64,000 bases of DNA, taken from positions 192,001-256,000 of the forward strand of contig BK006945.2 of the NCBI GenBank assembly GCA_000146045.2, written 5' to 3'. A program made the translations under genes and the position numbers. This DNA comes from TPA_inf: Saccharomyces. Lineage: Eukaryota. The notes under the pieces were generated by a model. The model was not told the DNA's origin. It saw nothing but the letters and a program-made list of their open reading frames with translations, and did no database searches. This document shows, piece after piece, positions 1-64,000 of this stretch (positions are counted from its first letter, which is position 1; each line of letters begins with the position of its first letter).

Positions 1-1281
1 TGACCAAGGTTTAAACCATGATTCATCACTATCTTCGTTAGATATTAAGAATCCACCTAATAAGTTAATCTTAGAAAAGTCAGGATTGGTATTTGTGGGA
101 GATACTCTCATTTTAGAAAAATGGGAATACCAAACATCTAGCATGGAAATTCTAAGAGCATATTTATTTTGCAAAGACGTGGCCGCCTTAAAGCACAGAG
201 AATATAACCAATCTGTTAAATCATCTGTTAACTTTCTCTTGAATATATCATCCGCTTTTCTTACATGAACTACTATGTTTTCCTTTTGAAACTCCTTGGC
301 TATTTGATCTATTTCGAAAAAATTCTCACTTTGTAGCACAGTCACTACATCGTGTGAATCTTCTAAAGCCTTCGTTATTGAGATTGCATATTCAACCGGT
401 GTATTCAAAATTCTTGTTATTGTAGATGCTAAATCCATGTAGTGTACGTTACACTCTTCTTCTTCGATTTGAATAGCCCACTCCATATGTGCTTCTTTTC
501 TCGTATTGGACCAATTGTTATCAAAGAAAACAAAATTTTCATCATTGACCAATGGTTCACATTCGTGTTTTTCCATTATATCATCAGTAATGCTGTTTTG
601 ATTAGGATGCATTAGGGAGGATGCTTTTCTCTCGCTTGAATGGGCTTCTGCCTCCTCTTTGTATGAAACAGTTACATCAATTAAAAAATCCAGAACATAA
701 TTCAATAGGGAGATTACGTTTTCATCATCGGTTACGTTACTATTGTCGTTAGAAATAGGAATATTATTTAATTCGTTCTTGCACTTGAACGCGTCGCTTG
801 GGTCATTAAAGGCAAAGGGGTCACCACAATGGCATATTCTGCCTTCTGGGCGCATTACCACTTTAGCAACATAAGAATGATTTACATGTTTTTCTTTATC
901 GAAACAAAGCTCACATATTTCATACAATGGATTTGTGGAGCACGTAAAACAGTAATAAATTGTCTCAGAGGGGAAGCATAAACGCGTACACGCTGTTCCA
1001 ATATGCATATTACCCACAGAGTGGTGGTCATTCTCGAACTCCAGGGTCCTCCACTTTCTTCCATTTAGTATGTCTCTGTACTTTTCGTTTTCCCAGGCTT
1101 CAGAATTGAGTATTGAAACGAGAGAGCGCCAGTTTATATCGTTATCACTATGCTTAAGGCGTAGATTTAAGGTTTTCCATAGTAAATAACTAGTGGTTTC
1201 GCTATATTCGCATTTCGCGAGTTTGGGGAGCTCGGTAAGAAAATCTCTTATATTGGTTATAGACAGGTCAGAATCTTCCAT
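1..1281 (-). CDS. UBR2: E3 ubiquitin ligase Ubr2, N-terminal 427 codons; the gene continues beyond the window start
   Basis: Minus-strand ATG at 1279-1281. I translated from there manually: MEDSDLSITNIRDFLTELPKLAKCEYSETTSYLLWKTLNLRL...HSVGNMHIGTACTRLCFPSETIYYCFTC...CELCFDKEKH, a Cys/His-rich UBR box. The frame stays open to position 1, which is exactly 427 codons. The ORF track omits it because there is no stop inside the window. The gene sits upstream of and divergent from SNF7, as on chrXII. Confidence 0.8.
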   Translation of the reverse strand, partial: MEDSDLSITNIRDFLTELPKLAKCEYSETTSYLLWKTLNLRLKHSDNDINWRSLVSILNSEAWENEKYRDILNGRKWRTLEFENDHHSVGNMHIGTACTRLCFPSETIYYCFTCSTNPLYEICELCFDKEKHVNHSYVAKVVMRPEGRICHCGDPFAFNDPSDAFKCKNELNNIPISNDNSNVTDDENVISLLNYVLDFLIDVTVSYKEEAEAHSSERKASSLMHPNQNSITDDIMEKHECEPLVNDENFVFFDNNWSNTRKEAHMEWAIQIEEEECNVHYMDLASTITRILNTPVEYAISITKALEDSHDVVTVLQSENFFEIDQIAKEFQKENIVVHVRKADDIFKRKLTDDLTDWLYSLCFKAATSLQNKYALRISMLDVWYSHFSKMRVSPTNTNPDFSKINLLGGFLISNEDSDESWFKPWS

Positions 1282-2451
1282 GCGTGCTTGTTAAGTAGCT
1301 ATTAATTTAGTTAACGAATCTTACCTTTACTATCAGAGACGAGTAAATGATAATAATTAGAAAAAAAAGCCGGCTCTTTTTTTTAAAAAGCTTGAGCAAC
1401 TTTTTTTTTTTATAGAGTTGTTAGTAATATGCCAAGCAATTGAAAGTATGAATGCGTTGATTATTGGGTTTCTCCCCACAGCTGTACATTGACGATGCTC
1501 TTTATTGATATCGCCTAAAAGTTCAACAAACGCCACTGGAAATTGCCGCCGTTGTCACCACAACGTGATAAGTGATGGTGTGCTTTTTGCACATCTAGTG
1601 AAGAAACGGGCAATTAGGATCTAGGACCAGTAACACTTGCCCCGCAAATATTATAACATGGGCCTTATGATTGCTCGGTTTGTTACATCTAACATCCTAA
1701 GAAGTGAGTGGCATGAATACGTAGCTATATGTAGATTGAAAATTGATGAGTCGAGTCATCACCTTCCTCTAAACGGGGGATAAATTTTGGCGGTATTTTC
1801 CCTAATTTTATTCTTCGTTATGTCAGCCATGTGAGACTAATTAATTCAAGTTTTGACTTACAATTGCGGCTTCGTCGGAAATCAGTATTACGTATAAACT
1901 GTGTACCATAAAATTGGCGTACTCGGTATTGTTTATACTAAGCCGGCCATTCTAGTGATTTCGCCTCTATAAATGGTTGTTATTCGAGTATAATATTTCA
2001 ACCGCATCAAAGAAAGAGGTAGATAGCTTGCGTTCAACACCGTTCTTTTCTTTCCCCCTTAATTTAGCGCTTGGCGGTTATGCTATGGTGACAGTTAACT
2101 TTTTTAATTATAGGATGACTTGTCATATTGTTATATGCCGCATACTTATGTAAAGTAGTTATTGAGGTGGGGGTGAGCAGAGTAACGACAACGATGGAGT
2201 TCCGTAACTAACCAATGCTTAATGTTGGTAAGTAATAGCAAATATATATACTACATAGCTTTTGTTATATGCATCATTTTATACGATTCATGTTCGACCC
2301 TTTTGATAAAAGATGGGATTTTTAAATAAGTCGGTGGGTGATTTCGAATCATGAATAGTTGGCAGAGCAGGGGAAGTACGAGCTTCTAAAGGGTAAGATA
2401 TTGTATTTCGGACGGAAGCAGCAGAAACATAACAGTATTGATAAATAAGGC

Positions 2452-3174
2452 ATGTGGTCATCACTTTTTGGTTGGACATCAAGTAATGCCAAGAATAAAG
2501 AGTCACCAACAAAGGCCATAGTGCGGTTGAGGGAGCATATCAACCTTCTATCCAAAAAGCAATCGCATTTACGTACTCAAATTACAAATCAAGAGAATGA
2601 AGCTAGAATCTTTTTGACGAAGGGCAATAAAGTAATGGCGAAGAATGCACTTAAAAAGAAGAAGACAATCGAACAACTTTTAAGTAAGGTAGAAGGCACA
2701 ATGGAGTCTATGGAACAGCAGCTATTCTCTATAGAAAGTGCAAACTTAAATCTAGAGACAATGAGGGCTATGCAGGAAGGTGCTAAGGCAATGAAAACTA
2801 TTCACAGTGGCCTTGACATAGATAAAGTGGATGAAACTATGGACGAGATAAGGGAGCAAGTCGAATTAGGAGATGAAATAAGCGACGCTATATCCAGGCC
2901 TTTAATTACTGGGGCAAACGAGGTGGATGAAGATGAGCTGGACGAGGAATTGGACATGCTGGCTCAAGAAAATGCTAACCAAGAAACGTCCAAGATCGTT
3001 AATAATAATGTTAATGCGGCGCCTATCTCAGAGAACAAAGTCTCACTACCTAGTGTTCCAAGTAATAAAATTAAACAAAGTGAGAACTCTGTGAAGGACG
3101 GGGAAGAGGAAGAGGATGAAGAAGATGAAGATGAAAAAGCATTAAGAGAACTACAAGCAGAAATGGGGCTTTGA
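2452..3174 (+). CDS. SNF7: ESCRT-III subunit Snf7/Vps32
   Basis: ATG at 2452 and 240 aa, matching the known length. The protein is a coiled-coil Snf7-family member with an acidic C-terminus (EEEEDEEDEDEKALRELQAEMGL). I recognise the sequence. Confidence 0.92.
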   Translation: MWSSLFGWTSSNAKNKESPTKAIVRLREHINLLSKKQSHLRTQITNQENEARIFLTKGNKVMAKNALKKKKTIEQLLSKVEGTMESMEQQLFSIESANLNLETMRAMQEGAKAMKTIHSGLDIDKVDETMDEIREQVELGDEISDAISRPLITGANEVDEDELDEELDMLAQENANQETSKIVNNNVNAAPISENKVSLPSVPSNKIKQSENSVKDGEEEEDEEDEDEKALRELQAEMGL

Positions 3175-3449
3175 ACGTGTTCTATGCGGTTTAGATGAAA
3201 GAAAAAAAAAAGGTGTTCTTACTTTCCATGTTCTGTATACGCTCTTTTATATACATGAAGTTCATAATGCTAAGTCATAATTAATAGTTTTTATTTTTTT
3301 GTTGTCTTTTTTTTTTGCGTTCATAGGTATAGAAGGGAATGTGCATTCATTATTTTTATCTGTTATTGCTATATTATTGTACAGAAAAGATGAGAGAAGG
3401 AAAAAAAATAAATAATCAAATATGTATCTTTTTTTCTTTTACTTTGCTT

Positions 3450-4472
3450 TTAATTGACTAAAACCCAAATAACGAAAAATACAAAGATTATAAAAAAAAC
3501 CTTTGCGGCTAACCATCTATTACTCTTTATCCTGTCGAAGTATTTCAAAAGTTCCCTTTGAGCACCACTAATGTTTAAATCGATGTCGTCTACGTTTGCA
3601 TCAATCCTTTGGATTACTTCGCCCTGTTCTTGAACCATGGAGGCCAGTTGTTGGAAGAGATTTCCCACTTCCTGGATTGTGGATTCTATTGTCTCCACCG
3701 CCCTATTTCTTTCTTGTAAGTAGACGTTATTGGATAACTGTCCCTCTTCCATTAACATTAGTTGAGAGTCGTTTTGAGGGAAAGACAGTTCTCCTTGGTT
3801 GGACGAGTTGTTATTCTTTTCTGAGGATTCATCTAGTAGTGAGGTCATGAATGGGTTGGAGTTGTTATACGTGGTCAAGTCCGCGGCGTGATTGCTTTGC
3901 GTTTGGTCATCAGCTGGTGCATGTCCAGTGTCGGTGGTTAGTTTTTGCCATCTGTCTTTGTTAGCCATTTCTAGTCGTTGCCTTTCCTCCAATACGTCTT
4001 TAAAACTTCCTGATATGTTTTTCATTTGCGTGTTTAAAAGATTTACGACATTTTTGGAGTGCTGTACGGCACTAGGTTGCTTAGAAGATTGATTTGATGT
4101 GTTGCCATTCACGTCGGTTTTCTTGAGCTGACTTAATTGCACTAAACTTTGTTCGATGGCATAAATCTTCCTTTTGATCAAAAATGATAGCTCGGCAATC
4201 TCTACAGGGTTGTCATTGAACATCGGTTTCCTTTTGGCCAGCACTGCTAATTTCGATAATAATTGTGCGGTGGATGAAATTTCGTGAGCTATGCCAGAAG
4301 CCTTTTTTTGAAACTCAGAGACACTTTTCCCATTGCCGGTTGTGTTGTTGGCAAAGTTTTCACTTTCTTTCTCTTGTAGACGTTCCCTCTGCTGTTCTCT
4401 AAAGTTTTTGTTTCTTTTCTTGTAACTCAACACACTTTGTTGAAATTCTGAAGTTCTATCCTTTATGTTCAT
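3450..4472 (-). CDS. SED5: cis-Golgi t-SNARE syntaxin Sed5
   Basis: 340 aa, with the minus-strand ATG verified at 4470-4472. It has a syntaxin t-SNARE layout with a C-terminal transmembrane anchor (WLAAKVFFIIFVFFVIWVLVN). Position and length match YLR026C. Confidence 0.9.
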   Translation of the reverse strand: MNIKDRTSEFQQSVLSYKKRNKNFREQQRERLQEKESENFANNTTGNGKSVSEFQKKASGIAHEISSTAQLLSKLAVLAKRKPMFNDNPVEIAELSFLIKRKIYAIEQSLVQLSQLKKTDVNGNTSNQSSKQPSAVQHSKNVVNLLNTQMKNISGSFKDVLEERQRLEMANKDRWQKLTTDTGHAPADDQTQSNHAADLTTYNNSNPFMTSLLDESSEKNNNSSNQGELSFPQNDSQLMLMEEGQLSNNVYLQERNRAVETIESTIQEVGNLFQQLASMVQEQGEVIQRIDANVDDIDLNISGAQRELLKYFDRIKSNRWLAAKVFFIIFVFFVIWVLVN

Positions 4473-4828
4473 GGGAGTTGTGTGGTATGGTGAAATGGTC
4501 GTTGGAAACAGAGGTGGAATAAAATATATACAGTAAAGAGTGGGTGATTTCCGTTCAAAGGTCTAACAGGAGCGTCGATGCGGCGGTAGGATTTTTTTTT
4601 TTTTTTCAATTTCTATATTGACATTATTATCATAATGATTGTTTCGAATATGCCCTTTCGCCTCGCCTCGATCAATAAACCTACCCGGATATTACAACAA
4701 CATAATAATACACCTGTGAAGGTAAAGAAAGAGCATTTCTCTTTTTTTTATTTTTTTTTTTTTTTACTTTCTTTACATTAAAAAAAATATGAAGAGTGTA
4801 ATAGGTAAGTATAAGTATTATTTAATCA

Positions 4829-6085
4829 TTACAATTTAGCTTCAATAGTATAGAAGCGCACCACTTCATCAATGGCTTTAGCCACGTATTCCACGTTTCC
4901 TTGATTCAATCCAGCAATAGAAGCTCTACCTGAGGCAACCAAGTAAACTGCGTGGGTTTCTTCAAGTCGTTTAACCATTTGAGGAGTCAATCCTGTAAAG
5001 GAGAACATCCCGCATTGATTTACTATATGATCCCAGTTGCCAGGAGTGCCCAACTTGACTAAATGGTCTCTTAATGCGTGCCTCATTTTCGTAATTCTGG
5101 AGGACATGGTAACCATATCCTTGTGCCACTGTTCCGTTAATTCTGGCGTTTCCAACAGTTTAGCGACAATCTTAGCGCCGTAGGCGGGTGGGTTGGACAC
5201 TTCACTACGAATGATTTTGGCCAATTGAGATGTAACAGCAGGCTTTATAGTTTTGTTTTGAGCTTGTTTTGTAAGTGCTAGATGGAAACAACCTACACGC
5301 TCACCGTACATACCGGCGTTCTTGGCAAAGGACTGACAGACAAAGACGGGAGAGACCGTTGAAAGCTTCTCCACACCTAGACGCACAGCATAGGCATCCT
5401 TGTCCAAATCTCCAGTGGCAAACCCTTGGTAGGCGGTGTCAAATAAGGCGATGTGGTTCTTTGAGGCGATAGCATCAACGATTTGAACCCATTGTTCACT
5501 AGTAGGGTCCAGACCAGTTGGGTTATGGGCGCAAGAGTGCAGAACGAAAATGGAGCCCTCTGGAGCTTTTTGAATAGCATTTAGAAAGCCGTTTAGGTCC
5601 AAAGACTTAGTTTCGTTGGCCCAGTAAGGGTAAGTCGCCGTTTTCAAGCCTTGATTCTCAAAAATGGCCATGTGGTTGGCCCAAGTAGGCTTAGACAAAT
5701 AGACCAGTTTATCTGGGAAGAATTTTGAAAAAAACTTCGCAGATATATGAAGAGCACCCGTACCAGACAGTGATTGTACTGAGATTACTCTGTCTTCCTG
5801 AAAGGCATCGGATTGCGTACCGAAGATGATCTTGGCGGCGTTAGATGTCAAACTTGGCAGACCGGTAATACCGAGGTATTCATGGTTGTAGGAGCTGTCG
5901 TTATGAATTAGCTTTTCGGCGGCTTTAACACTTGGCAAGACCCATGGTTTACCGTTGTCGTCTCTGTAGGCCCCGATACCCAAGTCGACCTTGGTAGCAC
6001 GTTGATCTTGCCCGTACCTTTGCTTAATACCAAAAAGGGCATCAGGGGGCAGCAATTCGATGTTATTGAACAGAGTGGCAGACAT
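4829..6085 (-). CDS. AAT2: cytosolic aspartate aminotransferase
   Basis: The ORF-track start at 6169 is a GTG codon, not an ATG. The first ATG lies at 6083-6085 and gives MSATLFNNIELLPPDALFG..., 418 aa, which is the known AAT2 length. It is a class-I aminotransferase with the PLP-lysine region (SFAKNAGMYGERVG). Confidence 0.9.
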   Translation of the reverse strand: MSATLFNNIELLPPDALFGIKQRYGQDQRATKVDLGIGAYRDDNGKPWVLPSVKAAEKLIHNDSSYNHEYLGITGLPSLTSNAAKIIFGTQSDAFQEDRVISVQSLSGTGALHISAKFFSKFFPDKLVYLSKPTWANHMAIFENQGLKTATYPYWANETKSLDLNGFLNAIQKAPEGSIFVLHSCAHNPTGLDPTSEQWVQIVDAIASKNHIALFDTAYQGFATGDLDKDAYAVRLGVEKLSTVSPVFVCQSFAKNAGMYGERVGCFHLALTKQAQNKTIKPAVTSQLAKIIRSEVSNPPAYGAKIVAKLLETPELTEQWHKDMVTMSSRITKMRHALRDHLVKLGTPGNWDHIVNQCGMFSFTGLTPQMVKRLEETHAVYLVASGRASIAGLNQGNVEYVAKAIDEVVRFYTIEAKL

Positions 6086-6783
6086 TATCGCTCTTGTGTT
6101 CTTGTATTCCTGTGTTCTTTTGTTCATTAGAATTTGGACGGTTGCGCTTTCCCTTCTTAAAGTATCCACATACGTTTATATACCGACGTGCAAGGCGACA
6201 AGGTAAATGAGGCCGATCACGCTGACTCACTCGGTCCGACTCTCGGCGATCGTTATTCACGAAGACGAAAGATAGCCATTTCCAGTGGTGACCATTAGTA
6301 TTGACAATATGTACATCGCATTAAACAGTAAGAAAACATTAATATTCCGTCAGGAATTCCTGTAAATTGCTCTTACTACAAACCTGCAATGCCCATATCA
6401 TCATATTCAAAGTAAAAATTTCATTTTCCGTAATTATTCTTATCTTTGGGTGCTTTGTGGCAGCTACTGGAGTAATTGTGTATAATAGATGCCACTAGTG
6501 CAGTTAAATGAAATATCCTACATTGAGAGTTTAAAAAATTGCCTCCTTGTATGTTTCTTGTAAATAATGATTTTATGTCCTTCTAGCGTAGTAACCCTAA
6601 ACCATCAGCGGCTATTATTAACATTGTTACCCTGACAGTGCTTTTTTATTTCAAGAAAAATTTTCCTTTAGATTCTCTCGCCTATATAAACACTTTGAAA
6701 CTCTCATCGTCGTGCATTTAACTTCTATGGTAAACTTCTTTTCCCATTCAAGTTTCTCTTTGCTTATTTGTAAAAAAAAAAGT

Positions 6784-7392
6784 AACCATAGTCTCGTGCT
6801 AGTTCGGTACTATACAGGGAAGGGAAGTCACTCGCATACGTGTGTGTGCATTTCTTGCTATTGCTGCTTAGCTTCTCTAAAACACTGGGCTAGCGTTTTT
6901 CAACGCTCGAGAGGCAGAGTCTCAAGGAGCCTCCAATGGGCCTCACGTATTCATCTAGATGGCGCTTCGGACAACGGCATCACATAAGAGATGCAGCTCC
7001 TGACTTCTCCTCTGATCTTCGTGATCAGAGTTTTGAGTCGTCAGACTACGAGCAGTTTCTCTTAGTCGTTGCATCGGGTGCTGTTGCCTTAACGATGTGT
7101 ATATGGGGTTCGGGGGCTGTTGCCATGATATATATGGATGAGACAGAAGTGGCCCCGTTGACGAGTTTAACTTAGATTAAGTAGGACGCATGATCTTGAG
7201 CTCTTTTCCTATACTTTGTCCTATGGCCAGCTTTCTCCTTATTACGAAGAGATTGCGGGATGTGGGTGCAGAGTGGGAAAATCTGAGTTCGGTCATCTTT
7301 GTTGTTCGTCCTACCGCAGTATATTCCTAAACACTATGAAATGACCCTAGTTGGTCCATGATCATTTGGGTAAAACCATACTGCAGACATCT
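6784..7392 (+). ncRNA. SNR30: H/ACA box snoRNA snR30 (the U17 homologue needed for 18S rRNA processing)
   Basis: It lies in the ORF-poor AAT2-ADE16 intergenic region. The 5' end AACCATAGTCTCGTGCTAGTTCGG matches my memory of snR30. Near the 3' end are the conserved rRNA-pairing motifs m1 (ATATTCCTA, 7321-7329) and m2 (AAACCAT, 7373-7379), flanking a terminal hairpin. They are followed by an ACA box at 7387-7389, three nt before the inferred 3' end. The exact ends are approximate. Confidence 0.75.
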
Positions 7393-7539
7393 CTATAATT
7401 CACATATTCACATCTTGTCCTCTCGCAGAAGAGGAAGGCCTTTGACGTAGAAAATTAAGTAAATCGTATACGTTTACGTATATACACTTGTATTCAGCTA
7501 TATATGTTGTTTCTGTTCTTCTCATAAAATGTACCCTAC

Positions 7540-9315
7540 TTAGTGGTGGAATAAACGAATTGGGTTCTCCACGTAGACGATATCAAATGAATCCGCCGCT
7601 TGGAAGACAACTTTGTCCATGACAGACCCCGAAGGAGCCGTGATGAACTTTACACCAGACTGCACAGCTCTATAAACGTTGTCTGGGAAGGGAAAGAACG
7701 CATCGGATGATAACGATACATTGTTTAATTTGCTTAACCATTCTAGTCTTTCTTCTTTGGTGAAAGGTTCAGGGACTTCTTCAAATTTGCTTTCGTAATC
7801 CACCTTTTCCGGGCCTTCTATTCTTTGCCCTGTAACAAAAAGATCAATCGCATTCGACTTGTCCGCTCTCTTAATTCCCTTGGCCCACTTCATGTTCAAA
7901 ACCTTTGGATGTTGTCTCAACCACCAGTTGTCCGTCTTGTCACCAGCTAATCTGGTACAGTGTATACGCGATTGTTGGCCGGCCCCAAGCCCCACAACCA
8001 TACCATTCTTTGCGTAGCAAACAGAATTTGATTGTGTGTATTTTAAAACCAGCGTAGCAACAGTTAGATCGATAACGGCTTGCTCGGTAAGTGCTTTGTT
8101 TTTGGAGACAATTTCTTTGAAAGTGGATTGGTTTATGATCGCATCGTTTCTCTTTTGTTGTAACGTTACGCCAAAAACCTCTCGGGATTCCATTTGGCCA
8201 GGAACATAGTTTGGATCGATTTGTAAAATACAGTATTTTCCGTTTTTCTTCTTAGATAGTATATTCAATGCCTCTGGTTCATACCCTGGAGCAATAACAC
8301 CATCGGAAACTTCTTTAGAGATGATTTTTGCAGTGGCGACATCTACAATATTGGACAATGCAATGAAATCACCAAAGGATGACATCCTATCTGCACCACG
8401 GGCCCTAGCGTATGCGCATGCCAATGGTGATAAATCCTCCATATCATTCACAAAATAAACTTGTCTTTCCACATCGGATAATGGAAGTCCCACAGCAGCA
8501 CCTGCTGGAGAAACGTGCTTGAACGATGCTGCCGCAGGCAAGTTCAATGATGCAGATAACTCTTTCACTAAGGGCCATGAGTTCAAGGCATCCAAAAGAT
8601 TTATATATCCTGGTGTACCGCAGAGCACTTTGAAGGGCAACTCCTCCTGCTGAGTGATATAAGCTTGTGCAGGTCTTTGGTGGGGATTACAACCATATCT
8701 TAGCGGTAATTGGGCTTTCCCTTCGGAGTACTGTTTCCTGAAAAAGTCAGAAATGGCCGCATCATAATCGGCCGTATGTTCAAACGCCTTAAGTGCAAAT
8801 CTATTTCTTAAATCCTGAGAAATTTCACCGTCCTTAGACAGGTCTTGCAGAAAGATAGAATAGTCATTAGGGTCTGAAAGAATAGTCACTCTGGAATGGT
8901 TCTTTGCGGCTGCTCTCAACAAAGTCACACCGCCAATGTCGATCTCCTCTACAGCTTCTTGAACTGTAACACCAATTTTAGCCACAGTTTCTTTGAACGG
9001 ATATAGATTACATACAACAAAATCCACCTTATCAATGTGCTGCTCTTTTAAATCTTTTTCATCGCCCTCTAAATTTCTGGCAAGAATACCTGCATGCACA
9101 GCAGGGTGAAGAGTCTTGACTCTACCCCCTAGCATTTCTGGTGCATGCGTAATTGAAGAAACATCGTCGACCGGAAAACCAGCTTCTCTGACCATGTTGG
9201 CCGTACCACCGGATGCTAGGATACGAACATTGTTCTCTACCAATCCCTTGGCTAAGTCTAATAAACCTGTCTTATCATAAACTGACAAGATCGCAGTCTT
9301 GGTATATTTGCCCAT
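7540..9315 (-). CDS. ADE16: bifunctional AICAR transformylase / IMP cyclohydrolase (purine biosynthesis)
   Basis: 591 aa, minus-strand ATG at 9313-9315. The protein is a PurH-family enzyme with an MGS-like N-terminal domain and an AICARFT domain. Length and position match YLR028C. Confidence 0.9.
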
Positions 9316-9975
9316 TTTTAGCTCTTTTGTTTTTTGTCCCTATTTATGGTATATTTGGATTCTTTGTTTGGAATGGGGTATTGATTAGATCTTGAATGTT
9401 ATCTAATCGCTAAAAAGAGCAAGAAAAAAACACAAATGCTGAAAACTGGAAAAAAGGACGATCTATTTGCCAATTATTAAGGCTTATTCTTAAAGTGGAA
9501 ATAGCCCTCTCTTTTGCTTTTCTTGAGTTTTATCTAATGGCTCTAATAAGGAAAAACGGGAAGAAAAGGAAAGAAAAAAAATACAAGAAAATAAGGTGCG
9601 ACTAAAAAGAACATGGTGTTAATTTATGCGGCGGAGAAATTTACTTGAGCGTAAAGATATTATATATAAGTATTATGGTAGTGCCACCACCTATGTAAGC
9701 TGCTAGCATTGGTATACGTAGAACAATTAGGACTCCCTCGTCCGCTCCTTGATACAGGTAGATAAGTTCTGCCTGAGGGGAGGATTGAGAAGAGGGGGTA
9801 GGGGTTTGCTTGATAGCAGAATAAAAGTACAGCTCTAGGTCTATAAAAAAAAAAATTGGTTAAAGAAAAAATATACAGGTTTGTATATAGAATCATTAAT
9901 TAAAAAGATAATAGTATAAAACACATCAGATAAACAAAAGTTTGCCCAATAAAATTATATTTTCCATCAACCAGC

Positions 9976-10590
9976 TTATTTTCTGTATCTCCACAAGGAC
10001 AAAGTGTTTTGTCTCTTCCAGGTCTTTCTTCTACCAGCCTTGGTGTTGTTGAATTTGTGACCCTTGTTGATACCTCTGGATTTCTTACCAGTGGCAGTCA
10101 AACCTCTAGCTTCACGGTGCTTGTGAACTGGGTCACAGATCCAGTTGTAACGAGCATCTCTTCTGATAGCCTTGTGTTGAGGGTCGACCAAGATAACTTC
10201 GAAGTACTTGTAAGTAGAATCTTGGTTAACCCAGTAGGAGTTCAAGACTCTCAAGTTAGCGGCACGACGACCAACTCTTTCTTCAGCGGTAGCTCTCAAG
10301 GATCTTTGGTATTTCAATTCATTGACACCTTGGTTAGTTGGCTTACCGTAAGTAGCACCCTTTGGAACAGGTCTCTTTCTGTTACCACGTCTAACTCTGA
10401 CACGGTAGATAACGAAACCTTGCTTAGCTTTGTAACCCAATCTTCTAGCCTTGTCTGGTCTAGTTGGTCTAGCGGCTCTGTGAATGACATTCTTTTGTCT
10501 GTATTCCCAGACTCTGACTCTTTGCAAGAATCTCAAAACATCAGATTGCTTCTTTCTTTGCAATTCTTCCAAATATTTGTAGGCACCCAT
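9976..10590 (-). CDS. RPL15A: 60S ribosomal protein L15
   Basis: 204 aa, starting [32 protein letters not shown]..., which is the L15e family. The antisense strand is open across the whole gene, which indicates strong codon bias. No intron is present. Confidence 0.92.
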
Positions 10591-11289
10591 TGCTGATTTA
10601 TTTGTTTGATCGTGGTTTTCTTAGATTGTAAAAGAATTACTTAAGGATAGGGAAAGAAACGTGAGAAATAGCAGTTAAATGTACCGGTGGTAAAAATGCA
10701 ATGCCATCATTCTTTGTTACCAAGCAAAAGTGAGAAATCTTGAAAAATTTTAGCACCTTTGAAAATTTTGCGTCAGCTCCAAGAAATTTCAGAAAATATA
10801 TTCGACAGCTTTAAATCCGTACATTTATCAAAAAAAGAATATAATATCATGTTTGACGATGTATGCTATGTAAATCATGTCATAATACGCATCAATTGAT
10901 ACTACAAATGCATCTCGGATAGAGACATTGTCATGATAATCGCAACACATGTCGCACCTGGTGCATGTTCTGAACCTTAACACTAAATATTTAAACGTCA
11001 TGTAGGGTGCGAGTCCATCTCATTCTTGCCCAATAAATTTTAGAAACACCCTCTTATGAAGGGCGGCAAAACATATTAAGTAAGTGTCGATTGTTAAACA
11101 CTTCCCCTTTTTTTATGCATAGTAAAAGGTACAAAGAAAATAGCGTACCGTCCTTAAATCAATATAGAAATATAATGAAAAAATAAGTGCTTTGATAAGA
11201 ATATCTTGAATACAAATTAAGAAGTGTATATTTATAGATATTTTCGTTTCAGCTTGTGTCTGTGTGTGGCCTTATATGTAATATATGAG

Positions 11290-12081
11290 ATGGAAGGTGA
11301 ACAAATTATGGAGTATGTTCAAGAGACACCGATCATTCCAAAAAGGATTATCCATTATTCGATTCCAAAACAAATGATCACAAAGCCCGCTCCCCATGTC
11401 GAGATGACGTTGGTAGCTAATACTTTTCGGGACATGGACTTGCCGCAGCATCCGGTTATCCATGATTGTTGGCAAAATAAAGAGTACTCAACTCAAAGAT
11501 ATTCAGGAAATGTGGCTCAACAGAGATTAAGTTTTGAGGAACATCCAAATGAAGAGTGTCAAAATTCTGTTGGGTTAATCAAGAGAGTGAGTACTTTCTT
11601 TAAAAAGAGGCCATTGTCTCGAAAGAATAGCATAAAGTCAATCGGTGACGTAAAATCGGAGGCACGTAACCGGGGAGAAGGCCTCCTGGGTGAAGTTGAT
11701 AATCTTAACGAGCAGAATGTCCGAGAAAACCTGACTAGTGAACATGAAAAGAGTCCTGAAGGAGATTCCAAAAGGTATGGCCTGTTCTCCTTTGAAGAGA
11801 CCCCCCCTATACAAGTGTTGGAGCAGGGCAATATCAATTCTGAGCTTTCTTCATTTAAAAACACTTCTTTGGCGGAAAACAAACGCTCTTCTGACAGCTT
11901 CGTTTCGTTAAAACCGGGTGAAGATGAACATAGCCCTTTAGAGATTAGTACGTGTGGTAATTTGACTGAAAGAGAGGATTTGCAATCTGGCGAAGAACGG
12001 TTTGACTCAGCAGCCCAAAATATAAAGGTAGCTTCGATGAAGGAAAAAAAAAAAATCTTCAAAGGGAACAAAACAGATTAA
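11290..12081 (+). CDS. uncharacterised protein YLR030W, 263 aa
   Basis: The ORF-track start at 11224 is not an ATG. The first ATG is at 11290 (MEGEQIMEYVQ...) and gives 263 aa. The stop at 12079-12081 lies 24 nt after an A12 tract. See the finding on the possible fusion with YLR031W. Confidence 0.7.
   Translation: MEGEQIMEYVQETPIIPKRIIHYSIPKQMITKPAPHVEMTLVANTFRDMDLPQHPVIHDCWQNKEYSTQRYSGNVAQQRLSFEEHPNEECQNSVGLIKRVSTFFKKRPLSRKNSIKSIGDVKSEARNRGEGLLGEVDNLNEQNVRENLTSEHEKSPEGDSKRYGLFSFEETPPIQVLEQGNINSELSSFKNTSLAENKRSSDSFVSLKPGEDEHSPLEISTCGNLTEREDLQSGEERFDSAAQNIKVASMKEKKKIFKGNKTD
12044..12055 (+). repeat. A12 homopolymer inside the 3' end of YLR030W, a candidate frameshift site
   Basis: Twelve consecutive A residues. 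The YLR031W reading frame is open from 12006 straight through this tract and on to 12785. Confidence 0.9.
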
Positions 12082-12224
12082 TCACTGAGATTATACGCCT
12101 CGAAAACATACTAAATAAGCATAGGAAGGCTGAAGCTAAGAATAATATTAACAAACTTGAAAAGAAGTTGAGTGAAACAGATGGTTTTACATCTGTAAAC
12201 ACATCAGTTCCAGTAACTCCTATT

Positions 12225-12785
12225 ATGCCGGTCTTAAATACGAGAACTTCTTATCCCAATATCGACTTTCATGGTACTAAGGTTTCTGATGTTCTAGATG
12301 CCTTTGAATTTGAAAAGCATGATGATCCCTTAAGGGATAAATGGAACACTTTACAGTTTTTGGAAAAGAGCTTTGAATCTAAATTTGAATCTGCATCAGA
12401 GTTAATCCAAGGAGGCGAGCTAGCTGCTATTAAAGAAAGAAATTTTCAATTAGCCAAACTAAATAATCTTTGCTTTCGGGTACGAGAGTCCATCAAAAGA
12501 AGACAAGACCTGGAGAAAAAGTTAAGAACTTTATCGCAGGACACTGACAACGAATTGCTTTTTCTGATGTTGGAAAATGAGAGAAGAAAGAAAAGTTCAG
12601 TGATAATAGAGTTTCTTTCTGAGATAATCAGAGAGAAATCCAAAAGATTAACTGCAGAAGAGCAAGGCTTTGTAAATCAAAATGAAGTAAAACCCCTCAT
12701 TCTGGACCTTTCTGCACGGATAAATAGATTGAATTCTATTCTAGAAACAAAAAATACTTGTATTAGAAGATTAAGTAATCAATAA
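12225..12785 (+). CDS. uncharacterised protein YLR031W, 186 aa from the first ATG, predicted coiled-coil
   Basis: The ORF-track start at 12168 is TTG. The first ATG is at 12225 (MPVLNTRTSYPN...). The same frame is open upstream to 12006, so it overlaps the end of YLR030W in a different frame. Confidence 0.65.
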   Translation: MPVLNTRTSYPNIDFHGTKVSDVLDAFEFEKHDDPLRDKWNTLQFLEKSFESKFESASELIQGGELAAIKERNFQLAKLNNLCFRVRESIKRRQDLEKKLRTLSQDTDNELLFLMLENERRKKSSVIIEFLSEIIREKSKRLTAEEQGFVNQNEVKPLILDLSARINRLNSILETKNTCIRRLSNQ

Positions 12786-12990
12786 GTAGTTAAATTTTCA
12801 TAAATTATTACTTTCTTACATGTTAGTTGGCGCGTCGTCTGGCTGAAAATTTTACGCGTCATAAACCCTTAACTTTTCCACACATTATTCCTTACTGCTA
12901 AGCGCATTGCTCACTTGAAAGTAAATTATCTACAAAGTTACATTATCAAAAGGCCTTAGAAACACACCTAAAGTCTTACAGTATCACAAT

Positions 12991-15900
12991 ATGAGTCATA
13001 TTGAACAGGAAGAAAGGAAGAGGTTTTTTAACGATGACCTTGACACTTCAGAAACATCGTTAAACTTCAAATCTGAGAATAAAGAGTCGTTTTTATTTGC
13101 AAATAGTCATAATGATGATGATGATGATGTTGTTGTATCAGTGAGTGATACAACAGAAGGAGAGGGAGACCGATCTATTGTGCCAGTCAGGCGAGAAATA
13201 GAAGAAGAAGGCCAGAATCAGTTTATTACAGAGCTTTTAAGGATTATTCCAGAAATGCCAAAGGATCTTGTGATGGAACTTAATGAAAAATTCGGCAGTC
13301 AGGAGGAAGGGCTCTCTTTAGCATTATCACATTACTTTGATCACAATAGCGGGACGTCTATCAGCAAAATACCGTCTTCCCCGAATCAACTAAATACACT
13401 CTCAGATACCTCAAATTCAACCTTGTCCCCATCTTCATTCCATCCTAAAAGAAGAAGAATATACGGGTTCAGAAACCAAACACGATTAGAAGATAAAGTT
13501 ACTTGGAAAAGATTTATAGGTGCTTTGCAAGTCACTGGTATGGCTACCAGACCCACCGTCAGGCCCTTGAAGTACGGCTCTCAGATGAAGCTAAAGAGAT
13601 CAAGTGAAGAGATTTCTGCTACTAAAGTATATGACTCACGTGGTAGAAAGAAAGCGTCCATGGCTAGTTTGGTAAGAATTTTTGATATCCAATATGATAG
13701 AGAAATTGGCAGAGTTTCGGAAGACATTGCTCAAATACTATACCCTCTTTTAAGTTCACACGAAATAAGTTTTGAAGTTACATTGATTTTTTGTGATAAT
13801 AAACGGTTGAGTATAGGTGATAGCTTTATTCTACAATTGGATTGCTTTTTAACATCTCTCATTTTTGAGGAACGTAATGATGGAGAATCCTTGATGAAAA
13901 GAAGACGTACAGAGGGAGGAAATAAAAGAGAGAAAGACAATGGAAATTTTGGAAGAACATTGACTGAAACTGATGAAGAGCTAGAAAGCCGCTCGAAAAG
14001 ACTGGCTCTACTAAAGTTATTTGATAAATTGAGGCTAAAGCCTATTTTGGACGAGCAGAAGGCATTAGAAAAGCATAAAATAGAGCTTAATAGTGACCCC
14101 GAAATCATTGATTTAGATAACGACGAGATTTGCTCTAATCAAGTGACTGAAGTCCATAACAATCTCCGAGATACTCAGCACGAAGAAGAAACAATGAACT
14201 TGAATCAATTGAAAACATTTTATAAGGCCGCACAATCATCAGAATCTTTAAAAAGTTTGCCTGAAACAGAACCTTCTCGCGATGTCTTCAAGCTAGAACT
14301 AAGAAATTATCAAAAGCAAGGTCTTACTTGGATGCTAAGGAGGGAGCAAGAGTTTGCCAAAGCAGCCTCTGATGGTGAGGCTTCAGAAACGGGTGCTAAT
14401 ATGATAAACCCATTATGGAAGCAGTTCAAATGGCCAAATGATATGTCGTGGGCAGCTCAAAATTTGCAGCAGGACCATGTAAACGTTGAAGATGGCATAT
14501 TCTTTTATGCGAACTTACATTCTGGTGAATTTTCGCTAGCAAAACCTATATTAAAAACTATGATAAAGGGTGGCATATTATCAGATGAAATGGGGTTGGG
14601 TAAAACAGTGGCAGCGTATTCTTTAGTTTTATCTTGTCCTCACGATAGTGATGTTGTTGACAAGAAACTGTTTGATATTGAGAACACAGCAGTCTCAGAT
14701 AATCTTCCAAGCACTTGGCAAGATAATAAGAAACCATATGCTTCAAAAACAACGCTAATCGTGGTCCCAATGTCTTTGTTAACGCAGTGGAGTAACGAGT
14801 TTACAAAAGCTAATAATTCCCCCGATATGTATCATGAGGTGTATTATGGTGGGAATGTTTCCAGTTTGAAAACCCTATTAACCAAGACAAAAACCCCTCC
14901 AACTGTAGTCCTTACTACATATGGTATTGTTCAAAATGAATGGACTAAACATTCCAAGGGAAGGATGACAGATGAGGACGTCAATATATCTTCAGGCTTA
15001 TTTTCTGTCAATTTTTATCGCATAATAATCGACGAGGGTCATAACATTAGAAACAGAACGACAGTTACATCTAAAGCAGTCATGGCTTTACAAGGCAAAT
15101 GTAAATGGGTTTTAACAGGAACACCAATTATTAACAGGCTTGACGATTTATACAGTCTGGTTAAGTTTTTAGAGTTAGATCCCTGGCGGCAAATTAATTA
15201 CTGGAAGACCTTTGTATCAACGCCTTTTGAGAGTAAAAATTACAAACAAGCATTTGATGTGGTGAATGCAATTCTGGAACCCGTATTGTTAAGAAGGACA
15301 AAACAAATGAAAGATAAAGATGGTAAGCCATTAGTAGAGTTGCCACCAAAGGAGGTCGTTATTAAAAGACTTCCCTTCAGTAAATCTCAAGATCTTCTAT
15401 ACAAGTTTCTGTTGGATAAGGCTGAAGTTTCTGTTAAATCGGGTATTGCACGCGGTGATTTATTGAAAAAGTACTCCACTATCCTTGTCCATATTTTAAG
15501 ATTGAGGCAAGTCTGTTGCCATCCCGGTCTTATTGGGAGTCAAGATGAGAACGATGAGGATTTATCTAAAAATAATAAATTGGTTACGGAACAAACGGTG
15601 GAGCTTGACTCTTTAATGCGTGTTGTTTCCGAGAGATTCGATAACTCATTTTCTAAGGAGGAATTAGATGCAATGATACAAAGATTAAAAGTTAAATATC
15701 CAGACAATAAATCGTTTCAGTCCTTAGAGTGCTCCATCTGCACAACGGAACCTATGGATTTGGACAAGGCTTTATTTACAGAATGCGGCCACAGTTTTTG
15801 TGAGAAATGTTTATTTGAATATATTGAGTTTCAGAACAGTAAGAATTTGGGTTTAAAGTGCCCCAATTGCCGTAACCAAATAGACGCTTGTCGGTTGTTG

Positions 15901-16500
15901 GCATTGGTACAAACGAATAGCAACTCGAAAAATTTGGAATTCAAACCATATTCACCAGCCTCCAAATCAAGCAAAATCACTGCTTTATTGAAGGAGCTTC
16001 AATTGCTACAGGATAGTTCGGCAGGCGAACAAGTTGTCATTTTTTCCCAATTTTCTACATACTTGGATATCCTGGAGAAAGAGCTAACTCATACTTTCTC
16101 AAAAGATGTTGCAAAAATTTATAAATTCGATGGACGTCTCTCATTAAAAGAAAGAACTAGTGTATTAGCAGATTTTGCCGTTAAAGACTATAGCAGGCAA
16201 AAAATCCTATTACTCTCGCTGAAGGCTGGTGGCGTGGGTTTGAATCTAACGTGTGCTTCCCACGCTTATATGATGGACCCATGGTGGTCGCCCAGTATGG
16301 AAGATCAGGCAATCGATAGACTGCATAGAATTGGCCAGACAAACAGCGTCAAAGTTATGAGATTTATCATACAAGATAGCATAGAAGAAAAAATGCTACG
16401 CATTCAAGAAAAGAAGAGAACCATCGGTGAGGCCATGGACACAGACGAAGACGAGAGAAGAAAAAGGAGAATTGAAGAAATCCAGATGCTGTTTGAATAG
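12991..16500 (+). CDS. RAD5: DNA helicase / RING E3 ubiquitin ligase Rad5 (error-free post-replication repair)
   Basis: 1169 aa. It carries SNF2-family helicase motifs (DEMGLGKT, DEGHNIRN), a C3HC4 RING finger (CSICTTEP...CGHSFCEKC...CPNCR) and a helicase C-terminal domain. Length matches. Confidence 0.92.
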   Translation: MSHIEQEERKRFFNDDLDTSETSLNFKSENKESFLFANSHNDDDDDVVVSVSDTTEGEGDRSIVPVRREIEEEGQNQFITELLRIIPEMPKDLVMELNEKFGSQEEGLSLALSHYFDHNSGTSISKIPSSPNQLNTLSDTSNSTLSPSSFHPKRRRIYGFRNQTRLEDKVTWKRFIGALQVTGMATRPTVRPLKYGSQMKLKRSSEEISATKVYDSRGRKKASMASLVRIFDIQYDREIGRVSEDIAQILYPLLSSHEISFEVTLIFCDNKRLSIGDSFILQLDCFLTSLIFEERNDGESLMKRRRTEGGNKREKDNGNFGRTLTETDEELESRSKRLALLKLFDKLRLKPILDEQKALEKHKIELNSDPEIIDLDNDEICSNQVTEVHNNLRDTQHEEETMNLNQLKTFYKAAQSSESLKSLPETEPSRDVFKLELRNYQKQGLTWMLRREQEFAKAASDGEASETGANMINPLWKQFKWPNDMSWAAQNLQQDHVNVEDGIFFYANLHSGEFSLAKPILKTMIKGGILSDEMGLGKTVAAYSLVLSCPHDSDVVDKKLFDIENTAVSDNLPSTWQDNKKPYASKTTLIVVPMSLLTQWSNEFTKANNSPDMYHEVYYGGNVSSLKTLLTKTKTPPTVVLTTYGIVQNEWTKHSKGRMTDEDVNISSGLFSVNFYRIIIDEGHNIRNRTTVTSKAVMALQGKCKWVLTGTPIINRLDDLYSLVKFLELDPWRQINYWKTFVSTPFESKNYKQAFDVVNAILEPVLLRRTKQMKDKDGKPLVELPPKEVVIKRLPFSKSQDLLYKFLLDKAEVSVKSGIARGDLLKKYSTILVHILRLRQVCCHPGLIGSQDENDEDLSKNNKLVTEQTVELDSLMRVVSERFDNSFSKEELDAMIQRLKVKYPDNKSFQSLECSICTTEPMDLDKALFTECGHSFCEKCLFEYIEFQNSKNLGLKCPNCRNQIDACRLLALVQTNSNSKNLEFKPYSPASKSSKITALLKELQLLQDSSAGEQVVIFSQFSTYLDILEKELTHTFSKDVAKIYKFDGRLSLKERTSVLADFAVKDYSRQKILLLSLKAGGVGLNLTCASHAYMMDPWWSPSMEDQAIDRLHRIGQTNSVKVMRFIIQDSIEEKMLRIQEKKRTIGEAMDTDEDERRKRRIEEIQMLFE

Positions 16501-16760
16501 TCATACCACATACTCATATATAAAGACTTTATTTATTATTATTTTCAACCCGAAAGAACTAATTATTCTTCAGCTACTTCATGCAACTTCTATTATCTTC
16601 CTTTTCCGTTACCCGTATTTTTAAGTTGCAATTATTAAAAAAACAATTAAGAAAATAAAACAGCGCCATAAGGCATGGACGATAGAAATACGAAGACGAA
16701 GAAAATCATCATCAGTCGGGATCAAATAAGAGATAATTTTGAAAATCGAAAGTTTTCATT

Positions 16761-18269
16761 ATGACAGAAAGTGTAGGTGGAAATAAACTAGTAGATTTTT
16801 TGGTAAATGTTCAATCCATTTTGAATGCTGCCTCTGTGAAATGTCATGTAGTAGATGAAAGTTTTCCAGCCAAGTTCTTTGAGAAAAATCCGGATAAGAT
16901 ATATGAATCATATTGTAAATTCATTAAAAATAGAAGTAACTCTGAAGGTTTGATACGTAATGAAGATAAATTAGTTTTGACAACTATCAATAAGAGGTTT
17001 GAAAATGGAGAGTACGAACCCATACAAGGTGGGTTTTATAAGCTGTATCACGACATTAAGCTGGTTTGTACAATCCTCATTCACTTTTATCCTCAGGGTA
17101 CAAGAAACTACCAATTAGTCGACAAGTTCTACAAATTTTCTTCAGAGCTTTTATTACGAGAATGTTGTAGGATAGGAATTGCTCTAACGCAAACTAATAA
17201 TATTAAATCAAGAAGTGGTAAGTTGTTGAGCGGAAACGAGATGGATGAATACGACGATGACGATGCAACAGAACTAGACAAAATAATCTCTTATGATTTT
17301 ATTAAGATTTCTATGAATTACACAGTGCCGATTTCTCAAACATATCAGATAAGAACGAAGGATATGGACCTTTTTTCTTCGATAATTTCTAAATCTAATC
17401 TTGACAAAAGACCTCATGAACTTCCTAATACAAACTTCAAAATAAACAACGTCTTACCTCAAACTGATATAGAAAACGAAGCTCCAAGATTAGGATTTGT
17501 AGGCGCTAATACTAGTAATATTCCGGACCCTACGTTACCACCAACTGAAATGATGACTAGATTTTTGCATCCAAATTGGTATGCTTTACCTACAACCGTC
17601 TGGCTAAAATATGGTAATTATAATTCTTGGGCACCTTCCTTTAATGAAAACGGCACCGTTGTGGATTCGACAACAAGGGGTCTTATTTGGCTTGAAAGAA
17701 TTGGTTATATGGACTTGTATGAAAAAAATGAAAAGAAAGTAAAACAAGAAGAATTACTGAACACGAATGAAGAAGGCATAAACAGGAAGCAGAACGATGA
17801 AAACAACAAAAATGTTGACGGCAAAAGCAATGGCGTTCAGGACGATGGTGGTGATAATGATAATGATGCGACTATCGCTTCTGCAAATTCAGAGAGTACT
17901 GAGAATAAGGAACAATTCATAATCAAGCTTCAAAACTTATATAATTGGACACCATCTAATTACATTGGAGATGACGAAATTGAGAACTTTCGAAATGGCA
18001 CACCAGATAAGTTGGTTTCAGACTCTCTCTTAAAACTTAAAAGACTTAGAAAGGAGAGGATTTTAAATAAAGTTTTGAAGCCTACTACGGAGGAACGAGA
18101 ATTATACTTCAAAGTGAAAAGAATACTAAAGGAGGTTATCTTAGCAAAGAAGGTTTCCAAGGTTCCTATAAACAATGTAAGGGCCTTTCCAGTATTACAA
18201 ACAAACTATAATGGTAGCATACCTGTGGTAAGGGCGCAACCAGGTCGTAAACGGAAACACAAGAAATAA
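16761..18269 (+). CDS. RSC58: RSC chromatin-remodelling complex subunit
   Basis: 502 aa with ATG at 16761. Position and length match YLR033W. The call rests on synteny and size; the protein has no catalytic motifs. Confidence 0.8.
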   Translation: MTESVGGNKLVDFLVNVQSILNAASVKCHVVDESFPAKFFEKNPDKIYESYCKFIKNRSNSEGLIRNEDKLVLTTINKRFENGEYEPIQGGFYKLYHDIKLVCTILIHFYPQGTRNYQLVDKFYKFSSELLLRECCRIGIALTQTNNIKSRSGKLLSGNEMDEYDDDDATELDKIISYDFIKISMNYTVPISQTYQIRTKDMDLFSSIISKSNLDKRPHELPNTNFKINNVLPQTDIENEAPRLGFVGANTSNIPDPTLPPTEMMTRFLHPNWYALPTTVWLKYGNYNSWAPSFNENGTVVDSTTRGLIWLERIGYMDLYEKNEKKVKQEELLNTNEEGINRKQNDENNKNVDGKSNGVQDDGGDNDNDATIASANSESTENKEQFIIKLQNLYNWTPSNYIGDDEIENFRNGTPDKLVSDSLLKLKRLRKERILNKVLKPTTEERELYFKVKRILKEVILAKKVSKVPINNVRAFPVLQTNYNGSIPVVRAQPGRKRKHKK

Positions 18270-18511
18270 ATAGTGTCAGCGGTAGTGGAATCAAAGATAA
18301 ATAATGAATTATCTTTGTTTTAGTTTCATGAAAGCTCATCAAGTCTTTTTTGACTAATGTATGTTTATATTTTGATATTAGATAAAGTATGCATTTGTTC
18401 TGAAGGCTATGCATACGTAAGTATATACTTGGGTTGTATTATGCAGAATAAAGAAATGAGAGAAAACAAGAATCGAGAGAAAACGACACACTTGACAATA
18501 AATAGGTTCCA

Positions 18512-19933
18512 TTAAAAATGGATGTCGGCACCTAAGAGATAGGAAATCACCAAATAGCAATTCAAGCTCCCGATTAAAGCCCATACGAAAACAGAGGTAT
18601 AGGTCAACAAACGACTGTTAGTAAAATCAACTATTTTACTGTGCTTGGAGTTCAATGGAGTGGTTTCATCAGCAATGGCGTTAACATCGGCAGGTGCTCT
18701 TACCACACCATTTTCGTCATGAACAACCATCAACTTTCTATTTGCGGTAAAATAAATTAAAGGAGCGGATACGATTGGTAAAATTAAGGACAAGACCACT
18801 TGAGAAAAATTCAAAATATCTGAAATTCCCTTTTCCCCCATGGTTAAAGTAACAAATAAACATGGTACAATGGCAATCAATCTGGTGCACAATCTTGTGG
18901 CCCAAGGTGGTAAAGACCACTGTAAAAATCCCTCAGAAACGATTTGCCCGGCAAGTGTACAGATGATACCGGCAGATTGACCAGAACATAACATGGCCAA
19001 TGCAAAGATTAACCCTGCCGCAGGAGATATGTAGTGGACCAGTAATTTGTAAATAGATAACAAATCAGCATCCTCTGCCTCAGGTTGGCCTGATAAAGTA
19101 GCACCTGCAACAATTAAAATAGCGGAATTAACAAAGGTGGCAATTAAGAACAAAGAAATGATTAGTTCAGCGTACGCATAGTTTAACGTATATTTTATAG
19201 CGCTTAAACTTGGGCGGGCATTAACCTTACCGTATTTCTTCAAATCGTAATCGTGCAATCTTGGTTTAACAATGGATGAGCCCAAGTATAATGAATGAGG
19301 CATCACAGTGGCACCTAAGATACCCAATGAAATGTAAAGAGCTTGTTGTTCCTTAAAAATGATATTTGAAGGCAAAAACCCTTTAAACAATTCAGCTTTG
19401 TCTGGGATTGAAACTTTAAACAGCTCCAAAACAAAGCAAATGCAAGTTCCAATGACCAAAATCCCAACGCCAAATTCGAAAACCCTAACTTTTTTTAAGG
19501 ACTGGCCGTTTGGTGTGTAGAACATTAAAATTACCAAAACATCTAGCACCGTTAATAAGACACCCCAAGTTAGTGGTATTTTGAAAAGAATTTGTAAAGC
19601 GATGGCAGTGCCTACAACCTCGGCCAGATCAGTAGCAATGATTGCCACTTCAGCGAAAAGGTAAAGGGTATAGTTTAGCTTTTTAGGCAAATTATGACGA
19701 CAGTTTTCAGCCAAATCATAGCCAGTGATAGTACCCAGCTTCACACAGAGACATTGCAAAAGTACGGCAAAAATGTTGGATATAAAAATAGAGAATAATA
19801 AGGTATATTTGTATTGAGCACCACCGGAAACACTAGTGGCATAATTTCCTGGGTCCATATAAGCCACACTGACTAATATCCCTGGCCCAATAAATTTGGC
19901 AAATTTTTGAAGAATCTGCATATAAGATCGCAT
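18512..19933 (-). CDS. SMF3: NRAMP-family divalent metal (iron) transporter
   Basis: 473 aa with multiple transmembrane helices and NRAMP signatures (DPGNYATS, MPHSLYLGS). Minus-strand ATG at 19931-19933. Confidence 0.9.
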   Translation of the reverse strand: MRSYMQILQKFAKFIGPGILVSVAYMDPGNYATSVSGGAQYKYTLLFSIFISNIFAVLLQCLCVKLGTITGYDLAENCRHNLPKKLNYTLYLFAEVAIIATDLAEVVGTAIALQILFKIPLTWGVLLTVLDVLVILMFYTPNGQSLKKVRVFEFGVGILVIGTCICFVLELFKVSIPDKAELFKGFLPSNIIFKEQQALYISLGILGATVMPHSLYLGSSIVKPRLHDYDLKKYGKVNARPSLSAIKYTLNYAYAELIISLFLIATFVNSAILIVAGATLSGQPEAEDADLLSIYKLLVHYISPAAGLIFALAMLCSGQSAGIICTLAGQIVSEGFLQWSLPPWATRLCTRLIAIVPCLFVTLTMGEKGISDILNFSQVVLSLILPIVSAPLIYFTANRKLMVVHDENGVVRAPADVNAIADETTPLNSKHSKIVDFTNSRLLTYTSVFVWALIGSLNCYLVISYLLGADIHF

Positions 19934-20356
19934 TTTTTTTCTCTTGTGATGCTACTACTGTTATCAATTAGCTTGGAAGAACGATATATTTAAAGGAGTT
20001 CAGAAGGAAATAATAGTTTGGGTATGACAACTGAAAAAAAAAATGAACTAATATATAAAGGAACCCCGTATATTTATGTGGAGTGATCTTTGTCTTCTAG
20101 CTCCTTTGAAATAAATATTCAATTATGCAACCTCACAGAATCAGATGAATGAGATATATACAGTATAAATACCTTTAGTCGCATGACAACAGGATGTCGT
20201 AACAATGCAATATTAGAGCATTTTTAAGTTGACCCAAAACGGAAATTTCAAGGTGCGGAAACTGGAAGAGAGGCAGGGCGGGCAACAGGGTGCGGTTACC
20301 ATGAGTTACAAACAATGGTCTATTATGAAGTAATCTATTGTGCTGAGTGGTGATAG

Positions 20357-20363
20357 TGCACCC
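20357..20363 (+). promoter_or_regulatory. candidate Aft1/Aft2 iron-responsive element (TGCACCC within GTGCACCCG) upstream of SMF3
   Basis: It matches the PyPuCACCCPu consensus and lies about 424 bp upstream of the SMF3 ATG, 6 bp past the MLH2 stop. SMF3 is known to be iron-regulated. Confidence 0.4.
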
Positions 20364-20368
20364 GATCA

Positions 20369-22456
20369 TCAGGGGCTGTCTGGCGTGAAGAGGCACCATT
20401 CATTTGTCGTGGCTTCAATGTGTCCCGGTTTCTTCACATGCGCTCGCAAGGCTTGCAAAAGACTGGAAGAAGGGCTTGTGGCATCGTCCCTCGATCGTAA
20501 CCACAGAGTTTCTTTGGCAAAGTTATCGCTGTCATGCTTAACAATTTTTTCATTCTTCAGGGTATAGACGTAGTTGTTGGTATACTCGGAAAAATGCATG
20601 AGTTTCGGCCTTGTTTTGTGCATGCAGGATGCTTTCTTTATATAATTATCAGTTACTTTTTTTTTCGAATTTCGTGGAATGGTCATGTCCACGGTATTGT
20701 TTCTTTTACCGTAGGTTTGCTGAAGCTTTATTAGTTCCTTTTTTTCTGTATTTGAAAGCTGTCTTTCGTTGGGCATTCCCCTTTTATTGGCATCTCCACA
20801 GCTAGTACGTTTGGCCTCAAGTAAGTTTTCGCTCAGTTTCTTGTTGACGTTTCTTATTTTTGTGATCATAAAAGGATTAGAAATAGAAGCGTCCTTAGAA
20901 AGTTCTAAATCCTCGTTCTCTGGAATAGTTTCTATATAGTTATAAGTTAATGACGAGGGTAATGTTGAGGATCCAGCTCCTGCTACTTCACTATTTTCGC
21001 TTAGTTCTTGTTGGAAATTATGTCGCCAATTAGTACTGTCCTCGGAAGCCATAGACCCGGAACTCGAGCTTCTATAACTTGAAATGGTCAGCTGAGTTTG
21101 TTCGTCAAGAGCTTTATCCTCGCTAAATTTTGTAGGTGAAGGAGTAGCAGCGACAATGGTCGTATTCTCTAAGTTTGCTTCATCGTAAAAAGTTGGTACT
21201 ATCAAATCTGAGTTTTTTTGTGGGATGTCAGTCTTGTCTTTACCACTAACAGCACCACAGCCCTTTGATATTTCATTCTCTGCGTCGGGTGTAGGTATCA
21301 CCAGTGCGGGAGAAGTTTTTTCGTTGATAGAAGGCTGAACATGTTTATCTCCCAGCATATTTGTTTCGATGCCAATTCTCTCCTCCAATAACAACTTTAA
21401 CTTATTCTCTATCTTCTTAAATATCACTTCAAAACTTTTGATCATCACGTCATTTTTCTCTGGTTCGATATTTACGTCAAGAAGCTTTGTATCGCAATTT
21501 AAATTAATAAACCAAACCATAGGATCTAGTAAAGAGAAATCTCTATAGATTGACGATAGTAACTTAGAAATAGTCTTCCCCGTCTCCAAGTTCAAAGATA
21601 GCGCTCTCTCATTAACAGATAAAAATTTAAATCGTCTCTTTATATTAATAACGTCAGATTCTGGCACCATCCTCGGTAAGATCAAATCTAAATTTATTTT
21701 TTCGTCGATAACAAAGTTTTCTTCTACAATAAAGTTCAGCGGCACAGGCTTTTTTAGTCTAGCTAGTAGGGACAAACTTCTAGCTCTAGAAATCTTAGGG
21801 TCTAACGTTTCTTGCATTTGTTTACGCTCTATGGCACCATTTTTTTGTAATGACACCAACGAAAAATAAAACCGAATATTTCTATGAATTAGAGAATAAT
21901 GGTTTATTAAATAGATTAGTTCATCGAATGTTTTTCTTGGCCTCGAAGAAATTTCGAGATACCTTGCTCGTAACCCTCCCAGAAGTTTCCTTAATATTAC
22001 TGTAGTCCCCACGGGACAAGATACCTTGTACCTTTTTCCATTGGTAATACCACCCTTACTATCAACTAACCATTTTTCTCCAATGACATCATCTGCAGTT
22101 TTTGTTTCAACCTGCATTGAGCCTTTCTGGTTACACAAGTTTGACAAAAGAAACAATGCTTCACCTCTGAATCCAAGAGTAGTCAGAATCGAAATATCTC
22201 CGAGACTACTCATCTTTGATGTGGTGTATTCCAAGCACATAGAAGGTCTGTCGATAATATCCACACCTGATCCATCGTCCTTGACTGATATATATTCACA
22301 TCCTCCCGTAGTGGAATCTACATCGATGAATACTTTTTTAGCACCCGAATCGATGCTATTATCTAATAATTCCCTTACAGCAGCTACCGGACCGTAAATA
22401 AAGGAACTAGAAACAATCTTCCATTGGGATTCTGGAGATAACTGATGTATAGTCAT
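20369..22456 (-). CDS. MLH2: MutL homologue 2 (mismatch repair)
   Basis: 695 aa. The N-terminal GHKL ATPase motifs of the MutL family are present ([11 protein letters not shown]..., GFRGEALF). Length and position match YLR035C. Confidence 0.9.
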
Positions 22457-22882
22457 CCAAAACTATGAAAAGGCGTCTGTTCCTCAAACCGAGATGATGG
22501 GATGTGAAATAACTTTATATGTTTATAAAAGTGATTACTTTTTCTTGTATGGGCGCCAAAAAAGGGCCATGTATATGAGGGATATGGACGACAGTGAGAT
22601 TATTTAAATAGCAAAGACTACAGTAAAAGCAAAAAAGCATTGTGCCAGGGCAATATAGCGAGCACTACTTAAACCCAAATTAGGTGACAAGTGAAAGGTT
22701 TGTTATGCGCAAAACTTATAGATAATGCAGAAGGTAATCTTTTCTGCTGTACTATATGTTCACATTGCAGTGTTACGAATAAATATAAGGATATATAGCT
22801 CTGCTTAAGGGGTTTTCTTGGAATCGAGTCGAGTTATTCTAGAAATTGTTAAAAATAAAGGAGAATAAAAGTAAAAAATAAA

Positions 22883-22955
22883 TGGACGCAACCGGAATCG
22901 AACCGATGACCTCTTCCTTGCAAGGGAAGCGCGCTACCAACTGCGCCATGTGCCC
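22883..22955 (-). tRNA. tA(UGC)L: tRNA-Ala (anticodon UGC)
   Basis: Reverse complement of 22883-22955: GGGCACATGGCGCAGTTGGTAGCGCGCTTCCCTTGCAAGGAAGAGGTCATCGGTTCGATTCCGGTTGCGTCCA. It folds as a cloverleaf with anticodon loop CTTGCAA (UGC) and a GGTTCGATTCC T-arm. The G3:U70 wobble, the alanine identity element, is present. There is no intron. Confidence 0.9.
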
Positions 22956-23074
22956 TAAAACGCGTACAAAGGAGAGGAAATTATTTGACTACTTAGTACT
23001 GTTTTCATAGGTAAACCCTCCACTGTGGCTAAGATGAGTGTTATTCTTCAACCTCATAGAAAGCACGCATGTTA

Positions 23075-23079
23075 CTTTC
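23075..23079. repeat. Ty1 target-site duplication CTTTC (left copy); the right copy is at 29006-29010
   Basis: The identical pentamer CTTTC directly abuts both LTR ends. Confidence 0.85.
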
Positions 23080-23417
23080 TGAGATATATGTGGGTAATTA
23101 GATAATTGTTGGGATTCCATTGTTGATAAAGGCTATAATATTAGGTATACAGAATATACTAGAAGTTCTCCTCGAGGATATAGGAATCCTCAAAATGGAA
23201 TCTATATTTCTACATACTAATATTACGATTATTCCTCATTCCGTTTTATATGTTTATATTCATTGATCCTATTACATTATCAATCCTTGCGTTTCAGCTT
23301 CCTCTAACATCGATGACAGCTTCTCATAACTTATGTCATCATCTTAACACCGTATATGATAATATATTGATAATATAACTATTAGTTGATAGACGATAGT
23401 GGATTTTTATTCCAACA
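23080..23417 (-). repeat. Ty1 3' LTR (delta)
   Basis: It is the reverse complement of the canonical delta sequence (TGTTGGAATAGAAATCAACTATC...GGAATCCCAACAATTATCTCA) and is near-identical to the 28668-29005 copy. The polypurine tract GGGTGGTA (plus-strand TACCACCC, 23418-23425) abuts it on the internal side. Confidence 0.9.
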
Positions 23418-23439
23418 TACCACCCATAATGTAATAGAT

Positions 23440-26400
23440 CTAATGAATCCATTTGTTTGTTAATAGTTTGAATGTTTTTATCGGAAGAGGTTTGGTCATT
23501 ACGTCTGCAATATTCTTTTTGGTTTCGATATAGCATACGTGCAGATGATTTCCTGATACTTCATCTCTTAGTCTCATTGCTTTAGTACCAAAAAATCTGT
23601 TTCTAAATTTCTCTTCATTATTGGATATAATTATACTGATTGTAGATTTACTGTCGGTTAGTAATCCTTTAGTAATTGGTTTCTTGTTAAGTTCTTGCAC
23701 AAGGTGACTGAGGTTATTTAATAATGGGACAGATTCACTTATCGCGTGTATTTCTGCTTCCGTAGTTGAAGTACATGTTAATGAAGCCTTGGTGGACTTT
23801 CCTCCAATTACTTTTCCATTAAGTAAATATATGTTGCCAATTTGTGATTTATAATACGGTTGGTTACCATACGATGCATCGCTTATAACAACTAATTTAT
23901 TTGTTGGCTTAACAGGTTTGCTTTTGTGCCATATTAATTGCTTATCTCTCGTATTCCATATGAACTGTATCAATTCATATGTCATATCTAACACTTGCTT
24001 GGACGGAAATAGTATATGTTGTGCAAGTGTGTTGATGTAGTATAATAGGTCAAATCTAAATTTATATCCAACATATGATGCTAGACCTATCAGCTTTTGC
24101 ATTTCATGTACCTTCATTTTGTAATCATCTTCTTCTAGCTCTAGTTCTTGCTGGTCTATATATAGACCTGGTTGACCTGGAGCGCTAAGTTTCCTTCCTT
24201 TTGGGTTCAAAGGTACGTTTAGTTTGGGTATTTTTTCAGTTAATGAGTTTTCCATACCTAATTTCATGTATTTACCTCTTTGATATTTGATTTCTAAGCC
24301 AAGTATGTCGTACTGAATTTCGTTATCACTTTCACCCAGATTTATTATCTTTGTATCGTATTGTTTCTTGAGTGTTGTTATGATTTTCTTATTTGCATTT
24401 AAGTCTTTGCTGAACAATATCATATCATCAACGAATAAGCAAATTGTTACTTGACTATTCTTAAATACGCATGACCATCCACGAACTTCTTCCATACCAC
24501 ACTGTTTTATCAGGTATGATTTGATAGTTTCGTACCAGTTCGCTCCACTTTGTTTCAATCCATAAAGTGATTTCTTCAAACGTATTAACTTATCATTCAT
24601 TCCTAAATGTGGTGGAGGTCTTATGTATAGTTCTTCTTTGATGTCTGCATACAAATATGCCGAAGATATGTCTAATTGTGTAATATAGTAGTTATTGTCT
24701 GATGCAAGTGACAGGGATGTCATTAATGCATAGTGATGTACGGTATTGGATTGCATGCCTGGGTCGTAAGTGTCAGGATGTTGAATATCACCTCTTGCAA
24801 CAAATCTAGCTTTATGAGTACCGCCACGTTTCCTGTTAAAGATAAACATTGAATTTATTACTCTTTTGGGGTCTATTTCTTTTCTGTCATAATATCTGTC
24901 AGTGTCCCAAGTTTTCATCTTCAACAGTTGATTGACTTCTTTGTGGTATGCCTGGATATATTTTTCTTTTTCTTTAATATCTTTATTATAGGTGATTGCC
25001 TCATCGTATCGTAAGGTAGTTCGTATTGGTTTGATTGATTTTACTGCTTTTACAGCTGCAATCAGGTGAATTCGTTTCTTCGATCTCGGAGGTTCTAAAC
25101 TACGCATATTCTTAGTATTCCATGTGTCTCGTGATACCTTAATTTCAGTTTCATTATCTTCTAATGATCTTTTCTTACTGTTGATAGTAGTATAGGCATT
25201 AGAGTCACCAATACCACCCAAACTGGAATTAGTTTGATGAGAATTTATCGGTGGGAGTTCTTTAAAGGAGTCTGATAATTCGGTAGGAGGTTCTGGAGGC
25301 AGATCGGGGAGTGGAAGATCAGCGATAATAGATTCCTCTGTATTCTCCTTAGGACAGGTATCTGACGTTTTGATAGGAACGACGTGGTGTAGTGAATTAC
25401 TTTCTGATGAGGAAGTATCGATCGAAGGTGAACGGTGTATGATCCTTTTCTCAGTCTCCTGTTCGCTTGTCTGCGGAACAGTTTTATTATTGGTACCACC
25501 CGTACTGGATATTGGTACGTTTGTATGATTAGTCTCATTGTCACTGTACGAGTCTGAGTGTCTGAAATCTTTAGATTTACTGGCGTGCGACGACTCATGT
25601 GTGTTAGATTGGGACATGGGAGCAAGTAAAGGAACATCTAATCTATGCATACCACCCGAACCGGTACTCTCGATATCGGAAATTTGGGGGGTGCTAGATC
25701 TCTTCTTAGATGGAAGAATATTAGATTCAGATATGTTGGGGTCAACTTCTCTGGGTGCGCGAATATTGGTTTTGGAAACACGTTTCGAATCTTCAGTATG
25801 AGTTGACGGAGGTGTGGAATCGGTTGGACTCACAGCTTTTGAAAGGACATTTCTCGGTTGCTCAGGATGTAGTTCGATGTCAGATTGGAAGTCATGGTCA
25901 GATTCTATGTTAAGATCATCGGATTGTTGGATCTCATTTGACGCAATGAACGATTGATATGAAGCAGTTAAACGGTTTAAGTCTTCATCGAAAGTGAGTG
26001 CGTCGTAATTGAATTGATCTAATCTGGATTCCTTGCCCTGAAGAATAACATAGTTAGTTGTATCTACTGTCTTCTTTAAGGATGGAAGATAGATGATATA
26101 TCCATAAGAGTTTCGAGACGGATGTAGAGCGTAGCCTGGGATGCCACGAGGATGTATTTTGGAGTTAGGGTTGTGATCATTGACGATAACAGGTTGACCG
26201 AAAGGTAACAAAGTACTGATATCAAGTCCTGCCAAGCCAGCATGTTGTCTTGCAGATTTTTTGCTTTTAGGTGAAGCTAGTGAATTTCTCACAATAGTAG
26301 AAAATTCGATTGCAGAGAACCATAAATGGTTCGGTAAACCACTACATTGCAGTTGAGTACGGCAGTCATCTAATAAGGTACGGTTGAGCCGTTCAGCGAC

Positions 26401-27402
26401 TCCATGTGCTCGGGAATCCGCTGTGGTTGTATAGCATGGAGTTATACCATTTTTTTCAAGGAATTTATGGAGAGTTCTGTTAGTATACTCAGAACCACGG
26501 TCCATTTGTATAACCAAGACACTGGCCTGAAACTGGTTTTTAATAAAAGCTAGTATCGTAGTAAAAACATCGAGGATAGAGTCCTCGCGACGGTCGTGTA
26601 ATGGATAAACCCAACGGAATTTTGTTGTCTCATCAGTAAATGAGATGAAATAGGATGGTGCACTTTTTGGTAGGTTGTGAACTGGACCAAATATGTCAGT
26701 ATGTAGGTATTGAAAGGGTTCGTATGAATTTTGGTATTTTAGTCGTGAACCTTTGATATGTCTGTGTTTGGTGCTTTTGCCGATTAAACAATCAGGACAT
26801 TGATAGTCAATAGCACTAGACCAGTCGACATCTGATTCGTTAAAATACGTGATGGTGTTATTTTTAAGTGAGTATCGAATTGTCTGTGCATTGGCATGCG
26901 CAAGCATTCGATGAATGAAAGGATAAGGATATTTGCGTGTACTTTCACTTGTATGGACATTATTGATGGTGGGTACGGAGATATTTGATGGAAGCAAGTA
27001 CTTTTTAGATACCCAGTAAAAGTCTCCATATTTTACGATAGGTGCAAGTACAGTGCCGTCAGACCGTTCTAAGACGTTTTTGGTAAAGCATGCTGTGATA
27101 TCTACTGCAGCCAATTCATTCAAACTGAGTAAGTCATAGGCTATGTTAGGAGTGTGCAATACCTTTATTGATGTTTTGGTGTTGTCCTGGAAGTGAAATT
27201 GTAGGTCACCAATAGCGTTAATTGGTATATTTCTTTTTTGAGCATCAACTACGTTTATGTCAGGATTAGATGATGCTGAGTGTATGTGATGAGCAGATCT
27301 TATAAGGGTTCGTGATGCTCCTGAATCGAGAAGGAGGTGTCCAGGGAGTTCATCATCAGAATGATTAGTATGATTTACTGTAGATTCAGTAAGTTTCTGG
27401 CC
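23440..27402 (-). CDS. TYB: Ty1 TYB (Pol: protease, integrase, reverse transcriptase/RNase H), expressed as a TYA-TYB fusion after a +1 frameshift
   Basis: The pol frame is open from the frameshift site to a stop at 23440, just inside the 3' LTR junction, about 1320 codons. Integrase (HHCC..D,D..E) and reverse-transcriptase (YVDD-like FVDDM) regions are recognisable in the translation. The ORF-track M at 27159 is internal. Confidence 0.88.
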
Positions 27403-28708
27403 TAAGATGAAGGTCGTGCTTATTGTTCAATTGAATCGGTTCAGTAGTTGATTTACTGATGGAATCGTTGTCCGTGCTGGGAGAGTTATTAGATGTGGAT
27501 ACATTGTGAGCCCTGGCTGTTTTCGATTTCGAATTATTTGTTTTTTGAGGATTCCGAGCTATAACTTTGGGTTTGGTTGTATTCGTATAGCTGCGAGAAT
27601 CATTCTTCTCATCACTCGGATTTCTCCTGTAATTAGGTTTGCTGTTTCTCGATCCCTGTTGTTCTTCATAAATAGCATGGATATCTAAGAACAGTTCAGC
27701 GACTGTCATATTTAGATGTCGATGACGTGTGTAGCGTAAAAATTTATATTCGCCAGATAGACCTCTCATAATTAATTGGCATGCGACCTTGTTATTGATA
27801 TGAATGCCATTATTGTTCAGTCTGTCGATAATGTTTGTGACTTTTGTTTCAAATGCATCTGCAGGTGTACTGCCATTATATTGCAAATTTGCCAGGGTCA
27901 CAATGTCGTTTGCCTCTTGGGTATCAGATTGCATTTTTTCAATACTTTTGGAAAGAATTTTCATGATATCCGTATAATCAACGGATAGGATGTCTTTGAC
28001 CCAGGTAGGTAGGAATTGAGAGGGAGCAAATATTTGAAAAGTGTTATACAAGAAGGTGAGTTCATCATCAGTGATCTGACGTACGGGTTTTCCGTTTACT
28101 GTCGGAATAATACCACCGAGATTCGAGTTTTGTAAAAATTTGATGTATGTTTTAACCCAATTTGGAAAATCATTAGGTGAGGTTAACATTGGTGGTGGTC
28201 TGACATATTTTTTAGTGGATGTCATATCAGAGTCCGCTGAGGATGAATCAGTAAATGTATTACCTGACTCAGGTGATGGAGTGCTCAGAGGCGTTCCAAC
28301 TGATGATGGATACTGCGGAAACTGTGATTGTGGCCCAGGTGGAAAGTACATAGGCGACATTTGATAAGGTGTATACGGAATCATAGATGGGTGTCCGTAA
28401 AATGACCAACCAGATGGATTGGCTTGGTTTTGGGTCATCATGCACTGCTGTGGGTACGGCCCATTCTGTGGAGGTGGTACTGAAGCAGGTTGAGGAGAGG
28501 CATGATGGGGGTTCTCTGGAACAGCTGATGAAGCAGGTGTTGTTGTCTGTTGAGAGTTAGCCTTAGTGGAAGCCTTATCATATTCTTGAATTTTGGAAGC
28601 TGAAACGTCTAACGGATCTTGATTTGTGTGGACTTCCTTAGAAGTAACCGAAGCACAGGCGCTACCATGAGATATATGTGGGTAATTAGATAATTGTTGG
28701 GATTCCAT
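27386..28708 (-). CDS. TYA: Ty1 TYA (Gag capsid protein)
   Basis: 440 aa, starting [45 protein letters not shown]..., which is characteristic Ty1 Gag. The ATG lies inside the 5' LTR at 28706-28708, as in Ty1. Confidence 0.92.
27400..27406 (-). promoter_or_regulatory. Ty1 +1 programmed ribosomal frameshift heptamer CUU-AGG-C
   Basis: Plus-strand GCCTAAG is the reverse complement of CTTAGGC. It lies in the 38-nt TYA/TYB overlap, 14 nt upstream of the TYA stop at 27386-27388. Confidence 0.85.
28658..28667 (-). other. Ty1 minus-strand primer-binding site (complementary to the 3' end of initiator tRNA-Met)
   Basis: Plus-strand GGCGCTACCA is the reverse complement of TGGTAGCGCC. It sits immediately adjacent to the internal edge of the 5' LTR (…TCTCA|TGGTAGCGCC). 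Confidence 0.85.
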
Positions 28709-29005
28709 TGTTGATAGAGGCTATAATATTAGGTATACAGAATATACTAGAAGTTCTCCTCGAGGATATAGGAATCCTCAAAATGGAATCTATATTTCTA
28801 CATACTAATATTACGATTATTCCTCATTCCGTTTTATATGTTTATATTCATTGATCCTATTACATTATCAATCCTTGCGTTTCAGCTTCCTCTAACATCG
28901 ATGACAGCTTCTCATAACTTATGTCATCATCTTAACACCGTATATGATAATATATTGATAATATAACTATTAGTTGATAGACGATAGTGGATTTTTATTC
29001 CAACA
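28668..29005 (-). repeat. Ty1 5' LTR (delta)
   Basis: 338 bp and near-identical to the 23080-23417 copy. It contains the TYA start codon. Confidence 0.9.
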
Positions 29006-29010
29006 CTTTC
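29006..29010. repeat. Ty1 target-site duplication CTTTC (right copy)
   Basis: It matches 23075-23079. Confidence 0.85.
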
Positions 29011-29037
29011 ATACGTAACGGGGGTAATATTACTAGC

Positions 29038-29310
29038 TGTTAGAATAAGAGTCAACGATCATAATTGACTAGTAACGCAAATACTACTAAACAGATGATG
29101 TTTTAGAGTTTCATTCTAACAAATTGATAATGTAGTAGAATAATGAATGACAAAGTATAAAAGAAAGGAAGACAAAGTGATTTTATTATCAGAACTATCA
29201 ACTCCCTTTCGTGAATTCCAAGACTGTTGAGGAGAACTTCTAGTATATTTTGTATACCTAATATCAACAACGAAATCCCAACAATTAATACGAAGTTCAC
29301 CCATTTTCTG
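29038..29310 (+). repeat. degenerate solo delta LTR, in the opposite orientation to the Ty1 element
   Basis: It starts TGTTAGAATAAGAGTCAACGATCAT... (compare TGTTGGAATAGAAATCAACTATCAT) and ends ...GAGGAGAACTTCTAGTATATTTTGTATACCTAATATCAACAACGAAATCCCAACAATTAATACGAAGTTCACCCATTTTCTGA (compare the delta 3' end ...AATCCCAACAATTATCTCAACATTCACCCATTTCTCA). It is about 273 bp and diverged, so it is an old insertion. The boundaries are approximate. Confidence 0.75.
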
Positions 29311-29520
29311 ATAATTGTTACGTGCAAATAATAGAACTACTTTTGTCGAGGTGTAATCTCGTATTCAAACTATATAGTAAATTATTCTCAATGGTCGAGT
29401 AATGCAAGAAGATGATATTGAATACTTTGCGTAACTTTACCAATTATCCAATATGCAACAGTAAAATGATACCTTCACATTTCAAGCTAATTCCAAAATA
29501 ATACATATTAGGTAAAATCC

Positions 29521-30132
29521 TCAATTTAATTGCCCGGTTTTACCTTCAGACATCGCTCCCTTTCCATTGACACATCTATACCCTTCAATGAACCCGCTAT
29601 GTAATATCAACGCATCGTAAAAATAGAATAATAATGCAGTAGTACATATCCAGCCTAGCTGCAATCTAAATAGCTGTGATAGTCGGTGTAAATTAATAGT
29701 TTGGTCAGTTTTAAAAAAAAACCTAATTTTGGTACAAAAGTAGAAGCTGAAAGCAGTCATTGATACCAATAACAAATACTTTAGCTGAAACCATTTAGGA
29801 TACTTTTTTCTGGCAGCACAGCTGGGACATACTACCTTCGAACATCTCTTTGGCTTTGTTTTATTTTCATTTTTAAAATGACCGTTCTTTCGATATAAAA
29901 AGAAAACTATAATAACGAGGGAAATTGTTACCGCCCCCAGAATCATATCTATGATCTTAATGATGATTGCTTTTGGGTACTTTTCAATCAAATTATCTAC
30001 TGATGGCACCATAAAACAATTTATAAAATAAAGGCTACAAACGGCCTTTGTTAATTTTTCTATAATTAATAAGGAATTAGACTTTGGGATCTCATCTTGG
30101 CTTTCTGTCGCACTAAGTTCTGCCTCTTTCAT
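29521..30132 (-). CDS. uncharacterised small membrane protein YLR036C, 203 aa
   Basis: ATG at 30130-30132. There are two or three predicted transmembrane segments (AVTISLVIIVFFL, LLVSMTAFSFYF, WICTTALLFYFY). Length and position match YLR036C. Confidence 0.7.
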   Translation of the reverse strand: MKEAELSATESQDEIPKSNSLLIIEKLTKAVCSLYFINCFMVPSVDNLIEKYPKAIIIKIIDMILGAVTISLVIIVFFLYRKNGHFKNENKTKPKRCSKVVCPSCAARKKYPKWFQLKYLLLVSMTAFSFYFCTKIRFFFKTDQTINLHRLSQLFRLQLGWICTTALLFYFYDALILHSGFIEGYRCVNGKGAMSEGKTGQLN

Positions 30133-30684
30133 TATTTCCTATACTTTGAAGGAGAAAGTAAACTTTAACGGCAAGTTCCTGTCTTAACTACCTTTTAGTT
30201 CTCGTGTGTTGTGAAGGGCCTTTGAGGAAAAACTCGAAAGTTTGTTCCGTACTTTTAAACTTTCAATTTTTTACCAAAAAGGCTATTTACCGCTTTATGG
30301 GAAGATCATGGCAAGTCAAATCCACGTTAAATGGAACAAGATTAACTTGCCACAGATCAAATGCTGAATTGAAGAGAAGTTTTAAGCATTAAGATTCTTA
30401 ATATGATCATTAATATATCAGTACGTGTCTCAACTGGAATCGTATAAGGTTCTTGTAAGTACAAATTGTATGCAGAAATTTAAATGCGAGAACAAAACTT
30501 GAATCTCCCCCCGCATTTAAAAAATATCTTTTTGAACACAGTGCAACTGATTAAAAGTACCTGTAATACATATATATGTTTGTATACGTATGTATATCTA
30601 ATTATTTCTTACCGTCAAATCATAATTATTTTTATCCGTTCGTAAAGCAATCCAGTGCTAAATACCAATTGTGAGGCCATCGGC

Positions 30685-31059
30685 TTAGTTTGGAACAGCA
30701 GTGTAGATACCGTCCTTGGATAGAGCGCTGGAGATAGCTGGTCTCAATCTGGTGGAGTACCATGGGACACCAGTGATGACTCTAGTGACTTGATCAGCGG
30801 GAATACCAGTCAACATAGTGGTGAAATCACCGTAGTTGAAAACAGCTTCAGCAATTTCAACTGGGTAAGTTTCAGTTGGATGAGCAGCTTGGAACATATA
30901 GTATTCAGCCAAATGAGCTCTGATATCTGAGACGTAGACACCTAATTCGACCAGGTTAACTCTTTCGTCAGAGGGAGATAAAGTAGTGGTGGCTGGGGCA
31001 GCAGCGACACCAGCAGCAATAGCAGCGACACCAGCAACAATTGAAGTTAGTTTGACCAT
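30685..31059 (-). CDS. PAU23: seripauperin (PAU/DAN family cell-wall mannoprotein)
   Basis: 124 aa: [124 protein letters not shown]. It has a signal peptide followed by the conserved PAU domain. This is YLR037C, also called DAN2. Confidence 0.9.
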
Positions 31060-31323
31060 TTTTTTCGATTGAACTTTTGTAGATCTTTTTAGTGAAGATG
31101 TGAGCTCACTCGAATGTAAATAACAATGCCAAATTGTCGGAAAGAGTTAATCAAAGCTGCTCTATTTATATGCCGTTTTTTAATAAGCGACGGACGAACA
31201 GATAAATTGTTGAATAGCTATTTCACTGCTGATATTTCTCTTACTTGGGCTCCCCTATCCCATACTCTTCACCACTACAAATATGCAGTTGCCCTTTCTT
31301 CAACAATGCTTTTTTTATAGATC

Positions 31324-31330
31324 TCGTATA
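31324..31330 (+). promoter_or_regulatory. sterol regulatory element (SRE, TCGTATA), a Upc2/Ecm22-type site in the PAU23/DAN2 promoter
   Basis: An exact TCGTATA heptamer about 265 bp upstream of the PAU23 ATG. A TCGTTTAG (AR1-type anaerobic response element) also occurs at 32255-32262 in the same long upstream region. DAN/PAU genes are anaerobically induced through Upc2. Confidence 0.45.
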
Positions 31331-32920
31331 CGGATCCGCGCCTTTGTACTACCTATATCTTATTATGATATATACAGGAGCACAGGAATGTTCGGTACAG
31401 GGATGATACCTTTAAAGGAAGTTTTGGCATGCCTTGACAACTTCAATTAATCTTTGGCCAAGAAAATGAACCAGAAATCAAATTTTATTCTGTGCCCTCT
31501 GAACGAGGGCAATATCCAATGTTTGACACTAAACGGTTGTCAGGAGAAAAATTGAATGTTTCCCAAATCAGAAACATTAAAATCCCTCTATATGATCAGA
31601 GGAGTCGTACCTGTTAGGGTATGAGCGAGGAAACGTGATTGAGAGTTATAAACTGACCATACGAAGAGTTACGGCCATTGATTGGGTTCATGACACCCAG
31701 GGAAGTTTCTTTTGGATTAAAATCACAAGTCTTGCAATTGCTGTATGTATTGCATGAGTGAAGTAGTTGGCATCTAATGGATACCCACTTAGGGAGTTTA
31801 TGGATGAATCTTGTCTTCATAGGGTAGCTCGAGAGTGTTTTTTAATCTAGTGATATCCACTTAGCTAAGCGCGGCTGGAGATACAATATTTACAAAGGCA
31901 ATTTCAAAAGTAGGAGCGTTTTCAAAGGCCTGCTCCATTCTCCGTTGAGGTAGTAGAAGCAAATATAAACGGTTAATCTTGCTGTTTTCCTTGTTTTGTC
32001 TGTTGGTTTTCACTTGCTGAAGCCTGTGGTTCAACAGTACTCGGAGAATCGGCCTTATCTAGTCTCCTTCTGACCTGTAATGCGTAAAATTACGACAAAC
32101 GTATTTCGTGAAACAATTGATAGGAAAATTGTCATTTGCTTGTTAAGGCAGTGCATTGAGGCTCTTTAAAGGTACTTTAGAAGTTTATGTTACTATCCTT
32201 CTAGCCTGATAGAACAATAAGTAAAGAATTGACATTCAGAAATCAGCCATCATTTCGTTTAGTAGTAGCAATCGCAAGTAGTGACTGTAAGAGATAGAAA
32301 TGTGTACTTCAGTCTGGAACTGGGGCGCTTGTGAAGGATGTGTGCCGATCTCAGGCTGTTGATGAAGGTCTCTTCAAATACTATATTATTATCTTTTAGT
32401 AGGTCCCAGGAAGTGCCTTATTCTCAACATGTTCAGCGTTTATCTTTCTCAGCCTGAATGTATTTCAAACGATGACTAGAAGAGATTAGTACCCCTTATA
32501 TAATCCTCGAAAATGTTGCTATCTCAGTGAATTGAAAGTTCATGCTGACGTCTTTATCAGCGTTATCCATTGCCTTGTTCTTTTCAGTGCAGTGGCAGAT
32601 GTTACGAGGGTCAAATAATTTTTGAATATATATAGAAATGGCTACTTACTATAATTAAAAATAAATATGAAAAATAAAACTTCAGTACCCCACATCATTC
32701 TCATTTTTTTCTGTTTGTTTGATTTTTAGGAATTTGGCTCCATCATGAACATTCGTTAGCGTATGATATCACTTTTTCATTATCTCCTATTGTTACTTTA
32801 CTTTTCATATAGATATCCTTCATCCCGTGTAGGTCTACTACGCAAAAATGAATTCTAGTAATTAATAATAATGATATAAAAAAGGCTAAGTGCACATTAC
32901 TAAAAACGAAACTAAGATCC

Positions 32921-33172
32921 TTAGTCTGAGTTGATATCACCTGCGAAAATACCTTTTTCTCTTTGATCATCCCATTTTTCGATCCAGTCTAGGGGACATA
33001 AGGCGTTATAGGTCTTCCAAAAGACCTTGCACGGAGCAAAATCTTCGCCCTTCATATTAACACACTTGTGATAATCCACATAAGATTGCCAACAATGCTT
33101 TGTTTGGTTTTGTTGGGGAAATCTAGCATCGAAACCAACTGTATGTAGTGGAGAGTTTTCTTGATCAGCCAT
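32921..33172 (-). CDS. COX12: cytochrome c oxidase subunit VIb
   Basis: 83 aa: MADQENSPLHTVGFDARFPQQNQTKHCWQSYVDYHKCVNMKGEDFAPCKVFWKTYNALCPLDWIEKWDDQREKGIFAGDINSD. It has a CX9C-CX10C twin-Cys fold. I recognise the sequence. Confidence 0.92.
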   Translation of the reverse strand: MADQENSPLHTVGFDARFPQQNQTKHCWQSYVDYHKCVNMKGEDFAPCKVFWKTYNALCPLDWIEKWDDQREKGIFAGDINSD

Positions 33173-33425
33173 GTCTATTATACTGTATTTATGTGCTTGT
33201 TCCTATTTGTGAAAGCAAAGATACTTTATGTATTCTTACTAAAATATTTGTATATCTCTGCTAATCATTTTAATGCAACTTTTCTATCTGGTGCATCTTT
33301 CATCACCTTTTAAAGATCCTGAAGGGATGGGGATATCGGGCAAAACTACGCGCGACGCATTTCTGAAAATTGATTGGTCAATGTTATGAAGCTATATGGT
33401 AAAGAATACATGGTGTCATATAGAT

Positions 33426-36400
33426 TTATTTGAATCTCTCGAGTGCTTTTTGAACCAATTGTGTGTTGTTTTCTCTGTCTAATTCCTTGAGTAAGCGTAT
33501 TAATTGGAAACACATGTCCCACGAATCGGTAGCTTTAATTGGGTCTGTGGCGTTTGCAGCACTTGTCACCAAAAGCTCTAAGACTTTAAGCATTAATTCT
33601 TCATCCTTCAATAAATTAGTGACAGATTTCTCTGACTTTTTTGTAGAGTTATCATTTAGAGCTTTGCTTTCCTCAGTCCCTAAATCTGATTTCTTAAAAT
33701 GTAGATCATCTCCCAAATCTTTCTCATCGTAATTTAAAAACACTAACAGAAGTACGCCAAGCATTTTAGCCTCATTTTCTTCGATACAGAGTGCTAATAA
33801 ATCTCTTGGTGTCATCTTTAGATTAGTGAATAGATGGTTCCAGTATTTAGTTTCGATCTTCCTTAAACAATTACTAATAATTTCTAACATACCACTGTGG
33901 GTTGGTGGTGAAATATTATGCTCAGGATCGGTGTTGTCATACATCTTAATTAATTTCAGGATATCATCCAAAGAGTCGCTTCGCAGTATTTTAGTAGACA
34001 AAATCTTTTCGAGTGCAAATTTGTAAGGCTTTAAAAAACGATAATTGTGTGAAATATCCTCCAAATCTGTGTTGTCTTCTAATTTGGCTAAGATTAATTG
34101 GTCGAGGTATATTTGGTGTTTCACCACCAATTTGGAAAATCGCGCGTTAAAAATGCAGTGAAGTGTATGTGTTGTAGCTGTTTCTGGGGTGGTTGATATT
34201 GGATACAAATCTTCTTCGATTGGAATGGAAACTAGTGGCTTTTTATCATCCCATAAATCTTCCAAAGAGTATACGACGTAATTATGGCCTTGAACTACAA
34301 ATATTTCGTCCCTGATAACATCGATTATTTTTTCTATGTTATCCAACAAAGTTAAGGTTTGCCAGCCCCCTCCATCCACTTTGCCAAGCTTTATAAATTT
34401 CCTATCGGCAAAAAATAACAAGCCCTCCTTCATGTTAATTATCCACTCAATTTTGTTGGGTAAAACATCAATTGGAATGTTAATTTTGAGATACTGGTAG
34501 AATTTTTTGATGATGTTTAATCCACATGGATGTACAGTAGAAATTACATCGAAGACAATTGTCTGTGTATCAGTAACTAAAATAATCTCGGCAGTTTTAA
34601 GCAATGCATCAGGTTGTTTTTCAGAAGCATTGTGATTCTTGGATTTCATTTTCAACAACTTATACCGGGATAAAGTATTAACATGTAAACTGAAAACAAT
34701 CGTATTCTCTGGAACATTGTATTCCCACATGACATAATCTGATAGTTCCACGTCCGGATTCGCTTCTTGCAGTGGAATCTGCAGACATTTCAGATTTGTT
34801 GAGCCATCATCATTCTTCATATGACAAACCAAATAATTATCACCTAGCCAATGTAAATCCAACACGTTTTGGTCAGCAAAACTAGACCACATATTGGTCT
34901 CTAGATTGTGGATAAGCAGTATGTTTTTGTTCGACACATAAGTAGCAAATAACCTCAAGGAAGAATTAATTTTTACAAAAGCAATATGATTATTGAAAGT
35001 CTTTGTAGGAAGTTTTATGACTTGTAAATTATCATTATTGATTGAAGAACTTGTCACAGGTGAATATATGATTACATCATTGTTCGTATTGGTTAATACG
35101 TAACATTTTGGGTTTCTGAAATCAAATTGTGTTTGTTTTATTTCTTCCCATAATTTCCAAACTTGATATTTTCCGGAATGAGACACTGTTATTAGTGATT
35201 TATCCAAGCATACAAAATCAGAAATTTTATATTCAGCCGCCTTTTTCTCATTTTTATCCTTGCTGTTGTCATTATTGTTATCACCATTATAATCATCTTC
35301 GTCAAAATATGTAGCGAATAGCAGATTCCCAAATTCTGTGTAAAAATGAATGTTAACACTATCCTCAGAAACCAAAAGTAATATTTTATCATTAATTTTA
35401 TCGCAAAGTTTTATCACAAATGGTGGTTTCCAAGAATGGCTTACTTTTTTAATTCTTGTATCAAAGCAGATTATTTTTTCTTTGTAAACGACCACCAGGT
35501 ATCCATTAACTTCTAGGCAAGTCAAAAGTTCATCTGGTGTGTCCGTTAACGGTATTGCTTCAACAGCTTGCTTTTCAATGTCTATAATGCTTACAATAGT
35601 CTGCTTTTCGACGGAATCATGAGATAAAACCATTAATTGTTTATTACACACAATTGTCTTGGATCCCTTCTTCACTTCAACCAACGAGCTCTTGCTAACT
35701 TTAAAATCCGATATTGTAAGTATTTGTAATCCATGAGGGAATAAAACTATCAAAACTTCTTCATAACGCCCATCCCCGACTTTGGAAAATGTCTTGATGC
35801 CAATCATGTCTATGATTTCATAGTCAAATTTAAGAACTACTTTTAAACGAAGTTCTAGTTTTTTCACGGGGAGTTCATCAATGTTTTCTTGATTAGAAAG
35901 AAAGTGTAAAAACCCTTTTTCCTTAGTTATGCCAAATCCATTCTGTATAATTCTTGAAGAACTATTTTTATCAAATACCGTGAGAGTATCATCATCGTTG
36001 TTATAGTCATATTCAGCACTGTTCGCTTCTTCTTCACTCATTAAAAGAGGCTCTATGACGGGTATGCCGTATTCTTTGAAAATTATTTCATTTGTGCAGT
36101 TTTTTAAAATTTGGTATGTTAAAAGGAAGTTTTTATCAGTCATTACGTAAAATATCAGCTTTCCCTGGTGCCACAATAAGTATTGCGAGTCCTTTTTTGA
36201 AATAAGCCCTTCGATGATATCATTATATGGAGCTGATCGTTTCATTGATCTGTTATCGCCAAATTCCTTAAGAGAAGCCATTGTTCGTTCATGGCTAGCT
36301 ACTAGTGCCATTGGTTTGAAGTTGTAAATGAGCACTCTTGTTGGGGTTAGCATGATAAGAACATTGGCCTGGGGTAGTGTCATTGATTGAAGAATATTGC

Positions 36401-36596
36401 AATCATCTATTTTAGTACCCTCACCTAATTCGGCGTTGCGGGGTGGAATTCTAAGCAATTGGGGCGGACTGACTGGCCATAAGTGCATTTTCCACGTGTT
36501 CAGTTTCTTACAGCTTCCGGTCAATAACACTCTTACCTTACCTTTTTTTTTGTAGAGGCATTTAGGTGTATTTTTTTCAGACTGTTTGATGAACAT
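33426..36596 (-). CDS. RIC1: Ric1, a subunit of the Ric1-Rgp1 guanine-nucleotide exchange factor for the Ypt6 GTPase
   Basis: The ORF-track start at 36677 is not an ATG. The first ATG, at 36594-36596 ([13 protein letters not shown]...), gives 1056 aa, the known RIC1 length. The protein is a large WD-repeat-like protein. Confidence 0.85.
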
Positions 36597-36907
36597 CAAA
36601 GGCGTCGGTATTGCCGAATTAACATCAAAGAACAAAAGCCTGCCATAAAACGACAGAAAAGACAAGATTTTGGCCAAGATGGCAACGCCATTCAGAAGTT
36701 ATAATAATATGTTAAAAATAAATCGTTTGATACTGTACAAAGTTGATGTTCATCGTTGTCACTAAAAACGCTCTTAAAATCGAATTGTCCATTGAAAAAG
36801 TACATACTTATATACATATTTGTATAAATAATACACATATTATAAAAAAAGCGAAAAGGGATGGCGGACCTCCCATGGAATTAAATTGTCAAATTTGGTT
36901 GAGGCAC

Positions 36908-37582
36908 TTAAAGGGCAACTGCAAAGATTCCGAACAACGCCATGGGGAAATATAAGCTTTTGGCATGGGCACCATTCTGTGATTGACTAGTTCTGGATGT
37001 TGAAGAAGAGTTTGATGCGGATATAAGTGCTGTTGTACTGTTTTCTTCATTAGCCATGGAAATCATGGACTGGCCTGCGTTCGCTGTCGAGAAAGGAACA
37101 GAATTGGAAACGGAGTTTTTTTGGCTGGCATAAGATGAGTTAGTCATGGTAGCTTCTGTCTCACCTGTTATGAAGTGTTGGGGAAGGTATATGGTGGTGG
37201 CGGAGGCTTTGTTTAGCAAAGAGGTATACCATGGAAAGGCCGTAATGAATGTTTGGAATTGAGTGAACGGAAAACTCTGAGCAATATCAGATTGTAAATC
37301 TGCTGTTGAGGCCAAATCAACCATGTGATAGTAGTAGTCAGCAACAGGTTGAGGTAGGGTTAAATGGTTTTGCATCATGTATGAGGTATACTGTGGAAAA
37401 GCGGTGTCGAAATCGTTTAAAAACTCCATGAAGAATGCCATGTCTGCATCTGCAGCTGCGGACCTGGCAAGTGTATCGTCATTGGAACTAGACGTTAAAG
37501 TTTTGGCAGCAAAACTGTGGCTGATTAGAAAGCTTACCAGGAGAATATTTTTAATGAGGGAGAAAGAAGGAGCAAATATCAT
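36908..37582 (-). CDS. AFB1: a-factor barrier protein, a Ser/Thr-rich GPI-anchored cell-wall protein
   Basis: 224 aa with ATG at 37580-37582. It has a signal peptide (MIFAPSFSLIKNILLVSFLISHSFA), a Ser-rich tract and a hydrophobic C-terminus that looks like a GPI signal. It matches YLR040C. Confidence 0.75.
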   Translation of the reverse strand: MIFAPSFSLIKNILLVSFLISHSFAAKTLTSSSNDDTLARSAAADADMAFFMEFLNDFDTAFPQYTSYMMQNHLTLPQPVADYYYHMVDLASTADLQSDIAQSFPFTQFQTFITAFPWYTSLLNKASATTIYLPQHFITGETEATMTNSSYASQKNSVSNSVPFSTANAGQSMISMANEENSTTALISASNSSSTSRTSQSQNGAHAKSLYFPMALFGIFAVAL

Positions 37583-37965
37583 TGATACGCAATATTTTCA
37601 GGAATGTTGTAAATGGTTCGTAACTGGATATCGAAATCACTTGATTAGAAACAATACGCCGGAATATGATCAGGTAAAGCAGAATAACAAAGAATAAACT
37701 TTCTCGATTGAGAGTGTCTTTTTAAATCATCCAAGCTCTTGAATTTTCTAGCATAGCCTTGGATGACAGCAATAAAAAATTTGCCAGGATTTTTCCCTAT
37801 TTGGGCGTTCAATGAAGATAACGTTTGAAATATTAAAAACTAAAAAAAGAAAAAGGTTTGAAGCAATTAATAATTTATTAAGTTTTTTTTTATTTATCAT
37901 ACTTAAGAATATGGAGACCACGGGTTTTCTTACACCTGCGAAGACCTTGAACCTAATATATTTGT

Positions 37966-38451
37966 TTAAGAAAACAAATAAGCGATTGTTTCTAACATTA
38001 AAACGAAGTAAAGACATGGCTTGACTGAACCTACACCTCCTGTGCTTGTACTTGAACTTATAGTATTAGTTGTTTGAGAGCTTTTTGTTTCATTTCTCGA
38101 CGAAGAAGGCAATGGCGTGAACTGGGTGACTACCGTAGAATTTGAGGATTGGTAATTTATAGATGTTATGACGCTGGAAGTGACTTTTGGTATAGACGAC
38201 GATGATGAAGAACCGGTGAAATTAGCAGCAGCTAATGAACCAGTAATAATGCTGGAAGAGGTGGTGCTTGGAAGATGAAGTAGTTGATCGTTAGAATTTC
38301 CAGTGTCAAGAAAGGTGTATTGCACTTTCTGTCCAAGGGCAGTATTCAAATCCTGAGCATTTGAATCTGTGAGAAGTTGCGCTTGAACAATGAACAGTTG
38401 TAGTAGCACAATTGGGGCGAAAGCTAAAGAGCCAAATTGACTGATCTTCAT
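37966..38451 (-). CDS. small secreted Ser/Thr-rich cell-wall protein YLR042C, 161 aa
   Basis: It has a signal peptide (MKISQFGSLAFAPIVLLQLFIVQA), then S/T-rich sequence, then a hydrophobic C-terminus (GPI-like). Length and position match YLR042C. Confidence 0.7.
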   Translation of the reverse strand: MKISQFGSLAFAPIVLLQLFIVQAQLLTDSNAQDLNTALGQKVQYTFLDTGNSNDQLLHLPSTTSSSIITGSLAAANFTGSSSSSSIPKVTSSVITSINYQSSNSTVVTQFTPLPSSSRNETKSSQTTNTISSSTSTGGVGSVKPCLYFVLMLETIAYLFS

Positions 38452-39701
38452 ATTTTTTTTGATTTGTTGACGAGCTATAGGATGATGAAACGGAGGGATA
38501 TCAAAGTACGTTCTTCAAGCTTACAATTTCTCAAGGTGCTTTACTGGTCAAGATATTCAATATATAGCTAAATATTTATACAAAATGTTTGTTGACGGTT
38601 TGTTTATAGTGTTTTCAAAACACCACGAAAAGACTTCATTCTTGCATTCTTTTTTCTACAAGATGAGTCTATACATCTGAAACTGCGACGCCATTTTTTC
38701 CGCTGTTCGGGGCATTCTTGGCCAAATCCTCGAAAGAAATAAAACGTCAAAAGTAAAAAAGGTGGGCTAGACGAAACGTTATTATACGTCATAATTGTAG
38801 CCGTGTATGAGTGGGTGGAACTTGTATAAATAAACAAGTTCTTACTTATCATATTCTCGCATGCAATGAAATTCTCCAGATTATGACGCTTAGGTCTGGC
38901 CAGACGGCTAATGAGGTCCAGAGGAAATAGAAGGATTGTAAGCGGCCTCCACTAAATTTTGACCCCTCATACATGCTTGTTCAAACACAAAAGATTGAGG
39001 TTGAAAACTTGGCAAGAATTGGGCTAGGAGAAAGTGGCCAGGTGCTTCTTGTTCAGAACCAAGCAGATATGCTAGCACAATGTGCACCGTTCTATTTTTT
39101 TCTATAGTGTGTTTACATTTCTTGGCACATTGCGTTCGGTTTCAAATTTGTATAATTATTATTGGAGCGAGACAGGCGTTTCTGTACCGCTGTTATTTTT
39201 AACATCCACTGCGTTTTATGTATCTCTAAAATTGTGCGTTGCCTTTCTTTTGTTTATATTTTTGTTCAAAAAATGAGTTAATAATGATTTTTCATCTTCG
39301 GCTTACCGGTCTTGAAAATATTTGTTAAGACAACAGTGGATAAAATAAAACTAAACAACTCAAGCAAAAGTATTCCACTTCTTAAACAAAGCCCAACTGA
39401 AAGGTTGCGAAATACTATGTCATTTTGATTTAATCATCTAATGCTCGAGAAAATTTCAGAGCCGTAATACTTAAGTAATCGGAAGAAAAGTATCTCATTC
39501 TTCATTTTTCTCCAAATATATACCTCTTGTGTGAAAAATTAATTGTTTCCTCCACCTCCTTTGTGTGGTGGGCAATTGTGTGCTTCCGAGTAAATAACAA
39601 AACATAAGGATAATATATAATTCTGTTTTTTTGTCTAAAAAAGGTAAACTATATATAACAAACACAGTATAGAAACACAATATATCGGTCATTGGGTGAG
39701 T

Positions 39702-40013
39702 TTAAGCATTAGCAGCAATGGCTTGCTTAATAGCCGCTGGGTTGGCACCAACAACCTTTGCAACTTCCTTACCGTTCTTGAATAGAAGCAAAGTTGGCAT
39801 AGCGGAAACTTCATTCTTTTGTGCAACATCACCCAATTCATCGACATCCAATTTATAGAAATCAGCTTGTGGGTATTGTTCAGAGAATTTTTCAATCATT
39901 GGAGCAATCATTTTACATGGACCGCACCAAGTGGCGTAGAAATCTACGACAACTAGCTTGTCTTGAGCAATTGCAGAGTCGAATTCGCTGGCAGTTTTGA
40001 ATTGAGTAACCAT
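39702..40013 (-). CDS. TRX1: cytoplasmic thioredoxin 1
   Basis: 103 aa, MVTQFKTASEFDSAIAQDKLVVVDFYATWCGPCKMIAP..., with the WCGPC active site. I recognise the sequence. Confidence 0.93.
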   Translation of the reverse strand: MVTQFKTASEFDSAIAQDKLVVVDFYATWCGPCKMIAPMIEKFSEQYPQADFYKLDVDELGDVAQKNEVSAMPTLLLFKNGKEVAKVVGANPAAIKQAIAANA

Positions 40014-40389
40014 TATTTGTATCGAGGTGTCTAGTCTTCTATTACACTAATGCAGTTTCAGGGTTTTGGAAACCACACTGTTTAAACAGTGTTCCTTAAT
40101 CAAGGATACCTCTTTTTTTTTCCTTGGTTCCACTAATTCATCGGTTTTTTTTTTGGAAGACATCTTTTCCAACGAAAAGAATATACATATCGTTTAAGAG
40201 AAATTCTCCAAATTTGTAAAGAAGCGGACCCAGACTTAAGCCTAACCAGGCCAATTCAACAGACTGTCGGCAACTTCTTGTCTGGTCTTTCCATGGTAAG
40301 TGACAGTGCAGTAATAATATGAACCAATTTATTTTTCGTTACATAAAAATGCTTATAAAACTTTAACTAATAATTAGAGATTAAATCGC

Positions 40390-42081
40390 TTATTGCTTAG
40401 CGTTGGTAGCAGCAGTCAACTTAGCTTGTTCAACCAAGTTTTGTGGAGCATCGAAGACTGGCAACATGATTTCAATCATTCTGATCTTAGAGTTGTCGTT
40501 GAAAGACTTGTCTTGGGTCAACTTGTCCCATTCACCGGTGGTAGCGACTCTGTGGGTTTCATAGTCCTTAGCACCGAAAGTTGGCAACAAGGATAGGTGG
40601 TCCCAACCTTGAATTTCGTTGTATTGAGCCTTTGGACCGTGAATCAACTTTTCAATGGTGTAACCATCGTTGTTCAAGACGAACAAGTATGGCTTCAAGC
40701 CCCATCTGATCATGGTGGAGATTTCTTGAACAGTCAATTGCAAAGAACCGTCACCAATGAATAAGATAACTCTCTTCTTTGGATCAATTTCTTCAGCAGC
40801 GAAAGCAGCACCCAAGGTAGCACCAGTGGTGAAACCAATGGAACCCCATAAGACTTGAGAGATACCGTAGGTGTTGTTTGGGAAAGTGGTTTGGTTGATA
40901 CCGAAAGCGGAGGTACCGGTTTCAGCAATGACAACATCACCTTCTTGCAAGAAGTTACCCAATTGGTTCCACATCCATTCTTGCTTCAATGGGGTAGAAG
41001 CTGGGACAGCAGCGTTAGCTGGAGTTCTAGCTGGGACAGCAACTGGCTTGTAACCCTTAGCGGCGTCAGCAATAGTGGTCAACAACTTTTGCAAAACGAA
41101 TTTCATTTGGACACCTGGGAAAGTGGCGTTTCTGATCTTCATGTGGTCGGAGTGGAATTCGACAATGTTCTTGGTCTTGTAAGAGTAAGAGAAAGAACCG
41201 GTGTTGAAATCAGACAACAAAGCACCGACAGACAAAATCAAGTCAGCAGATTCAACGGCTTCCTTAACTTCTGGCTTGGACAAGGTACCGACGTAAACAC
41301 CACCGTATCTTGGGTGTTGTTCGTCAATGGAACCCTTACCCATTGGGGTGACGAAAGCTGGGAATTGAGTCAAGTCAATCAACTTCTTAGTTTCAGCCTT
41401 GACGTCGTGTCTGGAACAACAAGCATCAGCCAAGATAACTGGGTTCTTAGCATCCTTGACCAAAGCCAAGATGGTGTCAATGACTTCCTTTTCGGATTCA
41501 GCATCGTTTGGCTTCAAAGACATGTCAATTGGAGTTTGCAACAACTTAGCTGGGACGTTCAAGTCGACCAAGTTAGCTGGCAAACCTAAGTAGACTGGTC
41601 TTTGGGTGACGTAAGTGGTTCTGATACATCTGTCAATTTCAGCTGGGGCGGTAGCAATGTCAGTGATCATAGCAGTGGTTTCAGAAATGTTGGCAGACAT
41701 TCTGTGGAAAACAGTGAAGTCACCGTTACCCAAGGTGTGGTGCAACAACAATTGCTTAGCTTGAGCAGAGATGGATGGGACACCAACAACGTGCAAAACA
41801 CCGACGTGTTCAGCGTAAGAACCGGCAATACCGTTCAAAGCAGACAATTCACCGACACCGAAGGTGGTGATGATACAAGACATACCCTTGATACGAGCGT
41901 AACCATCAGCGGCGTAAGCAGCGTTCAATTCGTTGGCGTTACCAGCCCATCTCATACCTTCAACTTCGTAGATCTTGTCCAACAAGGACAAGTTGAAGTC
42001 ACCTGGCAAACCGAAAACGGTGTTAACGTTGACTTGCTTTAATCTTTCGAACAAATATTTACCCAAAGTAATTTCAGACAT
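40390..42081 (-). CDS. PDC1: pyruvate decarboxylase isozyme 1
   Basis: 563 aa, MSEITLGKYLFERLKQVNVNTVFGLPGDFNLSLLDKIYEVEGMRWAGNANELNAAYAADGYARIKG..., with a thiamine-diphosphate-binding motif (GDGSLQLTVQEISTMIRW). Extreme codon bias leaves the antisense frames open. I recognise the sequence. Confidence 0.95.
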   Translation of the reverse strand: MSEITLGKYLFERLKQVNVNTVFGLPGDFNLSLLDKIYEVEGMRWAGNANELNAAYAADGYARIKGMSCIITTFGVGELSALNGIAGSYAEHVGVLHVVGVPSISAQAKQLLLHHTLGNGDFTVFHRMSANISETTAMITDIATAPAEIDRCIRTTYVTQRPVYLGLPANLVDLNVPAKLLQTPIDMSLKPNDAESEKEVIDTILALVKDAKNPVILADACCSRHDVKAETKKLIDLTQFPAFVTPMGKGSIDEQHPRYGGVYVGTLSKPEVKEAVESADLILSVGALLSDFNTGSFSYSYKTKNIVEFHSDHMKIRNATFPGVQMKFVLQKLLTTIADAAKGYKPVAVPARTPANAAVPASTPLKQEWMWNQLGNFLQEGDVVIAETGTSAFGINQTTFPNNTYGISQVLWGSIGFTTGATLGAAFAAEEIDPKKRVILFIGDGSLQLTVQEISTMIRWGLKPYLFVLNNDGYTIEKLIHGPKAQYNEIQGWDHLSLLPTFGAKDYETHRVATTGEWDKLTQDKSFNDNSKIRMIEIMLPVFDAPQNLVEQAKLTAATNAKQ

Positions 42082-43036
42082 TTTGATTGATTTGACTGTG
42101 TTATTTTGCGTGAGGTTATGAGTAGAAAATAATAATTGAGAAAGGAATATGACAAGAAATATGAAAATAAAGGGAACAAACCCAAATCTGATTGCAAGGA
42201 GAGTGAAAGAGCCTTGTTTATATATTTTTTTTTCCTATGTTCAACGAGGACAGCTAGGTTTATGCAAAAATGTGCCATCACCATAAGCTGATTCAAATGA
42301 GCTAAAAAAAAAATAGTTAGAAAATAAGGTGGTGTTGAACGATAGCAAGTAGATCAAGACACCGTCTAACAGAAAAAGGGGCAGCGGACAATATTATGCA
42401 ATTATGAAGAAAAGTACTCAAAGGGTCGGAAAAATATTCAAACGATATTTGCATAAAATCCTCAATTGATTGATTATTCCATAGTAAAATACCGTAACAA
42501 CACAAAATTGTTCTCAAATTCATAAATTATTCATTTTTTCCACGAGCCTCATCACACGAAAAGTCAGAAGAGCATACATAATCTTTTAAATGCATAGGTT
42601 ATGCATTTTGCAAATGCCACCAGGCAACAAAAATATGCGTTTAGCGGGCGGAATCGGGAAGGAAGCCGGAACCACCAAAAACTGGAAGCTACGTTTTTAA
42701 GGAAGGTATGGGTGCAGTGTGCTTATCTCAAGAAATATTAGTTATGATATAAGGTGTTGAAGTTTAGAGATAGGTAAATAAACGCGGGGTGTGTTTATTA
42801 CATGAAGAAGAAGTTAGTTTCTGCCTTGCTTGTTTATCTTGCACATCACATCAGCGGAACATATGCTCACCCAGTCGCATGTTGTTACCCTCATGAAACA
42901 TGTATGAGATATTACTTTGAATAGGTTACTTGCATGCATTTCGGCGTGCGGGTACCACCTCTTTGCATGAGCTTGTTCCTTTTTCAAGTTGAAGACTATA
43001 TATTTTATTGAGTTTATGTTATGGGGAGGCTACCCT

Positions 43037-45703
43037 TTACGTCCTGGTTGTCCCTTCCCGCCTTGATTTGGCCTTCATTTTTTCAATTCTGGCCTTTAGG
43101 GTAGATGTCACTGCAGCGGCACGTTTATAACTTTCTTCTGAGGCAAAACTATCGTTGAAATCGATATCCAAATCGTCGGAGACACTGCTCACTCCAGTGC
43201 CGTTTTTTCTGTACGGCCGTATGTTAAGAGAGTTTACGCGGTGCGGCAGGTCGCCGATGGACTCGCTTGATCTTCTTTCATAGTTGACGTCCTCTTTCCT
43301 TCTGACATCTTCCTCCTCCTTAAATGGCAAAGCGGAAGATAAAGATTTTACCCCATAGTTGCTTGACACGGTGGAAGAAGGTATGGAGTATGATGAAATC
43401 GTACCCATCGATTGCAAGTTTGTATCATTTCTTTTCTTATTTCTATCCAATTCGATCTCCATGTTTCTAAGCTCGTTTTCTAGTGACAGTACTCTATCAG
43501 ACAGCTTATTGACATCAATCTCCTTGGATCTTAATTGAATGTTCTTTTCGTTCAATTTAGACTGCGCTTCCTTTAGTTGCTCTCTTAGCATTTCGTTTTC
43601 TTTAATCATTTCGATCTTATAATTTTCTGTATTATTCATCTTTTCCAATAGGCTTTGTCTTTCTTTGGTCCATATCATCTCATCATTTTGTAGTTTTTGC
43701 AGTCTGTACTTGTATTCTTCAATCAACTTTTCATTCTTGTCAGTGCTATTAGCTACTACGTTTTTTGGCGTTGCCAAAGACTTAGACGTCAACAGGACCC
43801 TCGATTTATTGTTAGCAGCTACCATTGATGGTTTTGATGCGGAGGCTACTGACCCTATTGGGTTCACTTTACTTTTGTTATCATTTCTCAGCGGTGAAGA
43901 TGCCACTCTCTTGGAGGGAAGTACAGAACTTTTTTTCAGGAGAAATTTATTCTCCATTGGCCCAGTTTGTTTATTCGTTTCAATAGTGCTATGGGTACTA
44001 CCACTTGCAATACTGAAATTAGGTAGAGTTTTGACCGTTTCTTCAATTTTTTTCCTTTTCAAATTATCCAAGTGCTCTAATGTTTTCACAAAGGTATTCA
44101 TGCCAAATATTTTAATTAGAATGGCGAAACTCTCAAATCCAATAGTTCTTATAGCAGGTTGGGTGTCGTTGACGATCTGAATCACAATTGGTACCACTTC
44201 ATCCTTCAAGTATCTTTGCAGGGTCGAGTATCCATCTTTTTCTTCTTTCATGCTTGCATTAAACAATTGCGTACACTCCATTCTGATTTGAGGTGTCTTG
44301 TGCTTCATATGCTCCAAAATATCTTTCAACATATCTTCATTGCGTCCACTGGAGGCTAATGGATCGTAATACTTGCAGATGGTTAATAATGCCTTCCTAA
44401 TGGCCTCTATCACAGAAGGTTTCTTTTCCTTTGTCCTGTCTAACAAGGGAGTGAAGACTAGTGAAACATAATCCTTGGAAAAGCCTGGTGTTTTTAGTTT
44501 GTCGCAGATTAATTCTACTGATTGAGCGGCTAGTGCAACAGCTTGAATGTTTGCATCTTTCTGGATAATATGGCCATATATCCCCAATAAGTTGGAATAA
44601 TTTTGCGAGGTGCTTTTTAACTTCTTAGTCTGCGATAGAACACTATCCCAAAATTCTTCCAGCGCTTCCACTCTATCTTTCCATTTGGACGACGTTATCC
44701 TTTCCTGGAAGTCCTTAGGCAGTTTATCGAGGATCGTCTCCTCCGGTAGCATACTGAAGGTGTCTATTTGAACTCCACTTTGCTGTTTTGATGGTGGCAT
44801 ATCCGTTTCCATCCCCATCAATGTATCTCCATCCTTATCTATCTGATATTCCCCCTCATCATTCGATAATATGGACTTTCTTTTCCTGGCTTCCTCCTCT
44901 TGGCTTCTTTTCTTTTCCAATTCTCTTTTCTCCCACTCGAATAACATTTTCGATGACGATGGCTCGTCACCAACTTTTGCAAACAATTTATGAAGATCTT
45001 TCACTTGAATTGGTTTTAATTTTTTAAACAGTATCTCCTCTAACAAGTCGCTATTGTTGCCCGTAACCTTATAGATCTCGACAATCAAATTCATCGTTTG
45101 TGATCGAACGTTTCTATCACCATGACCGGCTAGTTGAGGTACGTGCTTTAATAATTCTGGTAGAAACGTTTGAACGTTCACATTAGTGAGCCCGAATGCA
45201 GCCATCAACTCATAAACACAATTGGCTGCCGCAGCAATTAATTTTGGCAGTTTTTTCTCGAAAAAGGGTATTACCAATTCCACCGATTGCGTAATAGATG
45301 TATCAAGACCACATAGTGAGAGTATACAGCTCATCGACTGCGTCTTCGTTGTAGCCCTTGAGGACGTTAAGCCCTTTTCCACAAGCAATGGTGTCCATGT
45401 TGATATTAAAGTAATATTATGTGCATTTTTCAAAGACGATGACGCAAAGGCATCTATTAAACTATTCAAGGCAACAATGGCTTGTTCTTGAGCGACCACA
45501 TTAGAATCAGTTATATATTGTGCAAATAATGTAGGATCCCTCCAGTAAATTTGTATGTTGTCATCCCTACTGATGTCGCCAACGGAGTTTCTAAAAAGCT
45601 GGTTTAACTCCTTATAAGCTTCTAAACGTGCCTTCCATAACTTGTACGTTAATCGCTCTTCTAGGGGTAACGTTGTATAATCTACTTCTTCTTCTCCTGA
45701 CAT
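43037..45703 (-). CDS. STU2: XMAP215/Dis1-family microtubule polymerase
   Basis: The first ATG is at 45701-45703 ([33 protein letters not shown]...), giving 888 aa. The ORF-track start is 4 codons upstream and is not an ATG. The protein has two N-terminal TOG domains and a C-terminal coiled coil. Confidence 0.88.
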
Positions 45704-45843
45704 AGTCAACTTCAAACTCTTTAATAAAAACTCAAAAATACTTTACACTGTAAAGATAGCTGTTTCTTTGTAGTTTAGTAATGCTATTTGGTCCCTAGGT
45801 CTGGTAGGTTCTTCATTTACTCTTCCTATGGAGTGTCAAGCAG

Positions 45844-45874
45844 ACAAAACAAAAACAAAAACAAAAACAAAAAC
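45844..45874 (+). repeat. hexanucleotide microsatellite (AAAAAC)n, about 5 units, in the STU2 5' flank
   Basis: ACAAAACAAAAACAAAAACAAAAACAAAAAC, read directly from the sequence. Confidence 0.9.
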
Positions 45875-46000
45875 GACACGAAAAAAAATAGATTCGTTAA
45901 CCATGATAATCTTTGCACCATATAAAGGAAAAGACAAGATTGACTTCTAATGCCCAGCACAAATATTATCCAACTATTTAATTAATAAATTTTTGACTAC

Positions 46001-46813
46001 TTAATCTTCAGACACAGATTCCTTGTCTAATAATTTGTTTAATTGAATATTGACAGATTTATCCTGCAGCTTGAACAAATTTCTTGCGCGAAAGGTTGCT
46101 AGGAAAATCAAAGGTAGTAAAAACATTAGAACTGTATCGAAAACGTAAAGGCACCATTCGTGCTGACCTATATAGCTTTGTAAGCCCATTAGAAATTGTA
46201 CTACTCTGACAATGGTTCTACCATTAACCAGCAATATCCCAGCTAAAAGTATAAAATTGTACTGGAACCATTCATTACTATCCCGCACAATTTTACTAGG
46301 CGTTGCCTTCATTTTATAGTGAAGAAAAAGTTGACTGAACGTTAAAAAGGTATAACAAAATATCTGAATGAAAAGACCCACAATAATTAGGATACGCCCA
46401 GTATTCCTGCTGTTCCATGAGGATAACAACCCACCTCCTACAGCCTGTAGGACACGCCCAATCATATCTGCCACTACGAAAGAAACTGTACTAAATTTCG
46501 CAGGAATTAACATATATGCCTCCATAAGAATTAGACGTGCCATTTTGCTGAACAACATAAAAATACTAAGGGCGTAAAGTGAAGGTGCTATCAATAGAAG
46601 CACCGATTGAGCAATGAAAGTCGAAATCGAGGGGCTATTGATAAAGACTATTTTCAACACATAACCCACGAACTCTAAACAAATCCCTAAAACGAAAGGA
46701 AAATGTGTCCACATCAAACCGCGGGCAGGAAAGTATATTATTGTGGAATTTTCCTCTGACAACTCATTGTTTTCCCAGCGATGAATACGTCTCTTGCTCG
46801 TGTGTGTTGCCAT
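46001..46813 (-). CDS. RTA1-family (lipid-translocating exporter-like) membrane protein YLR046C; 270 aa from the first ATG
   Basis: It is a multi-transmembrane protein with RTA1-family features (hydrophobic helices, a conserved YxY.P-type N-terminus). The ORF-track version (46972, 323 aa) starts at TTG. The first ATG is at 46811-46813 (MATHTSKRR...). See the finding on the N-terminal extension. Confidence 0.7.
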   Translation of the reverse strand: MATHTSKRRIHRWENNELSEENSTIIYFPARGLMWTHFPFVLGICLEFVGYVLKIVFINSPSISTFIAQSVLLLIAPSLYALSIFMLFSKMARLILMEAYMLIPAKFSTVSFVVADMIGRVLQAVGGGLLSSWNSRNTGRILIIVGLFIQIFCYTFLTFSQLFLHYKMKATPSKIVRDSNEWFQYNFILLAGILLVNGRTIVRVVQFLMGLQSYIGQHEWCLYVFDTVLMFLLPLIFLATFRARNLFKLQDKSVNIQLNKLLDKESVSED

Positions 46814-47346
46814 TATGATCTGCACCAAGGCAGAAAGGATTAAAATGCCAAACAGAACGACAAATGCAATCGCTGCACCTTTGTGAGGATTGTATGCATA
46901 AAAACCTTCATAATCAGTGATTGCTTTAGTAAAAAAATTCCTATTGAGGCAGTTGAGTTCTTTTATCGACAATAAGTCTCTAGTACAGTAGTGAGAGTGT
47001 CATGTATTCAGTACCAAGAAGAACTTATATGCCTTTTATAATTCATCTTATAAGTTGCTAGACATACAAATAATCAATATGGAAATGTGCTTATTCCCGC
47101 TAATATCCATTAATATCCGCTGTCATTTTTCGCAACTATCACCAAGTGGAGAGAGGCTTGACAACCACCAGAAAAAAACTAAATCAGCCTGCGGAACTTT
47201 TCTCGGAAAAAATCAGTTAGAAAAGATCGTACATAGGGCCCTTTTTTGACAGTAAGATTAAAGAGCAAAACGGGACATTATAGATATGCCACCATCAAAT
47301 ACGTGAATTTTCCAAGCCTCATAAACTAATAGCCAACTTGCAACTC

Positions 47347-49407
47347 TTATAATGCAAAACTTTCTCCGTGAAAGTGTAAACCACCATCTGTCGCCCATCT
47401 TTTGGTGCTTTCAATTAAGCCTCTAGGGCCTGCAGCGAGAACCCATACTTGTGACAAATATTCAGCATGGTCTCTGCCTTGATTCGCCCACCTGCAACAT
47501 TGAATAGAATCCGTCTCTGCATCACATTCGGTTTGCAGACACCATTCATAATCCTTATCTCCAAGTGTAGGCCTGCCAAAGAACACTTTAACACCTGCGG
47601 GAATTCTGATCTTTTTAGGCGCCGCCTCTAAACAAGGATCTTGGGCAGGTGGCTCAATGATCTTTGGTTGTCTGAAAACGCTCGATCCGTTAAACGAAGA
47701 ATGTGTAGTTAGAGTTCCTTGTGCAGTATTTTTCCTTGATTTGGATCTGCTAAAAGCATATGTAAAATCTATCTCGTCATCAGCATTGATGTCAGGTATA
47801 TCACTTGTTTTTGGTGGGTGATGGTTTCTCAAGGTAGATTTCTTACTTAGAAGGGCTGTGTTCTCATTGGGCTCCGTAGGTTGGGGATTTCCATCTGATA
47901 ACATGGAATTATCTCCCAGTTCTGAAACTCGGCCGCTCGAAGAAATACTCCTGACTTCATCATTAATATCAGCAGCGCAGTCATGATAGTCAATATAATC
48001 AATTTCTATGTCCTGTTCGTTGCCTTCGGTGCCACTAATATATATCTCCATACCTTCAAAATTGTTTTTGAAGTGGTTCAATACTTCCAGATCCTTATAA
48101 TCTCTAGAAACCCAAAGGAGCCTAACGTTTACACCGTTGAAGTTTAGAATACGAAGTAGTGGTAAGCCAAAGGAAATTCCTGAACCTCCAACACACATAA
48201 ACACTCTTTGCGCTTTAATTAGAAAATTTAAAGGCGAATTTATTAGTGCAGAAGAATTGTTTCGAAATGGATTCTTGGAAGATTTCGTGGTAATATTAAA
48301 AGGAACAGTAGGTTTAGAAATGAAACTCAACTCAGGTTCAAAAGCCCCTGTAATGTAATACTTTTCATTTGTACGCAATGGAAAATGCCCGTTTCTAATA
48401 ATTAACCTGACCAAATTATCACTTGGAATACTAGCAATAGTAAAAGGATGTTGGAAGGGTATCAAATGGGAGAAAAACCTCCTTAAAAAATTTCTATGGT
48501 AAATGTTGATCCTTAGATGCCCTCCTGGTAGGATGGGCTTTTTGGGTAAATCGGTTAATGGGAACTCCAAAAGAGACAATGATGAAGAAATGGGTACTAT
48601 CGTAACTCTCGTAACATTGGTGATATGGAGCCTATAGACGATTTGTCCCGTTAATATGAGCACATTTAAAGTGGTATAATATGAAATTCCTGGGCGAGCG
48701 TGATAATGTAGAAACACCAAAATAAGCCATGTGCTTACATAGTGAACATAGTAAAAAACTCTGTAGCTCCATCGTCTGGCATATCTCACAGAGGTGATGG
48801 CAATCAGTAGGAAAAGGCCGAGGGCAATAACCCCATAAATGTTGGGTAGTTTTCTCATTTTCACGTATAACGTATCATTAATGTACATGTAATAGAGATA
48901 GAACCACGTGTGTAGAATAGATTCAAGCACAACAATTCTGGAAATCCATTTGTGGAGAGGTAACAATGCTAAGTATAACGTGTGAGGTAACGGTGATGGC
49001 CTCAACGTTAGAAATAGTAAAGGTGGCATCAAAGCAACGGAAATTCTCCCCATTCGCTTAGTAATTTCTAACAGATCTCCGTTAGCGCCTTGTATAACAA
49101 AAAACGAGGTGAAAACAAAGCATATTAAACATAGTTGTAGTGACTGTTTGTGATACATATGTGTTTTGTGAACCCATGATCTTCTGTTGAAAACATGATG
49201 CTTTAAATGGTGACATATTTTGAAGAATTTGTCAGTTAGCAACAAATAATTCATTAAGGGTATAATAACACATATTATAATGAAAGAAATTAAAAGACAT
49301 ATCTGAGAATATTTGCGGACTCTTAAAGTTCTAAAATGCTTGTCCACGTCGACATCAAAACTGGGAAGATGTTCCTTGAACCAGCTAACGATGGACTTTA
49401 AATTCAT
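47347..49407 (-). CDS. FRE8: ferric/cupric reductase-family transmembrane protein
   Basis: 686 aa with ATG at 49405-49407. It has ferric-reductase transmembrane-domain His residues plus FAD/NAD-binding regions (HPFTIAS-like motif [11 protein letters not shown], and [10 protein letters not shown]). Length matches YLR047C. Confidence 0.85.
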
Positions 49408-49806
49408 GCTGAAAATAACAATAAATAAAATACAGTAAACTTTTTTAGCGGAACTTCTATTGTAATTTAACGATTTAATCTGAAGAGATGTAGATGTAAT
49501 AAAACTGTTAAAGTGGCAACGTGATAATTAAAAGCTTGGCAAAAATAAGAGATCAACACTAGCTTTTTCTTTTTCCACCTAAATTTGAAGGGAAATAAAA
49601 AAGAAATTGAGGCTGTACAGAGTGTTAATCTTCCATAACGGATACCACCAAACGTTTTTACCCTAAACTTAAATTTTATTACTTATTTTACATGCATAAT
49701 GGCTGCCATGCGTAGTTCATACATGTTATTTGCACCCTTTTTCTTTTTCAATAACAAAAAAGAGCTTGGGCATTACGTTTTCAACACTTTTAATATTTCC
49801 CTTTTT

Positions 49807-49818
49807 ACATCCGTACAT
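49807..49818 (+). promoter_or_regulatory. Rap1-like binding site (ACATCCGTACAT) in the RPS0B promoter, with a second degenerate copy (AAACCCATGCATT) at 49828-49840
   Basis: It matches the ACAYCCRTACAY ribosomal-protein-gene box consensus, about 415 bp upstream of the RPS0B ATG. Paired Rap1 sites are typical of ribosomal protein promoters. Confidence 0.45.
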
Positions 49819-50231
49819 ATAAAATGTAAACCCATGCATTCATGACAATTTTACCTATTTCTTAAAGGCCTTTGTCACTTCTTTATGGGAATGGCGCTAC
49901 TTTAATTTTCCGCCTACTTTGAAAAATTTACCAAGGCGAAATTGAGTGCGCTAGGCGGAAGTTCCAGGGCACGGTCACCGAACCTTTGTGCTGTTTCGAA
50001 CGAGGGTCCCGCTGGAGGTTGACGGACGCGGGAGGAGCTGGAAAGATGGAATGGAAGGACTGCAACACTCAGTAAGAAGGTTCGTGGTAGGGAACATCAC
50101 CTTCTCTAGTTCCTGTAAAAATAATATGATCAAGTTTGAATCCTCGTATTGAAAAATCGCGAGTTATTAAGTGTGTAATTTAGAATACCGAAATAGCACA
50201 AGAAGAGATAAGATAAGATACTGATAGGATA

Positions 50232-50321
50232 ATGTCTTTACCAGCTACTTTTGATTTGACTCCAGAGGATGCCCAACTTTTGTTGGCCGCTAACACCCAT
50301 TTAGGTGCTAGAAACGTTCAA
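50232..50321 (+). CDS. RPS0B: 40S ribosomal protein S0 (uS2), exon 1 of 2
   Basis: ATG at 50232. Exon 1 encodes [30 protein letters not shown] (30 codons), followed by the 5' splice site GTATGT at 50322. Confidence 0.9.
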
Positions 50322-50680
50322 GTATGTACACATATCCCATACGATTATGTTCTATAGATGATAATAGGTCTCGAAAAGAATATGTCCCCGATTTAATCAT
50401 ATTTGGAGGTCAGAGGACCAAAGGTAATTTCAGAGGAATTTTGAACACGCCGGGTTTAGAAGAGTTAGAATTTCACTTCTTAGTGAGGGTAAGGAGAAGA
50501 AACTCAATAAGAATATACATCCTCGACTGTGTCAAAGATTATGAACTCCGATGAAACAGTAAAACGTCAAAAAATTCCACGGGATATAATTCGGTACTTT
50601 ATTGGATATGGAAGAAAACATTATATATGCACAAATGAACGCTCTTACTAACATAATTTATCTTTCCTCTCTTTTTTTAG
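50322..50680 (+). other. RPS0B spliceosomal intron, 359 nt
   Basis: It has GTATGT at the 5' end, the branch point TACTAAC at 50646-50652, and a poly-pyrimidine tract ending in TTTTTTTAG at 50680. Joining gives ...ARNVQ|[14 protein letters not shown]..., the in-frame S0 protein. Confidence 0.9.
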
Positions 50681-51349
50681 GTCCACCAAGAACCATACGT
50701 TTTCAATGCTAGACCAGATGGTGTTCACGTTATCAATGTTGGTAAGACCTGGGAAAAGTTGGTTTTGGCTGCTAGAATTATTGCTGCCATTCCAAACCCA
50801 GAAGATGTTGTTGCCATCTCTTCCAGAACCTACGGTCAAAGAGCTGTCTTGAAATTTGCTGCTCACACTGGTGCTACTCCAATCGCCGGTAGATTCACTC
50901 CAGGTTCTTTCACTAATTACATCACCCGTTCTTTCAAGGAACCAAGATTGGTTATTGTTACCGACCCAAGATTAGACGCTCAGGCCATTAAGGAAGCTTC
51001 TTACGTTAACATTCCAGTCATTGCTTTGACTGATTTGGACTCCCCATCTGAATTTGTTGATGTCGCCATCCCATGTAACAACAGAGGTAAGCACTCCATC
51101 GGTTTAATCTGGTACTTGTTGGCTAGAGAAGTTTTGAGACTAAGAGGTGCTTTGGTCGACAGAACTCAACCATGGTCCATCATGCCAGATTTGTACTTCT
51201 ACAGAAACCCAGAAGAAGTTGAGCAAGTTGCTGAAGAAGCTGCTGCCGCTGAAGAAGGTGAAGAAGAAGAAGTTAAGGAAGAAGTCACTGAAGGTCAAGC
51301 TGAAGCTACTGAATGGGCTGAAGAAAATGCAGACAACGTTGAATGGTAA
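50681..51349 (+). CDS. RPS0B: 40S ribosomal protein S0 (uS2), exon 2 of 2
   Basis: [81 protein letters not shown]...NADNVEW*. The two exons total 252 aa. Confidence 0.9.
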
Positions 51350-51885
51350 TCATTTGAAAACCTTGCAATGTGTGTGAATATTGTAAGGAATTGAGAAAGA
51401 GAGATAAAAAAAGAGACAGAAGTATCACTTCCTTTTCTAATTTTTCTTTTTCATTTTTTTTTTAAATTCATCTATCGTTTATCTTTATCTCATATATATT
51501 TGCTTCTCTCTGAAGCGTCATCATCTATCTGTATTTTTAATGCAATCATAGTATAAAAATTTTTAACCAAATTCAAAAATTATAATATTTTAAAAGTTTA
51601 TGCTTTTGTCCTTTTATATTCAAGTCATTTGGCCATTATTACGCTTTTTTTTTTATTAGGTAAGTGGTTTCAATAATTAAATTCTTTAGCGGGAAGGCTG
51701 ACTATCTATAGTATTGAAGATAAGTTAAATTAATGTTTAGTTCTGATATTTCATTTTTATTATTAATTAAATTTGCACTATTCGCCATGACGGGTTCACC
51801 CGAGTATTTATTTTGCTTTCGTTATACATATATATATATATATATTCTTCCAGGAGAAATACCTGCCTTCTCTCTTACCCCTTGC

Positions 51886-53172
51886 TCAATCTAAATCAAT
51901 CCGTGACCTTAAATCTTCTAGCAGAATGACTAAGTCACAATCGATTTTAGAAATTTGAATAACCAGCTCAGAGATATTACTGACAAAAAACTTGTAATGG
52001 CACTGTTTTAGCAAGTTTAAGATAAATGTATCCATTAAGAAAGCATTGATTTTATTCGGACCATAATAGGTAGTCACTATTAGAATATCTAAAAGTTCTA
52101 GACCAATACCATCTAATTTGTGCTTATTCAATGCGTTGGTCATAAAATTTCTTATTACAGGCTTGATGAAATCCATTATCACATTTAATTTCAACTTGTC
52201 CTTTAAATGGTAGTATAAGTTAGGAAAGTCCTGATAGAACTTCCCCTCAGTAACCGTGTAAGAATTCTTGTTGTCCTTATTGTCATCGAAACGACTATTC
52301 AACCAGGTAACGTTTTTCGTCAAATTGATGAAAATAGACCGGGATAGAGTTTCCTGCTCTTCGTTGTTACAACATTTCCTTATTGCTAGATACAATGAGT
52401 TGTTCGCATACTGACTGAAAAATCCGGCTTCGTCTAGTTCGCTATAGTGATATAAACATCTCTTGTATATTGGAAGACGAAAATCGTTCGGTATCCCAAA
52501 CCAATATAAGTTATGCTTACTTATCACCAACAGCAGGTCCGTCTCATCGCCAGATGTATGACAACTTCTCAAATTGCTCCAAAACTTTTCCAATTTTAGT
52601 TCTCTTCGAAATAAGTTTCTATTTTGAAACTTTAAATTTAAGATGTTCCTCTTTGTTTCCGATTTAATGAGGTTTTGTATGGATGGATCAGTATGAGTGC
52701 ACAAGGTTTCATCGTTATTATTGGCAATTAATGATAACGATTCTTTTTCACTATTGATTTTCCTTTTATTTTCCTGAATCAAAGAATCTACACTCAAATT
52801 TTTTTGTGGTCTAATGACTAATGAAGATGATCCTGATGAGTTCCTGTTGTTGTTTGGAGTAAACAAACCATCAGAAAACACAGAAGACGCAGAAGAAGAT
52901 GAAGAAGAGTACATCGTTGATCTGTGATTCGGCGAAGGGGCCACAGGACTCCCCTGAGAGTTTGCTCGAGGAATGGCAAAGTTGTCTATTATGGGGACAG
53001 CATAACTAATGAGATTAGTATCTTTATCTATTGTTGTGTCCAGAATTGTTGTCCAATCTGTGGTCCCGGAATGTAGGGCCTCTTCTTTCAAATCGTTTCT
53101 TGTTATTCTATGCCTGCTATGGAATAGCCGCTGACTGGGTGGTACGTACTCGTGCATGATATTATTAACCAT
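51886..53172 (-). CDS. uncharacterised protein YLR049C, 428 aa from the first ATG
   Basis: The ORF-track start at 53199 is not an ATG. The first ATG is at 53170-53172 (MVNNIMHEYVPP...). It has a Ser-rich low-complexity N-terminal half. Confidence 0.65.
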   Translation of the reverse strand: MVNNIMHEYVPPSQRLFHSRHRITRNDLKEEALHSGTTDWTTILDTTIDKDTNLISYAVPIIDNFAIPRANSQGSPVAPSPNHRSTMYSSSSSSASSVFSDGLFTPNNNRNSSGSSSLVIRPQKNLSVDSLIQENKRKINSEKESLSLIANNNDETLCTHTDPSIQNLIKSETKRNILNLKFQNRNLFRRELKLEKFWSNLRSCHTSGDETDLLLVISKHNLYWFGIPNDFRLPIYKRCLYHYSELDEAGFFSQYANNSLYLAIRKCCNNEEQETLSRSIFINLTKNVTWLNSRFDDNKDNKNSYTVTEGKFYQDFPNLYYHLKDKLKLNVIMDFIKPVIRNFMTNALNKHKLDGIGLELLDILIVTTYYGPNKINAFLMDTFILNLLKQCHYKFFVSNISELVIQISKIDCDLVILLEDLRSRIDLD

Positions 53173-53586
53173 GAGTTGTAGCTGTTTTGTTATATCCAAA
53201 GAATTTGGCTAACGTATCCTTGTACGCGTGATTTATTTATATATACGTGCAGCACAATATATATATATATATATATGTATGCGTGCGCTTGGTTATGGCT
53301 CAGTAAAGCGAAAGTAACGGAATAAGCGAGGGAAGGGGGATCTAGCGATGAGGGAATGGCAGTAACAGACTGTTCCCTTACAATACACTCTTGCTAAATT
53401 ACATCAAGGATAATATACTATTTTAAAACAAAAACCAGCCATTTCCCTAAGGACGCGAAACTTTTGTGACGCGTTTCAAATAAAAAAGAATACTGCAAAA
53501 CGCAGCACAATAATTAGATAAAACTAGTGGCATATGTCACTAATTAACTATATAGTCACTAATACTGTATATATAGCCGACACAGG

Positions 53587-54072
53587 CTACACAAAACACA
53601 AACGCAAAGGAATTAGGAATGTAGGTAGGTACACCGAGGCTAACTGACACTTCTGGGTCATGGACAAGCTTGTTTTTAGCACATCGTAAGGAATGTAACC
53701 ACGCTTGAAAATAACAACGATACATATCAAGGTAGTTAGAGAGGCATTCCAGCCATAGATACGCAACCACTTTTTCAATCTGCTATTTGTATTAACTTGT
53801 AATTCGCTTGAATTCCAGAATTTATTGACGAAATAGACGAAAAGGGGTAGTTGCAGAACTAGCTCAAGGACTACAAACCAGTATAGCCATTCTGGTTTCT
53901 CTGATAGCAGGAAATCGTGTTGCTTTGCGATGTGATCACTAACAACCTTTTGCGCAATCCCTAGTTGCCATTTAGCGGGAATAACCACTGATGAGTCGAT
54001 GAATATGGTGATGGGAATGTGAACGATGAAGTACCACAAGTAGAATTGTTGCTCACGATGTCCTAGCTTCAT
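53587..54072 (-). CDS. EMA19: small multi-pass membrane protein YLR050C, 161 aa
   Basis: The first ATG is at 54070-54072 (MKLGHREQQFYLWYFIVHIPITIFIDS...). There are four predicted transmembrane helices. I believe the name EMA19 is correct but am not certain. Confidence 0.65.
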   Translation of the reverse strand: MKLGHREQQFYLWYFIVHIPITIFIDSSVVIPAKWQLGIAQKVVSDHIAKQHDFLLSEKPEWLYWFVVLELVLQLPLFVYFVNKFWNSSELQVNTNSRLKKWLRIYGWNASLTTLICIVVIFKRGYIPYDVLKTSLSMTQKCQLASVYLPTFLIPLRLCFV

Positions 54073-54323
54073 TATCTCCGGTCGCTTTTCTCTATATGTT
54101 TTCACGTGAGTGGCTCGTTTCTCGTACTTATTTGCTGCGGTTGTTCCTTTTATACCTACTAATTCGTATCCTGTACAAAAGCCGATAATTCTTTACTATG
54201 TTTTCAAAGGTTTTTTTTTTTTAAACGATATGCAAATTATTAATTCTTTTGAATATTTCTATGTAATCTAAACCACTTTACAATATACTATATGGAATAC
54301 GTGGCGAAGAAAATTCCATTATC

Positions 54324-54977
54324 TCACCTCCGCTTCTTTCTCATCTCTTTCATTTTCTTGTAATGTGCCTTCCTACCGCTCGTAGATTTCTCCTGAATTT
54401 CGTTGTATTTACGCTTGAAATACTTATTAGAAGCTTCATCACCCATGAGTGTTTCCAAAATAGTCGACTTTCTTTCCTTCCTGTTCATACGACTACTATA
54501 AAACTCACTCTTGTCTTCAATTATGGTACCAATAGCAAACCTCTCTGGCACCTCCCAACGTTGCTTCTTATAATGTCTCTTTGGATCAAGAGCAGCTCTA
54601 TGTTTAATCAGCAATAAATCTCGTTGAACTTCACGACGCATGTTATCATCTGGCTTTGGTAAGGTAAACCAGTCATTATCGTTTTTGTCGCTCTTGTTGG
54701 GTTTTCTTTTATCTTCTGTCTCCACACTAGGCAAGACGTTCTTCTTCTTCTTCTTGTTTGCTAAAGCATCAAATCCGGTTTCTAACTTAGGAAGCTTCTT
54801 AAGATTAGTTTCGATCTCTTGAAATTTACTTTCAATTTCTACTTCATCATCATTATTGCCTATCTGCAAAACATCCTCTTGTTGAAGAGAAACTTGTTCC
54901 TTCGCTGAATTTTTTACTTCTAGACTGGCACTAGCATCTCTTAGTGCTCCAAATAAGTCTTCCACACTTTGATCCAT
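54324..54977 (-). CDS. FCF2: nucleolar pre-rRNA processing factor Fcf2
   Basis: The first ATG is at 54975-54977 ([14 protein letters not shown]...), giving 217 aa. The protein is Lys/Arg-rich, as expected for a nucleolar protein. Length and position match YLR051C. Confidence 0.75.
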
Positions 54978-55200
54978 GTTTAACAGCTCCTTTCTCACGT
55001 CCTCTTTAATTGGAAAACTTGACGTCTCATCGCATTTTCTATTTCTTTTCTATCTTCTGTTTTAATATGCTGAAAAATTTTTAGGCCGGCACTAACCACG
55101 AATTATGATAAAAGAGAAGGATGTTTAGAGAAAAGGTTTTCGTGTGAAAGGGGGAATTGCGTTGTTAACTGACATAGCTGTCTTCAATGGAATCATAACA

Positions 55201-55953
55201 ATGAAGTTCGAAGACCTCTTGGCAACCAATAAACAGGTGCAGTTTGCTCATGCAGCTACTCAACATTACAAAAGTGTCAAAACTCCAGATTTCTTGGAGA
55301 AAGACCCACATCACAAAAAATTTCATAACGCAGATGGCTTGAATCAACAAGGTTCTTCGACCCCATCTACAGCTACCGATGCAAATGCCGCCTCAACTGC
55401 TTCCACTCACACAAACACCACGACATTCAAAAGACACATTGTTGCCGTGGATGACATATCGAAAATGAACTATGAAATGATAAAGAATTCTCCAGGGAAT
55501 GTAATAACGAACGCTAACCAAGATGAGATAGATATAAGCACCCTCAAGACAAGGTTGTACAAGGACAATCTTTACGCTATGAATGACAACTTTTTACAAG
55601 CTGTCAATGACCAAATTGTAACATTAAATGCAGCGGAGCAGGACCAAGAAACTGAGGACCCTGACTTATCAGATGATGAAAAAATTGATATACTGACCAA
55701 AATCCAAGAGAACTTGCTTGAAGAGTACCAAAAACTTTCACAGAAAGAAAGAAAGTGGTTTATATTGAAAGAACTACTGTTGGATGCAAATGTAGAACTC
55801 GATTTGTTCAGTAATCGTGGCAGGAAGGCAAGCCATCCAATCGCATTCGGAGCAGTAGCCATACCAACGAACGTCAATGCGAATTCACTAGCATTTAACA
55901 GAACCAAGAGAAGAAAAATTAATAAGAACGGCCTTTTGGAAAACATTCTTTAA
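55201..55953 (+). CDS. IES3: INO80 chromatin-remodelling complex subunit
   Basis: ATG at 55201 (MKFEDLLATNKQVQFAHAATQHYK...), giving 250 aa. The ORF-track start is upstream and is not an ATG. Matches YLR052W. Confidence 0.75.
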   Translation: MKFEDLLATNKQVQFAHAATQHYKSVKTPDFLEKDPHHKKFHNADGLNQQGSSTPSTATDANAASTASTHTNTTTFKRHIVAVDDISKMNYEMIKNSPGNVITNANQDEIDISTLKTRLYKDNLYAMNDNFLQAVNDQIVTLNAAEQDQETEDPDLSDDEKIDILTKIQENLLEEYQKLSQKERKWFILKELLLDANVELDLFSNRGRKASHPIAFGAVAIPTNVNANSLAFNRTKRRKINKNGLLENIL

Positions 55954-56099
55954 GCCAAGATTAACATAAGACAAGTTTGCAAAATCCCCAACTTCACTTC
56001 CATATGCATATTCATTTAGGTATATATCGTATATTTGAGAAAAATTCATATATGAAACGTTATTAAAACATGAAAAATAGAATGTGTTATCGGGCTTAA

Positions 56100-56426
56100 C
56101 TATATTCTGCCATTCAATGCGTGTTTCTTGACCATCTCTCGCACTACCTCTGACGGTACATAGAATGGGTTATGCTTCTTTGTCTTTTTCGTGTGCTCAT
56201 ATTGTCTTTGGTTCTCGAACTCAACCTCCTGGGTTAAATTTATATTAAAGAACAAGAAATCCTCTATGCTATCATTATTATCTTGAGATTCCATCTCAAA
56301 TAGTTCAGAAAATCCGGTGTTCCCGAGGTCATCGTATTGCAATTTTTGTTTGTCTACCTCATTACTCAAATTGCTATTGGAGGTGCTTTTGATAGCATCA
56401 CTACATTTATTATGAAGCATATCCAT
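56100..56426 (-). CDS. NRS1: small uncharacterised protein YLR053C, 108 aa
   Basis: ATG at 56424-56426 (MDMLHNKCSDAIK...). Length and position match YLR053C. The gene name is given with low certainty. Confidence 0.55.
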   Translation of the reverse strand: MDMLHNKCSDAIKSTSNSNLSNEVDKQKLQYDDLGNTGFSELFEMESQDNNDSIEDFLFFNINLTQEVEFENQRQYEHTKKTKKHNPFYVPSEVVREMVKKHALNGRI

Positions 56427-56716
56427 TAACTCCGTCCTGAGTTGTTCCGACGTGTGTCAACAAAAGGATTTACTAAGAATGTTGTATTTTGAGTTTTAAA
56501 AGGACGTGCATATGCACATACATATATATATACATATATGCGTATTTATCATCACTCCGTGCTGTTTAGAAGCTGCACATATTATGCATCTATCGCGATA
56601 GTATTGTGAGTTGGAGATAAAGATTTAATCATTTGTGCAACAACCGCTTTCTACTGTAGGCATAGAATTTCGCGCATCCCACCCCTTATTAACAATCACA
56701 TTTTTTTTTTTTAATA

Positions 56717-58860
56717 TTAATGACTCCGGTGGTCGTGATTGTAATCTTGATAACAATCGCGATCATGATCACGTTCTTTAGCCTCATTATCGAACAGTAC
56801 TGGAGGTGAATAGGCACACCGTTTATCTAAAAGTTCCATGATCGTGGATTGGTCCCTCAAGATGGAATCATACGTATCTACACCACCGTATCTACTAGTG
56901 GTAAATCTCAAAATATCCCCAGTGTTGCCACGGTTCAAAACATCAATGTGGTCCAGTAATAGCTCATACGGATTCGTTCGTGGACGAGGCAGTGCTCCTC
57001 TATGAATATTGAACCGATGTTTAATTTTCCACATCTGAGATTCTAATTCAGAATAGTTTCGACGTCTTGCGTCCAATTCTGATTGCGTCCTTGGTTTAAC
57101 TTCGTAATATAATTGTCTATGTAAGTCTTGGTATTCTTTGGCGAACATAAAGTGATTTGACCTTAATTGCAACTCCAAGCTGCTTGTAGTATATGGTCTT
57201 TTCATATCATTTGATTTATCCTTACTCGACCTTTTAATAGAAAACCTCCTGATGAAGTGTGGCACAGCAACCACTCCAAATTTTTCTAGAGGCTTTGTGG
57301 GCTTTGTTGAGCTTCTTTTGTCAATTCCAAGGCAAGAAAAGTCGTCTTCATCGGCCAAATATTCATCTTCAAATGTATGTATCGTATCATCAGGCAAGTG
57401 TTTATCATCGTAGCCTGTATCTGCTTTAGTTGGAGATTTTACTCGTTTTTGACCACCAGATGTATTTGCGTCGCAATTGCTAATGTATTCTGCACCTAAA
57501 TACAACTTTTCTAAGTCCGCTGGTAAAGCTGGATCATTGACACCCAGTGGACTTGTCATCGTGAATCGTTGTGTTAAACTAATGAAAGAACCTTCCTTTA
57601 CATTTTTGTCCACTCTGTTTTTGCCTTTATCTTGATCCTCGTTATCACCATCGGTAAAATCTTGGCCGCTATTAATTCCTGAAGCAACGTTAATACCACC
57701 ACCAATCCTGCTGTCCAACATCGACAAGGCATGCTCACACCTTCCACCATTTATTGATAGCCCACTTAGTGTCAGTAACCTCGTATAGAATCCATATAGG
57801 AAATTTAAATTTGAACACGAAACACCATACTTTTTGGCCAAAATGATGGGCTGATGCAAAAGAATTTGAGCAGGATATTCAAATCGGTGGTAGAAACAAT
57901 AAGGCTCAAACGGTAAGGATAAATATTCCGGATGTTCGTTTGCCGTAGAGTTGATAAGTTGCAGTTTTTTACCTTTGCAATATTCTACGATTTTCCCAAA
58001 ATTAATCTCTTCTTCACCTTGTGATTTTACTAGCAAAAACCTTGCAATTTTGCTTCCACATTGTGCAAAGCAAATTCCAAGTAACTCTTTCACCAGATCT
58101 TTAAAAATAATTTCTGTGGATTTGTTTTCTAACATTTTCTCATAATCAAATTGTTCATAGATGATAGAAAGGATGTTAAGTGAGATTTTAGGAATAAGCA
58201 ATTCCCACATTTTCAATGCCATTTGTTTTGGGTCCAAAATTAATTTAGATTTCATCCATTTCGCAACGGTCAATCCAAGAAGGAACCTGCGAACATTTGA
58301 ACCCTTAATCCCTTGCAATTCTAACGAAGCTGCTTTCGTGTTTTCCAGAATGGTTGGACTTGCTTCAAAATTAGCATCACAATAAGTTAATCCCAAAGTT
58401 ATTACACATTGATCGTCGTTGACCAATGCATATGATCCAAGCGATAACTGTCTGCATTCAACCTCACACGAAATGGAAATAACACACTTGCACTTCCCTC
58501 CAAAATAACTTATGGCTATGGGCTCCAGTTCGCAACCAAAATCAGTGCTAATAAGCACAGTCGTATTGTCGTTCGTGTAATCTGACAACAATCGACAAGT
58601 TGTTTCGAAAGACTGTAAGGAAATTGCAGACACTAACACAATGTCAATTGAATACGTATTTGCACCGTTATGTTTTAATTTGTGGTGCAGCTCTTTAATA
58701 TCCTTAGTGAGAATGTTTGGCGTGTAGAAATTGGCGCCTAGTTTTGTCGATTTCCAGGCAACTAACTCGTCACTAGACACATATTGCGAGACCAGTATTA
58801 TAAAAGAGTTGCTCAAACTTAGTCTCCATCCTAGAAATTGTGCTGCTGGTGTTTCTCCAA
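56717..58860 (-). CDS. OSW2: outer spore wall protein 2, exon 2 of 2
   Basis: The long open frame on the minus strand begins immediately after a 3' splice site (TTTTTTTTACAG|TTGGAG at 58861/58860). The ORF-track M at 58816 is a TTG codon. Exon 1 (31 nt) plus exon 2 (2144 nt) gives 725 codons, which is 724 aa plus the stop and equals the known OSW2 length. Confidence 0.85.
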
Positions 58861-58947
58861 CTGTAAAAAAAAGGAAATTTAAATTTACATTTATATGTTA
58901 GTAAATTTTTGTTCGAATGTCTGTTTTCTTAAACTTCTTTGCCATAC
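58861..58947 (-). other. OSW2 intron, 87 nt
   Basis: On the minus strand it reads G|GTATGGCAAAG...TTTACTAACATATAAATG...TTTTTTTTACAG|. The branch point TACTAAC is canonical. The 5' splice site GTATGG differs from the GTATGT consensus at position +6. Confidence 0.8.
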
Positions 58948-58978
58948 CTATTAAGCACGTTAATTGGTTTTCTTCCAT
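58948..58978 (-). CDS. OSW2: outer spore wall protein 2, exon 1 of 2 (10 codons plus 1 nt)
   Basis: Minus-strand ATG at 58976-58978: ATG GAA GAA AAC CAA TTA ACG TGC TTA ATA G, encoding MEENQLTCLI. It splices to TT GGA GAA ..., which continues as V-GETPAAQFLGWRLSLSNSFIILVSQ... Confidence 0.8.
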
Positions 58979-59230
58979 AACTAATGCGAGTTCTTGCCTT
59001 CAAAAAAAGAAAGAAAGGCTTAGGAATACAATTTGAACTAGTATTTGTATCGTGCGTCTATGTGCTTTTGTTAATATGAAGCGTATTATTAACTCCATTC
59101 ATTTTACTTTTCATTCAAATTTTGATAGTATAATATGCCTTTGTCTGCCCGGACCCTGAATTACTGACACAAAATGAAGGGATCAGTGGCCCTGAAAAAA
59201 AAAAAAAAAAAATAAACGGCGCGCGGAGTA

Positions 59231-59265
59231 ATTATGATTATGATTATGGTTATGATTATTATTAC
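59231..59265 (+). repeat. (GATTAT)n microsatellite, about 5 units, just downstream of an A18 tract (59195-59212) in the SPT8 3' flank
   Basis: ATTATGATTATGATTATGGTTATGATTATTATTAC, read directly from the sequence. Confidence 0.85.
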
Positions 59266-59271
59266 AACTCA

Positions 59272-61080
59272 CTATTCTAAGTCTATATCGTAAATAAGGG
59301 TCGTGTCCGTAGAATTCCCCTGCCAGCCTCTGTTGCCACTTGTGCTTATTATAAATCTTGAAGTGGGGTCGAGGTATAAGTTTGATATAATACCACCGTG
59401 ATGGCCCGGCACGATGAGGAACGGCACTTTAGAACTCTTTGTAGTCGAATTCGAAGCATCTACTGCAATTTCAACGTTGTACAATCTGATATTATCCCGC
59501 GATGCACATAGTAAATGCTTGTTATTAGGCATGGCTTTAACACAAGAGACAGGCCCTGAAATAGAAGGCAGTTTCAAATTATGGATAGGTTTCGAGGGCA
59601 TCTTCAAGTCAAACTGCTCCACACAGGCATTCCTTCTCCCTGCATACACATGATCACCATCTACACCCCAACATGCGGACAAACACCACGGTGGGACGCC
59701 TGCACCTCTCTCCAGAGACAATGCTGGCGACTGCGTCATGCGTCGGTCCCAAATATGCACGGAACCGTTCAACCCTGAGGTCATAAAAACGGATTCATCA
59801 TAGACTATGTTCAAAGATTCTTCAGATATCTGTTCTTTGTTCTCTTCACCATTAGAACCATCCCCCGTCTCGACGGGTTCGTTGCCAGCATCTTGCTTTT
59901 CGTCTTCGTCTTCATCACCAAACAGAGAATCCATATCGTCATCTGCATTTTCATTCTCTTTACCACTGTTGACGTTACCGGACACATCCACGGACGAGTA
60001 CAGCGGCCGCATTTCCAAAGATGACAATTCAGACCTTGATTTTTTAAACTCATTAACTATGTCACCCGTCTGCAAATCCCATTCCAAAAGACGCTTATCC
60101 CAGGAACCACTCAAAAACCTGTCCTCTTGACCGTTTAATCTCAGTATGTTAACGATTTGGGTATGTCCATTCCTGCCCTTAAAATAGTGCGCAATGCTCC
60201 CCTCCATGTAGCGAACGCCCTGCATGGTAATCCCACCATTCTGTAGCCCGCTCAGTATAAAGAGGCATTCGCTTTGGACTTCCAAAGAATGAACGGGGCT
60301 AACTTTGGGCTCGTAATCTGTCTTATTAGCGGAGAGTTTCATTTCTGATTTTTTCTGCGGGATCTCATTTTCCCAGTACGACTGCAAGATACCCGCGTTC
60401 TGAATAGACTCAGCCAACGAATGCTTCTGCAGGATAGTTAGAGAAAGTTTCCCCTCAAGCGTGTTCAGCAAGTCGTACTTCCTTATGTATCCATCGCTAC
60501 CGCCCAAAAACAGGTACTTGAGACCCCTGGACACGGCCAACGCATTGACGTGCGTCTGGATGGGTATGGCTGCCGTGGGGTAGATATTGTACGAATCCGC
60601 AATCTGTGCGGCATTCAACATGTGCTTATAGTACTCATAAACCTCTCCATTAGCAGAGGCTTCGTGTGTAGAGGAAGATGCTTCCCTGGACCCCACTCCT
60701 CCATCAACATCGCTCAATTTCACATCCTCGGATCCAATCTTAGTAACAGCATCGCCACTATCGCCTGCACCGCCAGCACCAGCAGCAGCAGCCTTTTGCT
60801 CATCATGCTGGTGCTCATTCGTCGGTGTAGCAGTCTTATCCATTCTTGCGGCGTCGTCCTCACCATCGTCGTCCTCCTGTTCATCGTCGTCCTCTCGTTC
60901 GTCCTCGTCATCATCATCGTCCTCATCATCATCATCGTCATCCTCTTCATCTTCACCACCGTCATCATTCCCCTCGAGGTCCTGCTTTGAGTCGTTTTCC
61001 AGCCCACTCAGCATCTCTTCGTCATCCTCCTCGTCATCCACCACCTGGTTGTTAATTAGAATATCGTCAACCTCGTCCAT
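59272..61080 (-). CDS. SPT8: SAGA complex subunit Spt8 (WD40 repeats, acidic N-terminus)
   Basis: 602 aa with ATG at 61078-61080. It has a long Asp/Glu tract (DEEDDEEM...DDGGEDEEDDDDDDEDDDDDEDEREDDDEQEDDDGEDD) followed by WD40 repeats. Length matches YLR055C. Confidence 0.88.
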   Translation of the reverse strand: MDEVDDILINNQVVDDEEDDEEMLSGLENDSKQDLEGNDDGGEDEEDDDDDDEDDDDDEDEREDDDEQEDDDGEDDAARMDKTATPTNEHQHDEQKAAAAGAGGAGDSGDAVTKIGSEDVKLSDVDGGVGSREASSSTHEASANGEVYEYYKHMLNAAQIADSYNIYPTAAIPIQTHVNALAVSRGLKYLFLGGSDGYIRKYDLLNTLEGKLSLTILQKHSLAESIQNAGILQSYWENEIPQKKSEMKLSANKTDYEPKVSPVHSLEVQSECLFILSGLQNGGITMQGVRYMEGSIAHYFKGRNGHTQIVNILRLNGQEDRFLSGSWDKRLLEWDLQTGDIVNEFKKSRSELSSLEMRPLYSSVDVSGNVNSGKENENADDDMDSLFGDEDEDEKQDAGNEPVETGDGSNGEENKEQISEESLNIVYDESVFMTSGLNGSVHIWDRRMTQSPALSLERGAGVPPWCLSACWGVDGDHVYAGRRNACVEQFDLKMPSKPIHNLKLPSISGPVSCVKAMPNNKHLLCASRDNIRLYNVEIAVDASNSTTKSSKVPFLIVPGHHGGIISNLYLDPTSRFIISTSGNRGWQGNSTDTTLIYDIDLE

Positions 61081-61441
61081 TACGTAAAAGAAGAAAAAAA
61101 AAAAAACTGAGCCTTTAGTACACTACAGTTACTGCTACAGCCTTTTACAGCCCAGCATCTGGCACCACTACGCTATAATATATGATGCGTCTATTATGCT
61201 AGAATCCTTCCTGAAAGGGCATTCTGGAAGCCCTACGTACAGAGTGACAATATATTAGGGCATCCATAAAAATAGATTAGGGCAGCTCTGCCATTTTTTT
61301 CATAGCCGAAAGAAGAAAAACTGAAAAAAAAAATGATACGAAAAAACCGCGAAACGACGCCTTTTGTTGCGATTGTCGGGCATCGCAAGTTACGACGCGT
61401 TGTCCCTTGCATCGCTGCCGTGTGGCACGACCCACTGCGGC

Positions 61442-61453
61442 CTAAACGACCGA
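61442..61453 (+). promoter_or_regulatory. left arm (CTAAACGACCGA) of a 12-bp perfect inverted repeat in the ERG3 promoter; it contains an inverted AR1/SRE-like core, CTAAACGA
   Basis: The reverse complement of 61442-61453 is exactly the sequence at 61499-61510 (TCGGTCGTTTAG). The arms are separated by a 45-bp GC-rich spacer that contains two CCCGGG sites. Confidence 0.6.
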
Positions 61454-61498
61454 GATCGGTGCCCGGGGCAGACCACCCGAAAACTCCCGGGCATTATT

Positions 61499-61510
61499 TC
61501 GGTCGTTTAG
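61499..61510 (+). promoter_or_regulatory. right arm (TCGGTCGTTTAG) of the same inverted repeat; it contains TCGTTTAG, an AR1-type Upc2/Ecm22 element
   Basis: See the left arm. The TCGTTYAG consensus is matched exactly at 61503-61510. Confidence 0.6.
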
Positions 61511-61534
61511 TTGCGCCCCAGGGCAACCGGGGTG

Positions 61535-61541
61535 TATACGA
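61535..61541 (-). promoter_or_regulatory. sterol regulatory element TCGTATA (reverse orientation) in the ERG3 promoter
   Basis: Plus-strand TATACGA is the reverse complement of TCGTATA. It lies about 320 bp upstream of the ERG3 ATG. Confidence 0.55.
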
Positions 61542-61574
61542 GGCCGATGGCTGCGATAAACGAAAAATTCAGGC

Positions 61575-61581
61575 TCGTATA
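61575..61581 (+). promoter_or_regulatory. sterol regulatory element TCGTATA (forward orientation) in the ERG3 promoter
   Basis: An exact heptamer about 280 bp upstream of the ERG3 ATG. ERG genes are activated by Upc2/Ecm22 through this motif. Confidence 0.6.
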
Positions 61582-61860
61582 AGTGGCACAATAGAAGGTG
61601 AAGAAGAACAGCAGGTGCATTGAAACAAGAGGTTCAGCAGCGATCGGGTATTGTTGTTGCTGCTATTATGTAACGGTCGAAAGAAACATCGCGGTATATA
61701 TTAGAGGCGGATTTCTATCTTTCTTATCAATTCGTTTTTTCATTCACTTGTTCATTCATTCTTTACATTTGTCTTGTTCTTTGAAGTGGTTGCAGAGGAG
61801 GTCAGTTTGTTGCATTTGTAAAAAAAGATAATAAGAAAAATATTCGTCTAGATTTGAGAT

Positions 61861-62958
61861 ATGGATTTGGTCTTAGAAGTCGCTGACCATTATGTCTTAG
61901 ACGACTTGTACGCTAAAGTTCTGCCCGCTTCGTTGGCAGCTAATATTCCTGTCAAGTGGCAGAAATTGCTAGGGTTGAACAGTGGGTTCAGCAATTCTAC
62001 GATTTTGCAGGAGACTTTGAACTCCAAGAATGCCGTCAAAGAATGTAGAAGGTTCTACGGGCAGGTGCCATTCCTGTTTGATATGTCGACGACGTCTTTT
62101 GCATCGCTATTGCCTCGTTCCAGCATCTTGAGAGAATTCCTCTCACTATGGGTTATTGTTACGATCTTTGGTTTACTACTTTACTTATTCACGGCTAGTC
62201 TCAGCTACGTGTTTGTGTTTGACAAGTCGATTTTCAACCATCCTCGTTACTTGAAAAACCAAATGGCAATGGAAATCAAGTTGGCAGTCAGTGCTATCCC
62301 ATGGATGTCGATGTTGACCGTTCCATGGTTTGTTATGGAATTGAACGGCCATTCTAAACTATACATGAAGATTGATTATGAAAACCACGGTGTAAGGAAG
62401 CTCATTATCGAGTACTTCACTTTCATCTTTTTCACTGATTGCGGTGTGTATTTAGCGCACAGATGGTTGCATTGGCCAAGGGTCTACCGTGCTCTGCACA
62501 AGCCTCATCACAAGTGGCTGGTCTGCACACCTTTCGCATCTCATTCTTTCCATCCTGTAGACGGGTTTTTGCAATCCATCTCGTACCACATCTACCCATT
62601 GATTCTGCCATTACACAAGGTTTCTTATTTGATTCTGTTCACTTTTGTTAACTTTTGGACTGTTATGATTCATGACGGTCAATACCTATCAAACAATCCT
62701 GCCGTCAACGGTACTGCCTGCCACACGGTTCACCATCTATATTTCAACTACAACTACGGTCAATTCACCACTCTGTGGGACAGACTAGGGGGTTCTTACC
62801 GTAGACCAGATGACTCATTGTTTGATCCTAAGTTAAGAGATGCTAAGGAGACCTGGGACGCTCAAGTTAAGGAAGTTGAACATTTCATCAAGGAGGTCGA
62901 AGGTGATGATAATGATAGAATCTATGAAAACGACCCAAATACCAAGAAGAACAACTGA
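61861..62958 (+). CDS. ERG3: C-5 sterol desaturase (ergosterol biosynthesis)
   Basis: 365 aa with ATG at 61861. It is a fatty-acid-hydroxylase-superfamily protein with the His boxes HRWLHWP, HKPHHKW and HTVHHLYF. Length matches ERG3. Confidence 0.92.
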
Positions 62959-63305
62959 ATACGGTTGCCTTGTTTGTCTCATCTTTTTTCTTTCTTTCAC
63001 GTTCAAGAACTTTCACACAACGAATAACGTTTATATATTTATATACACATACATGTTTTAAGATACGCATATCATTATGATGTACACCTCACGTTAGTGC
63101 AATATGCGCTATTCGTATATTAAATTTTTGCGTTCATTTAATGGCTCTTTTTCCTATTCTAGTGAAAAAAAAAACAGAAAATCGAAGAGCTGGAAAATTT
63201 AAGAACAGGCAAATAGGAAGCTGGAAGCTTTAAAATGCCCAAGATTTCGGTGAAGCGCAAGTGTTAACTAGAAAAAGGCCGCCACTACTCTATAAGCAAA
63301 ACCTT

Positions 63306-64000
63306 ATGTCCATAGCGCGATTAGTATACTCTCTTTTCAGAAGAGTACGATCGGTTCTCTTACTTTTCATTACCATATCGCTATTGTTTTACTATACGTT
63401 CCAGAATGAAATCGATATCTTGAATTCGTACGCTTTAAACGACTCACTACCGTCCATAAACAACTATGAGCACAATACAGAAGGTTCTTCGAAACTGGAT
63501 CCTCCAGACCTATCGTCAACCGGTTCTGACCGAATAGCCACCGACAAGGAAAATGGCAACGTTGCAGTGGATTTGTCAGATCCAGCTACATTGAGAGAAA
63601 AAAACAAGTACTTTCCCTTGCTGTTAAAGGGATCGTCTCACCAGATTGGTTCGAATTTACCAATTTCGTCTCTTTTGACATATAAGGAAAAGTATCCCGT
63701 CTTGTTCGAATACTCATCACCTTCCTTAACTTCTATAAGCCAGAATGACGTTCATAAGATACAGCCGGCAATGCAATTGCCACCAGATGTTGATATGATA
63801 AAACAGATAAAGGACATTTTCATGAAATCATGGAACCAAGAGCAGTTGCTGCTGAAAAGTAACCTCAGAAGGGAATCTACTTGGCCCATAGATCTAATTG
63901 ATTCTCTAGATACATTGTATCTATGTGGCGAGACGAAACTTTTTCAAGATTCTGTTAATATAATAGAAGATTTTGACTTTCGAGTACCTCCGTTAGCAAT
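63306..64000 (+). CDS. MNL2: putative ER alpha-1,2-mannosidase-like protein (glycosyl hydrolase family 47), 5' part; the gene continues beyond the window end
   Basis: ATG at 63306. I translated manually: MSIARLVYSLFRRVRSVLLLFITISLLFYYTFQNEIDILNSYALNDS..., which is a type-II signal anchor. The frame is open to the window end. Assignment to YLR057W rests on synteny after ERG3 and is not verified by similarity search. Confidence 0.65.
   Translation, partial: MSIARLVYSLFRRVRSVLLLFITISLLFYYTFQNEIDILNSYALNDSLPSINNYEHNTEGSSKLDPPDLSSTGSDRIATDKENGNVAVDLSDPATLREKNKYFPLLLKGSSHQIGSNLPISSLLTYKEKYPVLFEYSSPSLTSISQNDVHKIQPAMQLPPDVDMIKQIKDIFMKSWNQEQLLLKSNLRRESTWPIDLIDSLDTLYLCGETKLFQDSVNIIEDFDFRVPPLA

What the first reader, a model, noticed from the sequence alone, without database searches (positions are those of the whole stretch)
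11290..12785. YLR030W and YLR031W look like one gene split at an A12 homopolymer
YLR030W ends with a stop at 12079-12081, only 24 nt after a run of twelve A residues (12044-12055). The YLR031W reading frame is already open from 12006, which is upstream of the A-tract. It runs through the tract, through the 143-bp gap between the two genes, and on to 12785. A single-base insertion in the tract (A12 to A13), or an equivalent slip by RNA polymerase or the ribosome, would fuse the two uncharacterised ORFs into one protein of about 500 aa. That protein would have a Ser/Glu-rich N-terminal half and a coiled-coil C-terminal half. This is the arrangement expected from a homopolymer frameshift, whether that is a strain mutation, a sequencing error, or regulated slippage.
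Basis: seen in the sequence. Interest (0 to 1): 0.55.

Follow-up and report, generated by a model that had tools for sequence, protein, structure and literature searches.

The report
One yeast gene split by frameshift
In the S288C reference strain, YLR030W and YLR031W are two halves of one 498-codon gene, broken by the loss of a single T next to an A12 run, so this is an ordinary strain-specific gene disruption and not a new mechanism.

Summary
A12 lies at 12044-12055 and the YLR030W stop at 12079-12081. The YLR031W frame is open from 12006 to 12785.

The main interpretation, one gene split by a frameshift, is correct. Orthologues in four named Saccharomyces species and one unnamed close relative are single colinear ORFs of 470-508 aa in conserved synteny. 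Many S. cerevisiae strains, including EC1118 and YJM789, encode an intact 498-aa protein.

One detail is wrong. Intact alleles also have A12. They carry TT after the tract, where S288C has a single T, so the lesion is a 1-bp T deletion at 12056. It is derived, and independent assemblies carry it, so it is not a sequencing error.

Other strains carry other lesions: A13, A11 plus a Q232 stop codon, and C6 or C8 in a C7 tract. The gene therefore looks like a polymorphic pseudogene with slippage-prone coding homopolymers.

Programmed frameshifting is not supported. Orthologues need no shift, and there is no RNA structure downstream of the tract. Occasional slippage on A12 remains possible but is untested.

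The intact protein has a disordered N-terminal half and a helical C-terminal half. Its last ~165 aa are homologous to the C-terminal domain of Epo1. Work in S288C-derived strains has therefore examined fragments of this gene.

The parts
11290..12081 (+). YLR030W ORF. It is the N-terminal fragment of the ancestral gene: aa 1-256 are authentic, followed by 7 out-of-frame residues (FKGNKTD) and a stop.
12044..12055 (+). A12 homopolymer encoding part of E252 and K253-K255. It is also A12 in intact S. cerevisiae alleles and in the closest relative, A10 in S. eubayanus, and interrupted in S. mikatae and S. kudriavzevii.
12056..12056 (+). Site of the S288C lesion. There is a single T here where intact alleles have TT, which is a 1-bp deletion giving a -1 frameshift.
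12079..12081 (+). Premature TAA stop codon reached in the shifted frame.
12057..12224 (+). Bridge: 56 codons (aa 257-312 of the intact protein) read in the YLR031W frame. Both S288C annotations miss it. It covers the YLR030W tail and the 143-bp 'intergenic' gap, and it encodes most of the conserved helix LQREQNRLITEIIRLENILNKHRK.
   Evidence: invariant columns; dN/dS 0.38-0.73; best-predicted helix.
12225..12785 (+). YLR031W ORF, equal to aa 313-498 of the intact protein. It contains the region homologous to the Epo1 C-terminus (aa 331-498). Its ATG (Met313) is not conserved in other species.
11801..11807 (+). C7 tract (T171-P173), a second coding homopolymer that varies in length: C6, C8 (both frame-breaking) and C10 (in frame, one extra Pro) in other assemblies.
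11061..11070 (+). GGGCGGCAAA, about 228 bp upstream of the ATG and invariant in five Saccharomyces species. It has a URS1-like GGCGGC core and is a candidate meiotic control element. This is an inference.

Best explanation
YLR030W and YLR031W are the 5' and 3' parts of one ancestral gene of 498 codons. That gene lies between RPL15A and RAD5 in all Saccharomyces species examined. In the lineage leading to S288C, one T of a TT dinucleotide immediately 3' of a coding A12 tract was deleted (window 12056). Translation from the YLR030W ATG therefore shifts frame after Ile256 and stops 7 codons later. The remaining 242 codons stay open in the other frame. The annotation captures only the last 186 of them, starting at the first ATG, as YLR031W. 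The 56 codons in between encode the start of the coiled-coil region and belong to neither annotated product. Shown here: the lesion, its derived polarity, its presence in independent assemblies, and purifying selection on all three segments across species. Inferred: the intact protein is a sporulation-induced coiled-coil protein. Its C-terminal domain is homologous to the part of Epo1 that binds polarisome proteins and Scs2. The S288C allele is a loss-of-function or strongly hypomorphic allele, and its mRNA is probably a target of nonsense-mediated decay. Other S. cerevisiae lineages have disabled the gene in other ways (A13, A11 plus Q232stop, changes in the C-tract). The gene therefore looks dispensable in many backgrounds and is decaying recurrently, mainly at its two slippage-prone homopolymers.
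For: A hypothetical fused protein finds single ORFs at 100% query coverage in S. mikatae (497 aa), S. uvarum (498 and 508), S. eubayanus (498) and S. kudriavzevii (470), in an unnamed relative at 77% identity (506), and in S. cerevisiae. These are colinear through the junction, and LQxEQNxLIxEIIxLExxLNxHxK is conserved there. Intact 498-aa proteins are annotated in EC1118, YJM789, R103 and many other strains. All read MKEKKKILQREQ at the junction, except R103, which reads MKGKKKILQREQ. At the DNA level, intact alleles are A12+TT and S288C is A12+T. All outgroups are in frame. The same T deletion occurs in three other assemblies, and 103 contigs encode the identical 205-aa split product. Synteny is conserved: AICAR transformylase gene, RPL15, this gene, RAD5. 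dN/dS between species is 0.21-0.31 for the N part, 0.38-0.73 for the bridge and 0.13-0.16 for the C part. Independent lesions elsewhere are A13+TT in two strains, A11+TT together with CAA to TAA at codon 232, and C6 or C8 in the C7 tract. The C-terminal ~165 aa align to Epo1-like C-termini with hhalign probability 98.6%. PMC4284228 calls Ylr031w the sequence homologue of Epo1p and maps binding of Pea2, Kel1, Bem3 and Scs2 to Epo1 residues 761-943. YLR030W belongs to a set of 301 sporulation-induced genes, and its deletion in SK1 lowers dityrosine fluorescence when combined with dtr1 deletion (PMC3744438).
Against: I examined no expression data. Whether S288C makes one transcript or two, and whether either fragment is stable or active, is unknown. 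Some A11, A13, C6 and C8 calls come from long-read assemblies, where homopolymer lengths can be wrong. For strain BEM, the collapsed and the phased assemblies disagree. I could not measure allele frequencies across the species. A two-step origin (TT to AT giving in-frame A13+T, then slippage to A12+T) would place the final event inside the tract. It cannot be excluded, although no A13+T allele was seen. Homology to Epo1 is limited to the C-terminus, and the N-terminal half has no detectable relatives outside Saccharomyces.
Confidence: 0.92

Rival explanations
1. Recoding. The S288C arrangement is expressed as one protein, through programmed -1 ribosomal frameshifting or RNA polymerase slippage on the A12 tract, as a regulated mechanism.
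For: A12 contains the slippery pattern A AAA AAA. A -1 shift or one extra A in the mRNA would give a 498-aa product reading KKKNLQREQ. Ribosomes slide on poly(A) stretches, and such mRNAs are targets of nonsense-mediated decay in yeast (PMC4363877). Low-level compensatory frameshifting at indels in homopolymers is a documented phenomenon (PMC5009743).
Against: Orthologues and many conspecific strains are in frame with the same A12 tract, so no shift is needed and none is conserved. The frame break in S288C is a derived deletion. RNA folding of the 100 nt downstream of the tract, and of an 81-nt stretch spanning it, gives z-scores of -0.03 and 0.02 against shuffles, so there is no stimulatory structure. 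Other strains break the frame in the opposite direction (A13) or with a stop codon. That pattern fits decay, not a designed signal.
Confidence: 0.05
2. Sequencing or assembly error in the reference: S288C really has the intact gene.
For: Homopolymer-adjacent indels are a classic type of error.
Against: The window is identical across the locus to three other assemblies (L009, L010, L011). The exact 263-aa and 186-aa products are present in several NCBI genomes. The exact 205-aa split ORF occurs on 103 contigs from independent read-archive assemblies.
Confidence: 0.01
3. Two working genes. After the split, the fragments are separately expressed and functional: YLR030W as a disordered N-terminal protein, and YLR031W as an Epo1-like coiled-coil protein made from an internal promoter and ATG.
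For: YLR031W retains the whole Epo1-homologous region, aa 331-498. The S288C-type alleles examined carry no further lesions in either half.
Against: Met313 is not conserved in other species, and no species has two ORFs here. The best-predicted helix, aa ~250-293, is lost from both products. Deleting YLR031W had no effect in the one assay reported (PMC4284228). The absence of further lesions is expected if the deletion is recent.
Confidence: 0.1

Closest known systems
Frameshift-split or 'disabled' ORFs of the S288C reference genome: adjacent ORFs that are one gene in other strains or sensu stricto species
   Same: There are two adjacent ORFs on the same strand in different frames. Orthologues are continuous, conspecific alleles are intact, and a single-base indel accounts for the split.
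   Different: Nothing differs in kind. Particular to this case, the lesion sits right next to, but not within, a coding A12 tract. Several other lineages carry independent lesions in the same gene. I found no paper in the searchable library that names this pair as a split gene.
Epo1 (YMR124W), a polarisome-associated tether between the cortical ER and the bud tip
   Same: The last ~165 residues align with the Epo1 C-terminal region at hhalign probability 98.6%. That Epo1 region contains coiled coils CC2 and CC3, which bind Pea2, Kel1, Bem3 and Scs2 (PMC4284228). From my own knowledge, both genes lie next to an RPL15 paralogue (RPL15A here, RPL15B near EPO1), which fits an origin in the whole-genome duplication.
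   Different: This protein is about half the length (498 against ~940 aa). The N-terminal 330 residues have no detectable similarity to Epo1. Expression appears to be sporulation-specific (PMC3744438). Deleting YLR031W gave no ER-tethering phenotype, but I infer that the strain tested was S288C-derived, so the gene would already have been broken.
Programmed -1 frameshifting, transcriptional slippage, and poly(A)-track attenuation
   Same: The coding run of 12 A fits the class of sequence on which ribosomes slide and polymerases can slip (PMC4363877, PMC5009743).
   Different: There is no conserved requirement for a shift and no stimulatory RNA structure. Any slippage here would be adventitious.

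Membership tests
Frameshift-split ORF (strain-specific disrupted gene) | Two adjacent same-strand ORFs in different frames, with the downstream frame already open upstream of the first ORF's stop | tested here: met
   The YLR031W frame is open from 12006, and the YLR030W stop is at 12079-12081.
Frameshift-split ORF (strain-specific disrupted gene) | Orthologues in related species are a single colinear ORF in conserved synteny | tested here: met
   ORFs are 470-508 aa and lie between RPL15 and RAD5.
Frameshift-split ORF (strain-specific disrupted gene) | Conspecific intact alleles differ at the junction by an indel whose length is not a multiple of three | tested here: met
   Intact alleles are A12+TT and S288C is A12+T.
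Frameshift-split ORF (strain-specific disrupted gene) | The lesion is reproducible and not a sequencing error | tested here: met
   Three other assemblies carry it, and 103 contigs encode the same split product.
Programmed -1 ribosomal frameshift or transcriptional-slippage recoding site | Slippery sequence at the frame junction | tested here: met
   A12 at 12044-12055.
Programmed -1 ribosomal frameshift or transcriptional-slippage recoding site | Stimulatory RNA structure a few nucleotides downstream | tested here: not met
   Minimum free energies are -7.4 and -6.5 kcal/mol, with z-scores of -0.03 and 0.02 against shuffles.
Programmed -1 ribosomal frameshift or transcriptional-slippage recoding site | The two-frame arrangement is conserved in orthologues | tested here: not met
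   All orthologues and many strains are in frame.
Programmed -1 ribosomal frameshift or transcriptional-slippage recoding site | A trans-frame protein product is detected | not testable with these tools
   This needs mass spectrometry or ribosome profiling.
Epo1 family | Homology of the C-terminal coiled-coil domain | tested here: met
   (HMM E-values from 1e-10 to 1e-4 against proteins of about 790-1090 aa). (hhalign probability 98.6%, aa 331-498 against Epo1-like 749-936).
Epo1 family | Homology of the long N-terminal region | tested here: not met
   There is no alignment upstream of aa ~331 in the profile-profile comparison. Pfam finds nothing.
Epo1 family | Binding to Pea2, Bem3, Kel1 or Scs2 and localisation at the bud tip | not testable with these tools
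   Only Epo1 itself was characterised (PMC4284228).
URS1/Ume6-controlled meiotic gene | URS1 element in the promoter and induction in sporulation | tested here: inconclusive
   The GGCGGC core is invariant in five species at about -228, but the full TSGGCGGCT consensus is not matched. The gene is listed among sporulation-induced genes (PMC3744438).

The most novel reading that the evidence does not exclude
The coding A12 tract, with the C7 tract, acts as a reversible on/off switch for a sporulation-specific Epo1 paralogue. Natural lineages toggle between in-frame and out-of-frame lengths (A11, A12, A13; C6, C7, C10). In S288C-type alleles, polymerase or ribosome slippage on A12 restores a low but functional amount of full-length protein, with junction KKKNLQ. 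The locus would then be a tunable gene and not a dead one.
Probability: 0.07. Interest if true: 0.55.

Novelty: new member of a known kind. Interest (0 to 1): 0.22.

Why it matters
The main value is for annotation and for interpreting experiments. YLR030W and YLR031W appear in deletion, tagging and interaction collections as two uncharacterised genes, but in S288C-derived strains they are fragments of one disrupted gene. Neither fragment contains its best-predicted helix. Negative results therefore do not test the intact protein. One example is the report that Ylr031w does not contribute to contact between the cortical ER and the bud tip (PMC4284228). Strains with the intact 498-aa allele, or an S288C strain with the T restored, are the right material for asking what this sporulation-induced Epo1 relative does. 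The locus is also a small, clean example of recurrent gene inactivation at coding homopolymers within one species. Several public gene models hide these lesions behind invented introns.

Tried and rejected
- **Pfam:** a scan of three full-length proteins found no family.
- **HMM search:** a profile search of 1.84 billion representative proteins found only Saccharomyces orthologues and the C-termini of Epo1-like proteins. Nothing matched the N-terminal half convincingly.
- **AlphaFold:** with a 7-sequence alignment the model was poor (mean pLDDT 45). I used it only for secondary structure and ran no fold search.
- **RNA folding:** folding around and after the tract showed no structure beyond shuffled controls, so I rejected a programmed frameshift signal.
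- **Literature:** searches for the two ORF names and for split or adjacent ORFs in S288C found no paper describing this pair as one gene. Supplementary tables and subscription papers were not searchable, so earlier mentions may exist.
- **Allele frequency:** I could not estimate how common the T deletion is across S. cerevisiae. Only 40 of 297 cluster members can be read, and read-archive assemblies are biased toward laboratory strains.
- **A12-to-A13 repair:** I considered it as the natural intact state and rejected it. No allele with KKKNLQ was seen among the intact S. cerevisiae proteins.
- **MSE (Ndt80) sites:** these are present only far upstream and are not conserved in S. eubayanus, so I did not pursue them.

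Full report
**1. Observation**

The window is the S288C reference. The 263-aa and 186-aa translations match NP_013130.1 (YLR030W) and NP_013131.1 (YLR031W) exactly. The neighbours are RPL15A (9976-10590, minus strand) and RAD5 (12991-16500).

All coordinates in the finding are correct:
- A12 lies at 12044-12055.
- The YLR030W stop, TAA, is at 12079-12081.
- The YLR031W frame is open from 12006, after TGA at 12003-12005, to 12785.
- The annotated ATG is at 12225, leaving a 143-bp gap.

One added base in the tract gives a 498-aa ORF. A frame that stays open by chance for the 73 codons upstream of the ATG has a probability of about 0.007, given the window's composition. Of the 19 homopolymers of 10 nt or more in the window, only this one lies inside a long ORF.

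**2. One gene in relatives and in other strains**

I searched with the hypothetical fusion protein. It returned single proteins covering 100% of the query:
- S. mikatae, 497 aa
- S. uvarum, 498 and 508 aa
- S. eubayanus, 498 aa
- S. kudriavzevii, 470 aa
- an unnamed close relative at 77% identity, 506 aa, probably S. paradoxus (the record does not name the species)
- an S. cerevisiae cluster with 297 member sequences

The alignment is colinear through the junction. The segment that S288C treats as the YLR030W tail plus intergenic DNA encodes a strongly conserved helix, LQxEQNxLIxEIIxLExxLNxHxK.

Gene order is the same in every species locus fetched: AICAR transformylase gene, RPL15, this gene, RAD5.

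Intact 498-aa proteins are annotated in EC1118, YJM789, R103 and many recently assembled strains. All read MKEKKKILQREQ at the junction, except R103, which reads MKGKKKILQREQ.

Pairwise dN/dS between the intact S. cerevisiae allele and four relatives is as follows:

| Segment | dN/dS |
|---|---|
| N-terminal part | 0.21-0.31 |
| 56-codon bridge | 0.38-0.73 |
| C-terminal part | 0.13-0.16 |

All three segments have therefore evolved as coding sequence.

**3. The actual lesion**

DNA alignment shows that intact S. cerevisiae alleles also have A12. They differ from S288C by carrying TT instead of T immediately after the tract:

- intact: GAA AAA AAA AAA ATT CTT CAA
- S288C: GAA AAA AAA AAA ATC TTC AAA

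All outgroups have the in-frame length, so the S288C state is a derived 1-bp deletion at 12056. That is not what separates the alleles.

S288C YLR030W matches the intact protein through Ile256 and then reads 7 out-of-frame codons. YLR031W corresponds to aa 313-498. Residues 257-312 are in neither annotated product. Met313 is not conserved in other species, so the YLR031W start is an annotation convenience.

The same T deletion is present in three other assemblies. The identical 205-aa split ORF occurs on 103 contigs from read-archive assemblies. This excludes a sequencing error in the reference.

**4. Other alleles**

| Locus or strain | Lesion |
|---|---|
| Two strains' assemblies (L007, L012) | A13+TT, out of frame, with C10 in place of the C7 tract at 11801-11807 (in frame, one extra Pro) |
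| L008 | A11+TT and CAA to TAA at codon 232 |
| One assembly | C6 |
| One collapsed assembly | C8 |

The nonsense mutation in L008 is a substitution, so it cannot be a homopolymer artefact.

Some of the length calls may be long-read errors. The collapsed and phased assemblies of strain BEM disagree.

Several NCBI gene models bridge these lesions with invented introns (P0002-P0007, P0023, P0034).

Taken together, this looks like a gene inactivated repeatedly within S. cerevisiae, mostly at two slippage-prone coding homopolymers.

**5. Recoding**

The A12 tract is a plausible site for ribosome sliding or polymerase slippage (PMC4363877; PMC5009743). A -1 event in S288C would give a full-length protein reading KKKNLQ.

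Nothing indicates a programmed mechanism:
- Orthologues and intact alleles need no shift.
- The break is a derived deletion.
- Other strains break the frame in the opposite direction or with a stop codon.
- RNA around and downstream of the tract folds no better than shuffled sequence (z = -0.03 and 0.02).

Low-level adventitious rescue remains possible and untested.

**6. The gene product**

Pfam finds nothing. A profile search of 1.84 billion representative proteins finds, outside Saccharomyces orthologues, only the C-terminal ends of proteins of about 790-1090 aa. One of these, P0055, I take from its N-terminal sequence to be a Saccharomyces Epo1 orthologue.

Profile-profile comparison aligns aa 331-498 with Epo1-like residues 749-936 at probability 98.6%. 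It aligns nothing further upstream.

In Epo1, residues 761-943 contain the coiled coils that bind Pea2, Kel1, Bem3 and Scs2. The same paper calls Ylr031w the sequence homologue of Epo1p and reports no contribution to ER-tip contact (PMC4284228). I infer that this test used an S288C-derived background, where the gene would already be broken.

From my own knowledge, EPO1 lies near RPL15B and this gene lies next to RPL15A. That fits an origin as a pair in the whole-genome duplication. I did not test it here.

The AlphaFold model is poor overall (mean pLDDT 45). It predicts a disordered N-terminal half and helices in the C-terminal half. The most confident segment is a helix at about aa 250-293, which is the piece the frameshift removes.

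YLR030W belongs to a set of 301 sporulation-induced genes. Its deletion in SK1 reduces dityrosine fluorescence when combined with dtr1 deletion (PMC3744438).

A GGGCGGCAAA block with a URS1-like core is invariant in five species about 228 bp upstream of the ATG. This fits meiotic regulation but does not prove it.

**7. Verdict**

It is wrong in detail, because a T next to the tract was lost and the tract length did not change. The regulated-slippage option is unsupported.

This is an ordinary example of a known kind, a reference-strain gene disruption. Database entries for other strains already imply it, although I found no paper stating it.

Its practical consequence is that data from S288C-derived strains on YLR030W and YLR031W concern fragments of one gene.

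Noticed in passing
window 11801-11807: The C7 tract inside YLR030W (codons T171-P173) varies in length among S. cerevisiae assemblies: C6 and C8 break the frame, and C10 is in frame with one extra Pro. It is the only C or G run of 7 or more in the 64-kb window.
   Followed up: partly
L008 (GCA_947369795.1), corresponding to window 11983: A CAA to TAA nonsense mutation at codon 232 occurs in a strain that also has A11+TT. It is a second, substitution-type lesion, which shows real pseudogene decay in that lineage.
   Followed up: yes
window 11061-11070: GGGCGGCAAA is invariant in five Saccharomyces species about 228 bp upstream of the ATG, in an otherwise poorly conserved AT-rich promoter shared with RPL15A. 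Its URS1-like core suggests control by Ume6.
   Followed up: partly
P0002-P0007, P0023, P0034 (NCBI gene models of S. cerevisiae strains): Automated annotations bridge the frameshifts and the stop codon with invented introns, giving proteins of 425-490 aa that hide the lesions.
   Followed up: partly
P0021 (strain R103), corresponding to window 12041-12043: One intact allele reads MKGKKK instead of MKEKKK, which implies GAA to GGA. That change would shorten the A run to 11 while keeping the frame. I inferred this from the protein only.
   Followed up: no
L003 and L005, junction region: The long A run is old. It is A12 in the closest relative and A10 in S. eubayanus, but interrupted in S. mikatae (A7GA4) and S. 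kudriavzevii (A7). A coding poly(A) track of this length could by itself lower expression of the intact gene.
   Followed up: no
window 11559-12071 (minus strand) and 10009-10596 (plus strand): Long antisense ORFs of 170 aa and 195 aa lie opposite YLR030W and RPL15A. They are mechanical by-products of ORF listing, and there is no evidence that they are genes.
   Followed up: no
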